Assembly (NCBI GenBank): GCA_034439715.1
Contig: JAWXAY010000094.1
Span: 1 to 64,000 of the forward strand
DNA length: 64,000 nucleotides
DNA from: Pseudomonadota bacterium
Lineage (GTDB): Bacteria; Bdellovibrionota; Bdellovibrionia; Bdellovibrionales; SG-bin7
Direction of reading: 5' to 3'
In this document: piece by piece, positions 1 to 64,000 of the stretch
How positions within the stretch are numbered: the first letter of the stretch is position 1
Layout of the letters: every line of letters starts with the position of its first letter
Position numbers and translations under genes: made by a program
The notes under the pieces: generated by a model
Told to the model about the DNA's origin: nothing
Seen by the model: only the letters and a program-made list of their open reading frames with translations
Databases searched by the model: none

Positions 1-85
1 AAATATTAAAAACGATGCAGGACTTCTCGCTAATTACAATAACCAGAGGCAATCAACCGCGCCAATTTAAAGCGGAAGAAATTGC

Positions 86-301
86 GTGAACACCACAGTT
101 GCCGATAATGATCCTCAGGCGATAAAGATGGCTTACCACTCCCTATTCGATGCAGTCGTAATCGGCGCTGAAAACGATCATGGAGAAAGATCCATCACCT
201 ATGTTTTAGGTGATGGATCACATGAGGACTATTTTGGTCCAAGGTCAGAAATGGTGGAGGCGGGGGGAATCGAACCCCCGTCCGCGAGAGATCCTGCATA
301 A
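86..301 (+). pseudogene. Possible C-terminal remnant of a site-specific recombinase reading into the tmRNA 3' end
   Basis: ORF ends in MVEAGGIEPPS, the antisense translation of the tmRNA 3' arm. In-frame TAA at 68-70; a different frame is open from the window start to TGA 87-89 (GTGA overlap or frameshift). No catalytic motif visible. Confidence 0.3.
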
Positions 302-608
302 GACGGGCTACATGTTTAGTCTGTAATTTGTTTTTGGCTGCAAGCGCCCACAGACAGGCTATCACAACCAATTTCCTCGGAATATTTAAGTGTTAAAGCC
401 CGAGGAGCGCCGTAACACCTAGACAGCTAAAGTGTCGCTACTTTTGGCCCCGCCATCAATCAGCCAAAGTAACGCAAGCTACCCTTAGGCAGCGAGAGCA
501 ACGTTGTCGTTGCCAGATAAACAGTTGGTAAGTTTTTAACGAGCTCCTCATACCATGCCCGACATGCTTCTCACGATTCACTACCCACGTCGAAACCTTG
601 TCGCCCCC
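252..608 (-). ncRNA. ssrA: tmRNA; resume-frame tag GNDNVALAA* at 514-485
   Basis: 5' GGGGGCGA..., 3' T-arm GGTTCGATTCC and ...CGCCTCCACCA; internal ORF ggc aac gac aac gtt gct ctc gct gcc taa; 357 nt. Confidence 0.97.
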
Positions 609-782
609 AGTTCTTTCTAAAAAAATCCCGCAATGACTCACCTCCAACATGAGGTTAGTGGTTACATTTGTCAAATAATTAGACACTTCAGTTGAGCTAA
701 GCACCTAGAATCACGCTGATTTGGCGGCATGGAAACTGCAGTATTTATATTTGAGTTCAATTTGGATGTACGGGAGATTTCT

Positions 783-1505
783 ATGAAAGCATATAAAGAT
801 CAAATTTATATATTATTGGTGACCGGACTGTTAACAGTCGTAACTTTAGCCTTCTCCAACTGTGGAAAGGTAAAATTCGACACAACTTCAACATCAAATA
901 AAACAGGCAACGATGTATTAACGGTCGATCCAGGTAACGTTAGATCGGGTGGTCCTGACGACTCGGCTAACGATCCAGCTGATGGTCCCGATGATGGCGA
1001 TGATAATGATGATGATAATGATGATGATAATGATGATGACCATGACGGCAACGGCTGTCACGGAAACGGCGATTCCGACCACGATGGCAAAAAGGGCTGT
1101 AAATTTAACGGCATTAAAGACGTTATTGTTAATATCGCTAGAATTGAAATTCGCGGTACTCGTGGTCAGGTTCTTGTGATCACAGGTGACCTTGGTGAAA
1201 CCAGCATCATTAACGGTGAATTGCCGATCTCAGTTGCCGAAGATATCGACGCTGTAGCGATCCGTCTCATACTTAAGGATGGCGGCAATATACTAATCGA
1301 TAACGATAATAAAAGCTTCGATCTGAAAACACCCAGCGGACAGGAATCAGGTCTTAAAATACCCTTTAGAGGAAACACCAAGCTCGAAGGTCCTGGCGCC
1401 TACTTGTTGAAATTTCAGTTTAGTGCCGAATCTCAAATCGTACACGCCGGTAAAAAATGTTTGTTAAAACCTGTGTTAAAATTCGTGTCGATATTACCGA
1501 TTTAA
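783..1505 (+). CDS. Lipoprotein with Asp/His-rich linker and DUF4382-like C-terminal domain
   Basis: ATG 783 follows GGGAG; signal peptide ending LAFSNC; C-terminal DLKTPSGQESGLKI ... LLKPVLK resembles DUF4382. Confidence 0.65.
   Translation: MKAYKDQIYILLVTGLLTVVTLAFSNCGKVKFDTTSTSNKTGNDVLTVDPGNVRSGGPDDSANDPADGPDDGDDNDDDNDDDNDDDHDGNGCHGNGDSDHDGKKGCKFNGIKDVIVNIARIEIRGTRGQVLVITGDLGETSIINGELPISVAEDIDAVAIRLILKDGGNILIDNDNKSFDLKTPSGQESGLKIPFRGNTKLEGPGAYLLKFQFSAESQIVHAGKKCLLKPVLKFVSILPI
998..1046 (+). repeat. In-frame GATAATGATGAT-type tandem repeat (DDDN)n
   Basis: gcgatgataatgatgatgataatgatgatgataatgatgatgaccatgac read directly. Confidence 0.85.
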
Positions 1506-1526
1506 TTTAATCGTGAAAACTTAATT

Positions 1527-1556
1527 AAAAAAGGCTCCGTAGGGAGCCTTTTTTTT
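1527..1556. terminator. Bidirectional intrinsic terminator
   Basis: AAAAAAGGCTCC-GTAG-GGAGCCTTTTTTTT between convergent genes. Confidence 0.9.
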
Positions 1557-1600
1557 ATAGTGCGTACGGATTCCTATTTTCAAACCCGCATCGTTCCCTA

Positions 1601-1900
1601 TTACTGCTTCGGAGCTTCTGATGGTGTTTTTTCTTCCATCTTTTTAATCCGCTCTTCCAGACGACCTTTTTTCTTTTCCATGTGTTCCATGCGTTTTTCC
1701 ATGTGAGCCTCACGCATCATGCCATGGCATTTTTGCATGTCTTCTTGCTTTTGTGCGGCCGCCACACAGGTCTTGTGTTCCTGCATTTTTACTAGTTTTT
1801 CGTCAATTCTAGTTAATACTTCCTGTTTTTTTGCTGTAAAGTCTCCTTCAGCAAAACCAACGCTACTCATTAAAAGTGAAATCATAAAAACGGTTCTCAT
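1601..1900 (-). CDS. Small secreted helical protein (Met/Lys/Glu-rich, two Cys)
   Basis: Signal peptide ending VGFA; AGGAG RBS upstream. Confidence 0.7.
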   Translation of the reverse strand: MRTVFMISLLMSSVGFAEGDFTAKKQEVLTRIDEKLVKMQEHKTCVAAAQKQEDMQKCHGMMREAHMEKRMEHMEKKKGRLEERIKKMEEKTPSEAPKQ

Positions 1901-2597
1901 TTTTTTCTCCTAGTTTAAATGGTTTTTTATACGTATTTGGAAACATGGTTTCTAAATCACTTTGTGGGATGACGATGTCATCGATTTTAGCGTGGGTCTC
2001 AGTTTTTCCGTCAGGGTTTTTATGGCTTTTAAGTACAACCTCGGCATAATCATCACCGACGTTAACGCTAGCAGTGAATTTGAGATCACTCACTTTTCGT
2101 GGACTACCTTCAAAAAATATTATTTCACTCACAGTTTTAGAAACAGTGGCTACTTTTGAACCGTCTTTATAAATTCCATTTCCTCTAAATCTAACAATTC
2201 GGTTGTCAAGGAATCGAAAATCGCCAGTTGTCGAAACAGTAGTCGGGGCCCTTGGTCTTACATTTAGCCCCGTCGTGAGAAGAACTTCTGCCTTCCCCGC
2301 GCCCTGTTCGGTATCCCCAATTATATGTTCGTAAAAATAAATACTGCAAATTTGGCCATTGATTTTAAGTGTAGTTTCATAGCGAGGGGGATTTTCGTGA
2401 TTTTCAACCGAATTTGTCCCAACTACGCAGTCTGTGCCGCTGGCCAAAGTAGCTTCAGCAATAACTTTTCCGGAGTAAATTAGGCTCGAAACCACTGTAG
2501 TTGATTGCAATAAAAACTTTTTTTCTTCAAAGGTGCGTTTGGCCTGAGCTGGTCCATTAGAAAACAACAGACTGAGTAATGCCAAACAGTGTTTCAT
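1863..2597 (-). CDS. Secreted hypothetical protein
   Basis: 244-aa ORF, signal peptide ending AQA, GGAG RBS. Confidence 0.7.
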   Translation of the reverse strand: MKHCLALLSLLFSNGPAQAKRTFEEKKFLLQSTTVVSSLIYSGKVIAEATLASGTDCVVGTNSVENHENPPRYETTLKINGQICSIYFYEHIIGDTEQGAGKAEVLLTTGLNVRPRAPTTVSTTGDFRFLDNRIVRFRGNGIYKDGSKVATVSKTVSEIIFFEGSPRKVSDLKFTASVNVGDDYAEVVLKSHKNPDGKTETHAKIDDIVIPQSDLETMFPNTYKKPFKLGEKNENRFYDFTFNE

Positions 2598-2693
2598 GGG
2601 TTCTCCAAGTCCGTTTAATTAAACCAAGTTTAAATCTGGTTAAAGCGGGATGTCCATGAGAATATTGGCATAGGTATTGAAGGAGTAAATGCT

Positions 2694-3074
2694 ATGACTA
2701 AATCTATATCCCTATTGGCCTTAACGGGCTTCGTATTTTTGAGTTTATGTGCTGTCGCCCAGGAATCAGTAGAGCCTGAAAGGGTATTCAATACCCTCAC
2801 GCCCGACGACGAGAAATTCCTTGATGAGCTCGATTATATACTGACAGGCGGTCCAATGGGGCGGTTGAAACTCATACAGGCACCACAGTCAGTTAATACT
2901 TTGGTTGCCGCAGGATACTCAGTACAGCAACTCACGTACTTTGAAGCTAAAGAGAAAAATCACAAATGTGTAATTGAGTTAAAATTTGTAGGCCCATCGA
3001 AAAAGAGCATAAATATTTACTACGATGCGTTTACTATAGAAATGAAGAGTCGCTGCAACATCCAGGAGCCTTGA
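2694..3074 (+). CDS. Secreted hypothetical protein
   Basis: AGGAG RBS, signal peptide ending AVA. Confidence 0.7.
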   Translation: MTKSISLLALTGFVFLSLCAVAQESVEPERVFNTLTPDDEKFLDELDYILTGGPMGRLKLIQAPQSVNTLVAAGYSVQQLTYFEAKEKNHKCVIELKFVGPSKKSINIYYDAFTIEMKSRCNIQEP

Positions 3075-3158
3075 CTGTCTTTTGTCTTTTTTGAGTGCCC
3101 AATTTGCGCTCTATTGGGCGTATAAAATAGATGAAATGGAATATAATAGAGTTGGTTT

Positions 3159-3174
3159 TGGCGCCGCTCTTGCT
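3159..3174 (+). promoter_or_regulatory. Sigma54-type -24/-12 promoter
   Basis: TGGCGCCGCTCTTGCT, exact GG-N10-GC spacing. Confidence 0.6.
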
Positions 3175-3184
3175 CTAGTAATCT

Positions 3185-3310
3185 CTGTCGTACGTATGCT
3201 GATTCTGTACGTTTGCTGCAAGGTCTTGGCGATGAGACCCCTCCCCTAGGAGTCAGAAGGGCCTTTAATATGGCTTTTTTAGCTCCAACTCATCGCTGAG
3301 ACTTAGATTT
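3185..3310 (+). ncRNA. Candidate structured small RNA, family unknown
   Basis: 16-bp stem 3221-3236/3289-3304 and 14-of-15-bp stem 3249-3263/3272-3286 with 7 G-U pairs valid only on + strand; downstream of a sigma54 motif; between convergent genes. Confidence 0.6.
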
Positions 3311-3313
3311 TAT

Positions 3314-4255
3314 CTAATTGTTGGTGGTCTTAGTTTCAATCTTCTCGGTCACCGGAAAAAACTGAAGATTCAGCTGATAAATTCGCTCACCTTTGGAATT
3401 CATGCGTTTTGCTTGAACATCCTTACTGATGCGTTTTTTTAACTGACGAATTTCAAATTTAATCTGATTAAACTCTTCTTCTGTCAGAGCTAATGTGGCC
3501 GCGCCAATTTCGCGATCGACCGGATTGTCTTTATAAAGTGATTCTAACCCCAAATAAATCAAATCTGTTTGAAGTTTTCGAATTAACTCAATAGGCACAT
3601 TCTGCGCCGAATCCATCAGCTCGCGGCTCTTTTTAATTTCGCCTGAAATCTCATCGCGCTTTAAAATTCCTGAATCAAAAAGCTGGCGAAGTGATTCTTG
3701 AATTTCCTCAGGTGCGGCGCGATTGCCCAATGCTTGAGTCAATTCGAGTGGGTCAAAATTAACATTAGCTTGATCCACCATGCTGTACAGAGTCCAGACC
3801 AGCCAGGTGGGCATTTTCTCCCAAGTTTTTGCATTGAGTTCTCCACGCTGGATCTTTTTTTGAACCCGCATTGTGTTTAGCTCAATGAAATTCTTGTTCC
3901 TCGTCACGGCATCGCTGGATTGATTGTACATGACTAATAAGACAAACTCTTCAGAGTCGATCTTATTAAACTGTAACGCTTTGGCAAATTTTTGCGCCAT
4001 ATCTACAGAGAGATTGCGCTTGCCTTCAACGATGAGTTTTAAATAATTTGGCGATTTAATATCAGCTGCCGCCGAAAATACAGCGTACGAATAAGGACGT
4101 CTGCCTTCATCCGTTTTTACACGAAAATCGTAGTAGTCTTTTAAATACTTTCGATAGTCTAGGTAGTTGATGAGTATGGGGTGAGTCGCTTCATTCACAT
4201 TTCCGTGGGGAAGACTCAAGGTCACTGTTTGTTTTACCGTATCCATGGTTTGCAT
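3314..4255 (-). CDS. TIGR02147/DUF4423-like protein with N-terminal HTH (start uncertain: 4273, 4255 or 4246)
   Basis: YLDYRKYLKDYY...YSYAVFSAAADIKSPNYLKLIVEGKRNLS and C-terminal IYQLNLQFFP. Confidence 0.85.
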   Translation of the reverse strand: MQTMDTVKQTVTLSLPHGNVNEATHPILINYLDYRKYLKDYYDFRVKTDEGRRPYSYAVFSAAADIKSPNYLKLIVEGKRNLSVDMAQKFAKALQFNKIDSEEFVLLVMYNQSSDAVTRNKNFIELNTMRVQKKIQRGELNAKTWEKMPTWLVWTLYSMVDQANVNFDPLELTQALGNRAAPEEIQESLRQLFDSGILKRDEISGEIKKSRELMDSAQNVPIELIRKLQTDLIYLGLESLYKDNPVDREIGAATLALTEEEFNQIKFEIRQLKKRISKDVQAKRMNSKGERIYQLNLQFFPVTEKIETKTTNN

Positions 4256-4335
4256 AGAAAAAAATGTTCCCACAAAAATTTTTGATCCGTCAAAAACTTT
4301 AAGTAAGAACCTTGCGATGAGTCGTTACATATTTT

Positions 4336-5778
4336 TTAAAGAAGGGACTCGTCTACCCCAAAATTTCTGTTAGGAACAATCGTTATGCGTAGCGCACGAT
4401 TCGATTCTTCCTGCAATCTCAAACTCTTGCTACCAAATGCCTGATTGCCTCGATTATAGGGTTGATTTTGTCGTAACAAACTCTTAGTGGCTTTGTCGTT
4501 CATAATTATGCTGCCATTATCGCCTGGTAATCCGTCACTAAAGCCATGCAGCTGGAGGCTAATCTGCAACATACCTCGACCATTGTTGTGGACTAATATG
4601 GCAGATTTTATAGTTTCATTGATAATGTCGTCGTAACCGTCTTCTTCGCTGTTTTTTTCTAATTTAGTATTTACGCTCACCGCAGCGCCTCGTTTAGTAA
4701 CTTCAAGTTCGCCGCCGACTGTAAATGGAGAATAACCCAAGCGGTTAATATCGAGCTGGAATCCGGCTCGGCCATCGACAACTGCAAATGTTTTTAATTC
4801 AGCAATATTGTTCATTCCTTCAGTCGATCCTACAATGTAACGATAATCCATAACTTGAGCAAAAAACTGAACCCATCGGTCAATAATAACATCGCCCTGG
4901 GGTCTTAACATTAATTTAGATGTGTACTCGCCTAAGTAAAGGTTGGCTGGAGAATTTCTTAATACAATATAAGCTTGAGATTCGTCGTTATTTTTTCTCA
5001 ACTGCACAATGGCCGTCGAACATTTGTCGCGTGAGGATTTAGAGACACAGGTTAGGAAGGCCGACAAAGCTTCCGAATCCTCTGAGGCACTACTATCGAT
5101 TTCCATCTTTTCATTTTTAATGGATTTCTTTTGTTCGACAAGATCGCTAACATCTAATGAGTATATCAATTGGCCGATTTCGGCCACAGACACCTGAAGA
5201 GTGTATTTTTGTTCATGCTGACTTTTTACTAGACTTGCCTTAGAAATTCCGCGAGCGAGTTTTTCGTTTCCGCCTTGAACTGCAGAATTATGGCGTACTT
5301 TGTCGTCGTCGGCTGTCCAGTTATTTATATCAAGGTCTTTCTTCATTTTCTCATCAAATTTACTTTTTTCATCGACAGAAGTTCTGCGAGTACCCAATTT
5401 AATTTTGAGGGCATCCATAATATTGTCATCGCCGGCGTCTGTATAATCTAAAAGTTCTGAGCGGCCATATCCCGTTTTAACTACAACTACGTTAGGGTTC
5501 ACCACGTGAGTGTAGTTTGTGGGGTCGTAAGACACTTGTGTGGCTTTATCTTTCGAAAAAACAATGTCGTCGCCTTTTTTATTGAGATTATTTAGATTAT
5601 TGGGATCATTTTGATTAAGGCCGTTATTGCCATTATTTCCATTATGGCCAGGTGGGTACGGTGTGCGAGGTGACGCTGGTGTTCCGTTGCTATTGTTTCG
5701 GCTACCTTGGCAGCCCGACAATATGATGCCGAGTACAAGTCCCATAACTAAGTTTTTCTTTAAATCCATAATTTTCAT
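4336..5778 (-). CDS. Hypothetical lipoprotein with Asn/Pro-rich N-terminal linker
   Basis: Lipobox ILSGC; 480-aa ORF; GAGG RBS. Confidence 0.75.
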   Translation of the reverse strand: MKIMDLKKNLVMGLVLGIILSGCQGSRNNSNGTPASPRTPYPPGHNGNNGNNGLNQNDPNNLNNLNKKGDDIVFSKDKATQVSYDPTNYTHVVNPNVVVVKTGYGRSELLDYTDAGDDNIMDALKIKLGTRRTSVDEKSKFDEKMKKDLDINNWTADDDKVRHNSAVQGGNEKLARGISKASLVKSQHEQKYTLQVSVAEIGQLIYSLDVSDLVEQKKSIKNEKMEIDSSASEDSEALSAFLTCVSKSSRDKCSTAIVQLRKNNDESQAYIVLRNSPANLYLGEYTSKLMLRPQGDVIIDRWVQFFAQVMDYRYIVGSTEGMNNIAELKTFAVVDGRAGFQLDINRLGYSPFTVGGELEVTKRGAAVSVNTKLEKNSEEDGYDDIINETIKSAILVHNNGRGMLQISLQLHGFSDGLPGDNGSIIMNDKATKSLLRQNQPYNRGNQAFGSKSLRLQEESNRALRITIVPNRNFGVDESLL

Positions 5779-5818
5779 AACAGTTTCCTCATGAAAAATT
5801 TAATCTCAACCATAGGAG

Positions 5819-5834
5819 TGCAAGGGGCAGGCCA
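5819..5834 (-). promoter_or_regulatory. Sigma54-type promoter for the 4336-5778 lipoprotein
   Basis: TGGCCTGCCCCTTGCA on - strand, 40 nt upstream of ATG. Confidence 0.6.
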
Positions 5835-5991
5835 TGTCGCCAATCGTAAATGTCTGAATTGACAAGGGTATTAACCGGGTTTTAGGGGTGTTTGGGGGGC
5901 GAGTGACGGCATTTTCCGTCACTGTGTAAAGCTCGTGGACAGGCGCCGTTGACACCCGTGTTGTAAGGGTCTGCAAGTTGGGGGTACCAGC

Positions 5992-6732
5992 TCAGTCCAA
6001 AAATTCGCAAATATTTTGTTGGTGCCGTAAAGACATGCGGCACTCTCGATAATTTGAACAATGTAACTCAACCAATTGCCAAAATGCGCGCGAGTGATTG
6101 GGGTGCTTCAAATGCGCGAGCTCATGAATCAAAACATAATCGATAATTTCCAAAGGAAAAGTCATTAACTTCCAGTTCAAAGAGATAGTGCCAGAGGGGC
6201 TGCAACTACCCCAGCGAGTACGCTGACCACGAATTGAAATCGCTCTAAATCCTAGTCCCATTATCTCTGACCAATGACTTAGGCGTTCCGGCAAAAACTT
6301 TTTAGCCTGCCTCAAGTAAAATGCACGAAATAATTTTTGCCAGGCGGACAAAGAAAAACCTTCAGGTACCCCAGCTTTTAAATAGGGAGGAGAGTATTTA
6401 AGCGTTGGTCGCTTTTTCATCCCATTAGAAAGTTGCAAAGAAAAATTCTTACCTAAAAAAGGAAATTCCTCACCAGAAACAAACTGCTTTCGAGGCGACT
6501 GCGCTACGCGTGCGAGCTGGCCCTTAAGCCACGCTTCATTTTCCGACAAAAATCGTAAAAGTTCACTTTCGCCTGTGTTCACACGACACGAAATTCTAAT
6601 CTTGCCACTTCTATGAACATTTAGACGCAGGGTTTTTTGGTAAGGTTTACGAAAAATATCAATCTTTTGGCCTTTGAACTCCAGGCTCGAAACTTGCATT
6701 TTTGGTCTTTTGAAAAAATTAAAAAGTTCCAT
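5992..6732 (-). CDS. YgjP-like (DUF45) zinc metallopeptidase-family protein; start uncertain
   Basis: RWGSCS...ISLNWKL...DYVLIHELAHLKHPNHSRAFW. Confidence 0.9.
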   Translation of the reverse strand: MELFNFFKRPKMQVSSLEFKGQKIDIFRKPYQKTLRLNVHRSGKIRISCRVNTGESELLRFLSENEAWLKGQLARVAQSPRKQFVSGEEFPFLGKNFSLQLSNGMKKRPTLKYSPPYLKAGVPEGFSLSAWQKLFRAFYLRQAKKFLPERLSHWSEIMGLGFRAISIRGQRTRWGSCSPSGTISLNWKLMTFPLEIIDYVLIHELAHLKHPNHSRAFWQLVELHCSNYRECRMSLRHQQNICEFLD

Positions 6733-6832
6733 AGACTTATCATTGACAGTATGGTCAAAAAAGAAGCCTTGCGGCAAGCAAAAAGAATGTGGCTTGAGAG
6801 GCTAAAGATTGTTAATTTCTAGCCAATATTTG

Positions 6833-6929
6833 TGGCCGGGTCCCATACAATGGCGAGCCTGCTAACCCCGCCAGGTCCGAAAGGAAGCAACGGTACCAGA
6901 ACTCCCATGTGATATGGGGTGCTCGGCCA
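6833..6929 (+). ncRNA. ffs: Bacterial small SRP RNA (4.5S)
   Basis: Helix-8 motif CCGCCAGGTCCGAAAGGAAGCAACGG, closing stem TGGCCGGG/CTCGGCCA, located just upstream of dnaX. Confidence 0.92.
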
Positions 6930-6960
6930 ACCTAAAAGATGTCGGCAATAAAGGGGAAGA

Positions 6961-8625
6961 ATGTCATATCAGGTAATTGCAAGAAAATGGCGCTCTAAAA
7001 CTTTCTTAGAACTTGTCGGCCAAGAACATATTTCAGTAACGTTGTTAAACGCCTTAAAAACAGATCGTTTAGCGCATGCCCTACTCTTTACGGGGCCTCG
7101 CGGAACAGGCAAAACATCGGTTGCAAGAATTTTAGCTAAGAGTATTCGTTGCGTGAACGTCAAGGATTTTGTGCCCTGTGGAAAGTGTTCGATCTGCGAA
7201 GAAATTGGTTCTGGCACAAGCGTAGACGTCATCGAAATTGATGGGGCCAGTAATAACGGTGTCGATTCTATTCGCGAATTGCGAGAAACCGTTGCCTATA
7301 TGCCGTCGTCGGGTAAATGGAAAGTCTATATCGTCGACGAAGTTCACATGCTTTCAACCAGCGCCTTCAATGCCTTACTCAAAACCTTAGAAGAGCCACC
7401 TGCCCACGTCATTTTTATTTTAGCAACGACCGAAGTTCAAAAAATACCAGCTACGATTTTATCGCGCTGTCAGCGTTATGATTTTCGCCGCATTCCTTTA
7501 AAACAAATTGTACAACACCTCGAAAAAATCTGTACCGCCGAAGGCGTCGAGATTGAGTCTGCCGCATTGTGGATGATCGCTCGCCAGAGCGAAGGTTCGA
7601 TGCGTGACAGTCAGAGTTTGCTCGATCAAGTCATTAATTTTTGTAATAAAAAAGTCACTAATGAAAAAGTTATTGAAATGTTAGGCCTAACCGATCGCGC
7701 GCTGGTTATGAATACCATTAGTGGATTAGTGGCTCGTGATAGCAAAACTATATTAACAGTCATTGAAAAAGTTTTTAGGGGCGGCTTTGACGCCAAAATA
7801 TTTTGCCAAGAAATTCTCGAGGAGTTGCGAAATCTATTAATGGTTAAAATGGCCGGACCCCAGTTGAGTGCGCTGGTGGATTTACCCGAGAGTGAAATCG
7901 AGTTTTTAAAGGCTCAGGCTCAAAACTTGTCTTCTGAAGATATTCACCTGCTATTTGATATGGCCCTTAAAGGGGCTGGTGATCTATTTAGAGCTCAAGA
8001 CGGCAAGTTGGTTCTCGAAATGATTTTATTGAGAATGGCAGAGGCACCTCGCGTTCAGAACATTACCAGCTTGTTAGAGCAAATGAAAAACGGCGCGCCG
8101 ACATCCGCAATTATTTCCGCGCCAACGCCAACGCCAGTGTCAGCGTCCATCGCAGCGCCAGCGTCCCTCGCAGCGCCAACGCCCATCGTAGCGCCACTTA
8201 AACATGTGGCGTACGTGCACAACGAAAATCATTATCAAGAAAAGTGGATAGACTTTGTTCATAAGATTAAAAATCTCAACGCCCTTATTGGTGCTAAACT
8301 TGAAAACACTCATTTATTGAAAGTCGAGGGCGATCAGCTCACTATTGGTATTCCTCAATCGCTCGAGTTTTTACACTCTCAAGCCAATGAACCTGAGTTT
8401 TTAAAAAAAGTGGCTAACTACCTCACTACTTTTTGGGGAAAAAACTATCGAATTGAGGTGGTCATCGAGGATAAGGCCTCAAAACTTTCACCGAAGGCTC
8501 ACGCCGAGAAAGAGCAAATAGATCAAGCTGAAGTGCTTAGACAACAAATTGAAAATCACCCCTTAGTGCAGACTGTACAAAAACAACTAAAAACAAAAAT
8601 ACAAGCGATCAAGGAGTTAACATGA
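6961..8625 (+). CDS. dnaX: DNA polymerase III subunit gamma/tau
   Basis: YQVIARKWR, GPRGTGKTS, EIDGASNNGVD, DEVHML, SRCQ. Confidence 0.98.
   Translation: MSYQVIARKWRSKTFLELVGQEHISVTLLNALKTDRLAHALLFTGPRGTGKTSVARILAKSIRCVNVKDFVPCGKCSICEEIGSGTSVDVIEIDGASNNGVDSIRELRETVAYMPSSGKWKVYIVDEVHMLSTSAFNALLKTLEEPPAHVIFILATTEVQKIPATILSRCQRYDFRRIPLKQIVQHLEKICTAEGVEIESAALWMIARQSEGSMRDSQSLLDQVINFCNKKVTNEKVIEMLGLTDRALVMNTISGLVARDSKTILTVIEKVFRGGFDAKIFCQEILEELRNLLMVKMAGPQLSALVDLPESEIEFLKAQAQNLSSEDIHLLFDMALKGAGDLFRAQDGKLVLEMILLRMAEAPRVQNITSLLEQMKNGAPTSAIISAPTPTPVSASIAAPASLAAPTPIVAPLKHVAYVHNENHYQEKWIDFVHKIKNLNALIGAKLENTHLLKVEGDQLTIGIPQSLEFLHSQANEPEFLKKVANYLTTFWGKNYRIEVVIEDKASKLSPKAHAEKEQIDQAEVLRQQIENHPLVQTVQKQLKTKIQAIKELT
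8141..8194 (+). repeat. Three imperfect 18-bp in-frame repeats in the DnaX Pro/Ala linker
   Basis: cagcgtccatcgcagcgc / cagcgtccctcgcagcgc / caacgcccatcgtagcgc. Confidence 0.8.
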
Positions 8626-8945
8626 AAGGCTTTCCCGGAGGCATGCAACAGTTCGTAAAGCAAGCCAACCAATTGCAAACTAAGCTTAAAAAGCTACAAG
8701 AAGAGTTAGAAGTTCGTGAATACGAAGCCAGTTCTGGTGGTGGCGCGGTTAAAGTTAAAATCAAGGGCGACAGTGAAATTTTGAATCTTGAAATTAGCGA
8801 AGATGTTTTTAAAGGTGGCGATAAAGAAATGTTGCAGGATTTAGTTCTGACGGCTGTGAATGAAGTTTTAAAGGTTTCTAAAGCAACTAGCCAAGCGGAA
8901 ATGGAAAAGCTCACCGGCAACGTAAAAATGCCAGGAATGTTTTAA
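8622..8945 (+). CDS. ybaB: YbaB/EbfC nucleoid-associated protein
   Basis: SSGGGAVKV, DKEMLQDLVLTAVNE; between dnaX and recR. Confidence 0.96.
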   Translation: MKGFPGGMQQFVKQANQLQTKLKKLQEELEVREYEASSGGGAVKVKIKGDSEILNLEISEDVFKGGDKEMLQDLVLTAVNEVLKVSKATSQAEMEKLTGNVKMPGMF

Positions 8946-8948
8946 ACA

Positions 8949-9563
8949 ATGTTAAATGTTCCCTCGATAGACAGTTTAGTTCATGAGTTAAGCCGGCTCC
9001 CTGGCGTCGGGCAAAAATCGGCACAGAGGCTCGCGTATTTTATTTTACGCGCGCCTAAAGGGTTTTCAGAATGTTTGCGGGACGCTTTAAAGGGCGTGGA
9101 AGAAAAAGTTAAAACCTGTCCTAATTGCTATAGTTTTACGGAAGAAAAGATTTGCCACTACTGTAGCGATCCCAAGCGTGATGATTCTTTTTTGTGCGTG
9201 GTTGAGGAGCCCATGGATATACTCCGCGTCGAAAGCTCGGGCGCTTTTCGTGGACGTTACCACGTGCTACAGGGATCGATTTCACCTCTTGATGGTATTT
9301 CTCCTAGTGATTTAAGGATCAATGAGCTTTTGGAGAAGGTAGAACAAAGCCATCAGGATGGTAATCCGGGCGTGCAAGAAGTAATTTTGGCTTTAGATGC
9401 AGATCTTGAGGGCGACACGACTGTGCTTTATTTATCACGCAAGTTAAAAGACAAGGTTATTAAAATCTCTCGTATTGCGCATGGGGTTCCTATTGGGAGC
9501 GATATTGAATATATAGATCATAGAACATTAGGCCGAGCCCTAGAAAATAGGATAGAAATATAA
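8949..9563 (+). CDS. recR: Recombination mediator RecR
   Basis: LPGVGQKSAQRLA, C4 zinc finger, Toprim, RIAHGVPIG. Confidence 0.98.
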   Translation: MLNVPSIDSLVHELSRLPGVGQKSAQRLAYFILRAPKGFSECLRDALKGVEEKVKTCPNCYSFTEEKICHYCSDPKRDDSFLCVVEEPMDILRVESSGAFRGRYHVLQGSISPLDGISPSDLRINELLEKVEQSHQDGNPGVQEVILALDADLEGDTTVLYLSRKLKDKVIKISRIAHGVPIGSDIEYIDHRTLGRALENRIEI

Positions 9564-10154
9564 ATGTCATTCATTCATCAAAATGCAAAAGAAATTCACT
9601 GTAAAGTTGTATACTATGGTCCCTCTCTCGGTGGTAAAACCACCAACCTGCAATGGGTTTATAATAAAATGGTAGGGCAAGATAAATCTAATCTTTACAC
9701 GCTACCAACTGACGTAGAACGCACACTGTTTTTTGATTTTTTACCAGTGAGTATTGGTGAGATTCGAGGCTTTAAAACCCGATTTCATCTCTACACTGTA
9801 CCAGGTCAGGTGGTCTATGATGCCAGCCGCAAGCTAATTTTAAAAGGGCTAGACGGCATTGTTTTTGTGGCTGATTCACAACGTGAACGTATGGAAGAAA
9901 ACTTAGAGTCACTTTCAAACCTAGAAAAAAACCTCACTCAACAAGGTTATAATTTAAAAGAAATTCCTTTGGCTATTCAATATAACAAACGAGACTTGCC
10001 AAACGCCTGTTCTCTGGCGGAATTGAGGTCGGCCCTTAACCGTTTTAATTCGCCAGATTTTGAAGGAACTGCTTCTGAGGGTGTGGGGGTATTCGAACCT
10101 TTAAAGTATGTTTCAAAAACCATAGTGACAATGCTAAAGGGCGGCGACATATAA
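9564..10154 (+). CDS. mglA: Ras-like GTPase MglA
   Basis: KVVYYGPSLGGKTTNL, ERTLFFDFLP, YTVPGQV, QYNKRDL. Confidence 0.96.
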   Translation: MSFIHQNAKEIHCKVVYYGPSLGGKTTNLQWVYNKMVGQDKSNLYTLPTDVERTLFFDFLPVSIGEIRGFKTRFHLYTVPGQVVYDASRKLILKGLDGIVFVADSQRERMEENLESLSNLEKNLTQQGYNLKEIPLAIQYNKRDLPNACSLAELRSALNRFNSPDFEGTASEGVGVFEPLKYVSKTIVTMLKGGDI

Positions 10155-10160
10155 AGTTTT

Positions 10161-11153
10161 ATGGAAAAAATTGAAAGCCAGATTCAAGATCTAAAAAAGA
10201 AACACAACGCCATCGTCCTCGCTCATTATTATGAAGAGGGCGACATTCAAGATATTGCCGACTTTGTTGGAGACAGTCTCCAGATTGCCCAGTTTGGACA
10301 AAAAAGTGACGCCAAAACTATCGTTATGTGTGGCGTAGTTTTTATGGCGGAAAGTATTAAAATACTTTCTCCTGAAAAGAAAGTACTGGTTCCCGATGTT
10401 AACGCTGGCTGTTCACTCGTTGCCGCGTCTCCTTTTAAGGATTACCTCCATTGGCGAAAATCGCATCCGCACCATGTGGCTATTACCTATATCAACAGTA
10501 GCGTTGAAGTAAAATCTATCTCAGATGTCATCTGTACATCTTCTAATGCTGAAAAAATAATAAATAGTATCCCACGAGAGCGAGGGATACTGTTTGGACC
10601 GGATCGACATTTGGGCAATTATTTATCTAAAAAACTAAAGCGTCCCATGGAGTTGTGGCCAGGCGCTTGTGAGGTCCATGTTTTATTTTCAGCCAAAGAA
10701 CTTTTTTTACTGCGTGAAAAACATCCTGATGCTTGGATTTTGGCACATCCCGAATGTGATGACTCGGTATTAGCGCAGTCTGATGTCGTTGGATCTACCT
10801 CAAAACTATTAAGTGAAGTTCAAAATAATACTGCAAAAAGAAAATTCATCGTGGCCACTGAATTGGGAATTTTTCATCAAATGCAAAAGCTACGACCCGA
10901 AGCTGAACTTATTCAGGCGCCGACCGCCGAGGGCTGCGGATGTAATAAATGTCCCTACATGAAACTCAATACGCTAGAAAAAATTCGCGACACGTTAGTA
11001 AATCTATCCCCAGAAATTCGCGTCTCAAAAGACGTTTTAGAGCGAGCGCGTATTCCACTTGAGCGCATGATGGAAATTTCGTCTTCGCCAGAAACATGTT
11101 CAGTTGCAGCTAGTTATGATGATTCTCAGAGTGATACACCAACTCGAGCTTAA
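10161..11153 (+). CDS. nadA: Quinolinate synthase
   Basis: LAHYY, CGVVFMAES, AGCSL, YINSS, AHPEC, CPYMKLNTLEK. Confidence 0.97.
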   Translation: MEKIESQIQDLKKKHNAIVLAHYYEEGDIQDIADFVGDSLQIAQFGQKSDAKTIVMCGVVFMAESIKILSPEKKVLVPDVNAGCSLVAASPFKDYLHWRKSHPHHVAITYINSSVEVKSISDVICTSSNAEKIINSIPRERGILFGPDRHLGNYLSKKLKRPMELWPGACEVHVLFSAKELFLLREKHPDAWILAHPECDDSVLAQSDVVGSTSKLLSEVQNNTAKRKFIVATELGIFHQMQKLRPEAELIQAPTAEGCGCNKCPYMKLNTLEKIRDTLVNLSPEIRVSKDVLERARIPLERMMEISSSPETCSVAASYDDSQSDTPTRA

Positions 11154-11207
11154 CTTTAGTCTAGGCCTGCCGATAGGTTATTGTAACTATAAAGGTGGTA
11201 GGTTTTT

Positions 11208-11597
11208 ATGAGAACTAATTCAAGATCAGCAATAAGAAAAACATTAGGTCCAATTCACTTTCACAATCTTACTTCACTTGAAAAGTTTGCGATTCTGGCA
11301 AGAGCTGGAGTCATTGTGGATGCTTCGAGCCGCGGATTTTTACTGCGAGTAACCCGGCGTGATCTAGTACCTAAAAACCTGCGTGGAAACTTAAATATAG
11401 ATTGTTTGGTGGGCGAGAGAGTCATGTTAAAAATTGAAGAAATGAATCTCGAGATCGATGGCAAAATAACGAGAACTAGCATGATTGGTCGCGGAGTATT
11501 TGAGATAGCCATTGATTTCTCAGCTTCTGCACCAGATTATTGGCGCGAATGTTTATTGGACTTATTGCCAAACAAAGACGAATTTGCATTGGACTAG
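11208..11597 (+). CDS. PilZ-like domain protein
   Basis: RxxxR (RSAIR) and DxSxxG (DASSRG) motifs. Confidence 0.7.
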   Translation: MRTNSRSAIRKTLGPIHFHNLTSLEKFAILARAGVIVDASSRGFLLRVTRRDLVPKNLRGNLNIDCLVGERVMLKIEEMNLEIDGKITRTSMIGRGVFEIAIDFSASAPDYWRECLLDLLPNKDEFALD

Positions 11598-12232
11598 AGA
11601 GCAATAAATTTAGGTAGGCCTTTTTCTTCTAAAACTACAATTGAAGTATTAAACGGAAAAAACCAGCCAATTGCCTCCACAATCCCCTTATGTTCAGATT
11701 TCGGCGGATTACCCAGAGACTCAATTGAAAAACAAAGATCGAAAGATTTATTGTCAGAGGAGATCATTAACATCCTTGGCGCCAGAATTCCTTGGTGGTT
11801 AAAAAATTCTCTTAATATTTTTCGGGCATAGTGCGGAAAAAACTCAAGACTGGGCTCGCCATATGAAAATGGTCTATCTTTTTGCAATTCAAATTGAGAA
11901 GATTTTAAAGTCTCCAGTTTTGGTAATACCGTATTTTTTTCTTTAAGCCCCCAAACCATGCCGTATGTAAAAACATAGTCCGGCAGACCCTTTTGGGGAT
12001 TTACGACCATGCCGATGCCACGGTTCGAAAGCCAATCAATTATCTTTGAAACAGATTCAGTGGCACGACCAGATGTCTTTACAAACAAGTAAGGAAAGCC
12101 CTCCGGCCCTGGTTGGGGAGTATCTACCAAGAGTTCGACGTGACCTTTACAAAACTCCGTTAAAAAGGCGTGTTCCCAGGCGGTGTTTCTAGCATTGTCT
12201 TTGGTGGTTAAATAGGTCTCTAGATTAGTCAT
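11594..12232 (-). CDS. Hypothetical protein
   Basis: 212-aa ORF with no recognised motif. Confidence 0.7.
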   Translation of the reverse strand: MTNLETYLTTKDNARNTAWEHAFLTEFCKGHVELLVDTPQPGPEGFPYLFVKTSGRATESVSKIIDWLSNRGIGMVVNPQKGLPDYVFTYGMVWGLKEKNTVLPKLETLKSSQFELQKDRPFSYGEPSLEFFPHYARKILREFFNHQGILAPRMLMISSDNKSFDLCFSIESLGNPPKSEHKGIVEAIGWFFPFNTSIVVLEEKGLPKFIAL

Positions 12233-12293
12233 GAGATAAATTATTTCTCATAAAACTAATTAAGTGTCATGGCCTTTGATTATAATTGAGGCT

Positions 12294-12626
12294 TTAGCGC
12301 TTGCGTTCTTTTTGGACTGTTTTTTTGGGAATATTAATTTGGAGCCCATCAAAAAGCGAGAGTTGACAAGATAGCCGCTCCTGGTCAACAAACCCTCGGT
12401 CTAGTGCCATTTCCTTCTCGAGAGTTTCTCGCGCCGGCAAACCATTGATATCGCTTTTGATTAATACCCGACATGTGCCGCAGCTTGCTCCGCCTCCGCA
12501 GGAATGATCAATACTAATGCCATTTTTAACTAACAATTGAAGCAGATTTTTTTCATCAGTAAATGGGATAACTACTTCTTGGGGACCTATTTTTATGAAG
12601 CCTGTCGGCTGTTTACTCTTTTTCAC
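12294..12626 (-). CDS. 2Fe-2S ferredoxin
   Basis: HSCGGGASCGTCRV ... RLSCQ. Confidence 0.93.
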   Translation of the reverse strand: MKKSKQPTGFIKIGPQEVVIPFTDEKNLLQLLVKNGISIDHSCGGGASCGTCRVLIKSDINGLPARETLEKEMALDRGFVDQERLSCQLSLFDGLQINIPKKTVQKERKR

Positions 12627-12665
12627 TACCTTGAATTATACCAAAAAGTTGGCTAACTTAAACGT

Positions 12666-13271
12666 ATGAAATTTATTTCTTTTGATTTGGAGACTACAGG
12701 AACAGTAGCGGGCGTTGATCGTATTGTTGAAGTGGGTGCTATATGTTTTGAAGATGGACAGCCGACGCGACGATTTTCAACTTTGGTAAATCCCTTAATG
12801 TCGATCCCGCCGGGCGCCAGTCGCGTTAACGGGATATTTGACGAGATGGTCAAAGGTCAGCCCACGATTGATCAGGTTTTGGGCCCCTTAGCTGAGTTTT
12901 GTGAAGACATCCCAATGGTGGCTCACAACTCTCCATTCGACACTCAGTTTTTGGTTTCAGATATCAAAACTTTTGAGACCACAGCTCCTCGTGGAATAGT
13001 TTTTGACACTCTGGCTTTAGCCAGAAAGGTGTTTCCGGGGCTTTCTAATTATCGGTTAGAAACTTTAGTTCAACATTTAAAAATTCCGAGCGCTGGTTTT
13101 CACCGCGCAGAGGCCGATGCTGTCTATTGTGGAATTCTTTTTTCAAAAATTTTGGAGCGGGCAGCGATGACAACCATAGATTTTACAAAATTATTGGCGT
13201 TAACAAATCGGCCAGAGTTTAGGTTTCCCCAAATTATTCCTCAGCCCAAGCAGCTTGTGTTTACACTTTAG
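12666..13271 (+). CDS. DEDDh 3'-5' exonuclease (DnaQ-like)
   Basis: FDLETTG, VAHNSPFD, HRAEADA. Confidence 0.93.
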   Translation: MKFISFDLETTGTVAGVDRIVEVGAICFEDGQPTRRFSTLVNPLMSIPPGASRVNGIFDEMVKGQPTIDQVLGPLAEFCEDIPMVAHNSPFDTQFLVSDIKTFETTAPRGIVFDTLALARKVFPGLSNYRLETLVQHLKIPSAGFHRAEADAVYCGILFSKILERAAMTTIDFTKLLALTNRPEFRFPQIIPQPKQLVFTL

Positions 13272-14874
13272 CATTATGTGCAATCGGAAAAAACCGTCCC
13301 CGGCCAAAAGCGTGTTGTGAGATTCTCAATATTGGCGGGGCTTGCCAACGTTTAAATTCACTGCGTAAGAGGGAATTTAAAAGCCAAGATTCGATTTCAT
13401 TGCTGACAGGTTTTTTGTTTTCAACAATGTTGATAACGGCTTTATCTAATTTTTCATACTCTGGCAAAGTATCTTGATCTTTTTGGTTTGGTCGAAGCTC
13501 CGCTGAGGGGGGACGGGTGATTATTTCGCTGGGAATTAGCTCATGCTCTAGGTTGTAGTGATGCGCTAATGCATATACCTGGCCTTTAAGCAGATCTCCG
13601 ATGGGCGCAAGGCCGCCACACATATCGCCATATAAAGTACAGTAGCCCGAGGCATATTCACTCTTGTTGCCTGTCGTAAGAAGTAAGCTATTTTTATAGT
13701 TAGCAAAGGCCATTAATACATTGGCCCTTATTCGAGCCTGTAGATTTTCGTGGAGTACAGAAAAAGCCAAAGGCTCCCAAGATTTTTCTAGGGTCGCAAG
13801 CGTTTGATTGTAGATGTCGGTTATAGGAACAGACTTAAATTCAATTCCCAAATTTTTTGCTAATTTTGCGGCCCAGGTGAAACTCTCTGGTAAATTAAAT
13901 GGTCCCGGTAGCGCGATGCCGGTCACGCAAGTAGGTCTTAGGGCATCAGCAGAAAGGCAAGCGACAACTGCAGAATCTATCCCGCCGCTTAAACCCAGAT
14001 GCAGGCGCTCAAATCCAACTTTCTGTGCAAAGTCTCGAATGCCGAGAACCAGAGCCTGTCTGAGCTTTTCGATTTCGCTCAACTTTTGGGGGCGTTTACC
14101 TCCCAAAGAAGTCTTCATATCAAACACATTAATATCTTCGTTAAATTGCACTGATTGAGTGAGGATTTTTCCGTTGGGATCAATCACAAAGCTGCCACCA
14201 TCAAAAATGAGTTCATCCTGTGCGCCAACCATATTAACATAAACCAAAGGCGCTTTAAATTTTTTGGCCGTGAGCTGGCAGACAGTCTTTCTTTGGCTCT
14301 CTTTGGTGATTGAAAATGGCGAGGCGCTAATATTAACAACTAGATCGACTTTTTCTTTTACTTTTATTAACGGGTTTTTGGGATACAGATTTTTGTAACC
14401 CTTAAATTCCCAGGCCCATATATCTTCACATATTGTGATTAATATTTTTTTACTTTTAAACTTCAAGATTGTTTTACCAGTTTGCCCATGTTCAATGTGA
14501 CGGTACTCATCAAAGACATCATATGTTGGCAGCAGCTCTTTGTGAAACAAGACTGGCTTTTTGCCCTTTTCCATAAAAACTGCCGAATTGAATAGGGCTT
14601 TGCCCGGGCCATTATTTTCTGTAATTGCTCCAAAGAGTATTCCAATATTTTTTGGGATTTCCTTGCCAATTTGTTTTAGATATTTCAGTTGATCAGATAC
14701 AATCGGTTTTCTTTCTAACAGATCTGAAGGCCGATAACCAAAGAGGCTTAATTCTGGAAAGATCACCAAGTCGCAGTGTCTTTCAAGGGCCTTCTTAGTA
14801 TAGGAAATAATTTGGCCTTTGTTATATTTGAAATCGCCTAGTCGAGAATTTATTTGTGCGAGTGCAATTCTCAC
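13261..14874 (-). CDS. nadE: Glutamine-dependent NAD+ synthetase
   Basis: Nitrilase-like domain (FPEL, ICEDIW) plus GLSGGIDS, ENLQARIR, TTGNKSE, PSAELRPNQKD. Confidence 0.97.
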   Translation of the reverse strand: MRIALAQINSRLGDFKYNKGQIISYTKKALERHCDLVIFPELSLFGYRPSDLLERKPIVSDQLKYLKQIGKEIPKNIGILFGAITENNGPGKALFNSAVFMEKGKKPVLFHKELLPTYDVFDEYRHIEHGQTGKTILKFKSKKILITICEDIWAWEFKGYKNLYPKNPLIKVKEKVDLVVNISASPFSITKESQRKTVCQLTAKKFKAPLVYVNMVGAQDELIFDGGSFVIDPNGKILTQSVQFNEDINVFDMKTSLGGKRPQKLSEIEKLRQALVLGIRDFAQKVGFERLHLGLSGGIDSAVVACLSADALRPTCVTGIALPGPFNLPESFTWAAKLAKNLGIEFKSVPITDIYNQTLATLEKSWEPLAFSVLHENLQARIRANVLMAFANYKNSLLLTTGNKSEYASGYCTLYGDMCGGLAPIGDLLKGQVYALAHHYNLEHELIPSEIITRPPSAELRPNQKDQDTLPEYEKLDKAVINIVENKKPVSNEIESWLLNSLLRSEFKRWQAPPILRISQHAFGRGRFFPIAHNAKV

Positions 14875-15269
14875 AGTGGCAGTGTATTTTCCGTAGGTTT
14901 TAATTCATTAATAGAAATGCGTTTAGAGTAGCCATCAGATTTGCTATGCCAAAAACCTATCTTTTTTTCGGGGTATTTCCAGCAATAATAGCCATCATCT
15001 TTGGTTGGAAAGTCGCCGATCCACAGGCCGCGCGAAAGGATTCCCAACTTTTGCATTTTGGACTTCCAGGCCTCAATATGAAAATTAATCTCTTGCTCCG
15101 TTTTCCAAGAATCACTGCTAAGATTTTTTTGCCGTGTATCGATTTGTTCAATCAGCGACTTCACAATTTCGCTATGATGTTTCGTAATTCGACAGACGAT
15201 GGGTAGAAGGGCCTGAGCTTCGTCTTCGCTAAAGGTGCGAGCTGTATTGATCGTGTAAATCTGCGACAA
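14871..15269 (-). CDS. DUF2203-like protein
   Basis: RTFSEDEAQALLP ... DFP ... YCWKYPEKKIGFWH ... GYSKR. Confidence 0.85.
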   Translation of the reverse strand: MSQIYTINTARTFSEDEAQALLPIVCRITKHHSEIVKSLIEQIDTRQKNLSSDSWKTEQEINFHIEAWKSKMQKLGILSRGLWIGDFPTKDDGYYCWKYPEKKIGFWHSKSDGYSKRISINELKPTENTLPL

Positions 15270-15384
15270 AGTTTTTCCTTCTGGTTGAGTTGTTTATGGC
15301 AAACACGACTCTGACTTTCAATATAAATATCATAGCGATTTAATATTGCCGCGAAGGTTTCAATCTAGATTATAACTGAAATTA

Positions 15385-16413
15385 TTACAGCAGAGTGCGA
15401 TTTGCTCGAAGCGTTACTACAAGTTCTTGGATTTCCCGAGCTGAGATCGGAAAATATTTAACGTGGGGCTCGATGATTTCCTGGGCAATGGCTTCAGGAA
15501 TTTGCTCTGTAGTATCAAGCAAACTAGCGATTTGGTCCGCGATTCTTAAACAGATTTCAATGCGATTAAGACGGGAGTCTCTGATTTCTAGAAAACCAAA
15601 ATCGTGGTGGTACTCGACTGCGGCCTCCCAGTCTTTTAACACCTCAATTTGCCAGAGAAGTAGGCTTCCAGCTTCTGGGTGTGAGTACTTAAAGGCTTCT
15701 TGCTCAAGCTCTACTTCAAAGGCGTCGTCATAAGGGTAACGGGCCTTGAGGTAAGAATGCTTAATCATGATATCCTTGTACTTTTCGGGATAACTAAAGG
15801 CGAGTAGTAACTTGCCAATATCGTGCATTAACCCTGTCGCAAACAGCAGTTTTTGGAGGGGAAGCTCACTTTTTTTATTACTGGTAAACGACCAAGACAA
15901 TGAGGCCGTCCTCATGCTGTGCAACCAGGTTTTTGCAAATAAATTGGCAAAATTCTCTTTAAGGACGGAATTCGAATTGAGCCATTCCTCAAAAATATCA
16001 AAAACAAAGCCGGCAGCGAAGGCTGTACCCGAAAAGGGGCAGCCTAGAGACTTGGCAAGTGCTTCACTCTCTCGGGCACGTTGAATTTTGGCGCTGGAGG
16101 CTGCTATGGTTTTGAAGTTTTGATCCGATTTTGGGTTAAAAATACGGGATATCGAATGGCCAAGTATAAAATAAGTGGAGTGTTGAAGGCCGATCAACGA
16201 AACCGCATGAGATAAAGATTTCACGGGACCTAACTTTGAAAGGTTCGATGCTTCCAAAATAATTTGTTCTGTAAAAAATGCATCGTCAACAATGGCATTC
16301 TCGATGTCTTGCGAACTTTCATCACCGGCAATCAAGCGATTTAAAATTTTCTGCGCCGAGGGACCCACGTCAAACTTTTCAACCCCGACTTGATACAGGT
16401 CGCGAATATCCAT
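15385..16413 (-). CDS. HDOD-domain protein
   Basis: SLSHAVSLIG, WLHS, GLMHDIGKLLL, SHPEAG, AVEYHH. Confidence 0.85.
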   Translation of the reverse strand: MDIRDLYQVGVEKFDVGPSAQKILNRLIAGDESSQDIENAIVDDAFFTEQIILEASNLSKLGPVKSLSHAVSLIGLQHSTYFILGHSISRIFNPKSDQNFKTIAASSAKIQRARESEALAKSLGCPFSGTAFAAGFVFDIFEEWLNSNSVLKENFANLFAKTWLHSMRTASLSWSFTSNKKSELPLQKLLFATGLMHDIGKLLLAFSYPEKYKDIMIKHSYLKARYPYDDAFEVELEQEAFKYSHPEAGSLLLWQIEVLKDWEAAVEYHHDFGFLEIRDSRLNRIEICLRIADQIASLLDTTEQIPEAIAQEIIEPHVKYFPISAREIQELVVTLRANRTLL

Positions 16414-16420
16414 GGTTAAA

Positions 16421-17290
16421 CTAATCCCATTCCTTGCTGATTTGTAAGCCCTGGCTCCCTAAAAGTATAAATAGGGCTATAATAATTGCTGCGATAAACA
16501 GTATCCTCAAATATCCACCTAAACCGAAATCAATAGCGCTATCATCTTCGCTGCCTTTTTTCGCGGCTGACGGCTCTCGAACTGGAAGCCTTTTGTTATC
16601 TATTAGGGTCTGACCTTGCCCGGCATCTTCTTTAGTGATTTTGATTTTTTGTTTTAATTTCTCTGCGTCCACTTCGTCTAACCCAGTCGGAATTCTGCGG
16701 CGTTCAACCTCTGTAATTATGGCTGAGGTGCCCTCTTTTCCGCGTGACGAGATAATCGAATCGTCGCCGCCAGATTCGTCGCCTTCACTAGCGGCGTCAG
16801 CTCCTACTCTAGCTCCCGCCCCTCTGCCTCGGCCTCCTGATCTGGAACCTCGAGAACTAAAGGGTGAAGCGTCGGAGCCGCCACCACTGGCCGCGGTATC
16901 ACCCTTGCTATTTGGTCCCGATTTTTCGGCTTTACCCTCTTCTCCATCCGTGCCTTTGTCTTCGCCAACGCCCTTAAATCCCTTTGCTGGGCGCCCACTC
17001 GCTAAACTAAAATCTTCGTATTCGGCCTCGCATCCTAATGAGGGGCCGCCGCCTAAACTTGGAAGTTCGCCGTATTCAAGGATACAGGCTAGATAATTTC
17101 CAAAATAGTTTGCGGCATATTTTTTAAAGGCGTCATTAAATTGGTACAACATTCCAAAAGCCAGTGAGACAACAAAGAACAATAGCAAAACATATTCTAA
17201 AATTCCCTGGCCCTTTTCAGAGCCCAATAAAGAATTCTGTTTAGTTTTAATCCGACGAAAGATATGATGGTTGAATGTCCAAAAGTTCAT
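16421..17290 (-). CDS. Flp/TadE-like prepilin with long Gly/Ser linker and C-terminal TM helix
   Basis: KG|QGILEYVLLL class III signal, Cys pair, low-complexity centre, hydrophobic C-terminal helix. Confidence 0.75.
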   Translation of the reverse strand: MNFWTFNHHIFRRIKTKQNSLLGSEKGQGILEYVLLLFFVVSLAFGMLYQFNDAFKKYAANYFGNYLACILEYGELPSLGGGPSLGCEAEYEDFSLASGRPAKGFKGVGEDKGTDGEEGKAEKSGPNSKGDTAASGGGSDASPFSSRGSRSGGRGRGAGARVGADAASEGDESGGDDSIISSRGKEGTSAIITEVERRRIPTGLDEVDAEKLKQKIKITKEDAGQGQTLIDNKRLPVREPSAAKKGSEDDSAIDFGLGGYLRILFIAAIIIALFILLGSQGLQISKEWD

Positions 17291-18588
17291 ACCTGTTAAT
17301 TATAGCAAATTCTAGAGTTTATCGGCAGGGGCTATCTTTGATTCTTTTTGTAGTTGTCTCGACCTTGGCAGGGGGTAGTAGTCCGGCTTTTGCCAAGAAG
17401 AAGACCAGAGAAAAGACCAGCGGAGTGCAAAAAATCGAACTTAGTCGAGAGCAGATACGCAAACTTCAAGAGCAAGCAGAATCGGGAGACAAGGGCCTTA
17501 AAGCTCGAAAAAAGCTGTCCGGGTATTATTTTTCAAATAAAGAGTACAAGAAAGTAATAGATTACTTGAGCCCCGTTGCTGAAGGTTTAGATCGAGAATC
17601 TCTCGGGTGGCTGACGACAAGTTACCGTCAGGATAAAAATTATCTCAATGAGATTCGAGTTCTCGAACAATGGCTGAGTCGTCAAGAAAATGACTATATT
17701 ATTTTAAAAACGTTGGGCGATGCCTATAAGGCGATCGATAAAATCGAAGACGCCACAAAGCTTTATCAAATGTCGATTGCTGCAAACAAAAAGTATATTC
17801 CTGCCTATCAGGCCTTGCTCGATGCTTATGCCGATCAAGGAAACTTTGGTGACGCGCGGGTGCTGGTTACGGAGCTCATTTCTCAGCTTGGCGAAAAGCC
17901 TGAATATCTACATAAATTGTGTGAGTATTATTTTTCTGATGGATATCTCAAAGAATCTCGTTCTTACTGCCAAAAGGCCGTTTCTCGTGACCCCAAGTTC
18001 GCTGATTCGCATGTCATTTTAGGAATGACTTATAAAGAAGAAGAAAAAAAAGATCGTTATGAAAAAGTCCTAAGAACAGCGGCAAAACAATTTCCGAGGT
18101 CTGAATTGGCGCAATTTAAAGCCGGGGAGATGTCAGAAGATTTAAAGGACATGGCCTCAGCTTACAAATTTTATAAACAGGCAACAATTGCTGATCGCGA
18201 ATCAATAAGGTCTTGGATAAAAATGGGTTTCACCGGAGTAGCTCTGAAAAAATACGAAGACGCGCTGGGTGCCTTTGTAAAAGCGTGTGCTTTTGATCGT
18301 TCAGGGGCAATGGATCCGTTTCGTACTGCCCTTGCTGAGCTCCGAAAGTACGGCCTAAATAGTTGGTACGAAAAGTATGATGCCGCTATTCAAAAATGCA
18401 AATACGATCCTCAAATAGTCTCAACAAGAAAGGTCAAAGAGTTTAAAAAAGGCGGATATGTGGAAGCGCCAATTCTGACGAGTCCAGCTCCCATCGTGCC
18501 GCCGGTAGTACCGATCCCAGCACCTGTTGTTGACCCCGTGGTCACACCACCACTAGAAGCTACCCCTGAGCCGCCCACTGGGACTTAA
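17275..18588 (+). CDS. Secreted TPR-repeat protein with Pro-rich tail (true start probably about 17338)
   Basis: Repeated TPR-like helices; signal-like segment ending AFA; annotated start overlaps the divergent gene. Confidence 0.85.
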   Translation: MSKSSYLLIIANSRVYRQGLSLILFVVVSTLAGGSSPAFAKKKTREKTSGVQKIELSREQIRKLQEQAESGDKGLKARKKLSGYYFSNKEYKKVIDYLSPVAEGLDRESLGWLTTSYRQDKNYLNEIRVLEQWLSRQENDYIILKTLGDAYKAIDKIEDATKLYQMSIAANKKYIPAYQALLDAYADQGNFGDARVLVTELISQLGEKPEYLHKLCEYYFSDGYLKESRSYCQKAVSRDPKFADSHVILGMTYKEEEKKDRYEKVLRTAAKQFPRSELAQFKAGEMSEDLKDMASAYKFYKQATIADRESIRSWIKMGFTGVALKKYEDALGAFVKACAFDRSGAMDPFRTALAELRKYGLNSWYEKYDAAIQKCKYDPQIVSTRKVKEFKKGGYVEAPILTSPAPIVPPVVPIPAPVVDPVVTPPLEATPEPPTGT

Positions 18589-19096
18589 CTGCAAGTGGCA
18601 TTTCATTCAACACTTCACAAAAAGTATTTTTGTGTTTGGCTTGCGCTTTAAAGTTTTCACAGGCCGCTTTAGGTCCTGTTAGGAATGCTATTGCTCTGCC
18701 ATTCATGGCCCTGCCAGAATCAATTTCAAGAATTTTTATATTTGGATTGTCACAGGCCAGTTTTACTAAACGAAAACACGAGGCCAAGGTTTTTGATTCT
18801 ATCACGATGACCGACTCAATAAGTACAGGCTTGATGTGACCATACAATGCATTGAGGAGATTTTTGTGATCACCGATACAATTATAAAAATCTAGAATGT
18901 TTTTTTTATTTTTTTTGAAAGCCGCCAATACTTCCTTAGTTTTTGTTGTTTCAAATAAAAATATGAGTTTTGCAGGGGCCTGAGAGAAAATCTCAATCAC
19001 CTCAGGGTTAAACTTCTGGACCAAGGAATTGACCATAAGATAGCCAGTGGCAATGGTTTTAAACTCTACTATGAAAAAACTTTTTACAGTGTCCAT
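18560..19096 (-). CDS. Divergent PduT-like tandem BMC shell-domain protein
   Basis: Two BMC-like repeats (IVEFKTIATGY...APAKLIFL; VIESKTLASCF...MNGRAIAFLTG) aligned by eye to recalled PduT; start at 19096 or 19120. Confidence 0.65.
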   Translation of the reverse strand: MDTVKSFFIVEFKTIATGYLMVNSLVQKFNPEVIEIFSQAPAKLIFLFETTKTKEVLAAFKKNKKNILDFYNCIGDHKNLLNALYGHIKPVLIESVIVIESKTLASCFRLVKLACDNPNIKILEIDSGRAMNGRAIAFLTGPKAACENFKAQAKHKNTFCEVLNEMPLAVKSQWAAQG

Positions 19097-19271
19097 GTTT
19101 AGTGTCTCAAATTGATACATATTTAAAATCGGAAGTAGCTAAAATTCAAGTAAGTTTCGCAGGCGTATCAGATTAATGCTATAATTTGAGGTGCACCATA
19201 GGCCTAAACGTGTTCTCCCGTTTTCAGTGGCCAGAACTTAAGAAATCTAAGCTATTACATGCAGTTTTGGC

Positions 19272-19298
19272 TCATGGCAGGCGTGCTTTCGCCGATAA
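19272..19298 (+). promoter_or_regulatory. Sigma28 (FliA)-type promoter of the flp/tad operon
   Basis: TCAT-N15-GCCGATAA, 43 nt upstream of the flp ATG. Confidence 0.6.
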
Positions 19299-19341
19299 GT
19301 AGGAAGCAATAGTGTTAGAAAATTAATATAGGGGGAAATGT

Positions 19342-19530
19342 ATGAAAAACATTAGGAAATTTATCAGCACACTTTGGAAAGACGAATCCGCTCAAGGTGC
19401 AACCGAGTATATACTTTTGTTGGTCGCAGTAGTGGCCGTAGTTTTGATGTTCAAAGGGAAAATCATGACCATGGTTGAAGGAATGATGAGCAACCTTCAA
19501 GGCAGTATTAGTGGCGCAACGGGAAATTGA
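19342..19530 (+). CDS. flp: Flp type IVb/IVc pilin
   Basis: KDESAQGATEYILLL Flp motif, 62 aa. Confidence 0.93.
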   Translation: MKNIRKFISTLWKDESAQGATEYILLLVAVVAVVLMFKGKIMTMVEGMMSNLQGSISGATGN

Positions 19531-19536
19531 TAATAA

Positions 19537-19761
19537 ATGTCGTTAGAATTAGTACTTTTATTATTTTTATACGTGATTTTGTTAGGCGGCGCTTTTATGG
19601 GCGACAACGGCCCGCGCGCCACTTTTAAGGAATCGGCACCCAGACTGGCCGCGCGTATTGAACAACAGTTAGCCACGGGTGCTGATTTTAATGATCCAAA
19701 AAATCTCGGCCAAAAACAAAGTTTTAAGAAACCGAGTTCGAAGCCGCCAGGAGGCTGGTAA
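19537..19761 (+). CDS. Small pilin-like membrane protein lacking a leader
   Basis: MSLELVLLLFL hydrophobic N-terminus; lies inside the tad operon. Confidence 0.65.
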   Translation: MSLELVLLLFLYVILLGGAFMGDNGPRATFKESAPRLAARIEQQLATGADFNDPKNLGQKQSFKKPSSKPPGGW

Positions 19762-20253
19762 ATGAGTAGCGCCATTGTTCCGTCATTAATCTTACTCGCG
19801 GGAGTGATCGATGATGTAATGACAAGAAAAGTACATAACACCCTTGTGATTATTGGTATTGCTGTGGGTGGAATATATGCTTACTTTTTCGGGGGCGTAG
19901 ACCAGTTAGTTTTGGGCCTGTTGGCTATGGTTTTGGTATTAGGGCTATATGTGCCGTTGTTTTTGTTTAAAATTTTGGGCGGTGGAGATTTAAAAATAAT
20001 GTTAGCCTTTGCTATTTCAACTAACTGGCAAACAGTATTAAGTGTCACCATTTCGGCCATGATCTGGGCTTTATTGCTAGGCCTCGTTCGAGCTGCCCTT
20101 GATAGAAAACTTTTTAGTATTTTCAAAAATGTGTGGCAGATGATCTCAACTAAGAATCCCATTTCACCAGAAAAGCTTAACCGCATTCCGATGACAGTGG
20201 CTTTGTTTTTTGGCTGGATGAGCCACTTGGCACTCAACAGAGGTCAGTTATGA
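19762..20253 (+). CDS. cpaA: Prepilin peptidase (A24; TadV/CpaA)
   Basis: IDDVMTRKVHN and LGGGDLK aspartate motifs, multiple TM helices. Confidence 0.92.
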   Translation: MSSAIVPSLILLAGVIDDVMTRKVHNTLVIIGIAVGGIYAYFFGGVDQLVLGLLAMVLVLGLYVPLFLFKILGGGDLKIMLAFAISTNWQTVLSVTISAMIWALLLGLVRAALDRKLFSIFKNVWQMISTKNPISPEKLNRIPMTVALFFGWMSHLALNRGQL

Positions 20254-20492
20254 AGGGGCAAATGTCAGTCGAACTTGTTTTAATTATGACAGTTATGCTT
20301 GCCGTATTTTTAGTGTTTACTCGCTGGGTAGAAAGCGAGGAATTTATTGAAAACCTCTCAATAAATCCATGGAACTCAAACATTGCGGGAATGATCGAAA
20401 ATGGAGTCTGGGGCACACCTGAACAGACTCGAATCAATCACCCCCATGCAGCTAAGCGGCATGTAAGTGTGCGGGGAGAGCCAGTCAGATGA
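20250..20492 (+). CDS. Minor pilin/pseudopilin
   Basis: KG|QMSVELVLIM class III signal. Confidence 0.8.
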   Translation: MKGQMSVELVLIMTVMLAVFLVFTRWVESEEFIENLSINPWNSNIAGMIENGVWGTPEQTRINHPHAAKRHVSVRGEPVR

Positions 20493-21097
20493 TGAAAGAC
20501 AAAAAGCACTCCGCTGGGTTTATTACAGTTGATTTCATCTTTGCACTAATCACAGTGTTTGGTCTGTCGACACTCCTTTTCGCATTAACTTTTACATTAT
20601 CAGTTGTTGAAGTAGTCCAATATATAACATTTTCTTCGGCTCGTTCATTTTATGCAGCCCATTTAGGTAAAGAAAAACAAAAGGAAATGGGAATAAAAAA
20701 GTATCAATCACTATTAGCAAATAAAGTGTTCGCACCACTTTTTAGAGCCGGTGGCTGGTTTGAACTTAAAGGCGGTCCAGGGTTTGACGAAAGTCTAAGT
20801 GGCGCCTGGAACGACGTATACCCAGGAAACTCTAATCCCACCGGCAAGGCTTATTTGGGTTCAAGGGTAAAATTAGTGGCCAATCTTATGAATATTCGCA
20901 TTCCTATTCTTGGCAACACAGGCGAAAAACCTTTTGCAGCAAATGTCTCCTCATTTTTATCGCGAGAGCCTAACGAAGATGAATGCATGGCTTTCATGGC
21001 GCAAAGACTTAATTTTTTATTGCAAAAGCCAGAGTTTGCTGGCGGCACTGGGATAGACAGAGAAAAATATTTTTTTACCCCGGATAATGGATGTTGA
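20489..21097 (+). CDS. TadE/F-like pseudopilin
   Basis: AG|FITVDFIFAL signal, C-terminal Cys pair. Confidence 0.75.
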   Translation: MMKDKKHSAGFITVDFIFALITVFGLSTLLFALTFTLSVVEVVQYITFSSARSFYAAHLGKEKQKEMGIKKYQSLLANKVFAPLFRAGGWFELKGGPGFDESLSGAWNDVYPGNSNPTGKAYLGSRVKLVANLMNIRIPILGNTGEKPFAANVSSFLSREPNEDECMAFMAQRLNFLLQKPEFAGGTGIDREKYFFTPDNGC

Positions 21098-21585
21098 TCA
21101 TGAGCAGTAAACGAATTTTAAAATCAGAAGAAGGCATGGCGACAATTGAAGCTATTCCGCTTCTCATTATATTTGTCATGTTTGTGGCTTATGGGGTTGG
21201 AGCTTTCGGTATTATCCATACCGGAATTTTGCATTCGATTGCAGCGCGAACATATGCGTTTGAAACTTTCAGACACCGCACCAACTTAGTGTATTTTCGC
21301 GATCAGAGCAGTGCGACCGGACCCAGAGGGGAATACTATTTGGGTGGTACCAGAATCCACGGAATTCAATCGGAAGTTGCTGATGATAGTGGTGAATATA
21401 TTTTGGCCTCTGAGAGAAGTATTTCGAAAGGCCCGATGGAGTTGAACGTTGAAAATAGAGAAGAGGGTTTTCATAGTTCAATGTCCTCAAGCACCGGCCC
21501 ACAGCGAATAGGTAGAGGCGTTCACCCGGCCTGGATCAGGGTGCAGTATGGCATTTGTTTAAATACTCAGTGTGGTGGAGATTGA
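21091..21585 (+). CDS. TadE-like pseudopilin
   Basis: EEG|MATIEAIPLL signal; AAR motif after the TM helix. Confidence 0.8.
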   Translation: MLIMSSKRILKSEEGMATIEAIPLLIIFVMFVAYGVGAFGIIHTGILHSIAARTYAFETFRHRTNLVYFRDQSSATGPRGEYYLGGTRIHGIQSEVADDSGEYILASERSISKGPMELNVENREEGFHSSMSSSTGPQRIGRGVHPAWIRVQYGICLNTQCGGD

Positions 21586-21586
21586 T

Positions 21587-22465
21587 ATGAATTCAAACGA
21601 GACGAGAACACTTTGGATTTCTGTGGGAGCTGCATTATTTTCGGTGTTTCTGTTATATAGCCACTCACAAGAACGTGAAAGCGAACTGCAAAAAAAGTAT
21701 GGTGTTGAAGAAAGCGTTGTGGTGGCCAAACAAACCATTAAACAGATGCAAACAATTGTCGATACCGATTTAGAAATTATTAAAAAACCTAAAGACTACG
21801 TAGAGCCAGGTGCCATTGCTAATCCCGAACTTGTGATTGGCCAAGTTGCCGCCTCACCGATTTCTAAAGGTGAGCAAGTATTAGAATCTAAACTTCTTAG
21901 TCCTGGTGCTGATACGGGCATAAGTTTACAAGTTTCGCCGGGTAAAAGAGCGCTGGCCATACCTATCGAAGACATCAGGGCAGCTGGAAAATTAATTCGC
22001 CCAGGTGATCGAGTCGATCTGATCGCGGCCTTAGATATCGGAAAGGGAACCAACCAACGTCGTGAAATTAAAACAATGATGCAAGATGTGGTTGTACTAG
22101 CTACGGGATCTACAATATTTAACAACATACCGCGAATGTTAGATGACGATAAGAAAAACATTATTAGCTATGTCGGAGACTTAAGGTATTCAACTATTAC
22201 AATTGAAGCGACACCTAAAGAGGCTCAGGACATTATTCTGCTATTGTCGACCTCACCCAGCAGCATATTTTTAACGGTTCGTAATCCCAATGATAGAGGT
22301 GTGGCGCAGATACCTTCAACTTCAATGGATAACATGCTCGGCGCTAGTGGTGGCGGGTTTGACGGGGGATATAGAGTTCCCGCTTCTGCAGTACCTGCTT
22401 ATGTACCACCGGTACAGACGATTTTACCAAAGAAAAAGAAACAAGGATCTTTCATAGATTTATAA
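21587..22465 (+). CDS. cpaB: Flp pilus assembly protein CpaB/RcpC
   Basis: SAF domain VVVAKQTI; PGKRALAI, IRPGDRVDLI, DVVVLATG, LTVRNPND. Confidence 0.93.
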   Translation: MNSNETRTLWISVGAALFSVFLLYSHSQERESELQKKYGVEESVVVAKQTIKQMQTIVDTDLEIIKKPKDYVEPGAIANPELVIGQVAASPISKGEQVLESKLLSPGADTGISLQVSPGKRALAIPIEDIRAAGKLIRPGDRVDLIAALDIGKGTNQRREIKTMMQDVVVLATGSTIFNNIPRMLDDDKKNIISYVGDLRYSTITIEATPKEAQDIILLLSTSPSSIFLTVRNPNDRGVAQIPSTSMDNMLGASGGGFDGGYRVPASAVPAYVPPVQTILPKKKKQGSFIDL

Positions 22466-22483
22466 CCTTTAGGGGCGGTTTTT

Positions 22484-23998
22484 ATGATGAGTAATAATAA
22501 AAAGATGTATGTAGGCTGGCTCTTAGCAGTGCTTCTGAGTTTTTCTTTTGCCCAAGTACAAGGGCAAGAAGCCGGAGATAGCTCAAAGGGAACGGGTAAA
22601 ATTATTTATCTAGACCTCCTAGTGGGCGTTTTGTTCACCAAAGAGCTAAAAGATTTGCCTTCGGGAATCGAATTTAAAGGAGACTTTAAATCAGTGACTA
22701 AGGCTAAATGGGACCCCAATAACGGTATTTTGATTTTAACACCAAACAAAACCGGTGTAGCGACTATGAATATCGTTGATTCCTCAAATAAGATCATTCA
22801 AGAGATTCGTCTAAAGGTTACAGAAAGTAAATTAAGTAGCGTCGCTAAAGAGGTGACATCGTTACTAGGTGGTATTGACGGCATAAGTGTGAAAATCGTA
22901 AATAATAAAGTTATCGTTGATGGTGAGGTTCTGCTGCCCGTTGATATGAACCGAATCAACGCCGTTCTTAAACAATTTCCGGGCCAGGCATCATCAATTG
23001 TTACGATGAGTCCCTTAGCTTTGAAAAAAATGGCAGAAATTATTGAGCGCGAAGTTAATAATCCTGAAATTCACTGTAAAGCGGCCAATGAAAGTTTTAT
23101 TCTTGAAGGCTGGGCGGCAGACAAAAATGAACAGCAACGAGCAGAAATTATCGCGAAAACCTTTGTGCAAGAACAGTTTGTAGGGCCTGATCCGGATGCG
23201 GGAGCGAGATTAAAACTAAATGTGGCCAAGGTTATCAATCTAATAAATATCAAAGAGTCTAAAGCCGCTGAGCCCAGTAAGACAGTGAAGCTTAACGTCC
23301 ACTACGTAGAGCTGCAAAAAGATTACGAGAAAAGTTTTAGATTTCAGTGGATGCCCGATCTTTCCGACGGTACTAAATTAGCATTTGAGTCTGGCGGAGA
23401 TCGCGGACCAGGCGGAATACTAAGTACCATTACGGGCACCATCACTAATTTACTTCCAAAACTGAATTGGGCAAAACAACATGGTTTTGCGCGAGTGCTT
23501 CAAAGCTCCAGCATCATGGTCATGGACGGGCAAAAAGGTGATATACGTTCAACGGTTCGAGTGCCTTACCTGGTGGCTGGGCCGCAGGGCACACAGTCGA
23601 CTAACTTTGAAGAGGCGGGACTGATTACTACAGTTACACCGAAAATTATGGGAGCTCGATCTGACAATGTCAGATTACAAATGGAGTTTGCCGTAAAGAG
23701 CCTACTTAGTTACACTCCCAAGGGCCCGATTGTCTCTAACAATTCGGTTAATACAGTGGTTGTGGTTCGCAGTTCTCAGAGTGCAGCTGTAGGTGGTTTG
23801 GTCACAGCAACGTCTGGTACGAACTTTAATAAATTGCCTCCGGATGTAAGTAAGAACCCTCTTATCTCTCTTTACGCGTCTAAGGACTTTCGTCGCAGTC
23901 AAACCCAATTTGTGGTGTTTGTAACTCCGGTGATTCAGGCCTCAGCCAGTGAAGGCGTAGAGCAAATAAAGGCCCGATTTAAAGTAAGAGATCGCTAG
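22484..23998 (+). CDS. cpaC: Tad secretin RcpA/CpaC with BON-like domains
   Basis: Signal peptide; C-terminal secretin motif QFVVFVTPVI; follows cpaB. Confidence 0.88.
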   Translation: MMSNNKKMYVGWLLAVLLSFSFAQVQGQEAGDSSKGTGKIIYLDLLVGVLFTKELKDLPSGIEFKGDFKSVTKAKWDPNNGILILTPNKTGVATMNIVDSSNKIIQEIRLKVTESKLSSVAKEVTSLLGGIDGISVKIVNNKVIVDGEVLLPVDMNRINAVLKQFPGQASSIVTMSPLALKKMAEIIEREVNNPEIHCKAANESFILEGWAADKNEQQRAEIIAKTFVQEQFVGPDPDAGARLKLNVAKVINLINIKESKAAEPSKTVKLNVHYVELQKDYEKSFRFQWMPDLSDGTKLAFESGGDRGPGGILSTITGTITNLLPKLNWAKQHGFARVLQSSSIMVMDGQKGDIRSTVRVPYLVAGPQGTQSTNFEEAGLITTVTPKIMGARSDNVRLQMEFAVKSLLSYTPKGPIVSNNSVNTVVVVRSSQSAAVGGLVTATSGTNFNKLPPDVSKNPLISLYASKDFRRSQTQFVVFVTPVIQASASEGVEQIKARFKVRDR

Positions 23999-24050
23999 AC
24001 CTTAGACCGATTGATTCATTGCTGATACCTTCCGATTAGAAATTGGGAGT

Positions 24051-26288
24051 GTGTCTCTAGTGCCAATTAATCCAAATTGTTATGTCATAGGCGTTTTAGG
24101 TGGTAAAGGTGGTGTCGGCAAAAGTGTTTTTGCTGCCAATTTTGCTTTAGCTTACATGATTGAGTTGAAGGCGCAGACGCTTTTGATTGATCTCGACGCA
24201 AATTCTGGTGCTGATCAAGATATTATTCTAGGCGTTCGTTCGATAAAAACTATTTCAGAACTTGCCGCATACTCAGGACAAATCAATGTGCAGACAATTC
24301 CTACCTTGGTGGCTCGTCATCCCAGCGGACTAATGTTTGTGGGTGCGGTGAAGAGTCCCTCCGAGAGGCTAAATTGTGAACCAGATCTAGTCATCAGACA
24401 AATTGAAAGCCTCAGTAGATCATTTAATTGTATAGTTGTAGATTTAGGTTCTGAACTTGGCGCTCTCCAGCGTGCAGTGGCAGAACTATGCACTGTGCTT
24501 TGTGTGGTTACCACCGCAGAGGTATTAGCGGTCAATCAGACTGTACGCTTAGTTAATGAATTAGCTACAGCTGCATTTCCGTCGGACATGGTTCAGATCG
24601 TCGTCAACAAGTCGGGCCAAATGGGACTATCTCCTCAGAAAATTGGTCAGTCACTACGTCGAAATGTCTTTAGTGTTATTCCACAGGATGATGTGACTGT
24701 TAATATGTCTATCCAAAACTATCAACCCTTTGTAATTTCATCACCCAAGTCACCAGTGTCGTCAGCCTACCATGAAACCGTCAGACGGCTTACTGGAGGA
24801 ATACTTCAGCGTCTCGTAAGCATACAAAAGCCAAAAGGTACATTTGCCTCGCAAGGTTCAGCAGTGGCAAGCACATCAAGTGTGACTTCGGCTGGCGGCA
24901 TAAAAAACTCCCTGGCGCCACCGGGAAGAAAACTCGACGAGAAAACATTACTTAAATTACAAATTCATGGTGAACTTTTTAATCAGATGGATTTAAAAAA
25001 GGGAATCACGGATACCAAAGGTGATGTTGAAAAAGAAAAATCTCTTCGCGCAAAAACTCAACAGAAAATTTCAGAAATATTGGATGTGCAAAAGCAAGGT
25101 CTTCCTCGCGAGGAGCGCGCCAAGATTATCAAAGAAGTGTTGGATGAAGCACTCGGTTTGGGACCATTAGAAGAACTTCTGGCAGATGACATGGTAACTG
25201 AGATTATGGTTAACGGCTGCGACAAAATATACATTGAAAAAAGCGGTAAAAAAAGCCTTTCACAAACTACCTTTACTTCTAACCAACAGCTGAGAAATGT
25301 TATTGATCGAATTGTTTCGCCACTGGGGCGCCAGATTAATGACTCAAGTCCTTATGTCGACGCTCGTTTAAAAGACGGCAGCCGTGTTCATGCGATTATT
25401 GAACCCCTTTCTATCGACGGACCGACAGTCACGATCAGAAAATTTGCTAAAGACCCCGTCACGATTGATCATTATATAAAATGGGGAACGGCCTCAAAAC
25501 AAATTTTGGACTTTTTAAGAATCTGTGTCGAAAATGGTATTAACGTTGTCATCTCAGGCGGTACGGGTTCAGGTAAAACTACGCTATTGAATGTGCTTTC
25601 GAGTTTTATTCCAAAGACAGAAAGAATTATTACCGTTGAAGATGCCGCCGAGCTCCAATTAAAACAAGAGCATGTTGTAAGACTTGAAACCAAGCCTCCC
25701 AACATGGAGGGCAAGGGTGCGGTTACAATCCGGGATCTCATACGCAATACCTTACGTATGGCACCTAACCGCATAATAGTAGGGGAGTGTCGCGACGGGG
25801 CTGCTTTTGATATGTTGACCGCTATGAACACTGGCCATGATGGATCAATGACGACAATTCATGCTAATAATCCTACCGAGGCATTATCAAGAATTGAAAC
25901 ACTTTGTATGATGGCGGGAATGGACCTTCCGGCAAAAGCTATCCGACAGCAAATCGCTGGGGCGGTGGGACTTATCGTACAAATTGGACGCCTGTCCGAC
26001 GGATCCAGAAAAATAAAATATTTAACGGAAATTGTGGGCATGCAAGGTGGAGATGACAAAATCACGGCCCAAGATATTTTCGTATTTAAAGAAACAGGAT
26101 ATGACAAAAATCGAAAGGTTAATGGGTATTTTATGGCGACTGGCGCCATTCCAAATTTTTTGCAAAAACTAAAAGCTAAAGGTGTCGATGTGGCCACCGA
26201 TCTTTTCTCGTCAAGTGCACCAACTGGGCAAGACCAAGGCGGAACGGTTACGTCACCCCCTCCACCATTAAAAAAAGTAGGCGGTTAG
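24051..26288 (+). CDS. tadA: Fused TadZ/CpaE (MinD-like) and TadA/CpaF pilus ATPase
   Basis: N-terminal GGKGGVGKS; C-terminal GGTGSGKTTLLN, VEDAAEL, IVGECRD, NTGHDGSMTTIHAN. Confidence 0.95.
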   Translation: MSLVPINPNCYVIGVLGGKGGVGKSVFAANFALAYMIELKAQTLLIDLDANSGADQDIILGVRSIKTISELAAYSGQINVQTIPTLVARHPSGLMFVGAVKSPSERLNCEPDLVIRQIESLSRSFNCIVVDLGSELGALQRAVAELCTVLCVVTTAEVLAVNQTVRLVNELATAAFPSDMVQIVVNKSGQMGLSPQKIGQSLRRNVFSVIPQDDVTVNMSIQNYQPFVISSPKSPVSSAYHETVRRLTGGILQRLVSIQKPKGTFASQGSAVASTSSVTSAGGIKNSLAPPGRKLDEKTLLKLQIHGELFNQMDLKKGITDTKGDVEKEKSLRAKTQQKISEILDVQKQGLPREERAKIIKEVLDEALGLGPLEELLADDMVTEIMVNGCDKIYIEKSGKKSLSQTTFTSNQQLRNVIDRIVSPLGRQINDSSPYVDARLKDGSRVHAIIEPLSIDGPTVTIRKFAKDPVTIDHYIKWGTASKQILDFLRICVENGINVVISGGTGSGKTTLLNVLSSFIPKTERIITVEDAAELQLKQEHVVRLETKPPNMEGKGAVTIRDLIRNTLRMAPNRIIVGECRDGAAFDMLTAMNTGHDGSMTTIHANNPTEALSRIETLCMMAGMDLPAKAIRQQIAGAVGLIVQIGRLSDGSRKIKYLTEIVGMQGGDDKITAQDIFVFKETGYDKNRKVNGYFMATGAIPNFLQKLKAKGVDVATDLFSSSAPTGQDQGGTVTSPPPPLKKVGG

Positions 26289-26291
26289 ACT

Positions 26292-27170
26292 ATGGCAAGC
26301 ATTCTCTCTAGTAATTGGATTGTTATTCCAGCGGTAAGCGCACTCATTTTTTTGATTACCTTTTTATGGGCCGACCGAGTGATTGCTTGGTTTCATTTTC
26401 GCAGTCTTGGACAAAGAGCTGAAGTCATTAGATTGCTCGAGCTGATGTTCATTGAAGTTAATGAGAGTCGAGTTACTGCGATTATGCTACTCACCAGCTT
26501 TGGTTTGGGATTTGTGGTGTTTTTGCTCTGTTGGCCCAATATTATATTGGGTTTTTTTGTGGGCCTAGTTTTTTCTTTACTGGGTGCCACCGTGCCAAAA
26601 CTCACGGTGACTGTTTTATATGAAAGAAGATGCAAAAGATTTGTCGATCAAATGATTGATGGAATGACAATTATGGCAAATGGTATCAAGGCGGGACTGA
26701 CCGTACAGGTCGCCATGGAAAGAGTTGCGCAAAATCTAAGAAATCCAATTAGACAAGAATTCAATTATGTTCTCAGTAAAATTCGCATAGGTCGAACTAT
26801 TGAAGAAGCTCTCATTGAGCTAGGCGAGAGAATTCCTAAACCCGATGTCCAAATGTTTGTGACCTCAGTAAACATTTTGCGCGAACAGGGAGGCAATCTG
26901 GCTGAGACTTTTGAAACAATTGCCTATACGGTTCGTGAGCGCCAAAAGATCGAAAAAAAAATAGATGCTCTAACCGCCCAAGGTGTTACTCAAGGGGTTA
27001 TTATTACTTTAGTCCCGTTTGTATTAATGATTGTTATGTTTTTTATCCAACCAGACTTCATTAAACCTCTTTTTACGACCTTTTTAGGCATTATTTTCCT
27101 GTCCGTAATGCTAATTCTTCAGATTATAGGTGGCATTATGATCAGAAGAATTGTTAAAATAAATGTATAG
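26292..27170 (+). CDS. tadB: Tad platform protein TadB
   Basis: T2SSF-type motif GGNLAETFETIAYTVRER; follows tadA. Confidence 0.92.
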   Translation: MASILSSNWIVIPAVSALIFLITFLWADRVIAWFHFRSLGQRAEVIRLLELMFIEVNESRVTAIMLLTSFGLGFVVFLLCWPNIILGFFVGLVFSLLGATVPKLTVTVLYERRCKRFVDQMIDGMTIMANGIKAGLTVQVAMERVAQNLRNPIRQEFNYVLSKIRIGRTIEEALIELGERIPKPDVQMFVTSVNILREQGGNLAETFETIAYTVRERQKIEKKIDALTAQGVTQGVIITLVPFVLMIVMFFIQPDFIKPLFTTFLGIIFLSVMLILQIIGGIMIRRIVKINV

Positions 27171-27197
27171 TCAGTCCATAGATTGTGGGGTTTTAGG

Positions 27198-28709
27198 ATG
27201 AGGCCTTTGCTGTTGATTTTTACACTACTTTACAGTGTGTTTACTTATGCTGTCGTCGACATGAAGAACGCCAATTTTGCCGATACCTGGGAGGACCTAA
27301 TCGTTCCTGGCACCGGGTTTGATTTGAAGGTGAGACGCACCTATAATAGCCGCTCCCTCTTTAATGGCATGTTTGGTTTCGGTTGGTGCTCTGATTTTGA
27401 AACCAGTCTGAGTTTCTCTGACAAGGGATTCATAAAGCTGACAGAGTGTGGGGGAGGACTCGAAGTTATGTTCACTCCAAAGTTGGGCCAACAGCCAGAG
27501 TCTCGCAACCTTGCACTTATGAAGCCCGGCACAACTTTTTTTGCCTTTGGATCTGGTTTGGAAAACATTGAGTATAAAGGTGAGTTTTATCAACGAAACC
27601 TCGTAGACGGCTCCACGCAAAGATACGATAAAGAAGGCCGTCTAATCCAAATGGCTGACAAAAATGGAAACTTTCTAAAACTTATCCAAAGTGCTCGTGG
27701 TGTGACAGAAATCGTCGACAACAATGGCCGCAAACTTTCTTTTGCTTACAACGAGAATAAAAAGATTAAAAAAATATCTGGTCCAAATGGTCTTGAGGCA
27801 GAATACAAATTTGCTGGTGAAGATCTTATTGAAATCAAAAATGCCTGGACTAACACTTACTCCTACAAGTATGACGATTTGCACAATTTAACGCAGATTG
27901 GTTTTCCGGATAAGACTTCAAAAAAGATTAGCTACAATACGGACAAGGACTGGGTGACCAGCTTTACTAATCGTAAAGGCTGTCTTGAAAAGTACGACTA
28001 TAAATTGTTTGGCGAAAAAAAGGATCACTATAAATCTGACGTAGTTAAAACATGCGAAAAAGAGGTCACAAACAAAAGCTCCTACGAGTTTTGGTATAAA
28101 ACTCGCGGTGATGGTAGTAAGTTTCTTTCTCGGGTAGCGACCAATAACAATGGCGATTTGACCGATATGGAGTACCACGAAGTGTTTGGTCGCCCAACAT
28201 CAGTCACTAAAAATGGCCAGAAGGTATTATACGAGTACTTTCCTAACGGTCAGGTGCAGCAACAAGTGACGACTGACAAGGTTGTTAAGTTTGTATACGA
28301 CAAAGATAAAAATCATCTTAATGAAGTTACAACGTCCATGTTCAGTGCTGACAAAAAGAAGAAGCGGATATTTAAAACGAATTTTAAATATGATCCTAAG
28401 GGTAATTTGGCAGAAGCCAATGATACCCTCGGACGTTCGGTTAAATTAACCTATGATGGCAAAGGACGCATCTCTAAGATAGAGGATCAGGCCAAGAAGG
28501 TCATTAAGATAGGTTATGAGGAACGATTCGGTAAACCTTCGACAGTTGAAAGCCATGGCGTGGGTTCGATTAATGTGAGTTATAAATCAAATGGTGAGAT
28601 TGAAAAGGTTAATAGTAAAGAGGGACCAGTTGTGGCGGTTCAGGTGGCAGCGACGTTTAATAACTTGTTAGAAATAATTGCGCCGGCCAACACACAGTTA
28701 AAGTTATAG
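27198..28709 (+). CDS. Secreted RHS/YD-repeat protein with DUF6531-like N-terminus (Bd0109-like)
   Basis: RRTYNSRSLFNGMFGFGWCSDFE, repeated YD..G.L motifs; no C-terminal toxin extension. Confidence 0.88.
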   Translation: MRPLLLIFTLLYSVFTYAVVDMKNANFADTWEDLIVPGTGFDLKVRRTYNSRSLFNGMFGFGWCSDFETSLSFSDKGFIKLTECGGGLEVMFTPKLGQQPESRNLALMKPGTTFFAFGSGLENIEYKGEFYQRNLVDGSTQRYDKEGRLIQMADKNGNFLKLIQSARGVTEIVDNNGRKLSFAYNENKKIKKISGPNGLEAEYKFAGEDLIEIKNAWTNTYSYKYDDLHNLTQIGFPDKTSKKISYNTDKDWVTSFTNRKGCLEKYDYKLFGEKKDHYKSDVVKTCEKEVTNKSSYEFWYKTRGDGSKFLSRVATNNNGDLTDMEYHEVFGRPTSVTKNGQKVLYEYFPNGQVQQQVTTDKVVKFVYDKDKNHLNEVTTSMFSADKKKKRIFKTNFKYDPKGNLAEANDTLGRSVKLTYDGKGRISKIEDQAKKVIKIGYEERFGKPSTVESHGVGSINVSYKSNGEIEKVNSKEGPVVAVQVAATFNNLLEIIAPANTQLKL

Positions 28710-28727
28710 AAATTACGGAGGACGAGG

Positions 28728-29036
28728 ATGTTTAGAACTTTTCTTATATTAGGAATGCTTTTAGTGTCGCAGGTGGGATTAGCGGACGATAAAAACTTTA
28801 TAGATGTTGAGCCAGCGAATCAAACTGTGGCGGCAAATGCCGATGGCTGTCCTCCGCATAATATAACAGTGGGGTTAGAGAAAAATACCAACACGGGCAA
28901 TACCCCGGCCCCTGGAAAAACTACTCCGGGTACGGGCAAAAATGATCTTGAAATCAAGAGAATGCCCATTCAGTTTGACGAGGCACAGGTGATGGTCGCT
29001 GTTCACAACGATCCTTTTTCCCGGCCCTGCCAATAA
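28728..29036 (+). CDS. Small secreted, probably disordered protein; positional hit (Bd0108)-like gene
   Basis: GGAGG RBS, signal peptide ending GLA, Thr/Gly/Pro-rich, directly after the RHS gene. Confidence 0.6.
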   Translation: MFRTFLILGMLLVSQVGLADDKNFIDVEPANQTVAANADGCPPHNITVGLEKNTNTGNTPAPGKTTPGTGKNDLEIKRMPIQFDEAQVMVAVHNDPFSRPCQ

Positions 29037-29137
29037 TCGATTTTTCATAGTCTAGTGCCAAATATTGTCCCGTAATCAACGGCTTTACGTTTTTACGTCT
29101 GACCTCCCTCTATTTGGACCAATCAAGAGTACCTATA

Positions 29138-29201
29138 TTCGAATACGAACTGAAGTTCACTATTCGAGGTTTGCCCAAAAATTGCATATTTCGAATACGA
29201 A
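29138..29201. promoter_or_regulatory. Two identical TTCG-AATA-CGAA palindromes, candidate operator pair
   Basis: TTCGAATACGAA at 29138-29149 and 29190-29201. Confidence 0.6.
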
Positions 29202-29231
29202 TGATTACAGACCGTTAGACGAGAAAAAACC

Positions 29232-30209
29232 ATGAACTATCAAAAAACTTTATCAATAGCAGCCGTCGTATTTTTCGCAATCTTTTTGTCAGGTTCGCAG
29301 CTCTTTGCCCAACCTGAAGTTAAAGAAAGCCAACTGCTCTCTAAATTTGATAAATTATCCAACGCCGCTTTTGGCGAAACCGCTGTTAAGTCAGTAGATC
29401 TGGAAACAGTGAATGCAATTTACAAAAGTACGCTATCGAACCCTGTTAGTAAACTTGAAGTTCTAGAAAAATACGATCCCACCGGAATCATTGGGTTTTG
29501 TTTTGGACGTGCCATGACCGCCCATTTGACGGCTCGCGATTTTCGTATAGAGCCTAAATCAATATTCAAACTTTTTTTAGTGGGAGACTTACGGTCAAAT
29601 GGGAGTAAACCCGAGTGGCGATTTCACGTCACGACAGTAGTGCCTATGAAGGATGGTGCGAAATTAATTTGGATGGCAATTGACCCTATAATGAAGAAAC
29701 CAATAACTGTAGCACAGTGGATTCAGGAAGTTCGAACGGGTTGGGATTCTTGGCATGCAGATGAAAAACATCACGCTAAGTTATACCTTGTCAAAAATGA
29801 TGCCGTGATGCCAGATATTAGGTCCTTTCCTGAAGTGGAAACAGGTAAATATTTGATTGAATTGAAATTCAATCCAGAGGCCAATGGAATCAAAAAAAGT
29901 GTCAAATGGGCCAATGCCTTCGACGTAGATGATCAAATTTACGCGCCTACGAGTGTTAAAGTCGACAAATTTTTCTTAGTTACGAAATCAAATTCACGTA
30001 ATCAATTTTCATTTTTGGGACTCAAAATAAATACCGACGACATATCTTATAACAATTACTTTGTTGATCTATTGGCCACTTTCACCCAGCCGACATCTGA
30101 AGATACAAATTTAGAAAGCGTAAATAAAATGCGTTCCTTACATCCAACAGGTTATCGTCCAATGGGCTTTCAATTACATCGTCTTGTGGACCCAAGCTTT
30201 GGTGATTAA
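29232..30209 (+). CDS. Secreted protein-glutamine glutaminase-like Cys protease-fold protein
   Basis: Signal peptide; GFCFGRA (Cys), WRFHV (His), AIDP (Asp). Confidence 0.75.
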   Translation: MNYQKTLSIAAVVFFAIFLSGSQLFAQPEVKESQLLSKFDKLSNAAFGETAVKSVDLETVNAIYKSTLSNPVSKLEVLEKYDPTGIIGFCFGRAMTAHLTARDFRIEPKSIFKLFLVGDLRSNGSKPEWRFHVTTVVPMKDGAKLIWMAIDPIMKKPITVAQWIQEVRTGWDSWHADEKHHAKLYLVKNDAVMPDIRSFPEVETGKYLIELKFNPEANGIKKSVKWANAFDVDDQIYAPTSVKVDKFFLVTKSNSRNQFSFLGLKINTDDISYNNYFVDLLATFTQPTSEDTNLESVNKMRSLHPTGYRPMGFQLHRLVDPSFGD

Positions 30210-31550
30210 ATGAAAAATCTCTTAAGCCGTAAATCGGGTCCATTCTATCATGAATATGAGGCCTTCTCAGAAGAGCGGCGGCAAATTATTATTCGTACTA
30301 ACCTTGCTAAAATTTTAGAAATAGCTAGTCAAACCGATTTTTACCGCGACCAATTGAATTCCGTCAAATGGGACGTAAGTGATATCCATCCCCTTAAAAA
30401 TATTGCACCGTTGCTGAGTTCAGATTTACGAGCCAATTTGCCTCCGGAAAACTCACGGCTATTGAGTCGGCCAGGCACAGGGTACACTGTTTTTCAGAGT
30501 GGAGGGACAACAGGAACTCCAAAGACTTCGCTTTTTTCGTTTGAAGAAATGGAATTAATAAATGAAGGCAATGCCCGCGGTTTTTATGCTGTCGGACTAA
30601 ATGAGCAGGACAGAGTGGCAAATCTTTGGGCGGCGGGCGGTTTATATATGACCTTTATTCATATGAATCGCATGCTCATGGATTATGGTTGCATGAGCTT
30701 TCCATTTTCGAATCATACTCCGGTGGATTTCATACTAGAGGTTGCCAAAGTATTTAATGTAAATTGCTTTACAGGAATCACTAGCGTTGTTTTAAACTGT
30801 TTGAGAGAAATTCACACAGTTGCACCTGGAACATTAAATGTGGATAAAATCTTTTTTGGCGGCGAGCATATTTATGAGGCAGATCGTCGAGAAATGAATC
30901 AAAAATTTGGTGTCAAAGTCATCAATGCTCCAGGGTACGGCACGGTAGACAGTTGGTATCTGGGATATCAATGTTCACACCTCTCCAACGGAATGTTTCA
31001 TGCTTTCGACGATATGGTCTACATCGAAATAGTAAACGAAGAGGAAAAAAAGCATTGTGTGCCAGGTGAAATAGGCATGCTCCTTGCGACCCCGTACTTT
31101 AGAACCTTAACTCCTATCATTCGGTATCGGGTGGGAGATCGCGCTCGCTGGCTTAAAACAGCTTGCACCTGTGGCCGAACCACGCCTCTCTTCGAATTGC
31201 TGGGACGCGGAGATGACGTACTTCGTATAGGATATGACTCTGTTGATTACGATTTTGTACAAGAAGTAGTTTCCCGAGTACCGGGAGCCAGCGGACGCAT
31301 TCAAATGCAAAAATGTCGCCTTGATGGGCGAGATCTCCTCACTATCAGAGTTGAAACTTCGCAGCCTGTTTCGGAATATTCAACAATGTCTAAGATACTT
31401 GAAGACATTTTCGATTTTGAGCGCCCTTCGTTTCGAGAATTTGTAAAAAAGGGAACTGTACTTCCGCTCAAAGTAGAGTGGCTACTAGAAGGACAATTAC
31501 CGCGAAATGAGCGAACTGGAAAATTAATTCGCGTGGTAGACTCGCTATGA
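30210..31550 (+). CDS. Phenylacetate-CoA ligase (PaaK)-like adenylate-forming enzyme
   Basis: QSGGTTGTPK, GYGTVD, IIRYRVGD, LGRGDD, RTGKL. Confidence 0.9.
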   Translation: MKNLLSRKSGPFYHEYEAFSEERRQIIIRTNLAKILEIASQTDFYRDQLNSVKWDVSDIHPLKNIAPLLSSDLRANLPPENSRLLSRPGTGYTVFQSGGTTGTPKTSLFSFEEMELINEGNARGFYAVGLNEQDRVANLWAAGGLYMTFIHMNRMLMDYGCMSFPFSNHTPVDFILEVAKVFNVNCFTGITSVVLNCLREIHTVAPGTLNVDKIFFGGEHIYEADRREMNQKFGVKVINAPGYGTVDSWYLGYQCSHLSNGMFHAFDDMVYIEIVNEEEKKHCVPGEIGMLLATPYFRTLTPIIRYRVGDRARWLKTACTCGRTTPLFELLGRGDDVLRIGYDSVDYDFVQEVVSRVPGASGRIQMQKCRLDGRDLLTIRVETSQPVSEYSTMSKILEDIFDFERPSFREFVKKGTVLPLKVEWLLEGQLPRNERTGKLIRVVDSL

Positions 31551-33007
31551 ATACCAATCGCTTACACCTTCAAATTGCAAAGCAGAATATCAATTCAGTC
31601 ATCACTTTTATTGACTCGTGGGGAAGAGAGAAGGAAATACCGGAGAACCTTCTGACAGAAATATCGGGATCGCTGGGCGCGACTCTCGCGATGATAGTTG
31701 AAAAAAGTAATCAATGGAACGCCAATGGAGAAATTCGCATCGACCTATTCCGAAAAGATAACGAATTTGTAATTGAATTATTGAATTCAGGCATTCCTTT
31801 GTTTCCGGGTGATTTTGAGATTTATTCCGCAAGACCACAAATTGAAGCCGCTCGCAAGAGAAGAGGTTTTTCTCGCTTAGAGTTCGAAAACTGTGGGCGC
31901 CTGGGTCAGAAGTTAACTTTCGGTATAAGTACAGAAGTTTCATCAACTCCTATTCTGAAGGGGAGCGGAGTATTAGAGCGACACAGCATGGACGAAACCA
32001 TCATTCGAGTGCTCCGTCCTGGCGAGGAAAAGCAATTGAGTCGACTTTTTCATAAAGTTTACGGATATCGTTACATCTCAGATTTCGTATACTACCCAGA
32101 AAAAATAGCTGATATGATTAAATCGGGTCGACTCATTTCATTGGTTGCCGAAATGTCAGACGGCAGTTTGGCTGGTCATGTCGGACTCTTACAGCTAAAT
32201 GATTCACCGTCAGTGTTTGAAGCGGCGCTCGGCTTAGTAGATCCAAGTTATAAAACAAACGGGCTTTTTGGACGTATCTTTAGTCGGCTACAAGAAATAA
32301 AAAAGGGTCGAGACTTTCAATACTGCATTTATGATTTTGTCACTAACCACGAATTTAGCCAGAGGTTGGTTTCTAAATTTGGCTATCGAGATTTGGCGCT
32401 CTTTCTGGGAAGTCAAGTTTCAGAGACTCAGGCACGTCTTTCTACCTTAGGAATAGGTCAGGATGCGATCGATATGGATCGATATTCTCTTCTCGTCGCA
32501 GTAGAGCCGGGTGTCCCCCATCCGTTCGGAAAAGAAATTTCATTGCCCACCCAAATTGGCGAAGCCACCGAATTTTTATTGAGCCCTTTAGGTGTGACGT
32601 GGGTACCAATCTCGCGCTTTCATCCCTTGATGAAAGAGGGAGATTTCTCGTTAAAACTTCAACCAGAGCAAAAAGCTGCTGTTTTTGATTTTCATAAACC
32701 AGGATTCCAGGCGCTCGAAAAAATTATCCTGAAGTGGCGAGAACTTTTAAAAGATAAATACGAGTATGTAGCTGTTGATTTTCCGGTGAATTTTTCGGGA
32801 CTCGGTCAGTTGTATGACATATTGGCGTCCCACGGTTTTTTTATGGCTGGCTTTGTACCTTATCATTACTCGACAGAATTGGCCTTCCGTTTTCAATTTC
32901 TTACACCCACAAAAGTGAGTTTTGACAATATAAAGATGCACTCGGTAGACGGCAGAAAATTGCTGGCGATGGTGCGAGCGGACTACGAGAGGAACACAAT
33001 CCTATGA
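31547..33007 (+). CDS. Degenerate HATPase_c (RsbW-like) plus GNAT-fold fusion protein
   Basis: N-terminal FVIELLNSGIP; central LSRLFHKVYGYRY ... LAGHVGL ... LVDPSYKTNGLFGRI. Confidence 0.7.
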   Translation: MNTNRLHLQIAKQNINSVITFIDSWGREKEIPENLLTEISGSLGATLAMIVEKSNQWNANGEIRIDLFRKDNEFVIELLNSGIPLFPGDFEIYSARPQIEAARKRRGFSRLEFENCGRLGQKLTFGISTEVSSTPILKGSGVLERHSMDETIIRVLRPGEEKQLSRLFHKVYGYRYISDFVYYPEKIADMIKSGRLISLVAEMSDGSLAGHVGLLQLNDSPSVFEAALGLVDPSYKTNGLFGRIFSRLQEIKKGRDFQYCIYDFVTNHEFSQRLVSKFGYRDLALFLGSQVSETQARLSTLGIGQDAIDMDRYSLLVAVEPGVPHPFGKEISLPTQIGEATEFLLSPLGVTWVPISRFHPLMKEGDFSLKLQPEQKAAVFDFHKPGFQALEKIILKWRELLKDKYEYVAVDFPVNFSGLGQLYDILASHGFFMAGFVPYHYSTELAFRFQFLTPTKVSFDNIKMHSVDGRKLLAMVRADYERNTIL

Positions 33008-34134
33008 AATTATTTGAGAGTTCCGAAAAAATTAGCGCCATCGAAAATCCAGTAGACTGGACACCCGAAAAAAATACTTTGTTTTATAAATCCTGTGAGG
33101 AGATGGCCAATTTTCATTATAAAAACAATCACGTCATTCGACATTTATACGACCGACATGGATTTGACCCAAACTCTATAAAATGCGAATCCGATGTCGC
33201 CCGAATCCCTTCTGTGAGTGTCACGGCTATGAAATACCATTTACTGACCACCCTTCCACATACAGACACCGTATTGAGACTAACTTCAAGCGGCACACGC
33301 GGACAGAAAACTCAGATTTGGTTCGATCAACAAAGTTTGGATCGCGTTCAAAAAATGCTCGATGTGTATTTCGAACAGCTGTCTTTTGTCAGTAATATAC
33401 CTAACAATTACATGATTTTTAATTATGACCCTGACGACGCCGGCGATTTGGGAATCGCGTTTACCGAGAAGAATCAAATGCGCTTCGCTCCCATAGCAGA
33501 CTCTTTTTTTGCAATTAAAAAAGACTCTCAAGGCAGTTGGTATTTTGATAAAGAAAAAGTTATGGCAAAATTGCGAAAATTTGAGAATGAAAAAAAACCG
33601 ATTCGAATTTTTGCCATGCCGGCGTTTCTTTTCGAATTTTTAAACTGGATGAGAGTGGAAGGACATCAACCTTTGAAATTCTCTTCTGAAAGTTGGATTA
33701 TGACAGGTGGTGGCTGGAAGGCTGCAGAAGATAAAAAAATCACCCGAGAGGCCTTTCGCATAATGTGTCAGGAAGCATTTGGTATTCCGTTGCACCAACA
33801 GCGGGATGCCTTTGGAATGGCCGAACATTGTGCCCCTTATTTTGAGTGTGCTCAACATCGTTTTCATATTCCCGTTTTCAATCGAATTATTATTCGTGAC
33901 CCATTGACTATGACAGAAGTTCCCAAAGGGGAATCTGGCCTTATGGAATTTGTCACGCCGTTTAACGCAATGATGCCGACGTTATCTATTCTCTCTACTG
34001 ATTATGGCCGAATTCGCTCAGAAGCTTGCGATTGCGGTGGCGCATCGCCCACTTTTGAAATCCTAGGAAGAGCCGGTACGAGTAAACACAAAGGTTGTGC
34101 ACTAACAGCTTCAGAAATTGTGAGGCGCGTATGA
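33004..34134 (+). CDS. LuxE-family acyl-protein synthetase
   Basis: LTSSGTRG, TGGGWK, DAFGMAEH, LSTDYG, C-terminal KGCAL. Confidence 0.92.
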   Translation: MKLFESSEKISAIENPVDWTPEKNTLFYKSCEEMANFHYKNNHVIRHLYDRHGFDPNSIKCESDVARIPSVSVTAMKYHLLTTLPHTDTVLRLTSSGTRGQKTQIWFDQQSLDRVQKMLDVYFEQLSFVSNIPNNYMIFNYDPDDAGDLGIAFTEKNQMRFAPIADSFFAIKKDSQGSWYFDKEKVMAKLRKFENEKKPIRIFAMPAFLFEFLNWMRVEGHQPLKFSSESWIMTGGGWKAAEDKKITREAFRIMCQEAFGIPLHQQRDAFGMAEHCAPYFECAQHRFHIPVFNRIIIRDPLTMTEVPKGESGLMEFVTPFNAMMPTLSILSTDYGRIRSEACDCGGASPTFEILGRAGTSKHKGCALTASEIVRRV

Positions 34135-36728
34135 GTCATTTGAGATATTTATTTGGTGAAGTCGTTGTGGCAGATAAGCCACTCTCAGTAAAGGATGCTG
34201 AGGAGATATGTCGACGTGCAAGTCTTGCTCGTTCCCGCATGAATTCTTACCCCAACGATAAAGTGTTAGCACTCCTTGGACGGGTTCAAAAACTTTGGGC
34301 TGATAAAAACTCAAATTATAGAAGACGAGCTATGGATAAACTTCCTGAGTTGACCGGTTTTTCGCTGCCGATGTTGGAACTTGGGATGCAAGAGTTGGTC
34401 TGGAGTCTTGACCCAGAAGTTTTAAAGAAAAAACTAGATTGTGAAACTCAGAATATTCCAAAAGTTTACGGAGAAAAATTCAATTCTGAAAATAAAACAT
34501 TGTTACGCTATTACCCCATAGGCACGGTATTTCATGTGCTCTCCGGAAATGTTTTTTTAGTAGGACCCGGCTCCCTAATAGAAGGTTTGATAACGGGAAA
34601 CGTTAACATTCTTAAAATGCCTTCAGAAGAACGGTTTTTTCTTCCTTGGTTTTTAGAGTCTTTAAAAGAATGTGACATAGATGGAGTGGTCTCATCTTCA
34701 ATTGCGGCCATTGATTTTTCGTCGTCTCAACAAGATGTACTTGATACTTTTAAGAATCAGATGGATGGAATCGTGATTTGGGGTGGAGAGCAGGCGGTAC
34801 AAGGATATAGAAACGGTGCGCCAGCAAGAACGCGAATCATTGTTTTTGGTCCCAAATTAAGTTTCAGTTTAGTCACAAAAAAAGGTGTCGAGGCACTCGG
34901 TATCTCGCGAATTGCTCTTGAGATTGCCAAAGAAATTATAATATGGGATCAGCAAGCCTGTACAGCACCACAAGCCTGCTACGTCGAAGGATCCGAAATC
35001 GCAAGCCTTCTTTTAGATGAGCTCAAAGTAGCCATGGCAAAACTGGAAGTCCAATACCCTGCCGGGTCCCCGTCTCGAGATTCTGCAGTAGAAATTAGAA
35101 AATTGCGGGGAATCGCTGAGATCCGCGAGGGCCTAGGAGCTGGCAAGCTTGTGGATTCGGGTCACAACAATTTGAATTACACTTTTTTTTCTGACAATAA
35201 TCTTGAGCTGGATCCCTCTCCGCTAAATCGAACTCTTCGCATCGTACCTTTCTCGAATATTAATGATGTCTTGGAATCCATAAAGGGGCTGCGGGGTTAC
35301 TTACAAACAGTAGGGGTCGCGGTTGGTACTTCAGAATGGGGTCCATTGGTACATGAATTTTCTATGGTAGGTGGCCTAAGAATTCTACCGTTAGGCTCAA
35401 TGGCACTTGGAGAAATTGATGATCCTCATGATGGCCAATACGATCTCGCCCAATATTTAAATTTAGTCGTGGCCCGCGGGCCCCTGGACGACCTTACCCC
35501 GTTTGATGTTGCCAGCGATGAGTATCGTGAAGCCCTTCGCGATCAAAAATTACGCGAAATGCTCGCTCACGCTAATAAGTCGCCATTTTATCAAGAGCGT
35601 TTGAAAAATATTAGTATTCAAAGTTTAAAGGATCTTCATAAAATCCCAGTCCTATCTCGCCTGGAATGGGAAAACAATATGCCACCAATGAAAGAGACTC
35701 TCGCGACGACACCACCCAAGGGCGGTTATGTCACTAGATCCGGCGGCTCTACCGGCGTCGCAAAGTTTTCATATTTCGATAAAAGAGACTGGAATGCCAT
35801 GCTCAAGAGCGCTGTCAAAATGTTCCAGGCGAGTGGATTGAGTTCTGAAGATCGTATTGCAAACTTCATGTCGGCAGGCGATCTCTACGGAAGTTTTATT
35901 TCATTTAATCATGTAAATTTTGAATTGGGTGCAACCTCTTATTGCTTTGCCGGTGCGACGGACCCCCAGAATTTTTTAAATATTGTGGGATCCTTTAAAA
36001 TTAACGTGATCCAAGGGATAACTCCCGTGGTAATGAATGTCTTAAGAGGGGCTAAGTCCTTAGATCCTAGTTTTGAAATCGAGAAAGTTCTTTTCGCCGG
36101 CATGCCAATGTGCAGTGCTGATAGAAAGTGGATCAAAACTGAACTAAAAGCCAAATCTATTGTTTCAATTATCGGCACGACCGAAAGTAATCATATCGGT
36201 TACCAATGTGAATTTTTAGAGGGACGATTTCACCATATTCCCGAAGATTATAATCATATCGAAATAATTGGTGGTCGTCTCATTGTCACAAATCTTGATA
36301 AATGGAATTACCCGGTTATTCGCTATGATATTGGCGATGCGGGAAAGTTTACTGAAACGGCATGTGCCTGTGGCCGAAAGGACCGCGTATTTGAGTATTT
36401 TGGCAGGTGTGACGATCTCATAGCCACCGGCATGATGAACCTATCCTATAGTGATTTGGTAAAAGCTCTCGCCCCTACTGAAGCCTCCCAAATCCAAATC
36501 ATAATAGGCTTTAAAAATAATATTGATAATCTAACTATCAATATAGAATCGGGAATAAAGGACAAATTGACGAACACCCAAGTCACTGAACTTCTTGATG
36601 CGGGCCTTACAGATTTTTCACTATTCCGAAATAAATATTTTGGCTTAGAGATAAATATTTTAAAACCCGGAACTCTGAAACTCAATGATCGTACTGGCAA
36701 AGTGAGTCTAATAATTGATGAGCGCTAA
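34131..36728 (+). CDS. LuxC-family acyl-CoA reductase fused to a PaaK-like adenylation domain
   Basis: HVLSGNV, WGGEQAV, FGPKLSF, WDQQACTAPQ, PHDG; then RSGGSTG, IRYDIGD, FGRCDD, RTGKV; ATGA overlap with luxE-like stop. Confidence 0.92.
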   Translation: MSHLRYLFGEVVVADKPLSVKDAEEICRRASLARSRMNSYPNDKVLALLGRVQKLWADKNSNYRRRAMDKLPELTGFSLPMLELGMQELVWSLDPEVLKKKLDCETQNIPKVYGEKFNSENKTLLRYYPIGTVFHVLSGNVFLVGPGSLIEGLITGNVNILKMPSEERFFLPWFLESLKECDIDGVVSSSIAAIDFSSSQQDVLDTFKNQMDGIVIWGGEQAVQGYRNGAPARTRIIVFGPKLSFSLVTKKGVEALGISRIALEIAKEIIIWDQQACTAPQACYVEGSEIASLLLDELKVAMAKLEVQYPAGSPSRDSAVEIRKLRGIAEIREGLGAGKLVDSGHNNLNYTFFSDNNLELDPSPLNRTLRIVPFSNINDVLESIKGLRGYLQTVGVAVGTSEWGPLVHEFSMVGGLRILPLGSMALGEIDDPHDGQYDLAQYLNLVVARGPLDDLTPFDVASDEYREALRDQKLREMLAHANKSPFYQERLKNISIQSLKDLHKIPVLSRLEWENNMPPMKETLATTPPKGGYVTRSGGSTGVAKFSYFDKRDWNAMLKSAVKMFQASGLSSEDRIANFMSAGDLYGSFISFNHVNFELGATSYCFAGATDPQNFLNIVGSFKINVIQGITPVVMNVLRGAKSLDPSFEIEKVLFAGMPMCSADRKWIKTELKAKSIVSIIGTTESNHIGYQCEFLEGRFHHIPEDYNHIEIIGGRLIVTNLDKWNYPVIRYDIGDAGKFTETACACGRKDRVFEYFGRCDDLIATGMMNLSYSDLVKALAPTEASQIQIIIGFKNNIDNLTINIESGIKDKLTNTQVTELLDAGLTDFSLFRNKYFGLEINILKPGTLKLNDRTGKVSLIIDER

Positions 36729-37944
36729 TATACTGCCACTTCGCAATCGTGAGTTCGGTAAACTTTGGTTAGGGCAAGTGTTTAGCCAAATGGGCACCCG
36801 TATGTACCAAATTGCCATTGCCTGGTGGATAGTAAAACGCGGCGGCGACTCCCAGGGACTTTACCTGGGAATCCTTTTTGTCTTGGCAAGTCTACCCGCT
36901 TTGGCATTTGTAAAAAAAATTGCCCGCTTGGTTGAAGAATCTAACGCGAAAAAAATTATTTTTTGGAGCGATGTTAGTGCCGTAATCGTGACCTTAAGTT
37001 TGTACTTATTTATCTCCGCAAATTTCGATTTATTGCTTCCTATTTATTTCGTAGGATTCTTGTTAGCCACTTTTCAGTCGGCAATAGATCCTTCGCTTTT
37101 TAAAGCTGCGTCCGAGTCCGTTGCCAAAGAGGATATGGAGTCAGCGGTTGGTCTCATAACCACGACAACGACCGTCGCCTCGTTTTTGGGAGCCTTTGTG
37201 GGTGCGGGCGCCATGAGTGTCCTTAGCTTTGAAGCATTGGTCTTGCTAAATGCTTTAAGCTACGCTTTATCTGCCGTTTTGACGGCATCGGTAAAATTTA
37301 AATTCTCAACAAAAAATAAAGCGGCTGTAGGGCCTTCGGCTCCCAGTGCAGAGCCCGAAACATCACTCGAATCGATTCCGGCCTATAGTATTATCAAATC
37401 AATTTTACTAGTTTTTGCCAGTGTAAACTTTTTCTCCGTTCCCACACTGATCTTGATACCGATATACACAAACCGAGTATTAAAGGGCGAGGCCTCACAG
37501 TTAGCCTTGATGGAAGGAGCGTTGGCACTCGGTCTGTTGTTGGGTTCCCTTTTGTCTAGCCGCTTTAAAACTTCTGCTGTTCCCATGAATACCGTATTCT
37601 GGTGCTTGTTGAGTTTTGCCGGTTTTCTTGCACTACCAGTTTTTCTGAAAAGCAGCAGTTGGTACTTCTTGTCTCTCTGTGGTGCCGGATTTTCTATGGG
37701 ACTTTCCAATGTTAAAATTATCACATATTTTGAAAGTGCCATTCCGGCCGGTTTAAAAGGTCGATTCTTTGCCTACTTAAATGCAGCCGTTTCGCCAGCT
37801 ATTCCAATTTCTTTTTTTATTTTCGGGTTGGTGATTGGGATGATGCCTCTAGAACAAGTCATTTTAATACAAGCCGCAGGCGTAGCCATCCTCTCGTTTC
37901 TAATTGTTAAAATATCTAAACGCGAGGCCAAGCTATGGCGTTAA
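36718..37944 (+). CDS. MFS transporter (MefA/DHA3-like exporter)
   Basis: LRNREFGKLWLGQVFSQMG, about 12 hydrophobic segments, LKGRFFA. Confidence 0.9.
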   Translation: MSANILPLRNREFGKLWLGQVFSQMGTRMYQIAIAWWIVKRGGDSQGLYLGILFVLASLPALAFVKKIARLVEESNAKKIIFWSDVSAVIVTLSLYLFISANFDLLLPIYFVGFLLATFQSAIDPSLFKAASESVAKEDMESAVGLITTTTTVASFLGAFVGAGAMSVLSFEALVLLNALSYALSAVLTASVKFKFSTKNKAAVGPSAPSAEPETSLESIPAYSIIKSILLVFASVNFFSVPTLILIPIYTNRVLKGEASQLALMEGALALGLLLGSLLSSRFKTSAVPMNTVFWCLLSFAGFLALPVFLKSSSWYFLSLCGAGFSMGLSNVKIITYFESAIPAGLKGRFFAYLNAAVSPAIPISFFIFGLVIGMMPLEQVILIQAAGVAILSFLIVKISKREAKLWR

Positions 37945-39110
37945 CTTTTCGTCTTGCCCAAGAAGTCGATGTCTGGAGTTTAATGGCCCTTTATCAACGG
38001 GTGGGAAGCACTTACACCGAGGACGCCATTTTCTTGGATTACCAAAAACTTTTGCTGGCCGTAAACTCTTTGGATAATATCTGGGTCATTGCCGAACGCG
38101 ACGGAGTAATTACCACGACAATCAGCCTTATGATTGATCGAGAACAGTGTCTCGCGAAAATTGCAAGGATCATTGTAAATCCACAGCTTTCCTCTGTGCG
38201 TTCTGATCTCAAAGATACGATTCGCTATTGCATAAAATTCCTCGAAGAATCAAGTTCTAAAATTCATGTATTGTATTGCACCACAATGACGGTGCCGATG
38301 CAGTTTCAAGAAGTAACTTTAGAAGAAGGTTTTAAAATTCTCGGGATTTTTCCGAACGCTATGGGCGTCGATTACACTCGACTGAATGGCCTTACTGCGT
38401 ATTACTTTGGTAATACTTTAGCTGAGGATCGGGTCAGCGGCTTTGCCCTTCACCCCGAATTGCGCCCATTTTTTGAAATATCCCGCAGTCAATTAAACTT
38501 ACCTGATTTACCCGTCGCAAATATTTCTGCTTTGTCTAACGACAATCAAGCGGATTCCATTGGCATGCTTGAAGTGGTGAATGCGCCAAATCTCGTGGCA
38601 GCAAAATTTGAAAAGCTTCGACGACGGCGACGACAAATGAATGACTTTTATCCCTTCTATAAGCCTAACATTATGATTTCTAGTCCGGATGAAGACATCC
38701 AGCTATTTGCGAAGGTCATTGAATCAAATCATTTTGCAGCCTTCGTAGGCGAAGAACTGCTCGTCGCCGTAAACCCGGCAAAATTGTATCAAACCGCCGT
38801 TCAACTATTAAAGGCCCAGAATATAACCTACTTTGAAATAATTAACGATGCCGCTGACACCGTCGGCAATCAGTGGCTCTTAGAGGCTTCATTTGTTCCC
38901 TGCTGTTATATTCCGGCGTTCAAAAAGCAAAATGAAAAGCGCAGAGACTATGTGGTTTTTTGCAAAACATTTGAATATATAACACGTCCTGATTTGAAAA
39001 TTCGAAAGCCCTTTCTAGATTTTTTTCGAGAATTCTTTAGCATGGAATGGAAAAACTACGTAGGAACTGGCGAGTTATTTTCGAAATCCCACTATGAGAC
39101 AAAAAAGTGA
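37935..39110 (+). CDS. GNAT-fold protein
   Basis: LTFRLAQEVD, WVIAERDG, ARIIVNP, EGFKILGIFPN. Confidence 0.7.
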   Translation: MALTFRLAQEVDVWSLMALYQRVGSTYTEDAIFLDYQKLLLAVNSLDNIWVIAERDGVITTTISLMIDREQCLAKIARIIVNPQLSSVRSDLKDTIRYCIKFLEESSSKIHVLYCTTMTVPMQFQEVTLEEGFKILGIFPNAMGVDYTRLNGLTAYYFGNTLAEDRVSGFALHPELRPFFEISRSQLNLPDLPVANISALSNDNQADSIGMLEVVNAPNLVAAKFEKLRRRRRQMNDFYPFYKPNIMISSPDEDIQLFAKVIESNHFAAFVGEELLVAVNPAKLYQTAVQLLKAQNITYFEIINDAADTVGNQWLLEASFVPCCYIPAFKKQNEKRRDYVVFCKTFEYITRPDLKIRKPFLDFFREFFSMEWKNYVGTGELFSKSHYETKK

Positions 39111-39212
39111 ATTGGCATTCAACCGTCTAAAAGTTAGACAACTTTAGAGCTCCGCAACACTCTAAGTTATTGAAAATACTAGGCTTTAATATTGGCTCTT
39201 GTGTTACTTATT

Positions 39213-39228
39213 TGGCACGGGATTAGCT
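39213..39228 (+). promoter_or_regulatory. Sigma54-type promoter
   Basis: TGGCACGGGATTAGCT, 45 nt upstream of ATG 39274. Confidence 0.6.
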
Positions 39229-39273
39229 CTAATATGTAATTAACAAGACAATTAATGTCTGGAGGTAATACAT

Positions 39274-39522
39274 ATGAAAGCAAGTTTATTTGTCCTAATG
39301 GTTATGGGATTTAACGTTTCGCACGCAAACATCATACAGACTGAGCTGGGTAAGCGCGATGTCCCGAGCCAAATTGCCAACTCTTTTACTAGAGGGCACA
39401 CAGGCAAAGCAAATGACCCACAAAACAATGGTTCTGGGTTGGCGTGTGAGCAACTTGGTAAAGGTGAAACATTAACATATTCAGCGGCTGTAGGTAGATC
39501 AGGCGAACAAATAGCGAAGTAA
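39274..39522 (+). CDS. Small secreted protein
   Basis: GGAGG RBS; signal peptide ending SHA. Confidence 0.7.
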   Translation: MKASLFVLMVMGFNVSHANIIQTELGKRDVPSQIANSFTRGHTGKANDPQNNGSGLACEQLGKGETLTYSAAVGRSGEQIAK

Positions 39523-39523
39523 T

Positions 39524-39949
39524 TCACTCGCTACTTTGTTCGTCTTCGTTCGCCTCGTTCTCGATAGTGTCAGTCTGTGTGGCTGTGTGCTCGTCGATCT
39601 TTTTTCCTATTTTTTCAGTAACTTTCTTTTTAGCATTCATAGCCTTTTCTTCGATAAAAGCTCCGCTGCGTGCTAGTCCGGCCCTTAAGTGACGAAAGCC
39701 TGCTTGATTTTCTTTGTCAAAATTCTTAAAAAAATCTGCATTCATATTCTTGGTCACGAAAGAAAACATTTTTCGCATTGCAATGATTCCTCCGTCAGCG
39801 ACTTCTTGCAGCTGATCAACCATCGATGATGTGCGAATCCAGTTCAACGAATGTTGCTCAATTGTTTGAGTTCCCATTTGAATTTGCATTAGCATTACTA
39901 TAACAAAGGTTAAAAAGCCCATTTTTATTGTGAAGAATATTTCGCCCAT
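39524..39949 (-). CDS. Membrane-anchored hypothetical protein
   Basis: N-terminal TM helix; coupled to the upstream cheY-like gene. Confidence 0.75.
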   Translation of the reverse strand: MGEIFFTIKMGFLTFVIVMLMQIQMGTQTIEQHSLNWIRTSSMVDQLQEVADGGIIAMRKMFSFVTKNMNADFFKNFDKENQAGFRHLRAGLARSGAFIEEKAMNAKKKVTEKIGKKIDEHTATQTDTIENEANEDEQSSE

Positions 39950-39951
39950 AA

Positions 39952-40329
39952 TTAACTCCTTTTAGCTCTTGCATGAGCCGAACTCATGACGTCGATTAGT
40001 TGTTTGGCCTCAAACGGTTTTGTAATGTAGTTCACACAACCGGCGTCAAGTGCGCGCATAATGAGATTAGGTTCATCCACAGTAGAGCAAGCGATGATCT
40101 TCAATTCTGGAGCGGCTTCTAATATTTCTTTGGTGGCGTCTATTCCAGATTTGTGAGGCATAATTAGATCCATAATTACTAGATCAGGTTTCTCGCGGAG
40201 CGAAACCTCTACAGCTTCGATTCCATTGTCGGCCTCACCCACCACTTGCCAACCTTGTTTTTCGCAGACCTGTTGGATAATCTCGCGAATAAACGCGGCA
40301 TCATCGGCTATGACGATTCTTAAACTCAT
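39952..40329 (-). CDS. Single-domain CheY-like response regulator
   Basis: IADD, MDLIMP, ITKPF. Confidence 0.95.
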   Translation of the reverse strand: MSLRIVIADDAAFIREIIQQVCEKQGWQVVGEADNGIEAVEVSLREKPDLVIMDLIMPHKSGIDATKEILEAAPELKIIACSTVDEPNLIMRALDAGCVNYITKPFEAKQLIDVMSSAHARAKRS

Positions 40330-40383
40330 GATTTAATTATAATACGAGCTTGAAGCTAAAGAGACCTGGTTTTAGGTCTAGAA

Positions 40384-41391
40384 TCAGTCACCCCATTGGT
40401 AACCAATAAAAAACATGACTGTGCGATTGTATACGGTAACTCCGTTAAGCAATTGATTTGTGGCCGGGTCAATAGGCGACGCAATACCTTTGAAAACGTT
40501 TTTTTCTAGGCTGGAATTTAGGCTCCAAAAGATGCTGTTGCCATCTGCCAAGGAATGAATGTTACCAATTTTGATACCCACTTGACTAGAGTCAACTTTA
40601 TCTCCCGAACGTAACTGTACGGTGGTGGAAACTTCCTTATGGGTTGCTTTTGGCATGATTTCAAACTCTACAAACGTTTTAAGGTTACGGGACTGAGGAA
40701 TTTTCGCCTGTAAAAAAAATGAGGCCCCAGTAGTCTTTAGGCGTCCCCGATTGGCACTATCTAGGGGGGGCTGAAACTGAAACTCGGAATACTTAACGCC
40801 AAAATCGAGCTCCGAGTTTGAGTCACTCTGGCTTTTCCAATTCCTAAACTGAATACCGTAATTAACCCATTGCTGTGAGACAGCAGTTTTTGAGAGATCA
40901 GCCGGGCCAGAGCTAACATCACCACCTATGCTTGATATAAAAGCGCACTTGAATCCAAAGTTCGGTGCAATCCACAGAGAGGCATTAACATTGAATCCCG
41001 GGCTCGTAGATTGATATTTACGATACCAATAATTACTTTTTGAGTCCACGTAGACTAAACCCGGCGCAATTTGAATTTCTATAAAACTGGGTCTGCGAAA
41101 CGGCAATGGGTCTGACTTTATTTCTGTTGAAATAATTTCTTCTTTGGGCTCTAAATTTGATTTTGCCGTTGCCGGCTGAGTTGAAATAGGGTCTAGAGTT
41201 TTAGGTTCTTTTTCTTTGGTGGCCTTTAGTTTGGGTTGCAAAGGTCTGACCGTGTAGCGTCGCGATGTGGAGCTCTCTTCTTCTAGTGACTGAGAAGGTC
41301 CTGTCGGCACGATGAAGGTCTGGGGAGAATCCACTTGCGCCCGGCCATAATTACAAAAGAGTATTACTAATAATAAGTAGACTCGGCTCAT
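40384..41391 (-). CDS. Probable outer-membrane beta-barrel protein
   Basis: Signal peptide, alternating amphipathic strands, terminal FFIGYQW. Confidence 0.7.
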   Translation of the reverse strand: MSRVYLLLVILFCNYGRAQVDSPQTFIVPTGPSQSLEEESSTSRRYTVRPLQPKLKATKEKEPKTLDPISTQPATAKSNLEPKEEIISTEIKSDPLPFRRPSFIEIQIAPGLVYVDSKSNYWYRKYQSTSPGFNVNASLWIAPNFGFKCAFISSIGGDVSSGPADLSKTAVSQQWVNYGIQFRNWKSQSDSNSELDFGVKYSEFQFQPPLDSANRGRLKTTGASFFLQAKIPQSRNLKTFVEFEIMPKATHKEVSTTVQLRSGDKVDSSQVGIKIGNIHSLADGNSIFWSLNSSLEKNVFKGIASPIDPATNQLLNGVTVYNRTVMFFIGYQWGD

Positions 41392-41472
41392 GTCGCAATT
41401 ATCGGATTTTCAAGACGAATACTTAATGTCAAATTTGACCAACTCATCAGCTAATAGCAGAATTAAGAGGAG

Positions 41473-43083
41473 ATGATTCAATCGATTTTAGTATTTCTAA
41501 TTATAGGTCTAGACCTCAATGCTCAAGCTCAGGTCCTTGCGAAGAGCTCGAGTTATAAAAGCGAAGTCGATGAATCTCTTACTATCTCACGAATAACGCT
41601 TTTGCCATTTTCTGATAATGTTGATGGAATCTACGCAAAGCCGGTTGAAGCCACTATCAAAGAATCGCTTTCTCAAAATCATCATTATAGCTTTATCTCG
41701 AGTTCATTGGCGGGAAACATCGTGACGCCGAGGGAGCTAGAAGCTGATCCCGAAAAAGTAAAATCGCTAGGTAAAGAGTTAGGAGTAGACGCTTTTATTG
41801 CCGCAAGAATGTCTAAGGGGCCAAAAGGAATTGGCATCCAGATGAGTCTATTTTTGACTAATGACGGACGACTATTGGCGCAGGAGCAACTAAAAAACTT
41901 TTCAAGATTTGAGCTGGCGGGAGTAATCAACGAGGCTAAAGCGGCAGTACAAAAATTATTGGGTAGTGTGCCTTATGATGGGCGAATATTGAGCCGTGAC
42001 GGATTAAGAGTGACACTTAATTTAGGTAAGCGCGATGGTCTCGATAGAGACAAAGTGGTTTCTATTATACAAATTACCAAAGCCGTCCGTCACCCCAAAT
42101 TCAATTTTCTAATCAGCACCGAAAAAGAAATTATTGGCACTGTAAAGATTCAAAAATCAGATGACACTATTAGTTTTGGCTCCATTATTAGCGAAAAAGA
42201 AAAAGGTGTTATCTCAAAAAATTCTAAAATATCAGGGCTAAATCCGGTCACCTACTCAGCTGTTGATGCCTTTGGTGCTGGTGCCTCCGAAAAAGATCTT
42301 TTAGCTGAATCACCTGATAGCTTACTTAGTTTCGGCGCTAATCCTGAGTTATGGATTCCGCGTAGGCCTCCCCAATATGGTCAAGTCGGATTTAATTTGG
42401 GTCTTAGTAATTATTCGGGAAAGATTAACCCACAGACATCCGGCCCTCTAGAAATGAATTCCTCCTATTTTGCTGGCGTCGGAATGATGGGCGAAATCTG
42501 GCTAAATCATGAGTGGGCAACCCGAGCACAAATACGCCAATCGGTATTTTCGACAAATAATCCAATAACGGGGTCAACTCCAGAAAAACTTTCGGTTAGT
42601 CTTCGCAGTTATGAACTGGCTGTGAATTACAATTTTTTATTAGAAGAGGAGTTTTTTAGTTCTAAAATTGAACTGCGCGGCGGCTTTGGTAATTTCACCT
42701 TTGATGTCGATCACTCTGACCTCTTGGGGTTTACTTCAACAGATTTTAATGGTCTTCTCTTCGGCGTAAAGGGTTTATTTCCCATCACTAAACAGAAGGA
42801 TTGGTTGGCTGCGGCCGAAATGAATATATTCCTAAACCCAGGATTTAAAGAGCGTCCGGTAAACTCTGGACATGGTGGTAAAAACACGATTACCGACTAC
42901 GTCTTTACTGTTTCAAGGTTAGTGACCTCTCATCTTTATATTGATGGAGCCATCAATGCTACTTTATTGCGAGTGCAGTTTGACAGTGCCAGCAATCGGA
43001 CGTCGGGTGGTCTCCCTGACTCAGCCACTAACATCAGCCAGCGCCTTACTACATACAGTATGGGCTTTCGATATTTGTTTTAA
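41473..43083 (+). CDS. Outer-membrane protein with periplasmic N-terminal domains and C-terminal beta-barrel
   Basis: Signal peptide; ITLLPF alpha/beta domain; terminal MGFRYLF. Confidence 0.7.
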   Translation: MIQSILVFLIIGLDLNAQAQVLAKSSSYKSEVDESLTISRITLLPFSDNVDGIYAKPVEATIKESLSQNHHYSFISSSLAGNIVTPRELEADPEKVKSLGKELGVDAFIAARMSKGPKGIGIQMSLFLTNDGRLLAQEQLKNFSRFELAGVINEAKAAVQKLLGSVPYDGRILSRDGLRVTLNLGKRDGLDRDKVVSIIQITKAVRHPKFNFLISTEKEIIGTVKIQKSDDTISFGSIISEKEKGVISKNSKISGLNPVTYSAVDAFGAGASEKDLLAESPDSLLSFGANPELWIPRRPPQYGQVGFNLGLSNYSGKINPQTSGPLEMNSSYFAGVGMMGEIWLNHEWATRAQIRQSVFSTNNPITGSTPEKLSVSLRSYELAVNYNFLLEEEFFSSKIELRGGFGNFTFDVDHSDLLGFTSTDFNGLLFGVKGLFPITKQKDWLAAAEMNIFLNPGFKERPVNSGHGGKNTITDYVFTVSRLVTSHLYIDGAINATLLRVQFDSASNRTSGGLPDSATNISQRLTTYSMGFRYLF

Positions 43084-43445
43084 CGACGATCGAGAGAGTA
43101 TTTTCCAGGACCTAACAAAAGAATTGCAACAAAGCCAAAAAGGTAAACTAGCGCTAGTTCTTTTTTCATAAAGGGATCTTGTGCATGTATGTTGAAAAAT
43201 GCCACACCCATTGTAGCGATCAAAGGCCAAATCGTATACCGAGTTTGAAATCCGATAACCACCGCTATAGCACAAAAAAATTCAGCAAATATAGCGAGGC
43301 CTAAGCTAAGACTTGAGCCAATATGTAGCGGGTCAGGAAACCCTGGGGCTTTTTCTGCAAAGCCCATTAACTTTGTCAGGCCATGTCCTGCGAGCATCGT
43401 GCCGCCAAAAGAAAGTCGTAAAAAAAGTAAACCAACTGGGTTCAT
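43080..43445 (-). CDS. DoxX-family membrane protein
   Basis: LFLRL...HGLTKL ... LLGPGKYSLD. Confidence 0.93.
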   Translation of the reverse strand: MNPVGLLFLRLSFGGTMLAGHGLTKLMGFAEKAPGFPDPLHIGSSLSLGLAIFAEFFCAIAVVIGFQTRYTIWPLIATMGVAFFNIHAQDPFMKKELALVYLFGFVAILLLGPGKYSLDRR

Positions 43446-43501
43446 GATTTAATTTTGGTTCATTTTTGCGAAAGAAGTCAACCATACCTGGTCTATACGA
43501 G

Positions 43502-43528
43502 AAAGGGCCGCTTTTCAGCAGCCCTTTT
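43502..43528 (-). terminator. Intrinsic terminator after groEL
   Basis: AAAGGGCTGCT-GAAA-AGCGGCCCTTT on - strand. Confidence 0.75.
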
Positions 43529-43566
43529 AAACTAAATGCCTAATGCTTATAGTTTGTCTTTTTTGG

Positions 43567-45228
<1,662 letters not shown>

Positions 45229-45243
45229 TTATTCCTTTCAAAT

Positions 45244-45546
45244 TTAATTAATAATTCCAAGTACATCATCTTCTTTAATCATCAAATATTCGGCGCCTTC
45301 AAGTTTTAACTCTGTGCCAGAATACTTACTGAATAGAACTGTATCACCAGATTTTACTTCTAGCGGTACAACGCGGCCGTCTTCAGTGACTCGACCTTTA
45401 CCCGTGGCAACAACTTTGCCTTTCATAGGTTTTTCTTTTGCAGTATCCGGGATAAAAATCCCACCAGTCGTTTTCTCTTCCTCCGTAGTGCGGCGAACAA
45501 GAATTCGATCGTGTAACGGACGAACATGTATGTTGGCGCTTGCCAT
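45244..45546 (-). CDS. groES: Co-chaperonin GroES
   Basis: [22 protein letters not shown]. Confidence 0.99.
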
Positions 45547-45622
45547 ATTAAGAACCTCCTAAAGTTTATAAGTGCCTAGATTTAAAAATAAAAACCCAAG
45601 TTTGTTGATTAGACGTCAATAA

Positions 45623-45650
45623 ATATGGTGTGACGGTGTTTCTTGTCAAG
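45623..45650 (-). promoter_or_regulatory. Sigma32-like heat-shock promoter of groESL
   Basis: CTTGAC-N14-CACCATAT. Confidence 0.55.
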
Positions 45651-45718
45651 GGAACCTCCAGAAAATAGAAAAGTTCTACTCTAGGTCTAGGGTTTGTGCG
45701 CTACATCAAATAGAGCAA

Positions 45719-46153
45719 TTAGGGTTTTGCTGAGGCACTTGAGGGTGCTGAATCAACAGCTGACTTGTGTGAAGCGTCCGGTGTAACTACGGGTGATACT
45801 TCAGGCTTTTCTTGCAGGTTACTTCGGTAGGCCAGTAATAAGGAGGCAGTTTCGTCAGGACTCATTTTTTTCGCCGCTTTCATGATGGCGCCCTTACCAT
45901 CTTGATGGCGGCTCAAATACACAATGAAATAATCGTTAATAGTAAGGTCCTTGCTTAGCTCTACTTTTAAGAGTGCTTGGTACAGCAGGTCCGTGTGATT
46001 ATCTTTCTTTGGCGCAATGTTGGCTCTTTTTAGTGCCTGCTCTGATTCCAGAATTTGTAGGGCCTTCCAGTTCTTAAAGGTTAGCACCTGCCCATAGGTC
46101 GTCTGACCCAGGAGCGAAATTGCCAAGCCTATTGAAAGGTATATTTTTTTCAC
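45719..46153 (-). CDS. Secreted hypothetical protein
   Basis: Signal peptide; AAGGA RBS; GTG start. Confidence 0.7.
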   Translation of the reverse strand: MKKIYLSIGLAISLLGQTTYGQVLTFKNWKALQILESEQALKRANIAPKKDNHTDLLYQALLKVELSKDLTINDYFIVYLSRHQDGKGAIMKAAKKMSPDETASLLLAYRSNLQEKPEVSPVVTPDASHKSAVDSAPSSASAKP

Positions 46154-46471
46154 ACCATTTTTCCTTTATGAGCTTCATGATCATGTGACCACTGGAGTGC
46201 TCATAGGTCTTATGTTCAATCGCTATGCCACATTGCTAGGTTAGTCGAGAGTTATGCCAATTCAAATGAGGCGCTAAGAACCAATAAGCGGTGCCCTGAA
46301 AAGGCGAAAGGGTGACCAGGCTCGTCACGCAATGCGGCGCAGATCACTTACTCCTGTTCCAAATTTTGGCCATATACGTAGAGTTTTTTCTCGGCATATT
46401 TTTCATAGGGAGTTTTTTCTACCTCGAATGTTGCTTGAAAAAGCCGTCATTACACGCTGAAATACTCGCCA

Positions 46472-47485
46472 ATGCCACTAATAATAGAGACTGAGAATCT
46501 CAGCCGAGTTTTTAAATCATACAAAAAACCTAAGGGTTTATTAAATTCTCTTAAGGGTTTTTTTTCTAGGCAGTACGAATCTAAAATTGCTTTAGCTCCC
46601 ACAACCCTAAATATAGAGGGTGGGCAGGTTATTGGTTTGGTTGGTGCTAATGGAGCGGGTAAGACCACCCTTATTAAACTTTTGTCGGGACTAATCTCGC
46701 CATCGACTGGCACATCTAAAGTATTGGGGTTCAACCCCAATGACCGAAAAAACGAGTACTTAAAAAAGATCAGCGTTTTACTGGGTCAGAAAAACCAATT
46801 GTGGTGGGATATCGCCCCTGTTGATAGCTACGACCTTCTCGGAAAAATCTACGACATCGAAGCGAAAGAAGTTGACCGGCGGGTCGAAGAGTTGGCCGAA
46901 ATCTTCAGTTGTACAGATCAGTTGCAAACTCAGTTAAGGCGGTTGTCATTGGGTGAGCGCATGAAAATGGAAATCATTGGCGCCCTTTTACATCGACCTG
47001 AAGTTCTTTTTTTGGATGAACCCACTATAGGTCTTGATATAGTCGCCCAAAACGTGATTCGAAATTTTATTGAGCAATATATGGCTCGATACAAACCGAC
47101 GATTATATTAACCAGCCATTACATGGATGATATCTCACGATTAAGTGATCGGCTCCTGTTAATTAGCGAAGGTAAAATAGTATACGATGGCAATGTTGAC
47201 GAGTTTACCCTACGAGCTGAGACCAAACAAAAGCTGATGATAGTGCTTGGTTCGCCAACTCAAGAGGCGATGGAGTTTAGCGGAATCGGAGCGATCAGTG
47301 TTGGACAAAAACTGATCGACCTTTCAGTTCCCGCAAAGGGTTCGGGAGAAGTCATTTCAAGAATTGCGAAATTCAATGTCATACAAGAAATCAGAATTGA
47401 AGAGTCAGGGTTTGAGGAAGTCATTCATGAGTTTTTGGCGAAAAATGTACGGCACGGCAAAGTTGGCCGTGGTCTCACAGTTTGA
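46472..47485 (+). CDS. ABC exporter ATP-binding subunit
   Basis: GANGAGKTT, LSLGERMK, FLDEPTIGLD. Confidence 0.95.
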   Translation: MPLIIETENLSRVFKSYKKPKGLLNSLKGFFSRQYESKIALAPTTLNIEGGQVIGLVGANGAGKTTLIKLLSGLISPSTGTSKVLGFNPNDRKNEYLKKISVLLGQKNQLWWDIAPVDSYDLLGKIYDIEAKEVDRRVEELAEIFSCTDQLQTQLRRLSLGERMKMEIIGALLHRPEVLFLDEPTIGLDIVAQNVIRNFIEQYMARYKPTIILTSHYMDDISRLSDRLLLISEGKIVYDGNVDEFTLRAETKQKLMIVLGSPTQEAMEFSGIGAISVGQKLIDLSVPAKGSGEVISRIAKFNVIQEIRIEESGFEEVIHEFLAKNVRHGKVGRGLTV

Positions 47486-48230
47486 ATATAGAATAAATTT
47501 ATTCGTTGATGCTGTGATTCAGCCGCTTATTGGTTCTCTTATTGAAATGGCCATGTGGTATGCTATCTTTTCGAGTTTGGGACAGCTAACTCTTGCGGGC
47601 TATACGCGCGACTATTATCTTGTCTATGCCCTCTGGGCCTCATTTTTTTCGCGGATTTCGGCCAACTGGATGTACGAGTTTCGCATGATCGATGAGATTG
47701 AATCCGGAAAGATCAATGGCCTTCTCCTGAGACCCATTTCGTTTTATGAATACTATTTAGGTCAATACCTGGGGTACAAGTCTCTGACGGGAGTATTTTC
47801 TTTTTTAATTCCAATATCGGTATGCTTAGTGGTTTCGAGCCCCGTGCAATTAATCCGCTTGCCCTTGGCAGTTTCTTTATTATTTTACTATGTGATTTTT
47901 ATTCATACTGTGAGTTTTTGCATTGCGAGCCTGGGATTCTTTTTTAATAAAATCCACTCCGTTACTATTGCCAAAAACATTTCCATTTGGCTTTTATCAG
48001 GAGAAATTTTTCCGCTGGATTTAGTTCCTGACCCTTACAAAAAAATACTTTTGTGGCTGCCGTTTTCAAGCGGTGTGTTTGTCCCTACGGGATACCTAAC
48101 GGGGAGGCTGCAGGTTAGCGACGTAGTATTGGGGTTTAAAAGTGTTTCGTTGGGACTTTGTGTGTCTGGGTTGGTGGCCGCCATAGTGTGGAGGCAGGGG
48201 CGCCGTGTATATAGTGGGACAGGCGCATGA
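47427..48230 (+). CDS. ABC-2 family permease (DUF990-like)
   Basis: IESGKINGLLLRPIS, SGEIFPLD, six TM-like segments. Confidence 0.88.
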   Translation: MSFWRKMYGTAKLAVVSQFEYRINLFVDAVIQPLIGSLIEMAMWYAIFSSLGQLTLAGYTRDYYLVYALWASFFSRISANWMYEFRMIDEIESGKINGLLLRPISFYEYYLGQYLGYKSLTGVFSFLIPISVCLVVSSPVQLIRLPLAVSLLFYYVIFIHTVSFCIASLGFFFNKIHSVTIAKNISIWLLSGEIFPLDLVPDPYKKILLWLPFSSGVFVPTGYLTGRLQVSDVVLGFKSVSLGLCVSGLVAAIVWRQGRRVYSGTGA

Positions 48231-49015
48231 AAAAACATTTTAATCTTTTATTGGCATTTTTTAAGGTCAGCCTCATTGCTGAAATGGAATTTCGCTTTAA
48301 CATGGTCTTAAAAATTGTCGCTGATGTGGTCTGGTATGTCGCACAGCTGAGTATTTTTGAGATTTTGTTTTTGCACTCAACTCATTATGCAGATTGGGAT
48401 TTACCCTCGGTTCGGGTCTTTTTAGGAATACTGTTTTTTACAGATGTTTTTTATATGTTGTTTTTTTCTGAAAATCTCAGTCGGGTGTCTACCATGGTGA
48501 GAAATGGCGAGCTCGATCTGTTGCTTGCTAAACCAGTCAATGCACTTTTTATGGTGAGTTTTCGAAAAATAGACATCGGTTACTTTCTAAATCTGATCAT
48601 AGTTGTGGGCTACCTCTTTTGGGCAATTAATAAACTGCCCATTGATCTTACGGCTTGGAATATTTTGTGGTTTTGCTTAATGGCGCCGGCCTCATTGGTC
48701 GTGTCTTATTCAGTTCGAGTTTTTTTTGCAAGCCTTTCTATTATATTTGTAAATGCCGAAGGGGTGTCTTATCTTTGGTATAGTCTTTATAGGCTTGGCA
48801 CGAGACCCGATTCAATTTATCCAACGGCCCTAAGGTATCTCATTTTAACTGTATTGCCAGTGGCGTTTCTAGCCAGCGTACCGAGTCGATTTCTATTGGG
48901 TAAACAAGAATCATGGATGTATTGGGAAGTCCCATTGGTTTGTTTTCTTTTATTCTTTGGTTGCATTCGATTTTGGAATTATTCGCTGAAAAAGTATTCG
49001 TCTGCTAGTAGTTAA
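48227..49015 (+). CDS. ABC-2 family permease (DUF990-like)
   Basis: VRNGELDLLLAKPVN, terminal YSSASS. Confidence 0.9.
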   Translation: MKKHFNLLLAFFKVSLIAEMEFRFNMVLKIVADVVWYVAQLSIFEILFLHSTHYADWDLPSVRVFLGILFFTDVFYMLFFSENLSRVSTMVRNGELDLLLAKPVNALFMVSFRKIDIGYFLNLIIVVGYLFWAINKLPIDLTAWNILWFCLMAPASLVVSYSVRVFFASLSIIFVNAEGVSYLWYSLYRLGTRPDSIYPTALRYLILTVLPVAFLASVPSRFLLGKQESWMYWEVPLVCFLLFFGCIRFWNYSLKKYSSASS

Positions 49016-50226
49016 GGTCCTTCAGTTAGTGAAGGATCTTCTTTAATGGCAATCTCTTTGACACTTTTGGCGCCCAGTTTTTCCAGTTTTCGGGTTTGAG
49101 AAAGAACGCGTGAATTAAGTCGTGTTTTTGCGGCGTCGTACTCATCTTTAGCCTTAGTTAGGCATTCTCCAAGGTGGACAAAGCCCTCAACAAAATCAGC
49201 CACACGTTTGTGAAGTTCAATGCCGACTTCAGAGATTTGTTGTGCGTTTCGAGCTAATTTTTCTTCGTTCCAACCAAAGCTGATTACTTTTAGAAGTCCA
49301 ATAAAAGTAGGAGGTGTGGCAACCAATATTTTTTTAGACATCGCGTATTCGATTAGGTCAGGTTGAGATTCAAGTGCGGCATACAAAAAAGACTCGTTTG
49401 GTAAAAACATAACTGTAAAATCAGCTGAGTTTGTAAATCGTGTCGAGTAGTCCTTAAGACTTAATTTTGTGATGTGGTCTTTGATGTGCTTACCATGGCG
49501 AACCCACTCTAATTTTCTCTGCTCTTCGGTGGGGGCATCTAAATAGGCTAAAAAGGCATCAATGGGAGTCTTGGCATCAACCAACACCAAGCGGCCGCCG
49601 GGCATTTTGACTGTCATGTCGGGAATGAGTCTTTGGCCATCAAGATCAGTTTGCACATCTTGAAATACGATATCGGCGTACTCTGACATGCCAGAAAGCT
49701 CGATACAGTTTTTTAGCTGCATTTCGCCCCAGCGTCCGCGCACGTGGGGTTTTTTTAGACTGTCTTTTAGGGCTGAAGTGGCTTGAGTGAGCTCCCGGTT
49801 TGTTAATGCAATTCGCTCGAGCTCACCTTCGACTTTATGGTAAGACTTTTGCCTTTCTTTTTCTAACTCGTTAATTTGAGTTTGATACTTTTGCAGGGTT
49901 TCGCTGAGTGGCTTTACCAAATCATCGACCGCTTTCTGACGCTTTTCAAGTTCATGGCTTGAACTCATTTTTTCTTTATCCAAGACCGACTTTGCGAGAT
50001 CTAGAAATTGTTTGTTATTGCCCTCTAGTGCGGTAGAGGCGAGACTCTTAAAAGCGTCTTGAAGACTGGCTTTGCTTTGAATTAAAAGAGAAGCTTCGCT
50101 TTGGCGCAACTGATTAATGTATTTCAGTTCTGAGTTTAACTTTTGAACTTTAAAAAGTTCTCGCAAAAAGAGTATTGCGAGAATTCCTGCCGCGACTATT
50201 GAAGCAATGAGACCAGTTAACATCAT
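49012..50226 (-). CDS. rmuC: DNA recombination protein RmuC
   Basis: RGRWGEMQL, PDMTVKMPG, VDAKTP, FTVMFLPNE. Confidence 0.95.
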   Translation of the reverse strand: MMLTGLIASIVAAGILAILFLRELFKVQKLNSELKYINQLRQSEASLLIQSKASLQDAFKSLASTALEGNNKQFLDLAKSVLDKEKMSSSHELEKRQKAVDDLVKPLSETLQKYQTQINELEKERQKSYHKVEGELERIALTNRELTQATSALKDSLKKPHVRGRWGEMQLKNCIELSGMSEYADIVFQDVQTDLDGQRLIPDMTVKMPGGRLVLVDAKTPIDAFLAYLDAPTEEQRKLEWVRHGKHIKDHITKLSLKDYSTRFTNSADFTVMFLPNESFLYAALESQPDLIEYAMSKKILVATPPTFIGLLKVISFGWNEEKLARNAQQISEVGIELHKRVADFVEGFVHLGECLTKAKDEYDAAKTRLNSRVLSQTRKLEKLGAKSVKEIAIKEDPSLTEGP

Positions 50227-50229
50227 GAT

Positions 50230-50598
50230 TTAGTATTTTGGTTTCATAAGTTTTAAGACATTTCCGTCAACGTCTTCAAAAACCAGCATGTGTCCCCATG
50301 CGGCGTCGTCTTCTCCCAATATTTTAGCGCCATGTTTTTCAAGTCGCTTTCGGTCCTCGGAAATATTGTCTGATTTTAGGGTTAAGGTCCCGCCGGCGTA
50401 GGCTCCATGAGAATCTCGCGCAAATTTGGGGATATCATGTTCTACCGAGTGCAGGCCAATGTGGGCTGAGCCGCATTCCATTGAGGTCCAACCTTTCTCT
50501 TGAAAACTGACCTTCATGCAAAGGGCGTCGGTATAAAACTGGACGGATTTTTTTATGTCTTTTACATTATAGTGAAAATCTTGAATACCCGTGATCAT
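50230..50598 (-). CDS. VOC/glyoxalase family protein
   Basis: VKDIKKSVQFY ... WG..VFEDVDGNVL; start at MITGIQ because the longer ORF overlaps the tRNA. Confidence 0.9.
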   Translation of the reverse strand: MITGIQDFHYNVKDIKKSVQFYTDALCMKVSFQEKGWTSMECGSAHIGLHSVEHDIPKFARDSHGAYAGGTLTLKSDNISEDRKRLEKHGAKILGEDDAAWGHMLVFEDVDGNVLKLMKPKY

Positions 50599-50619
50599 AA
50601 ATGATTCCCCCAAAAAAAG

Positions 50620-50695
<76 letters not shown>

Positions 50696-50883
50696 ACCAG
50701 AATTGGTTTCGTCTGTTGAAGTTTAAGGGTAATTAATTAAAATGGGGGGGTAACTTAGTCAAAAGATTCCGTGGGTTTGATTAGAGTTTTAAATTAATCA
50801 GCCCGATTGTGCCGATAAATTAAGCGGGCGAATACCAAAACTTGAAAAAATATTGCGAAGATATGATTCCGGCAAAGATAGTG

Positions 50884-50905
50884 CTGGGGACAGATATGTC
50901 CCCAG
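50884..50905. promoter_or_regulatory. Perfect inverted repeat, candidate operator
   Basis: CTGGGGACA-GATA-TGTCCCCAG, 65 nt upstream of the TIGR02147-like gene. Confidence 0.6.
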
Positions 50906-50970
50906 TTTGTGGACAATTGAGTAGACATTCCTAGAAATACTTATTTAAGATTCCTTTCTGAGGGTTAGAA

Positions 50971-51744
50971 ATGATTGAGACTCAAGACCTGCGTACTGAC
51001 GATCTTAAGCACCGATTACAATCGGAACTGATTGAACGCTGCCGAAAGAATCCTAAATACTCGTTGAGAGCTTTTGCTAAAGCCTTAGATATGGACCATT
51101 CACTATTATCCAAAGTTGTTCGCGGGCAGAGGCCTCTGGGTAAAAAGCTCTCTCGAAAATTGCAGGCGCAATTAGGTTGGACGGACTCCCAGGGCAGAGA
51201 ATTTGGCGCGAATTACCACACTATTCCCAGTGATCACTTTTCTTTGATAGCAGATTGGTACCATTTCGCCATTTTTGAACTTACTTCTGTTTTGGGATTT
51301 CGAGCTGACCCAAAGTGGATTGCGCAAAAATTAAATATTACGGTATCTGAGGTGAGAGCGGCTATAGAGCGCTTAGTACGAATGAAATATTTGTCATGGC
51401 AGAATTTGCAATCGCAGGGAAAGACAAAAGAGGAAACGCTTGTCAAAAACCGCGATAATATTACGACGGTTGGCAATGATTTCACCGTCGCAGGCTTTCG
51501 AGTGTTACAAAAACAGGTTTTAGAAAAAGCTCTTTGGGCCTTAGAAAACGTGCCCTTTGAGTGTCGAGATCAGTCCTCGTTAACAATTGCGATTAATAAA
51601 GCTCAATTGCCTGAAATCAAAAGAATGATTAAGGATTTTCGCCGGAAGATTTGTAAGTTTACGTCGGCAAATTCAAAAAAAACAGATATTTATCAGTTAG
51701 GAATTTCTTTTTATCCAATTTCAAAAAATGAGGGGGAATCATGA
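50971..51744 (+). CDS. TIGR02147/DUF4423-like HTH protein
   Basis: RCRKNPKYSLRAFAKAL, IADWYHFAIFEL, RDQSSLT, IYQLGISFYP. Confidence 0.9.
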   Translation: MIETQDLRTDDLKHRLQSELIERCRKNPKYSLRAFAKALDMDHSLLSKVVRGQRPLGKKLSRKLQAQLGWTDSQGREFGANYHTIPSDHFSLIADWYHFAIFELTSVLGFRADPKWIAQKLNITVSEVRAAIERLVRMKYLSWQNLQSQGKTKEETLVKNRDNITTVGNDFTVAGFRVLQKQVLEKALWALENVPFECRDQSSLTIAINKAQLPEIKRMIKDFRRKICKFTSANSKKTDIYQLGISFYPISKNEGES

Positions 51745-52739
51745 AAAACTATCTATTATTAATTGTTACGAGCTTGTTAATGTTTTCTAGTCTTGGATTA
51801 GCTGACGGCGGCGAAGGACATGGCGGAGATGATCTGCGTACACTTTTTTATCGTGCGCGAGCATTGGCGGAATACAAACTCAAACACCTTAAGGCGTGTA
51901 GTTTTCAAGGGCGCGTTGATGAATCGACAAAGCAATGGATTTTGGATCGCAGAGACCAACTGGCTGAAGACGTTTTAAAAAGCAAACATATTTGGTTAAG
52001 CGATATGCAAACTACGTGCGCCTTTACTAAGATACATATTGGCGCTGACATCTATTTATCGTTTCCAGCTTGTCGCAATATTACTCAGATAGAGCAGGCG
52101 GCTGAGCTTTTGGTGCACGAAACGGCTCATCACTTTGATATCACTGAAGAGGGTGAGGCCGATCGCATTGCCGTTGCAGTAATGACATCACGCGATGTTG
52201 ATAGTTGCCCCGAGGATCCCGAAGACCCTTTCAATCCGCGCATTTGTGCGGGCGTTCCGATGACGAAGGATCAAGCGTTAAGATACTTTGAAGCGGGAAC
52301 AACAGTTTCGAGGGTAGTTGGCTATTCTGATGTCTATCATCGTATTCGTAGCTGTAATAAATTTACAGGGTGTAAGCCCTGGGAGATTACTAAAAATATA
52401 ATTCCGCTGCGCGTTTGGGAAAATGGGGGTTATCAAGTAAAAAGTTTCGACTTTTCTCGCCGCGCAAATTATTTTCAAATCGTAAACAATAATCCTTCCA
52501 TTATGATGAAACAACTAGACCCGATTTTTATTCGATGTGACTCGGTTGGGGATAATATTTCTAATTGCTCCGCCCTCTCTTCAAACGGAACTGAGGTTCT
52601 CTTAAGTAAAGGATCAGCTATTCGGCTTTCGGGAACAATTAAGCCATCATGTGCCTGGTTTAGGCATGCCGATATTAGTGTAATTTCAAAAGAAGGTAAT
52701 TACACAGAAAACGAATTGGTATTAACTAGTTTTTACTAA
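51741..52739 (+). CDS. Secreted Cys-rich protein with HExxH motif
   Basis: Signal peptide, GGEGHGGD, LVHETAHH; ATGA coupling to the upstream gene. Confidence 0.75.
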   Translation: MKNYLLLIVTSLLMFSSLGLADGGEGHGGDDLRTLFYRARALAEYKLKHLKACSFQGRVDESTKQWILDRRDQLAEDVLKSKHIWLSDMQTTCAFTKIHIGADIYLSFPACRNITQIEQAAELLVHETAHHFDITEEGEADRIAVAVMTSRDVDSCPEDPEDPFNPRICAGVPMTKDQALRYFEAGTTVSRVVGYSDVYHRIRSCNKFTGCKPWEITKNIIPLRVWENGGYQVKSFDFSRRANYFQIVNNNPSIMMKQLDPIFIRCDSVGDNISNCSALSSNGTEVLLSKGSAIRLSGTIKPSCAWFRHADISVISKEGNYTENELVLTSFY

Positions 52740-52765
52740 ATTTTCTAAAAAGAATAGAAGGCTAT

Positions 52766-52789
52766 AAGGGCGAGATCTTCTCGCCTTTT
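52766..52789 (+). terminator. Intrinsic terminator
   Basis: AAGGGCGAGA-TCT-TCTCGCCTTTT. Confidence 0.7.
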
Positions 52790-52912
52790 CCAACCTTCAG
52801 TTACATAACAATATTGTCTAGATATTTGTCCAGGTTAGTTGTGGGTCTTTTCCCTTTACGAGCCCTGAGACGCCTGATCTAATTAATTAGATCTATAAAA
52901 AACGGAGGTTTT

Positions 52913-54061
52913 ATGTCTCGGATCACTAGACTATTAATTTTATCACTTTTGCCGAGTGTTCTGGCATCTGTTGCACTTGCTGCTCCGGAATGGACAATTG
53001 AAAAGGTTGATAGAGCGGCCTCGGGGAATAGGATGGTCCAACTCAATATTTCTAAAAATGGTGATAAGCATTTAGTTTATACCGGTTGTTCTGACGGGCC
53101 ATGTGCTCGAAGCGAACTTTTTTATTCTGTTTTAGCAGGGCGCTCTGACTGGCAAAAGACTTCCGTCGATGCTTCGACAGATGACACAGGCACGGGTTGG
53201 TTTCCGAGTATTGCTTTTGACGCCAAATCAATTGCTCATATTTTTTATGCTGACCATGAAGCACAAACTCTTCGCTATGCTACGAACAAAGATTCAAAAT
53301 GGAAAACTCAAGATTTGGGATCGGGTCGCGGTGGCTGGTGGACATCAAGTGCTGCAGCTAACGGAAAAGTTTATTTTGCCCATACAAAACTTCCAGAACA
53401 AGGTTGGGAGAATGCGGCTCTTGAGGTGGGAACGCTTGAAAACGATAAATGGACTCTTGAAGTAGTGGATGGGGCTCGCAATGCGGGTTGGTTTACTTCA
53501 ATGGCCGTGTTACCCAATGGAAATCCCGTCGTAAGTTACAATGCTGTTTTTAGTCAGCCAACGGGTGCAATAAAAGTCGCCATTAAAGGCGCCAATAATT
53601 GGGACATTGTTGATATCGATAATACATCTGTGAAACATCATGTCGCCGTGGATAGCGCGGGCAACATTCATCTTGTTTATCAGAAGGTGTCATCTGGTCA
53701 GGCTGCGAAAAGCGCATTTTCGTTGGTTCATGTGACAAACGCCAGCGGTACTTGGAAGCGCACTAATCTACAAGAGGTCGGAGATGAGGGCGTTAACAAC
53801 ACGGGCTACTTTCCAAGAATTACTACAGACGCCAGTGGGGGTTTGCATATAGCTTACACCACGATTAAAGATCAGATGATTTATGCGCGAAAACTAAATG
53901 CGAATACTAATTGGGAGTATTATTCCTTCGACGACCTCGGCGGAACTTACTATCCGTGGATTGAAGTTGAACCCAGTGGTATGGTAAGTATAGCTTACGA
54001 GCGTAGCGGTAATATATATCTCGCGACTTGTAGCAACTGTTCATCAAGAGGGAAACCTTGA
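52913..54061 (+). CDS. Secreted beta-propeller-like repeat protein
   Basis: Repeats of G.f.Sia.d..G..Hi.Y and W...vD; GGAGG RBS; signal peptide. Confidence 0.75.
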   Translation: MSRITRLLILSLLPSVLASVALAAPEWTIEKVDRAASGNRMVQLNISKNGDKHLVYTGCSDGPCARSELFYSVLAGRSDWQKTSVDASTDDTGTGWFPSIAFDAKSIAHIFYADHEAQTLRYATNKDSKWKTQDLGSGRGGWWTSSAAANGKVYFAHTKLPEQGWENAALEVGTLENDKWTLEVVDGARNAGWFTSMAVLPNGNPVVSYNAVFSQPTGAIKVAIKGANNWDIVDIDNTSVKHHVAVDSAGNIHLVYQKVSSGQAAKSAFSLVHVTNASGTWKRTNLQEVGDEGVNNTGYFPRITTDASGGLHIAYTTIKDQMIYARKLNANTNWEYYSFDDLGGTYYPWIEVEPSGMVSIAYERSGNIYLATCSNCSSRGKP

Positions 54062-54088
54062 GATTTGTCGGGAGGCTCGATGATCGTC

Positions 54089-55252
54089 CTAGCACTTCTT
54101 AAGTGCGGTTTCCAGATCGTTTAATAAATCCACCTGTGATTCAATTCCTACACTCAAGCGCACGAGTGTATCGCTAATTCCAAGTGCCTTGCGGTTTTCT
54201 GCCGGCACGCTCGCATGAGTCATAATTGCGGGGTGCTCGATCAACGACTCTACGCCACCTAAGCTTTCGGCCAATGAAAAAACACGAACGGATTCTAAAA
54301 ATGAGCGCGCCGTTGCGAGATCACCTTTAAGATAAAAAGTAATCATGCCGCCAAAACCCGACATTTGTTTTTTTGCGAGTTCATGTTGTGGGTGACTTTT
54401 TAAGCCTGGATAAATCACCTTCTCAACTTTTTTATGATCTTCTAAAAACCTTGCTAGTGCCTCGGCATTTTCTTGGTGGGCTCGCATACGAACTGCCAGG
54501 GTCTTTAGACTTCTTAAGCATAGAAAAGAATCAAACGGTGCGGCAATGCCACCTATGGAGTTACTTAAAAAAGCAATTCGTTCTGCAAGCGCGGGGGTAT
54601 TGGTTACCGCTACGCCGCCCACAATATCGCTATGGCCATTAATAAACTTAGTCGAAGAGTGCATAACGACATCAGCACCTAAATCTAAGGGTTTTTGAAA
54701 GTAAGGGCTCATAAAAGTATTATCGACCACAGTTATTGATTTATTCTTGCGTGCAATATCAGATATTTTTTTTATGTCGACAAGTTTAAGCATGGGATTC
54801 GTCGGTGTTTCAACCCACACAAGTTTTGTGTTCTTTTTGAGAGCGTTATTTAGGTTTTTCATATCGGTTAAATCGACATAAGAAAACTCAATGCCATTAT
54901 GCTTTAGTACCTTATCAAAAAGTCGAAATGTTCCGCCGTACATATCGTCGCCCGCAACTACATGATCACCAGCCTTCAGCAAGTGCAGTATAGTGGTGGT
55001 GGCTGCGCAGCCCGAAGCAAAAGCATAACCAAACTTACCTCCCTCAAGGCTAGCAATACAATCTTCGTAAGCCTTTCGCGTGGGATTACTTGTTCGGCTA
55101 TAGTCGTAGCCTTTGTGTTTACCCGGAGAAGACTGAACATATGTTGAAGTGAGGTAAACAGGCGTCATGATTGCACCCGTCGTGGGATCGGGTTCTTGAC
55201 CCGCATGAATGGCACGTGTCTCAAAGCCAAATTTATTAATTGGCCAATCCAT
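54089..55252 (-). CDS. Cystathionine gamma-lyase/synthase (Cys/Met PLP family)
   Basis: YDYSRTSNPTR, ETPTNP, HSSTKFINGHSD, AESLGGVESL. Confidence 0.95.
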   Translation of the reverse strand: MDWPINKFGFETRAIHAGQEPDPTTGAIMTPVYLTSTYVQSSPGKHKGYDYSRTSNPTRKAYEDCIASLEGGKFGYAFASGCAATTTILHLLKAGDHVVAGDDMYGGTFRLFDKVLKHNGIEFSYVDLTDMKNLNNALKKNTKLVWVETPTNPMLKLVDIKKISDIARKNKSITVVDNTFMSPYFQKPLDLGADVVMHSSTKFINGHSDIVGGVAVTNTPALAERIAFLSNSIGGIAAPFDSFLCLRSLKTLAVRMRAHQENAEALARFLEDHKKVEKVIYPGLKSHPQHELAKKQMSGFGGMITFYLKGDLATARSFLESVRVFSLAESLGGVESLIEHPAIMTHASVPAENRKALGISDTLVRLSVGIESQVDLLNDLETALKKC

Positions 55253-55275
55253 ATTTGTCTCCTTTTTTTAGGTCC

Positions 55276-56652
55276 CTAAAGGTGTTGTCCCATGTATTCC
55301 AGCAAATCAATTTTTGTGACAATTCGCATTTTACCCTGTTGATTTTTTACCAGTGCCACCATGCCCTGTTTAAAATGTTCTGCTAATTGTTGTAGGGTTT
55401 CATCCCATTCAACCCAAACTATATTACCTTTAATAAGATGTATTATGGGATCCTGAGGTTTAATTTTTCCGCTAGCAAGTGGCTCTAAGAGATCGGACTC
55501 GTCGATTATGCCGACCAGGGTATCGTCTGAAAAAATCGGAACCTGAGAAATGCCCACTTTTTTAAGTGTGGTCACAACGTCCATAACAGTCTGATCGACC
55601 TTACAAGATATGACGTCATGGTCTTTGGCGCGCAATGCAATAAGGTTTCCGACAGTTCTTTCTGTAAGTGGAGAGGGTAAAAAGCCATTATCTCTAAGCC
55701 AAGCATCATTAAAGGCCTTGCTGAGATAACTTTTGCCGTGATCTGGTAATATGACGAGAATATTTGACGGTTTTTCAAGTTTTTCAGAATACTCAATGGC
55801 GCCAGCCAAAGCCATTCCCGATGAGGGCCCGACACAAATTCCTTCTTTAGCTACCAGCTCGCGACACATTACAAAAGATCTTTTGTCGTCCATCCTCAAA
55901 AAAGCATCAACATAGTTAAAATCCCAAACAGTCGGTAAAAAATCCTCACCAACTCCCTCTACTTTATAGGAATGTGCGGGTGTTCGGACTTCTTTATAAT
56001 AATAGAGATCAAAGAGAATGCTCCCGATAGGATCGATCACCACCATCTTTATGTTTTTATTTTTCTCTTTTAGAAATTTTGAAACCCCCGTTACGGTTCC
56101 ACCTGTTCCACCGCCGGCAACAACGACGTCAACTTTTCCACTCATTTGTTCCCAAATTTCGGGACCCGTAGATTTATAATGGGCCAATGTATTGTCTTGA
56201 TTGTGATATTGATTGGAATAAAAACAGTTGGGGGTAATTTCGACGAGTTTTTTAGCGACACTATAATAACTGCGTGCATCTGAAGGTTCTACGGCAGTAG
56301 GGGTAACGACAACTTTAGCGCCATAGGCTCTCAAGATCGAACGTTTTTCTTCGCTCACTTTATCGGGCATTACAAAAATTGTTTTATATCCTTTTATGCA
56401 GGCGGCAATTGCTAGGCCTAAGCCTGTGTTTCCTGACGTAGCTTCGATAATTGTGGCGCCAGGTTTTAACTCTCCACGGCGTTCGGCTTCCTCTATTATA
56501 TATTTGGCGACGCGATCTTTTACACTCTGACCTGGGTTAAAGTATTCAATCTTACCAAAAAAATTGTGTTTGCCCTTAGGTACAACGTGGTTAAGTCGTA
56601 CAATGGGAGTATTTCCAATAGTTTCCAAAATGTTATCTCTGACACCCTTCAT
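55276..56652 (-). CDS. Cystathionine beta-synthase with C-terminal CBS domains
   Basis: IGNTPIVRL, NPGQSVKDR, EATSGNTG, GGTGGT; CBS pair; start at MKGVRD with AAGGAG RBS. Confidence 0.92.
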   Translation of the reverse strand: MKGVRDNILETIGNTPIVRLNHVVPKGKHNFFGKIEYFNPGQSVKDRVAKYIIEEAERRGELKPGATIIEATSGNTGLGLAIAACIKGYKTIFVMPDKVSEEKRSILRAYGAKVVVTPTAVEPSDARSYYSVAKKLVEITPNCFYSNQYHNQDNTLAHYKSTGPEIWEQMSGKVDVVVAGGGTGGTVTGVSKFLKEKNKNIKMVVIDPIGSILFDLYYYKEVRTPAHSYKVEGVGEDFLPTVWDFNYVDAFLRMDDKRSFVMCRELVAKEGICVGPSSGMALAGAIEYSEKLEKPSNILVILPDHGKSYLSKAFNDAWLRDNGFLPSPLTERTVGNLIALRAKDHDVISCKVDQTVMDVVTTLKKVGISQVPIFSDDTLVGIIDESDLLEPLASGKIKPQDPIIHLIKGNIVWVEWDETLQQLAEHFKQGMVALVKNQQGKMRIVTKIDLLEYMGQHL

Positions 56653-56722
56653 GAAAACTCCTTGCGCGGGGGAATCGCATCTTCTATGCTTTAATTTGTA
56701 AGATATCAGGCGGGGGAATGTC

Positions 56723-57106
56723 ATGCAAAATTCCAATAAAAGCTTTAAATTACTCGTGCTTTGGGTTTTTATATTGTATTCGGCAGTTGTTTTCTCTGCC
56801 GGCGTGGCATTGGGCGGGGTCGGAATTTCAGTTCGCCTTGAAGAAGACGGATCCTTTAGAATCTCTGAAATTGTAAGTGGAAGTCCTGCCGAGAAGGTAG
56901 GCCTAATCGTTGGCGAAGAAGTTAAAGGTGTAGATGGCGTAAGTACTTCACGTAAGACTTTGGAAGAGGTGGTAAATTTGATTCGCGGGACCGAAGGGAC
57001 CTGTGTTCTTTTATCCCTAAAACATACCACTTATCCTAATCTAAGGCATATTAAAGTGCGACGATACATATTAGCCAACATATTCGCCTCAGAAGACTGT
57101 ATTTAA
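56723..57106 (+). CDS. Small secreted PDZ-domain protein
   Basis: LGGVGI, GSPAEKVGL, VKGVDG, LIRGTEGT. Confidence 0.8.
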   Translation: MQNSNKSFKLLVLWVFILYSAVVFSAGVALGGVGISVRLEEDGSFRISEIVSGSPAEKVGLIVGEEVKGVDGVSTSRKTLEEVVNLIRGTEGTCVLLSLKHTTYPNLRHIKVRRYILANIFASEDCI

Positions 57107-57558
57107 TTGTCCGTTTTCTTTCCCCAAAAAATATAACGAAGCTTCTTTTTTTGAGCACTGATAATTTCAATGCAAGCTGGACTCATAGACTGAGGGTAGG
57201 AGTTAGGGAGTTCTTTTTCATTAACGTTGCTGGGCACTGAGTTTAGACATTGATTATCGTAGGTATTAACTGCAAATTGATAATCCGATTCTGAAACCAA
57301 ATCTAAAAATTTTAACCTTTCATTAAGCCAGTAGCAGTTTAGGGGTAGAACTTTCTGAGAAAGCTCAACTTCGCACAGAACATTGAATTTTTTAAGATCC
57401 AATGTATTCTTTCTGCTCTTATTGAGGTCAAAGAGAGATTTGGCCAAGGTTAACGACCAAGTTTCATGCTTTTCAATCAGTTTGAGCCCCTTTAAGTCAG
57501 TATTAGCTGAGGCGCTAAGCGCGCTGATCAAAAATAGGATGAGAATGAGTGGTTTCAC
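57103..57558 (-). CDS. Secreted Cys-containing hypothetical protein
   Basis: Signal peptide ending ASA; coupled to the upstream gene. Confidence 0.65.
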   Translation of the reverse strand: MKPLILILFLISALSASANTDLKGLKLIEKHETWSLTLAKSLFDLNKSRKNTLDLKKFNVLCEVELSQKVLPLNCYWLNERLKFLDLVSESDYQFAVNTYDNQCLNSVPSNVNEKELPNSYPQSMSPACIEIISAQKKKLRYIFWGKKTDN

Positions 57559-57989
57559 AGATTAAATCCTTCCATCAATTGTTTAATGATCGGTCCAATT
57601 AGTAAAATTAAATAAGCAGGAAACAAGAGAATTAGCATTGGCACCATGAGTTTAAAAGGCAACCTTTGCAATGCCAGCTCAAGCTCTTGTTCGCAAGCAT
57701 AGTTAACTTCTTCTTCTAACTGGCAGAGCGGATCATAAATCATTTGGCCTTTAAAGCCTGACTCCAAGATTTGAAAGAATACTTTTCGATACGGACTTGT
57801 ACAATTGTCAATTATTCTAGAATTATCTGATTGGTGCTGAAGTCCGATGAACCATTGCCGAACGAGTCCACAAAATTCACCTTCATTTTTTTGTAAATAG
57901 AGCTCCAGAGCGGACTTTGTTGAGAGGCCACTTTCCATTTGCATGCGGAGCTCAGAGATCAACTTAAATAAAGGATTTATATCAACCAT
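57555..57989 (-). CDS. Short divergent TadC/T2SSF-like membrane protein
   Basis: MESGLS ... LPFKLMVPMLILLFPAYLILLIGP resembles the TadC C-terminus. Confidence 0.6.
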   Translation of the reverse strand: MVDINPLFKLISELRMQMESGLSTKSALELYLQKNEGEFCGLVRQWFIGLQHQSDNSRIIDNCTSPYRKVFFQILESGFKGQMIYDPLCQLEEEVNYACEQELELALQRLPFKLMVPMLILLFPAYLILLIGPIIKQLMEGFNL

Positions 57990-58726
57990 TTATGTTTCCT
58001 CCCAATCGAAAGGATTAAAGCAATTCCAGATAGATACAAAACAAGCGAAGAAAGAATGAGTAGAAAATTTTTATGGAGTCCGTAGCTTATCAATACATAT
58101 GCAAGCAGTGCTATGTAGAGGATGGAAAGTAAGATGGTCTGAATGAGACTTTGTTGGCTTAAAACGCGCGCCTTTAACTTAAATTTTTCTTCTCTTAGGA
58201 GCCGTTGCCTTAAGTTTTGAATGCCTTTTAATGCATTATGAGGTCTATTTTTAATCTGCAGGAGGTCGCCAACTATTTCTCTTAAGAATGCAGGTAATGA
58301 GCTAGGCTGTCGCTGATTTTCCAAAAACATCAGTGAATTGTAGATTTCGACAAACCGCTCTCTATAAAACGTCGGTAATTGCTCAGTTGCTAGCAAAAAT
58401 GCCTGCGAAAAATTTTTTCCGGACTTCATTTGAAGAGCTGTTACTGTTAAAAAACCGATTAATTGAGTTTGAAAACCAGACATTCGCATATTCCGCAGCC
58501 ATTTTTCTCCCAAAAAAATAAAAATAATGTTCGTGATAAGGAGAATCGGGCCAAAAAAAATGTTTTTAGGTACAAAGACGAGGAGAAAACCGTGAATTAA
58601 GAGCAAAAATGTGCCAATTTTTGTCAAATGGTGTTTTGAAATGAGTTTTTCTGAAAATAAATTCTCTAAAATTCGCAATTCGAATAGAAATCCGGACAAA
58701 AAAAATATAAACGTAAATATGATCAT
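57977..58726 (-). CDS. Divergent TadB/T2SSF-like membrane protein
   Basis: FQTQL...LQMKSGKNFSQAF, KLKARVLSQQSLIQ followed by two TM helices. Confidence 0.6.
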   Translation of the reverse strand: MIIFTFIFFLSGFLFELRILENLFSEKLISKHHLTKIGTFLLLIHGFLLVFVPKNIFFGPILLITNIIFIFLGEKWLRNMRMSGFQTQLIGFLTVTALQMKSGKNFSQAFLLATEQLPTFYRERFVEIYNSLMFLENQRQPSSLPAFLREIVGDLLQIKNRPHNALKGIQNLRQRLLREEKFKLKARVLSQQSLIQTILLSILYIALLAYVLISYGLHKNFLLILSSLVLYLSGIALILSIGRKHKWLI

Positions 58727-58780
58727 GTGACCTCTCGGGGATTATATTTTGCAAAAAGTGGGCACATTGTATTTTTTTTG

Positions 58781-58808
58781 TTGACGAAACGGTGGGTATC
58801 AGTAAACT
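58781..58808 (+). promoter_or_regulatory. Sigma70-type promoter of the basic microprotein gene
   Basis: TTGACG-N16-TAAACT. Confidence 0.6.
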
Positions 58809-58852
58809 AATTGAGATAGGTCAACAACAAACTATATCCTGGGAGGGATAAG

Positions 58853-58939
58853 ATGGCTAAGAAGAAAAAGAAAGCTACAAAGAAAAAAGCTACTAAAAAA
58901 AGAACTACCAAGAAAAAAACTTCTAAACGTAAGAAGTAG
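58853..58939 (+). CDS. 28-aa Lys-rich basic microprotein MAKKKKKATKKKATKKRTTKKKTSKRKK
   Basis: GGGAGGG RBS, mixed AAA/AAG codons, own promoter and terminator; below the ORF-track cutoff. Confidence 0.8.
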   Translation: MAKKKKKATKKKATKKRTTKKKTSKRKK

Positions 58940-58962
58940 TTTTTTAAGTAGCATAGTAATTG

Positions 58963-58992
58963 AAACCCCGGGCCTAGCTCGGGGTTTTTTTT
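58963..58992. terminator. Intrinsic terminator after the microprotein gene (possibly bidirectional)
   Basis: AAACCCCGGGC-CTA-GCTCGGGGTTTTTTT. Confidence 0.85.
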
Positions 58993-59015
58993 ATTTTAGA
59001 AACAGAATTAGAAAA

Positions 59016-59073
59016 TTAGAAATAAAATGTCTTAGAAATAAGATGTCTTAGAAATAAGATGTCTTAGAAATAA
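59016..59073. repeat. 16-bp tandem repeat, about 3.6 copies
   Basis: TTAGAAATAA(A/G)ATGTC units at 59016, 59032, 59048 and partial at 59064. Confidence 0.9.
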
Positions 59074-59651
59074 TAAGAGATGCCAAGAGCGCCGGTAGTA
59101 GCCGTTTGAAAGTCGTCGACATCAACTAGAGCTTGCAGTTCCAAGTACATCGAAATTCCTGCCCAAGGACCAGAGAGCTGCACATATTGCAGGCCCAGTC
59201 CAGGATAAATAATATCCTCTGAAAATTGACCGCTTTCTTTTTCGCCGGAATTGAGAAATCGCTTACCGAGAATATTAGGTAGGGTAGTTTCAATGGCTTG
59301 GCTTTCCGCTCTCTTGTGAGTCCAGCGAACATAGCCGGCAGAAAAATAGGGAAGAAAACTTGTTCCCGAAACAAATCTTTTTATCGCAAAGCCAAAGGAC
59401 TGGAAGGGGTCGCCAACTCCAAACAAGAGGCTGAGCGCAGCTTGGTCAGTCAAATTAAGATCTAAATTAATGCCAGCAATGCCAGCAGCGCCCCCAAAGC
59501 TTGAGCCAATGGCCACGCGGCGTTTTTGCCGAAACTCGGTTCCATCAAGGGCTGCCTTTGACGAAAGCCTATCGACGTTAGCCATCCTTTGGCGCGCTGA
59601 CCAACTATCAAGAGGCGCTAACAAAATAATAAGGATCGCAAACCTTTTCAT
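59064..59651 (-). CDS. Small outer-membrane beta-barrel protein
   Basis: Signal peptide, PYFSAGY, terminal LGISYYF. Confidence 0.75.
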   Translation of the reverse strand: MKRFAILIILLAPLDSWSARQRMANVDRLSSKAALDGTEFRQKRRVAIGSSFGGAAGIAGINLDLNLTDQAALSLLFGVGDPFQSFGFAIKRFVSGTSFLPYFSAGYVRWTHKRAESQAIETTLPNILGKRFLNSGEKESGQFSEDIIYPGLGLQYVQLSGPWAGISMYLELQALVDVDDFQTATTGALGISYYF

Positions 59652-59659
59652 TAAATCTC

Positions 59660-60436
59660 CTAGAACAATTTAGCCTTGATTCCATCTTCCTGAAAAAATT
59701 TCTTGAGGGCCTTGGCATCTAGACCTTCTAAACGCCAAAGTAGCCGCTGAATAAGCTCAAAAGTCTTTTCAGATTTGGGATCTCGTAGGTTTTTAGAAAA
59801 ATAGGCCATGTCTTCAGTTAGCTGAATCACGTTTTCTATTAATTTTTGCGTATCTTTGTGACTGGACATTTTGTCGACCCGAGTGAGGAGACTATTGAGG
59901 TTCGAGACAAGCTTATCGGCCATTTTTAGCGTATCAGTAATCGAACCCTCATTTTTTTCAACCATGTCGAGAATTTTACCGGCTAAGCCGTAACTTTGGG
60001 AAATAAGTTGATCGATCCTCGGCGGGTCCTCGCCTCTAACAAGTGCGCCTGGCCTCAGTTTTGGGGCTGAATTACTGCCGGGTGTGATTTCTATAAATTT
60101 TTCGCCGATAACGCCAGCTAAATTAATAAAAAACTTGCTATCATTACGTAATGTATTCCAAGCTTTTTTTTCGATTCCTATTTTAATACGCAGCTTTACT
60201 TCTTCACCGCCGCCAGTCTCCATATAAGGATCAAAGGTAATAGACTTTACCTTTCCGACTTTAATTCCCATGACCCGGACCGGAGAGCCTATCTCAATTC
60301 CGCCGGCAAAATTATAAGCTAAATCTAAGTCGTAGGTATGAACAAATGGATTTATAGCTCCCAAAAAATAAGCGAAGGCAATAACTAAACAGATCATTGA
60401 GATAAAAAGTAAACCAACCTTGGTTTCAGGCTTCAT
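59660..60436 (-). CDS. mlaD: MlaD/MCE-domain protein
   Basis: ETKVGLLF, AGGIEIGSPVRVMGIKVGKV, GVIGEKFIEITPG. Confidence 0.93.
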   Translation of the reverse strand: MKPETKVGLLFISMICLVIAFAYFLGAINPFVHTYDLDLAYNFAGGIEIGSPVRVMGIKVGKVKSITFDPYMETGGGEEVKLRIKIGIEKKAWNTLRNDSKFFINLAGVIGEKFIEITPGSNSAPKLRPGALVRGEDPPRIDQLISQSYGLAGKILDMVEKNEGSITDTLKMADKLVSNLNSLLTRVDKMSSHKDTQKLIENVIQLTEDMAYFSKNLRDPKSEKTFELIQRLLWRLEGLDAKALKKFFQEDGIKAKLF

Positions 60437-60522
60437 CAAATTATAGTAGCAATTAATTTTTAGAATGACAGCACCAAATCCATTTAGGCGTGCTCACATT
60501 TTTGGCAAACTCAATGAGAGAT

Positions 60523-61296
60523 TTAATAAAAGAAGGAGAAAATATAAGACAAGACAAAATCAATCATCAATATAGCCACAGAAGTTGCAACCACGCTGTT
60601 AGTAGTAGCCAGTCCCACACCCTCGGCGCCTTCGGTACATTTAAATCCGTAGTAACAACTAAAAAGTGGAATGACAGCACCAAAAGACAGGCCCTTGATG
60701 CCAGCGAACACGAGATCTTTGAAACCTACGAAGGCGCTAACTGCCGCCATAAAGCTGCCGGGTGTATGTCCCAGTTTTAGTGTGCTAACGAGCATGGCGC
60801 TGTAAAGGCAAACAACATTGGCGATTATACTGAGTGTGAGTCCGCCAATAGCACAGGCGATAAATCGGGGAACCACAAGATATCGTATGGGATTCATTCC
60901 CAACATCTGGTACGCCTCAATCTGCTCTGTTATTTTCATCGAAGCCACTTCGGCCGCCATTCCGGCTCCAACTCGCGAGGTCAATAAGAGACAAGTGACC
61001 ACGGCGCCGAGCTCTCGCAATATCAGTAAGGCTGCAAAGCCCGGAACCATTGAGTCATTTTGGATTACAATTTTCATGTGATAAGAGGCTTCGATGATTG
61101 TTACGGCCGCCGCAAAACACACGCAAAAAATAATGATGAATAGGCTTTGATTGGCCACAAAATAGATTTGCCTTAAAGTATCTTTGAACCGAAATGGCGG
61201 TATGATGACGTTACCAAGTGTTTTGGTAGTGAGATCAACAAATCCCCCAAGAAACTCCAGACTAAATAGTACTTTTACGCCAAGAGCAGTAATCAT
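60523..61296 (-). CDS. mlaE: MlaE-family permease
   Basis: RELGAVVT, MKITEQIEA, GAEGVGLATTNSVV. Confidence 0.93.
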   Translation of the reverse strand: MITALGVKVLFSLEFLGGFVDLTTKTLGNVIIPPFRFKDTLRQIYFVANQSLFIIIFCVCFAAAVTIIEASYHMKIVIQNDSMVPGFAALLILRELGAVVTCLLLTSRVGAGMAAEVASMKITEQIEAYQMLGMNPIRYLVVPRFIACAIGGLTLSIIANVVCLYSAMLVSTLKLGHTPGSFMAAVSAFVGFKDLVFAGIKGLSFGAVIPLFSCYYGFKCTEGAEGVGLATTNSVVATSVAILMIDFVLSYIFSFFY

Positions 61297-62070
61297 CTAA
61301 ACTCCTAAGAAAAGCATTAGGATGGTGTCCCCAATTAAACTTGTCAGCCAGTCGGCAACTACAATCCCTACCATCGTAACAACCGCAGTGCTAACGACGG
61401 CTCGCCCGACTCCTCGAGCGCCTCCCGTCGTATTGTAACCCTTGTAGGTGCACACCGAAGCCAAAACAATTGCGAAAACTAAACATTTAAAAAGACCTAG
61501 TGCTAGTGAGGCAGGAGTCACTATAGTGGGAACGTGTCTTAAGTATTCTTCGGGGTTTATTCCTGAAAAAAACATTCCTAATAACAGTCCACCGAAAATA
61601 GACATTAAGAGTCCCACTGCCAGTAAAAAGAAACTAGAAACAATAATACCGATAAAGCGTGGAAGAATAATTTCGGTAAACGGATTTGCACCCAAGCAGC
61701 GGATGGCATCGATCTGCTCTGTAACCTTCATTGTGCCGAGTTCAGCCGAGGTAAAAGCACCCACTTTTCCGCTAAGCATAAAGGCGATGAGTAGGGGACC
61801 GACTTCTCTCACTGTCGCACTTGTTGAAAGCCCGCCGAGGTAGCCCAAGGCCCCAAACTGACTAATCTGCATAGTAAACTGAATGGTCATGATGGCTCCC
61901 ACAAAAAATCCGGCAAGAGCAGTTGTTGGTAAGCTTTGAACTGTTACGTACCAAATTTGAGAGTTTATTTCTGAGTAAGTACATGGTTGGCGAACGGCAG
62001 TGTGAAATATTTGCCTAACAAATAGTAGGCATCTCCCAATGTCATCGATGATATCGTACAAAGCCTTCAT
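61297..62070 (-). CDS. mlaE: MlaE-family permease (second paralogue)
   Basis: REVGPLL, ELGTMKVTEQIDA, GGARGVGRA. Confidence 0.93.
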   Translation of the reverse strand: MKALYDIIDDIGRCLLFVRQIFHTAVRQPCTYSEINSQIWYVTVQSLPTTALAGFFVGAIMTIQFTMQISQFGALGYLGGLSTSATVREVGPLLIAFMLSGKVGAFTSAELGTMKVTEQIDAIRCLGANPFTEIILPRFIGIIVSSFFLLAVGLLMSIFGGLLLGMFFSGINPEEYLRHVPTIVTPASLALGLFKCLVFAIVLASVCTYKGYNTTGGARGVGRAVVSTAVVTMVGIVVADWLTSLIGDTILMLFLGV

Positions 62071-62798
62071 TGCTCCAGCGCCTCTTTTAAAAAATCCCTA
62101 ACTAAAGGCACTTGGCTCTTTTTGAGTTCACTGGGAGTCCCCATTTCTATAATATTGCCTTCAGACAAGACGATAATGCGGTCAGCGATGTCTAGCGCGC
62201 AGTTCATGTCATGGCTAACGACAACCGATGTCGTTTTTAACGTACGCGACAAATCAAAAATCAACTGGTTTATTGATTTTGTGGTGATGGGGTCAAGGCC
62301 GGTGGTGGGCTCATCAAATAACAGTATTTTTGGTTCAATCGCTATTGTGCGGGCTAAACTCACGCGTTTTTGCATTCCGTAAGACAGGTTACGTGGAAAT
62401 TTGGCTTCGACATCTTCTAAATGAACAAGACTGAGACATTTCAAGACTCTTTCGCGCAGGTGCTCTTCGCTCATTCGATAATGTTTGCGTAGTCCAAAAG
62501 CCACATTTTCGAAGATCGTGCGAGAATCAAACAATGCGGCATGCTGAAAGACCATGCCACATTTTTTTCTGACCGAAAAATACTCTTCTTCGGTGAGCTT
62601 TGATACCTCTTGACCATCAATCCAGATTTCGCCACCATCCGGCCGTAATAGTCCTACTATATTCTTTAGCAGAACGGACTTACCAGTACCTGAAGTTCCT
62701 AATATAAAAATAATTTCACCCTCGGCGATGTCAAATGAGAGATCTTTTAGAATTGTACGAGCGCCAAATTTTTTGGTTAAGTTTTTGAATTTAATCAT
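62067..62798 (-). CDS. mlaF: MlaF/Mkl-like ABC ATPase
   Basis: GTSGTGKS, LSYGMQKR, FDEPTTGLDP, VSHD. Confidence 0.92.
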   Translation of the reverse strand: MIKFKNLTKKFGARTILKDLSFDIAEGEIIFILGTSGTGKSVLLKNIVGLLRPDGGEIWIDGQEVSKLTEEEYFSVRKKCGMVFQHAALFDSRTIFENVAFGLRKHYRMSEEHLRERVLKCLSLVHLEDVEAKFPRNLSYGMQKRVSLARTIAIEPKILLFDEPTTGLDPITTKSINQLIFDLSRTLKTTSVVVSHDMNCALDIADRIIVLSEGNIIEMGTPSELKKSQVPLVRDFLKEALEQ

Positions 62799-63558
62799 TG
62801 GCGTCTCTAATGGGAGGACGCTTGATTTCACCACGAATAAATTGTTGGACGCGGGGATCTGAGTGGAATTTGGTTTCTTGTGGGGTGCCCGTTAAAATTA
62901 CCTCGCCATCGATAATCATGGCTATTTTATCGGCCATTTGATAGGCGCGGTTCATGTCGTTTGTAATTGCGACAACCGTTGATCCATAGGTTTTTTTTAA
63001 TTCCAATATCAGCTGAATAATTTGGCGACTGGTTATTGGATCAAGTCCTGCCGTGGGATCATCATAAAAAACAATCTTAGGTTCTAGCGCCAATGCTCGG
63101 GCAATGCCTAATCTCTTTTGCATGCCGCCGCTTATTTCGTCCGGAAATAAATCTTTAGCGTCAAGAATTCCTACACTAGAAAGAAAGCGTGAACAGATCT
63201 CAAGAATTTCAACCTCTGATTTTGTTGTTGTTTCTCGTAGGGGAAAGGCAATATTGTCAGTGACGCAGAGAGAGTCAAATAGGGCGTTTTTTTGAAACAA
63301 AACTCCCATCTTGCACAGGAGCCTCTGCTTTTTAGATTCAGTAATATTTAAAAAGTCATGTCCTTCAACGGACACATCTCCCTGAGAGGGGCGAATAAGT
63401 CCACACATGATTTTTAAAAGCACCGTTTTACCGTGCCCACTGGGACCAATAAGAACCAAAGTTTCACCTTTGCCGACAGCAATGTTTACTTTAGTAAACA
63501 AGGTGTGGTTATCAAAAATCATACGTACATTCTGAAGTTCAATTGTTGGTGACGTCAT
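62791..63558 (-). CDS. mlaF: MlaF/Mkl-like ABC ATPase (second paralogue, degenerate catalytic motifs)
   Basis: GPSGHGKT, ISGGMQKR, FYDDPTAGLDP, ITND. Confidence 0.9.
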   Translation of the reverse strand: MTSPTIELQNVRMIFDNHTLFTKVNIAVGKGETLVLIGPSGHGKTVLLKIMCGLIRPSQGDVSVEGHDFLNITESKKQRLLCKMGVLFQKNALFDSLCVTDNIAFPLRETTTKSEVEILEICSRFLSSVGILDAKDLFPDEISGGMQKRLGIARALALEPKIVFYDDPTAGLDPITSRQIIQLILELKKTYGSTVVAITNDMNRAYQMADKIAMIIDGEVILTGTPQETKFHSDPRVQQFIRGEIKRPPIRDAND

Positions 63559-63833
63559 ATTTACTCTGTTAGATATGTTATGGTGTAAAATTGACACGTG
63601 TCTACAAAAGAATTAAGGCTAGTGACGCATTGGAACTGCACGGGGCGATTTGGGCGAGTTTTTTACTTTGAAAACGATGCCTTTTGCCTCGGAAGATTTG
63701 TCAATGACACTGTATTCACGGTCGACTATTTCTGCAAAAATTTTTTAAAACAACGCCATTTTGTTAGATGACCTGAAGTTAGAAATATCGATATGGACTT
63801 GTAAATTCCATTGGCTTTTATTAGATACCAGGC

Positions 63834-64000
63834 ATGTACCTCTCTAATTTAAAAGTCATTGACCCACCTTTTTCTATTAAGCAAAACGAGGCGCTTCGTT
63901 GGATCGCAAAGGCTCATGCCTTAAGTGATCCTCATAGAGATTTTTTGCGTCTAGTGGAGCGCTATGGCTGCAGCGCGGAGCAAATCAATCAACGGTTTCA
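63834..64000 (+). CDS. Partial CDS, possibly the N-terminus of a type III PKS/thiolase-fold enzyme
   Basis: Open to window end: MYLSNLKVIDPPFSIKQNEALRWIAKAH...RYGCSAEQINQRF. Confidence 0.4.
   Translation, partial: MYLSNLKVIDPPFSIKQNEALRWIAKAHALSDPHRDFLRLVERYGCSAEQINQRF

Follow-up and report, generated by a model that had tools for sequence, protein, structure and literature searches.

C-rich loops of small RNAs have been proposed, as a general principle, to pair with G-rich ribosome-binding sites (PMC4615179). Among the RNAs closest to the one described here are CJnc190 of Campylobacter jejuni and RepG of Helicobacter pylori, both from hosts without Hfq. According to the available portions of PMC8687705, their unpaired C/U-rich loops pair with G-rich leaders; antisense repression at such sites has been shown for CJnc190 and is reported for RepG, C. 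jejuni is devoid of Hfq, and CJnc190 is cut by RNase III from a long stem. The cuckoo RNAs of Alphaproteobacteria (RSs0680/CcsR, ar14/NfeR1; RF02344) are composed of two to four short adjacent hairpins, each with CCUCCUCCC, an unpaired motif resembling the anti-Shine-Dalgarno sequence, and occur as several siblings per genome (PMC4615179, PMC10746234; this and the following descriptions of known RNAs follow the accessible portions of the cited papers).

Pxr of Myxococcus xanthus (RF01812), about 110-125 nt long, is transcribed from a sigma-54 promoter with an upstream enhancer region, carries an essential C in a loop and controls the life cycle of a predatory deltaproteobacterial relative; it folds into three stem-loops and lies next to the upstream two-component genes pxrRK (PMC5684412, PMC5568312, PMC11928866). 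CsrB and RsmZ act as decoys through a repeated short motif at near-optimal spacing for a protein dimer (PMC3856055). RNA control in predatory bacteria is little known: the one study found describes intergenic attack-phase RNAs of Bdellovibrio bacteriovorus, eight of them without targets, together with merRNA, and assigns three to FliA-driven transcription, growth-phase RNAs being unmapped there (PMC3627812).

Our analysis concerns a predicted RNA whose place in an intergenic region recalls those of B. bacteriovorus, a member of the same order. We hold it highly probable that it represents a real, uncatalogued small RNA gene, common to many families of predatory Bdellovibrionales. On the features tested, it falls outside the 6S, Pxr, cuckoo, CsrB and ANTAR-target families; by analogy, we lean somewhat towards the view that it acts like the C-rich antisense RNAs, with promoter logic as in Pxr. 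Because the combination of sigma-54 with a C-rich loop is already known, the design itself comes as a limited surprise. The RNA is of interest because its family spans the order, mostly as a single copy, with promoter, activator-like site and seed all defined, and because the hosts seem to lack Hfq.

Locus, predicted fold and homologues

The window, that is, the whole analysed stretch of 64,000 nucleotides, carries the tmRNA at 252-608 (- strand) and the SRP RNA at 6834-6931 (+ strand). With ssrA 2.5 kb away and both ffs and dnaX at 3.5 kb, the element lies in a gap of 239 bp (3075-3313) between convergent open reading frames at 2694-3074 (+; 126 amino acids, without family assignment) and 3314-4273 (-; a TIGR02147/DUF4423 gene, the usual but not obligatory neighbour). 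The length of this gap agrees with that given by an earlier, sequence-only reading, which had proposed an unannotated sigma-54-driven structured small RNA of no recognised family with an unpaired C-rich tract; this proposal is now backed by conservation in a family of homologous sequences.

From the fold and the family model, an RNA of about 125 nt is predicted at 3185-3312 (+), its 3' end being approximate. Its long rod (3221-3304) consists of a basal helix, 3221-3236/3289-3304, with 16 of 16 pairs (3 G-U) and a variable distal helix, 3249-3263/3272-3286, with 14 of 15 (4 G-U). Between them the C-rich unpaired tract ACCCCUCCCCUA (3237-3248), a probable pairing seed, faces AA in a 12/2 bulge, and in all these details the initial description was accurate. 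Its claim of strand specificity held as well: positions 3150-3340 give z -2.9 on the + strand versus -0.6 on the - strand, and the + strand of 3184-3315 folds at -46.7 kcal/mol (z -4.5), with none of 200 shuffles equally good.

Structural conservation had been named beforehand as decisive, and the basal helix does show compensatory changes. In a structure-blind alignment, 9 of 13 pairs have changed on both sides (27 such cells versus 12.3 in shuffles); in a model-fitted alignment, 11 of 11 have (174 versus 48.4). These counts are inflated by relatedness, yet slid controls nonetheless fall well below them. The distal helix varies freely. Matches to 6S or another known family, and dispersed copies of the REP/MITE type, had been put forward as arguments against the RNA; no Rfam family, RF00013 included, matches the element in the window or in 31 further loci, and the element is single-copy in the genome, so a REP or MITE nature was rejected. 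RF02344 gave no match above cut-off for this RNA in the window and the 31 loci, and RF01812 none in the genome or the same 31 loci. No description of the RNA was found in the literature outside subscription papers; by eye, the eight B. bacteriovorus sequences printed in the accessible portions of PMC3627812 include none with tandem repeat, rod and C-run.

Homologues are distributed unevenly through the order. BLAST of relatives yielded just one clear and one weak match, a return so low that synteny and a covariance model were needed to find the family. A first model, built from 18 members found by synteny or BLAST, yields matches at E<=1e-5 in 70 of the 150 genomes searched from the order, as counted from the results table, nearly always in one copy; 13 of the 70 are model seeds. 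Positive genomes belong to families f1 (4/4, this genome included), f2 (19/26), f5 (24/31) and f12 (19/30), with a single one each in f3, f6, f7 and f8 and zero in f4, f9, f10, f11 and f13. With a second model, built from 59 matches, none of 69 f10 genomes has the RNA, and under laxer filters all matches in 24 f10 genomes stay at or below 23 bits. Weak model matches in f10, f9 and other families were rejected as members, being mRNA promoters or a short sibling RNA instead. Strong matches in a sample of the phylum are restricted to the order. A pattern search gave 40 named records, of which 10 score above 59 bits, every one from Bdellovibrionales or a family of that order, and the other 30 reach at most 20.3 bits.

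The counts given below, unless otherwise stated, refer to 80 distinct matches and lean towards the model that selected them. They remain from 85 after visual removal of five, of which three were mRNA promoters that carry the repeat motif, one was an unrelated sequence and one a second copy lacking the C-run.

That there is no RNA gene here, and that the sequence is only a terminator or 3' element of the gene converging on it or folds by chance, is scarcely credible. This reading could appeal to the rod abutting the TIGR02147 stop codon, to the weak U-tail of the + strand here and to four U's near the rod end in 34 of 72 members, but in 73 of 80 members the more favourable fold belongs to the + strand and not the - strand, it is on the + strand that promoter, upstream site and repeat are conserved, and the element moves away from the TIGR02147 gene intact. 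A pattern search found no terminator at the 3' end of this RNA. Nor was a conserved small-peptide reading frame found: in 45 of 75 members the C-run is not preceded by any ATG, and the frames of the others vary in phase and length.

Several single loci may be recorded here. L140 (G050:C49) carries the RNA twice in tandem, at a distance of about 430 bases, and the promoter of the second copy is degenerate. In L127 and L128 (family f3) the RNA is compact, and a further C-run and a terminator-like hairpin come after it. L275-L277, from family f18 of another order of the phylum, may hold an analogue: a long rod behind a sigma-54 promoter, its bulge rich in C and U, with the 5' repeat absent. In L278:1330-1610 (G290) a rod with a C-loop stands at a gene end after repeat-like motifs, without a clear promoter.

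Promoter, upstream site and 5' tandem repeat

The -24/-12 motif that had been noted is present at 3159-3174 (+), with a predicted start near 3185. As a pattern it is weak evidence, with 41 matches in the genome versus 16-38 for shifted spacers; the sigma-54 promoter is credible because it is kept in homologues. GG and TTGCT are invariant in the 18 members found by synteny or BLAST, and 76 of 80 model matches have an intact promoter, a partly circular figure as the model includes it. RpoN and 15 sigma-54 activators are encoded in the genome.

Three features were passed over in the sequence-only reading, namely an upstream activator-like site, a 5' tandem repeat and two sibling RNAs with C-loops. 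The first was found by Gibbs sampling of 69 non-redundant upstream regions (consensus approximately RGYGMCAAWTTnnGKC). With leave-one-out scoring, 50 of the 69 reach at least 10, versus 3 of 69 shuffled regions. The copy of this RNA, at 3094-3109, about 90 bases 5' of the predicted start, scores 15.1; across members the site lies 80-190 bases upstream. It is probably the binding site of a sigma-54 activator. It is also found, with a score of 11.0, at the promoter (5834-5819) of a lipoprotein-like gene at 4336-5834 (-), upstream of the TIGR02147 gene. This gene has no Pfam or NCBIfam match and was called a lipoprotein by eye; the TIGR02147 protein has no solved relative by sequence. The two genes probably form a co-regulated convergent operon. 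A palindrome GTGAC...GTCAC lies upstream of the sigma-54 promoter of this operon (window 5900-5925).

TIGR02147 orthologues occur in 159 of 201 genomes of the order, and a recognisable copy of the element, read partly by eye, stands at 21 of the 30 best TIGR02147 loci; six of the nine loci without it belong to family f10. In 64 of 80 members the RNA and TIGR02147 converge; the other 16 have the RNA elsewhere, and at three of the loci compared with Rfam it adjoins ssrA. It thus behaves as a gene in its own right within the ssrA-ffs region, where the gene content separating it from ssrA changes from genome to genome.

At the 5' end of the predicted RNA, a repeat with consensus GYKGWACGUWDGYUG is found at 3187-3201 and again, 17 nt further, at 3204-3218. 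It is present in 79 of 80 members (two copies in 60, one in 19), more often than the C-run with 75 of 80. Among the 60 members with two copies, the spacing is 17 nt in 50 and 18 nt in 7, and the only high-scoring pair with 17-nt spacing in this genome is that at the RNA. That G, A, G and U never vary in the core follows from the way of scoring. Fixed bases alternate with free ones within the repeats, and no covariation is seen. A short 5' hairpin had been proposed here; its 6 of 6 pairs at 3189-3194/3206-3211 can form, whereas its standing as a conserved structure was rejected, since past the self-complementary ACGU core no pair between repeats beats shuffles. The 5' module gave no notable pairing with 16S rRNA, tmRNA, SRP RNA, 6S RNA or the sibling RNAs. 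This tandem repeat is the part of the RNA that could be new.

Could the repeat be a DNA operator, for instance for the TIGR02147 protein, while the RNA mainly controls the convergent operon in cis, either as an overlapping antisense or through transcriptional collision? The arrangement invites the idea, as the convergent gene lies within 150 bases in 47 of the 64 cases, the end of the RNA touches its stop codon in several members, its product has a weak helix-turn-helix match, and the repeat keeps a narrow distance from the -12 box. We nevertheless judge it quite improbable: 16 of 80 members, some of them on short loci, are not convergent with TIGR02147, f10 has the gene (54/54) without the RNA (0/69), and a cis role leaves the unpaired C-run unexplained. 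A regulon-wide role of the repeat as operator or leader motif was rejected as well, since in this genome it is not enriched after sigma-54 promoters (4 versus 4 in the control) and is scattered in f10.

A more substantial rival, which we still consider unlikely, is that the main job of the RNA is protein binding, the repeat (perhaps with the C-run) serving as decoy for a dimeric RNA-binding protein, either a relaxed CsrA or another one, and the rod as scaffold. It fits with the repeat being the most constant part of the RNA, persisting where the C-run is lost, and with the alternation of its fixed and free bases. The spacing of 17-18 nt is near the 18-nt optimum given for the CsrA dimer in the accessible part of PMC3856055, CsrA is encoded in the genome, and the CsrA of B. 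bacteriovorus is stated, in the accessible part of PMC13443453, to tolerate a change of GGA to GAA. Against it, GGA is absent from the first 45 nt in 39 of 80 members, this RNA included, and occurs once in 27, and by eye the flagellin leaders of this genome have ordinary GGA motifs. The repeat motif is barely enriched at mRNA leaders and is found in only 8 of 30 pilin-like ones. Compared with CsrB and RsmZ as portrayed in PMC3856055, the present RNA has only two copies, lacks GGA in about half of its members and has a separate C-rich module.

Another class of dual-element RNAs can be considered at this point. Targets of ANTAR proteins have two small hairpins and share their genome with an ANTAR protein. 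This identity was rejected, as the genome has no PF03861 match and pairing within the repeats has little support; the missing ANTAR protein speaks against the protein decoy too.

Similar repeats were met elsewhere. L161:1027-1094 (G025) and L283 (G293) carry 17-spaced tandem repeats in leaders of protein genes, with no rod, and a three-copy look-alike on contig C76 was discarded, as it lies in a protein repeat. In L026, set against a Pxr primer printed in the accessible part of PMC5568312, the repeat linker shows an unquantified likeness of 8 bases to the first Pxr stem; L026 has no RF01812 match.

The C-rich tract and its candidate targets

Present in 75 of 80 members, the C-run has a probability of being unpaired above 0.7 in 72 of those 75, and on average reaches 0.92, versus 0.30 for other C's; CCUCC is found in 46 of 80. 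A median of 30 pairs encloses it, and its setting in homologues is a bulge, a multiloop or a terminal loop. Four members combine full promoter and repeat with no C-run. Loci where the C-run is lost or replaced while promoter and 5' repeat are kept are L125 (G030), L274 (G009), L026 (G115), L126 (G042) and L124 (the second copy of G009); two of the members without C-run have a long U/G-rich insert in the rod.

A long rod with an internal unpaired region is reminiscent of 6S RNA, which has a roughly two-sided central bubble inside its rod. That the RNA is a 6S-like decoy of some form of RNA polymerase, for example the sigma-54 holoenzyme, through a rod with open bulge is nonetheless very improbable, even with the many pairs around the C-run and the location near ssrA and ffs. 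The genome has a canonical 6S elsewhere (contig C35, 59.6 bits), the bulge is asymmetric at 12/2, 51 of 75 predicted folds place the C-run in a hairpin loop, and the sibling RNAs have the same C-loops without a rod.

We therefore return to antisense pairing. Slightly favoured in our estimate is a Hfq-independent antisense repressor of G-rich ribosome-binding sites, comparable to CJnc190 and RepG. What the sequences show is conservation, covariation, an unpaired C-run, a common upstream site and skewed ribosome-binding sites; transcription, activator binding, pairing and repression are inferred. An enhancer-binding activator bound about 90 bases upstream would allow sigma-54 polymerase to make the RNA of about 125 nt, whose long rod would stabilise it and keep the C-rich tract unpaired. 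Without Hfq, this tract would pair directly with G-rich ribosome-binding sites (GGGGG, GGGGAGG) and block translation of many mRNAs with modest specificity, probably including secreted-protein mRNAs of the same sigma-54 regulon. The 5' tandem repeat would be a second, separate module. No Hfq was found over cut-off in this genome (95.7% complete) or in five relatives; RNase III, the enzyme that processes CJnc190, is encoded alongside CsrA.

Compared by features with CJnc190 and RepG as presented in PMC8687705, only this RNA has a sigma-54 promoter, a 5' tandem repeat and a C-run often placed in an internal bulge. It differs from Pxr, as far as the cited portions describe it, in its one rod, its unrelated neighbours and the taxonomic order of its hosts, and from the cuckoo RNAs in having one C-run and one long rod.

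Candidate targets were examined one by one. Exact 12-mer complements of the bulge region occur in the genome only at one ribosome-binding site, that of a secreted DUF4360 gene on contig C20, where the best match extends to 13 nt. As a specific target this gene was rejected, as 59 of 1236 random flanks reach the same match length (p about 0.05). Its homologues in two relatives are without the extended match; all four DUF4360-like genes in this genome have G-run sites. A 10-nt match at fliA is not kept in orthologues, nor is the extended match of a gene on contig C29, and both were dismissed, though many fliA leaders are G-rich by eye. Most leaders of pilA, among them those of one f10 genome, are also G-rich by eye, which is indistinguishable from strong use of Shine-Dalgarno sequences, and pilA was set aside too. 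Only 2 of the 46 strongest duplexes involve sigma-54-preceded genes, and G-run sites also precede housekeeping genes. Non-conserved matches, a match length reached by about 5% of random flanks, G-runs at housekeeping genes and members without C-run together lead us to expect broad and weak targeting.

Sibling RNAs and the sigma-54 regulon

Two further intergenic sigma-54 loci with exposed C-loops were found in this genome, on contigs C60 and C67. The former (- strand, promoter at 9464; L162, with homologues L166-L195) encodes a predicted RNA of about 55 nt with one C-loop hairpin and a U-tail, beside an amidase gene, and is widespread in the order. The latter (+ strand, 23621-23730; L163) has a U-tail and a pair of hairpins whose loops are both C-rich; it alone bears a weak likeness to ar14 (RF02344), at 35.1 bits, below the cut-off of 58.8.

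Both loci share promoter context with the RNA described above. Among intergenic C-run sites, 4 of 53 have a strong upstream promoter, versus 0.4% of random intergenic positions; two of the four share one locus and one is this RNA. For the upstream site, the three C-loop loci have scores of 15.1, 13.2 and 13.7, and 23 of 390 control regions reach at least 10. The site is found at 24 of 28 C60-type loci, which are related to each other, versus 13 of 60 sigma-54 promoters. The pattern of promoter and nearby C-run occurs in 74 of 201 genomes (about a dozen matches in the reversed control), among them 24 of 26 genomes of genus g31 of family f10, mostly as the C60-type RNA.

A sigma-54 promoter precedes 72 leading genes, versus 3 and 8 with shifted spacers. 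By a rough rule, 28 of 48 sigma-54-preceded genes (stricter cut-off) code for signal-peptide-like proteins, versus 489 of 1760. G-run ribosome-binding sites are found at 24 of the 72 leading genes and at 215 of 1688 others, and the ratio of G-run to GGAGG is 24:4 versus 215:144 (p=0.008), with start codons taken from a rough gene caller that favours Shine-Dalgarno-like starts. Such G-run sites are readable by the normal 16S anti-Shine-Dalgarno sequence, and therefore no small RNA is needed to explain them. Besides the sequence on C82 that resembles a 16S rRNA 3' end, a divergent second one stands near position 4121 of contig C23.

The family suggests a circuit under sigma-54 to which three sibling RNAs belong. 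Under the antisense reading, the three C-loop RNAs would dampen a sigma-54 programme or set its timing. A bolder version, which we regard as speculative and rather unlikely, is that one activator drives all three C-loop RNAs together with secreted-protein genes that have G-run sites as a shared address, while the 17-nt repeat titrates an RNA-binding protein of new specificity and couples sequestration to anti-Shine-Dalgarno silencing; the RNA would then be central to a so far unrecognised level of post-transcriptional control in the predatory life cycle. One of the siblings is conserved in a family rich in closed genomes, which probably holds cultured strains, and so the circuit may be testable there.

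What the first reader, a model, noticed from the sequence alone, without database searches (positions are those of the whole stretch)
29232..39110. Luciferase-less LuxE/LuxC operon with three adenylation modules, two GNATs and an exporter, inside the predation (hit/tad) locus
Seen: seven co-oriented genes, all abutting or overlapping (30209/30210, ATGA at 31547, 33004 and 34131, short overlaps at 36718 and 37935): secreted glutaminase-like protein, PaaK-like ligase, HATPase-GNAT, LuxE (C-terminal KGC intact), LuxC-PaaK fusion (DQQAC intact), MFS and GNAT. No luxA, luxB, luxD, carrier protein, integrase or regulator. Established: LuxE and LuxC activate and reduce acids to aldehydes; GNATs transfer acyl groups; DHA3-type MFS proteins export small molecules. 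From recalled B. bacteriovorus synteny the hit gene is followed closely by the cheY-like gene and groESL, so this block looks inserted. Inference: a carrier-free pathway making an exported acylated or aldehyde metabolite (signal, prey toxin or protease inhibitor), or a protein-acylation system. I know of no characterised product.
Basis: partly seen in the sequence, partly recalled or inferred. Interest (0 to 1): 0.85.

Follow-up and report, generated by a model that had tools for sequence, protein, structure and literature searches.

The report
Enlarged leupeptin-type operon with secreted hydrolase
These seven genes of an uncultured Bdellovibrio-like bacterium carry the same enzyme set as the known leupeptin operon, so they likely make and export a small capped peptide aldehyde that blocks proteases, and they add a conserved cysteine enzyme, predicted to be secreted, that likely trims or disarms the product.

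Summary
The seven genes, their overlaps and the catalytic cysteines are as described. The cluster is not an uncharacterised lux-like system. Five of its parts (LuxE-like ligase, LuxC-PaaK fusion, PaaK-like ligase, GNAT, MFS) are the published parts of the NRPS-free leupeptin (leup) cluster, at 24-36% identity to a leup proxy and in a separate clade, so the product is likely another N-acyl peptide aldehyde. All seven genes recur together in 20 of 35 full-flank loci from Bdellovibrionota, Elusimicrobiota and others. The hit/tad position is an insertion peculiar to this genome (0 of 57 related loci lie there). Not found in print: (i) a cluster-linked clade of protein-glutaminase-fold Cys-His-Asp enzymes, also found beside an unrelated ATP-grasp ligase cluster; (ii) an RsbW-fold/GNAT fusion; (iii) a second GNAT that has lost its acyl-CoA loop and weakly models as a partner of the first. 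No product was measured. The scan reached the leup reading before on other DNA (34 notes, at least 29 genomes). Verdict: new variant of a known kind.

The parts
28728..29036 (+). Flank: 102-aa small protein in the position of hit (bd0108), after the RHS gene; not part of the cluster
   Evidence: relatives carry 97-104-aa ORFs at the same place; named by position only
29138..29201 (.). Two copies of a 12-base palindromic box (TTCG-N4-CGAA) 52 bases apart, upstream of g1; candidate operator sites
   Evidence: the 12-mer occurs exactly twice in the 3.26-Mb assembly, both here; the same 12-mer was seen upstream of 0 of 19 related clusters, the looser TTCG-N4-CGAA in 1 of 19
29232..30209 (+). g1: 325-aa papain/transglutaminase-type cysteine enzyme of protein-glutaminase fold, signal-peptide-like N terminus, triad Cys90-His132-Asp151
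   Evidence: PF18626 E 1e-8; triad invariant in 27 of 27; model pLDDT 87, VIA Z 9.3 to 3a54; hydrophobic N-terminal stretch in 24 of 27 by a crude hydropathy scan
30210..31550 (+). g2: free-standing PaaK-like adenylating ligase, likely amide-forming
   Evidence: P-loop, YG(T)VD and GK motifs intact; 36% to the ligase half of the LeupB proxy, 28% to the LeupC proxy
31547..33007 (+). g3: RsbW/SpoIIAB-fold domain (1-130, kinase motifs degenerate) fused to a LeupD-type GNAT (about 150-325) and a further alpha/beta domain
   Evidence: hhalign 98% to the LeupD proxy; N-box Glu/Asn not conserved, G1 Asp replaced by Asn in 32 of 35
33004..34134 (+). g4: LuxE-like acyl-protein synthetase (LeupA counterpart) with C-terminal Cys365
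   Evidence: PF04443 E 2e-42; Cys motif in 51 of 51 full-length homologues; 33% to the LeupA proxy
34131..36728 (+). g5: LuxC-like thioester reductase (Cys277) fused to a second PaaK-like ligase (LeupB counterpart)
   Evidence: PF05893 E 3e-76; Cys277 invariant in 44 of 44; 26% and 25% for the two halves to the LeupB proxy
36718..37944 (+). g6: MFS exporter of the TIGR00900 (H+ antiporter) type
   Evidence: 29% to the MFS of the Kitasatospora cluster
37935..39110 (+). g7: second GNAT-family protein lacking the acyl-CoA pyrophosphate loop; candidate non-catalytic partner of g3
   Evidence: hhalign 100% over 368 columns to the Kitasatospora GNAT; motif counts; weak complex prediction
39274..39522 (+). 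Flank: 82-aa small protein; relatives carry 79-82-aa ORFs at this place; right boundary of the insertion

Best explanation
This is a seven-gene, carrier-free biosynthetic operon that has the enzyme set of the leupeptin cluster and likely builds and exports a short N-acyl peptide aldehyde of still unknown sequence, which its predicted-secreted cysteine enzyme g1 likely trims or destroys outside the cytoplasm. Proposed steps: (1) g3 caps the first amino acid with an acyl group from acyl-CoA, with g7 as a possibly non-catalytic partner (inferred); (2) g2 and the ligase half of g5 each adenylate the growing N-acyl acid and join the next amino acid (inferred from family, intact motifs and the leup precedent); (3) g4 adenylates the finished acid, takes it on Cys365 and hands it to Cys277 of g5, where NADPH releases the aldehyde (chemistry established for LuxE/LuxC, residues shown here, substrate inferred); (4) g6 exports it (inferred); (5) g1 hydrolyses an amide of the product for maturation or self-protection (least certain step, about even odds). 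The likely use is to inhibit serine or cysteine proteases of prey, competitors or grazers. The place in the hit/tad locus is an insertion without a conserved functional link.
For: Gene content equals the published leup reference: MFS, LuxE/PaaK acyltransferase, acyl-CoA reductase, phenylacetate-CoA-ligase-family protein, GNAT (bioRxiv 10.64898/2026.08.25.747093, passages); leupeptin is made by AMP-dependent ligases and a reductase without NRPS (PMC11212599, passages); N-acetyl-Leu-Leu and N-acetyl-Leu-Leu-Arg are listed among Klebsiella features (PMC11480411 supplement). A Salmonella plasmid operon (LuxE, fusion, PaaK, GNAT) serves as sequence proxy: 9 of the first 14 residues of its fusion equal those encoded by the published primer arm behind K. 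michiganensis leupA, and it spans 5.76 kb against 5.83 kb for leupABCD. Every window enzyme has a counterpart in it at 24-36% (GNAT by hhalign 98%). Catalytic cysteines and adenylation motifs are conserved. PaaK-like relatives in the PDB include NatL2-type and AjiA1 ligases, which I recall as amide-forming. Co-conservation in 35 full-flank loci: LuxE 34, g7 32, MFS 31, g2 30, g3 30, g1 23, all seven 20, same order 18; no other family recurs in more than 4 loci (ORFs of 120 aa or more). g1: of the 20 strongest matches in 401 genomes of the phylum, 14 lie in this cluster, 4 beside an ATP-grasp ligase/MATE cluster, 2 at contig ends; they form one clade (SH-aLRT 100) apart from 18 sampled free-standing relatives. 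g3-g7 complex: score 0.58, best of 3 controls 0.00, contacts agreeing at least 76%, partner pLDDT at least 81; the mark was reached by 116 of 157 solved and 2 of 215 mismatched pairs, but at 0.60 or under by only 18 solved and both mismatches, so weak.
Against: No product, activity or expression was measured. Identity to the leup proxy is low (24-36%), whereas Salmonella and Kitasatospora clusters are 36-54% alike; the LuxE tree puts the window in its own 48-row clade (99), not in the 12-row leup-proxy clade (99) (quick tree, SH-aLRT only), so substrates may differ widely and need not be amino acids. The true LeupA-D sequences and the primary paper were not available; the proxy's own product is unknown. 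g1 is missing from 12 of 35 full-flank loci and from the neighbourhood in 3 of 18 genomes with this fusion type, so it is not essential; free-standing relatives occur in 111 of 401 genomes; the g1 profile was built from cluster-linked members, which favours them in the ranking; one 99%-complete genome (G067) has a clade member but no LuxE match. The ligase tree does not resolve which window ligase answers to LeupB or LeupC. The MFS remnant of the proxy is MdfA-type, a different subfamily.
Confidence: 0.7

Rival explanations
1. Same biosynthesis, but g1 is the target, not the processor: a secreted cysteine protease or deamidase used on prey or substrate proteins, held inactive by the co-produced aldehyde until release.
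For: Peptide aldehydes inhibit cysteine proteases through hemithioacetals (PMC10548850, passages); g1 has an intact triad and a signal-like N terminus; its fold neighbours act on proteins (protein glutaminase, NTAQ1, LapG).
Against: The same g1 clade also sits beside an ATP-grasp ligase cluster in which no LuxC or LuxE match was seen in the 9-14 kb read (4 of 4 loci), which suits an enzyme acting on small amide products better than an aldehyde target.
Confidence: 0.2
2. The aldehyde is only an intermediate and the end product is a cyclised or reduced signal molecule (pyrazinone-type autoinducer or amino alcohol), with g1 as the cleaving enzyme.
For: In Klebsiella and Photorhabdus leupeptin yields Leu-Arg pyrazinones by proteolytic cleavage, cyclisation and oxidation, and these act as signals (PMC11480411, passages).
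Against: No receptor or regulator is co-conserved. This reading shares steps 1-4 with the best explanation and differs only in the end product.
Confidence: 0.15
3. A protein-modification system: the ligases and GNATs acylate a protein or envelope component, and the transglutaminase-like g1 attaches or removes the acyl group outside the cell.
For: [quoted passage not shown]
Against: A small-molecule exporter in 31 of 35 loci and an intact aldehyde-releasing reductase; no co-conserved target gene; no conserved link to the pilus locus.
Confidence: 0.06
4. A catabolic or detoxifying module that activates and reduces aromatic or fatty acids (PaaK-like).
For: Best curated matches of the ligases are PaaK families and PaaK structures.
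Against: Scores are far under the cut-offs (103 against 700 bits); no PaaA/PaaC match in the genome (95.7% complete); an exporter and two GNATs; the leup proxy gives the same PaaK-like scores.
Confidence: 0.03
5. A split lux system supplying fatty aldehyde to a luciferase elsewhere in the genome.
For: One luciferase-family gene exists on contig C58.
Against: It is single, matches only model positions 3-120 at 38 bits and lies behind a short-chain dehydrogenase gene; such genes occur in 9 of 14 non-luminous control genomes; no LuxD match; LuxE and LuxC equivalog scores 126 of 550 and 102 of 750; true LuxE falls far outside on a long branch.
Confidence: 0.02

Closest known systems
Leupeptin cluster (MFS + leupABCD) of Klebsiella michiganensis, Photorhabdus and Xenorhabdus (Li et al. 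2020, not seen; described through)
   Same: LuxE-like ligase, LuxC-PaaK fusion, free PaaK-like ligase, LeupD-type GNAT, MFS; no carrier protein or NRPS; catalytic cysteines kept; patchy occurrence as an insertion at a variable site.
   Different: 24-36% identity to the proxy and a separate clade; other gene order; GNAT fused to an RsbW-fold domain; a second GNAT without the CoA loop; a co-conserved cysteine enzyme; different MFS subfamily; the Asp of the G-D-L-Y motif is in the fused ligase here (18 of 20, free ligase 0 of 18) but in the free ligase of leup-type clusters (Asp or Glu 10 of 11, fused 0 of 11).
Five-gene leup-type clusters of Streptomyces/Kitasatospora plasmids and of other Bdellovibrionota (L059, L060, L109-L128); no product found in the papers searched
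   Same: Same core; the same MFS type and an orthologue of g7.
   Different: They group with the leup proxy, have one GNAT that keeps the CoA loop, and lack g1 and g3.
LuxCDE fatty-acid reductase of luminous bacteria (PMC9157457, passages; PDB 7xc6)
   Same: Adenylate, thioester on a LuxE C-terminal Cys, transfer to a LuxC Cys, NADPH release of an aldehyde; the C-terminal KGC motif.
   Different: No luxAB pair, no luxD; LuxC fused to a ligase; under the equivalog cut-offs; extra ligases, GNATs and exporter.
Protein glutaminase of Chryseobacterium/Flavobacterium (PDB 2zk9, 3a54, 8z3i; PF18626)
   Same: Fold (Z 8.2-9.3, rmsd 3.8-4.6, about 145 aligned), Cys-His-Asp triad, signal-like N terminus.
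   Different: 14-17% identity; C-terminal extension; forms a clade tied to biosynthetic clusters; substrate untested.
Prodrug-activating peptidases of xenocoumacin, colibactin and rhabdobranin (PMC9177418, passages)
   Same: A cluster-encoded hydrolase proposed to cut the exported acylated product.
   Different: Those are NRPS/PKS pathways with (recalled) serine peptidases of the ClbP type; g1 is a cysteine enzyme of another fold, and its role is only inferred.

Membership tests
leupABCD (leupeptin) cluster | LuxE-like ligase with C-terminal Cys | tested here: met
leupABCD (leupeptin) cluster | LuxC-like reductase fused to a PaaK-like ligase, catalytic Cys intact | tested here: met
   the fusion is read from the Salmonella proxy, not from the Klebsiella record itself
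leupABCD (leupeptin) cluster | Free-standing PaaK-like ligase | tested here: met
leupABCD (leupeptin) cluster | LeupD-type GNAT | tested here: met
   g3, hhalign 98% over 162 columns to the proxy; fused to an extra domain
leupABCD (leupeptin) cluster | Adjacent MFS transporter | tested here: met
   TIGR00900 type here, MdfA-type remnant in the proxy
leupABCD (leupeptin) cluster | No carrier protein or NRPS module | tested here: met
   genes abut with no room; no further family of 120 aa or more recurs in over 4 loci; shorter ORFs in related loci were not screened
leupABCD (leupeptin) cluster | Enzymes fall inside the leup clade | tested here: not met
   separate 48-row clade against the 12-row proxy clade, both SH-aLRT 99 (quick tree); 24-36% identity. 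Filed therefore as a related subfamily that works like leup, not as leupABCD
leupABCD (leupeptin) cluster | Makes acetyl-Leu-Leu-argininal | not testable with these tools
   needs expression and LC-MS
lux operon (luxCDABE) | luxA/luxB luciferase pair | tested here: not met
   one weak, partial, single luciferase-family gene on another contig; genome 95.7% complete
lux operon (luxCDABE) | LuxD thioesterase | tested here: not met
   PF02273 0 matches in the assembly; genome 95.7% complete
lux operon (luxCDABE) | LuxE and LuxC at equivalog level | tested here: not met
   126 of 550 and 102 of 750 bits
paa phenylacetate catabolism | PaaK at equivalog level with a PaaA/PaaC epoxidase | tested here: not met
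Protein glutaminase (PF18626), for g1 | Fold and Cys-His-Asp triad | tested here: met
Protein glutaminase (PF18626), for g1 | Deamidates protein-bound Gln | not testable with these tools
   needs an assay
RsbW/SpoIIAB anti-sigma kinase, for g3 residues 1-130 | Fold | tested here: met
   Z 13.3, rmsd 2.1, 103 aligned to 6m36
RsbW/SpoIIAB anti-sigma kinase, for g3 residues 1-130 | N-box Glu...Asn and G1 Asp-x-Gly motifs (recalled) | tested here: not met
   no conserved Glu at the N-box, Asn in 16-17 of 35; G1 position Asn in 32 of 35, Asp in 0
Acyl-CoA-dependent GNAT, for g7 | Motif A (R/Q-x-x-G-x-G/A, recalled) | tested here: not met
   R/Q-x-x-G in 2 of 35 orthologues, both out of place, against 11 of 17 in the other subfamilies; aromatic-R/Q start 1 of 35 against 17 of 17

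The most novel reading that the evidence does not exclude
Predatory and other uncultured bacteria use a leupeptin-type assembly line for a new peptide aldehyde under two layers of control not described for such pathways: a GNAT/pseudo-GNAT heterodimer gated by a kinase-dead RsbW domain, and a periplasmic protein-glutaminase-fold enzyme that unmasks a capped prodrug. The g1 clade would be a new class of maturation enzymes for carrier-free peptide pathways and a genome-mining marker for them, as its recurrence beside an unrelated ATP-grasp cluster suggests.
Probability: 0.25. Interest if true: 0.75.

Novelty: new variant of a known kind. Interest (0 to 1): 0.45.

Why it matters
Bdellovibrionota are studied as protein-armed predators, and none of my ten literature searches found a leupeptin-type pathway described for them (most directly; open-access library only). 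Here 98 of 401 genomes of the phylum match the reductase-ligase profile and 18 carry this subfamily. If the reading holds, the cluster gives a new protease-inhibitor scaffold from a compact 10-kb operon that can be expressed in a laboratory host, a test of how carrier-free ligases choose and order amino acids, and a candidate function for a large unnamed clade of secreted cysteine enzymes. The pathway type itself is known, which caps the surprise.

Tried and rejected
Single-protein scan of genome contigs found nothing; the alignment did. The primary leupeptin paper is not held, and no Klebsiella, Xenorhabdus or Photorhabdus chromosome could be reached, so a Salmonella plasmid operon stands in. 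Paper searches; searches returned nothing; supplements of the bioRxiv preprint could not be seen and may hold more on leup gene assignments. No RNA holder listed. Sigma-70 promoter and terminator scans of both flanks gave nothing above shuffles. No flanking direct repeat or nearby tRNA marks the insertion; GC 0.39-0.44 against 0.42 for the genome, tetranucleotide distance at the 75th percentile of 279 windows, so no sign of recent foreign origin. A functional link to hit/tad was rejected. A tRNA-dependent (Fem-type) role for the GNATs was considered: no such match appeared among the listed fold hits for g3, but the GNAT domain filled the lists, g3's last domain was not searched alone and g7 was not modelled alone, so this is inconclusive. 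A swap of the two ligases relative to leup is suggested by motifs and by g2's best match but not resolved by the tree. The careful LuxE tree did not finish; the quick tree is reported. In the g1 tree one row (L154) was cut wrongly and sits on a long branch. Laid contigs showed no joint skipping the cluster, which cannot show absence of such strains. Substrate specificity could not be predicted.
Full report
Observation. Pfam and NCBIfam give Gln_deamidase_2 for g1, PaaK-like for g2, LuxE for g4, LuxC plus PaaK-like for g5 and an MFS of the TIGR00900 type for g6; all NCBIfam scores are under their curated cut-offs. g3 and g7 hit nothing alone. An alignment of 35 g3 homologues folds with pLDDT 86.5 into an RsbW/SpoIIAB-type domain (Z 13.3, rmsd 2.1, 103 aligned) and a GNAT (Z 11.1, rmsd 2.7, 156 aligned); the g7 profile (40 rows) finds GNAT structures for its first 140 positions. 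Contigs of run X3, which is not marked as the source, bridge both ends of the block. The runs that hold half or more of the sampled words (7 of 11 listed, 2 of them possible sources) are microbial mat metagenomes.

Position. The block follows a flp/tad locus, an RHS gene and a 102-aa gene in the hit position (Bd0108 and the RHS protein Bd0109 in PMC3818213, passages). In 18 of 29 relatives only 550-1181 bases separate RHS from the m141/cheY genes, against 10.8 kb here; 11 could not be read within the flank fetched. Two genomes of the same family have the empty site and a third has another 566-aa gene there, so the site takes insertions. None of 57 related loci has tadA, tadB, RHS or groEL within the fetched flanks; one has unrelated receiver-domain hits. 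One same-family genome holds all seven genes at another place. Composition is host-like. The position is therefore real but not a conserved feature.

Distribution. The fusion has 172 relatives of similar length; the 120 listed are full-length at 41-61% apart from itself. Named records are Bdellovibrionota, Elusimicrobiota, Riflebacteria and a few others. Of 55 loci with this fusion type, 35 had room for the whole cluster (20 dropped for short flanks): LuxE 34, g7 32, MFS 31, g2 30, g3 30, g1 23, all seven 20, same order 18. In four loci g1 has moved or turned but stayed within 10 kb (L044, L048, L052, L054). No other family of 120 aa or more recurs in more than 4 loci. In 401 genomes of the phylum 98 match the fusion profile at E 1e-20 or better; 18 (17 above 900 bits, one cut by a contig end) are of this type, and most others are a five-gene or three-gene type.

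What it is. [quoted passage not shown] PMC11212599 states that leupeptin comes from a non-NRPS pathway of AMP-dependent ligases and a reductase (passages). The primary paper (Li et al. 2020) was not held; what I say of its leupeptin-cleaving protease is recalled, apart from the cleavage-cyclisation route mentioned in PMC11480411 (passages, introduction and two parts of supplement 1 seen). For sequences I used an operon on Salmonella plasmid CP054717 (LuxE, 802-aa fusion, PaaK-like, 294-aa GNAT). The primer arm behind K. michiganensis leupA encodes 14 residues of which 9 equal the start of the Salmonella fusion, and the operon lengths agree (5.76 against 5.83 kb; PMC8283571, passages). Against this proxy the window's LuxE is 33% identical, the reductase 26%, the fused ligase 25%, g2 36% and 28% to the two ligases, and g3's GNAT 29% over 135 residues (hhalign 98%). 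The LuxE tree (70 rows, quick method, SH-aLRT only) has the window in a 48-row clade (99), the proxy with Streptomyces/Kitasatospora and other Bdellovibrionota in a 12-row clade (99), a 7-row clade of three-gene clusters, and true LuxE far outside on a long branch. So the cluster works like leup but is not leupABCD itself.

Mechanism. Shown: intact adenylation motifs in both ligases, the LuxE C-terminal Cys in 51 of 51, LuxC Cys277 in 44 of 44. Established for LuxE/LuxC: adenylation, thioester on the C-terminal Cys, transfer to the LuxC Cys, NADPH release of the aldehyde (PMC9157457, passages). Inferred: N-acylation by g3, two amide-forming steps by g2 and g5, reduction by g4/g5, export by g6. 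The acidic residue of the G-D-L-Y motif is in the fused ligase here (Asp 18 of 20; free ligase 0 of 18) and in the free ligase of leup-type clusters (Asp or Glu 10 of 11; fused 0 of 11) (41 of the loci were given to this alignment). This hints that the two ligation steps are assigned differently, but the ligase tree leaves the point open. The amino acids used cannot be predicted.

Additions not found in print. First, g1: triad Cys90-His132-Asp151 invariant in 27 of 27, protein-glutaminase fold (Foldseek E 2.5e-4; VIA Z 9.3, rmsd 3.8, 145 aligned), signal-like stretch in 24 of 27 by hydropathy only. Relatives occur in 111 of 401 genomes, but the 20 strongest matches (190 bits or more) are set apart: 14 lie in this cluster, 4 beside another putative carrier-free cluster (ATP-grasp amino-acid ligase, MATE, GNAT, cupin-MetRS fusion, PLP decarboxylase, FAD oxidoreductases, Lys/Orn N-hydroxylase), 2 at contig ends. 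On the catalytic core these and the other cluster-linked copies form one 35-row clade (100) apart from 18 sampled free-standing relatives. The profile was built from cluster-linked members and kin are not independent. Against a fixed role: g1 is absent from 12 of 35 loci, and one 99%-complete genome has a clade member without any LuxE match. Because the second cluster showed no reductase in the stretches read, I favour an enzyme that acts on the small amide product over an enzyme that is the aldehyde's target; prodrug peptidases are the precedent (PMC9177418, passages). Second, g3's RsbW-fold domain lacks the recalled kinase motifs and is likely a sensing or docking domain. Third, g7 is the orthologue of the single GNAT of the other subfamilies (hhalign 100%) but has lost the CoA loop: R/Q-x-x-G in 2 of 35 (both out of place) against 11 of 17, aromatic-R/Q start 1 of 35 against 17 of 17, while g3 keeps a K-x-x-G-L-F variant. 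A complex prediction of g3 (146-486) with g7 gave weak support: 0.58 against 0.00 for the best of 3 controls, contacts agreeing at least 76%, partner pLDDT at least 81; at this level only 18 of 157 solved pairs and both of the 2 passing mismatches (of 215) score, so it is a lead only.

Rivals. A pyrazinone-type signal as end product and g1 as the inhibitor's target remain open.

Novelty. Ten searches of the open-access library found no description of leup-type clusters in Bdellovibrionota or Elusimicrobiota, nor of the g1 clade; subscription papers and the preprint's supplements were not seen. I had formed the leupeptin reading before looking at earlier notes; the scan has reached it on other DNA in 34 notes from at least 29 genomes, which is no independent support. 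Verdict: new variant of a known kind, interest 0.45.

Noticed in passing
L133 (G081:C62), L134 (G227:C424), L135 (G215:C63), L136 (G190:C68): A second putative carrier-free biosynthetic cluster: ATP-grasp L-amino-acid ligase, MATE exporter, GNAT, cupin-MetRS fusion, two FAD oxidoreductases, Lys/Orn N-hydroxylase, PLP decarboxylase and a g1-clade cysteine enzyme. Possibly an N-N-bond or hydroxamate pathway (recalled gene logic); worth its own study.
   Followed up: partly
window 29138-29149 and 29190-29201: Two identical palindromic 12-mers, 52 bases apart, unique in the assembly; a GAAC-N4-GTTC box overlaps the first. Candidate operator; not conserved upstream of related clusters.
   Followed up: partly
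L109-L128; Other leup-type clusters are common in the phylum (57 of 100 genomes of family f22 match): five-gene MFS-GNAT-LuxE-fusion-PaaK, three-gene GNAT-LuxE-fusion, and forms with the RsbW-fold GNAT (L113, L114). G301 and G390 carry two types.
   Followed up: partly
L058 6254-12417 (CP054717.1; also CP053580.1): A leup-like operon on two conjugative Salmonella enterica plasmids, between transposase and recombinase genes, with only a 121-aa MFS remnant; the preprint describes leup as chromosomal in Klebsiella.
   Followed up: partly
L059, L060 and hits H4, H7-H9: Streptomyces/Kitasatospora plasmids carry five-gene leup-type clusters (PaaK, MFS, GNAT, LuxE, fusion): candidates for NRPS-free leupeptin-like compounds in actinomycetes.
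   Followed up: partly
L092 2069-3769 (G001:C83): [quoted passage not shown]
   Followed up: no
L011 2-5584: The g1 domain is the C-terminal end of an ORF of at least 1860 aa in an Elusimicrobiota genome.
   Followed up: no
L002, L013, L025, L029, L030, L031, L033: Some clusters carry an extra g7 paralogue nearby that keeps the CoA loop (4 of 5 strict).
   Followed up: partly
window 24051-26288: A 745-aa ORF joins a MinD/TadZ-like N-terminal part to the TadA ATPase; same-family relatives have the same long form.
   Followed up: no
window 252-608 and 50620-50695: tmRNA and tRNA-Phe genes; a low-GC stretch at 57-59 kb (0.35-0.37) was not examined.
   Followed up: no
L061 1486-2661 (G000:C58): A single luciferase-like monooxygenase gene overlapping the end of a short-chain dehydrogenase gene; unrelated to the cluster as far as seen.
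   Followed up: partly
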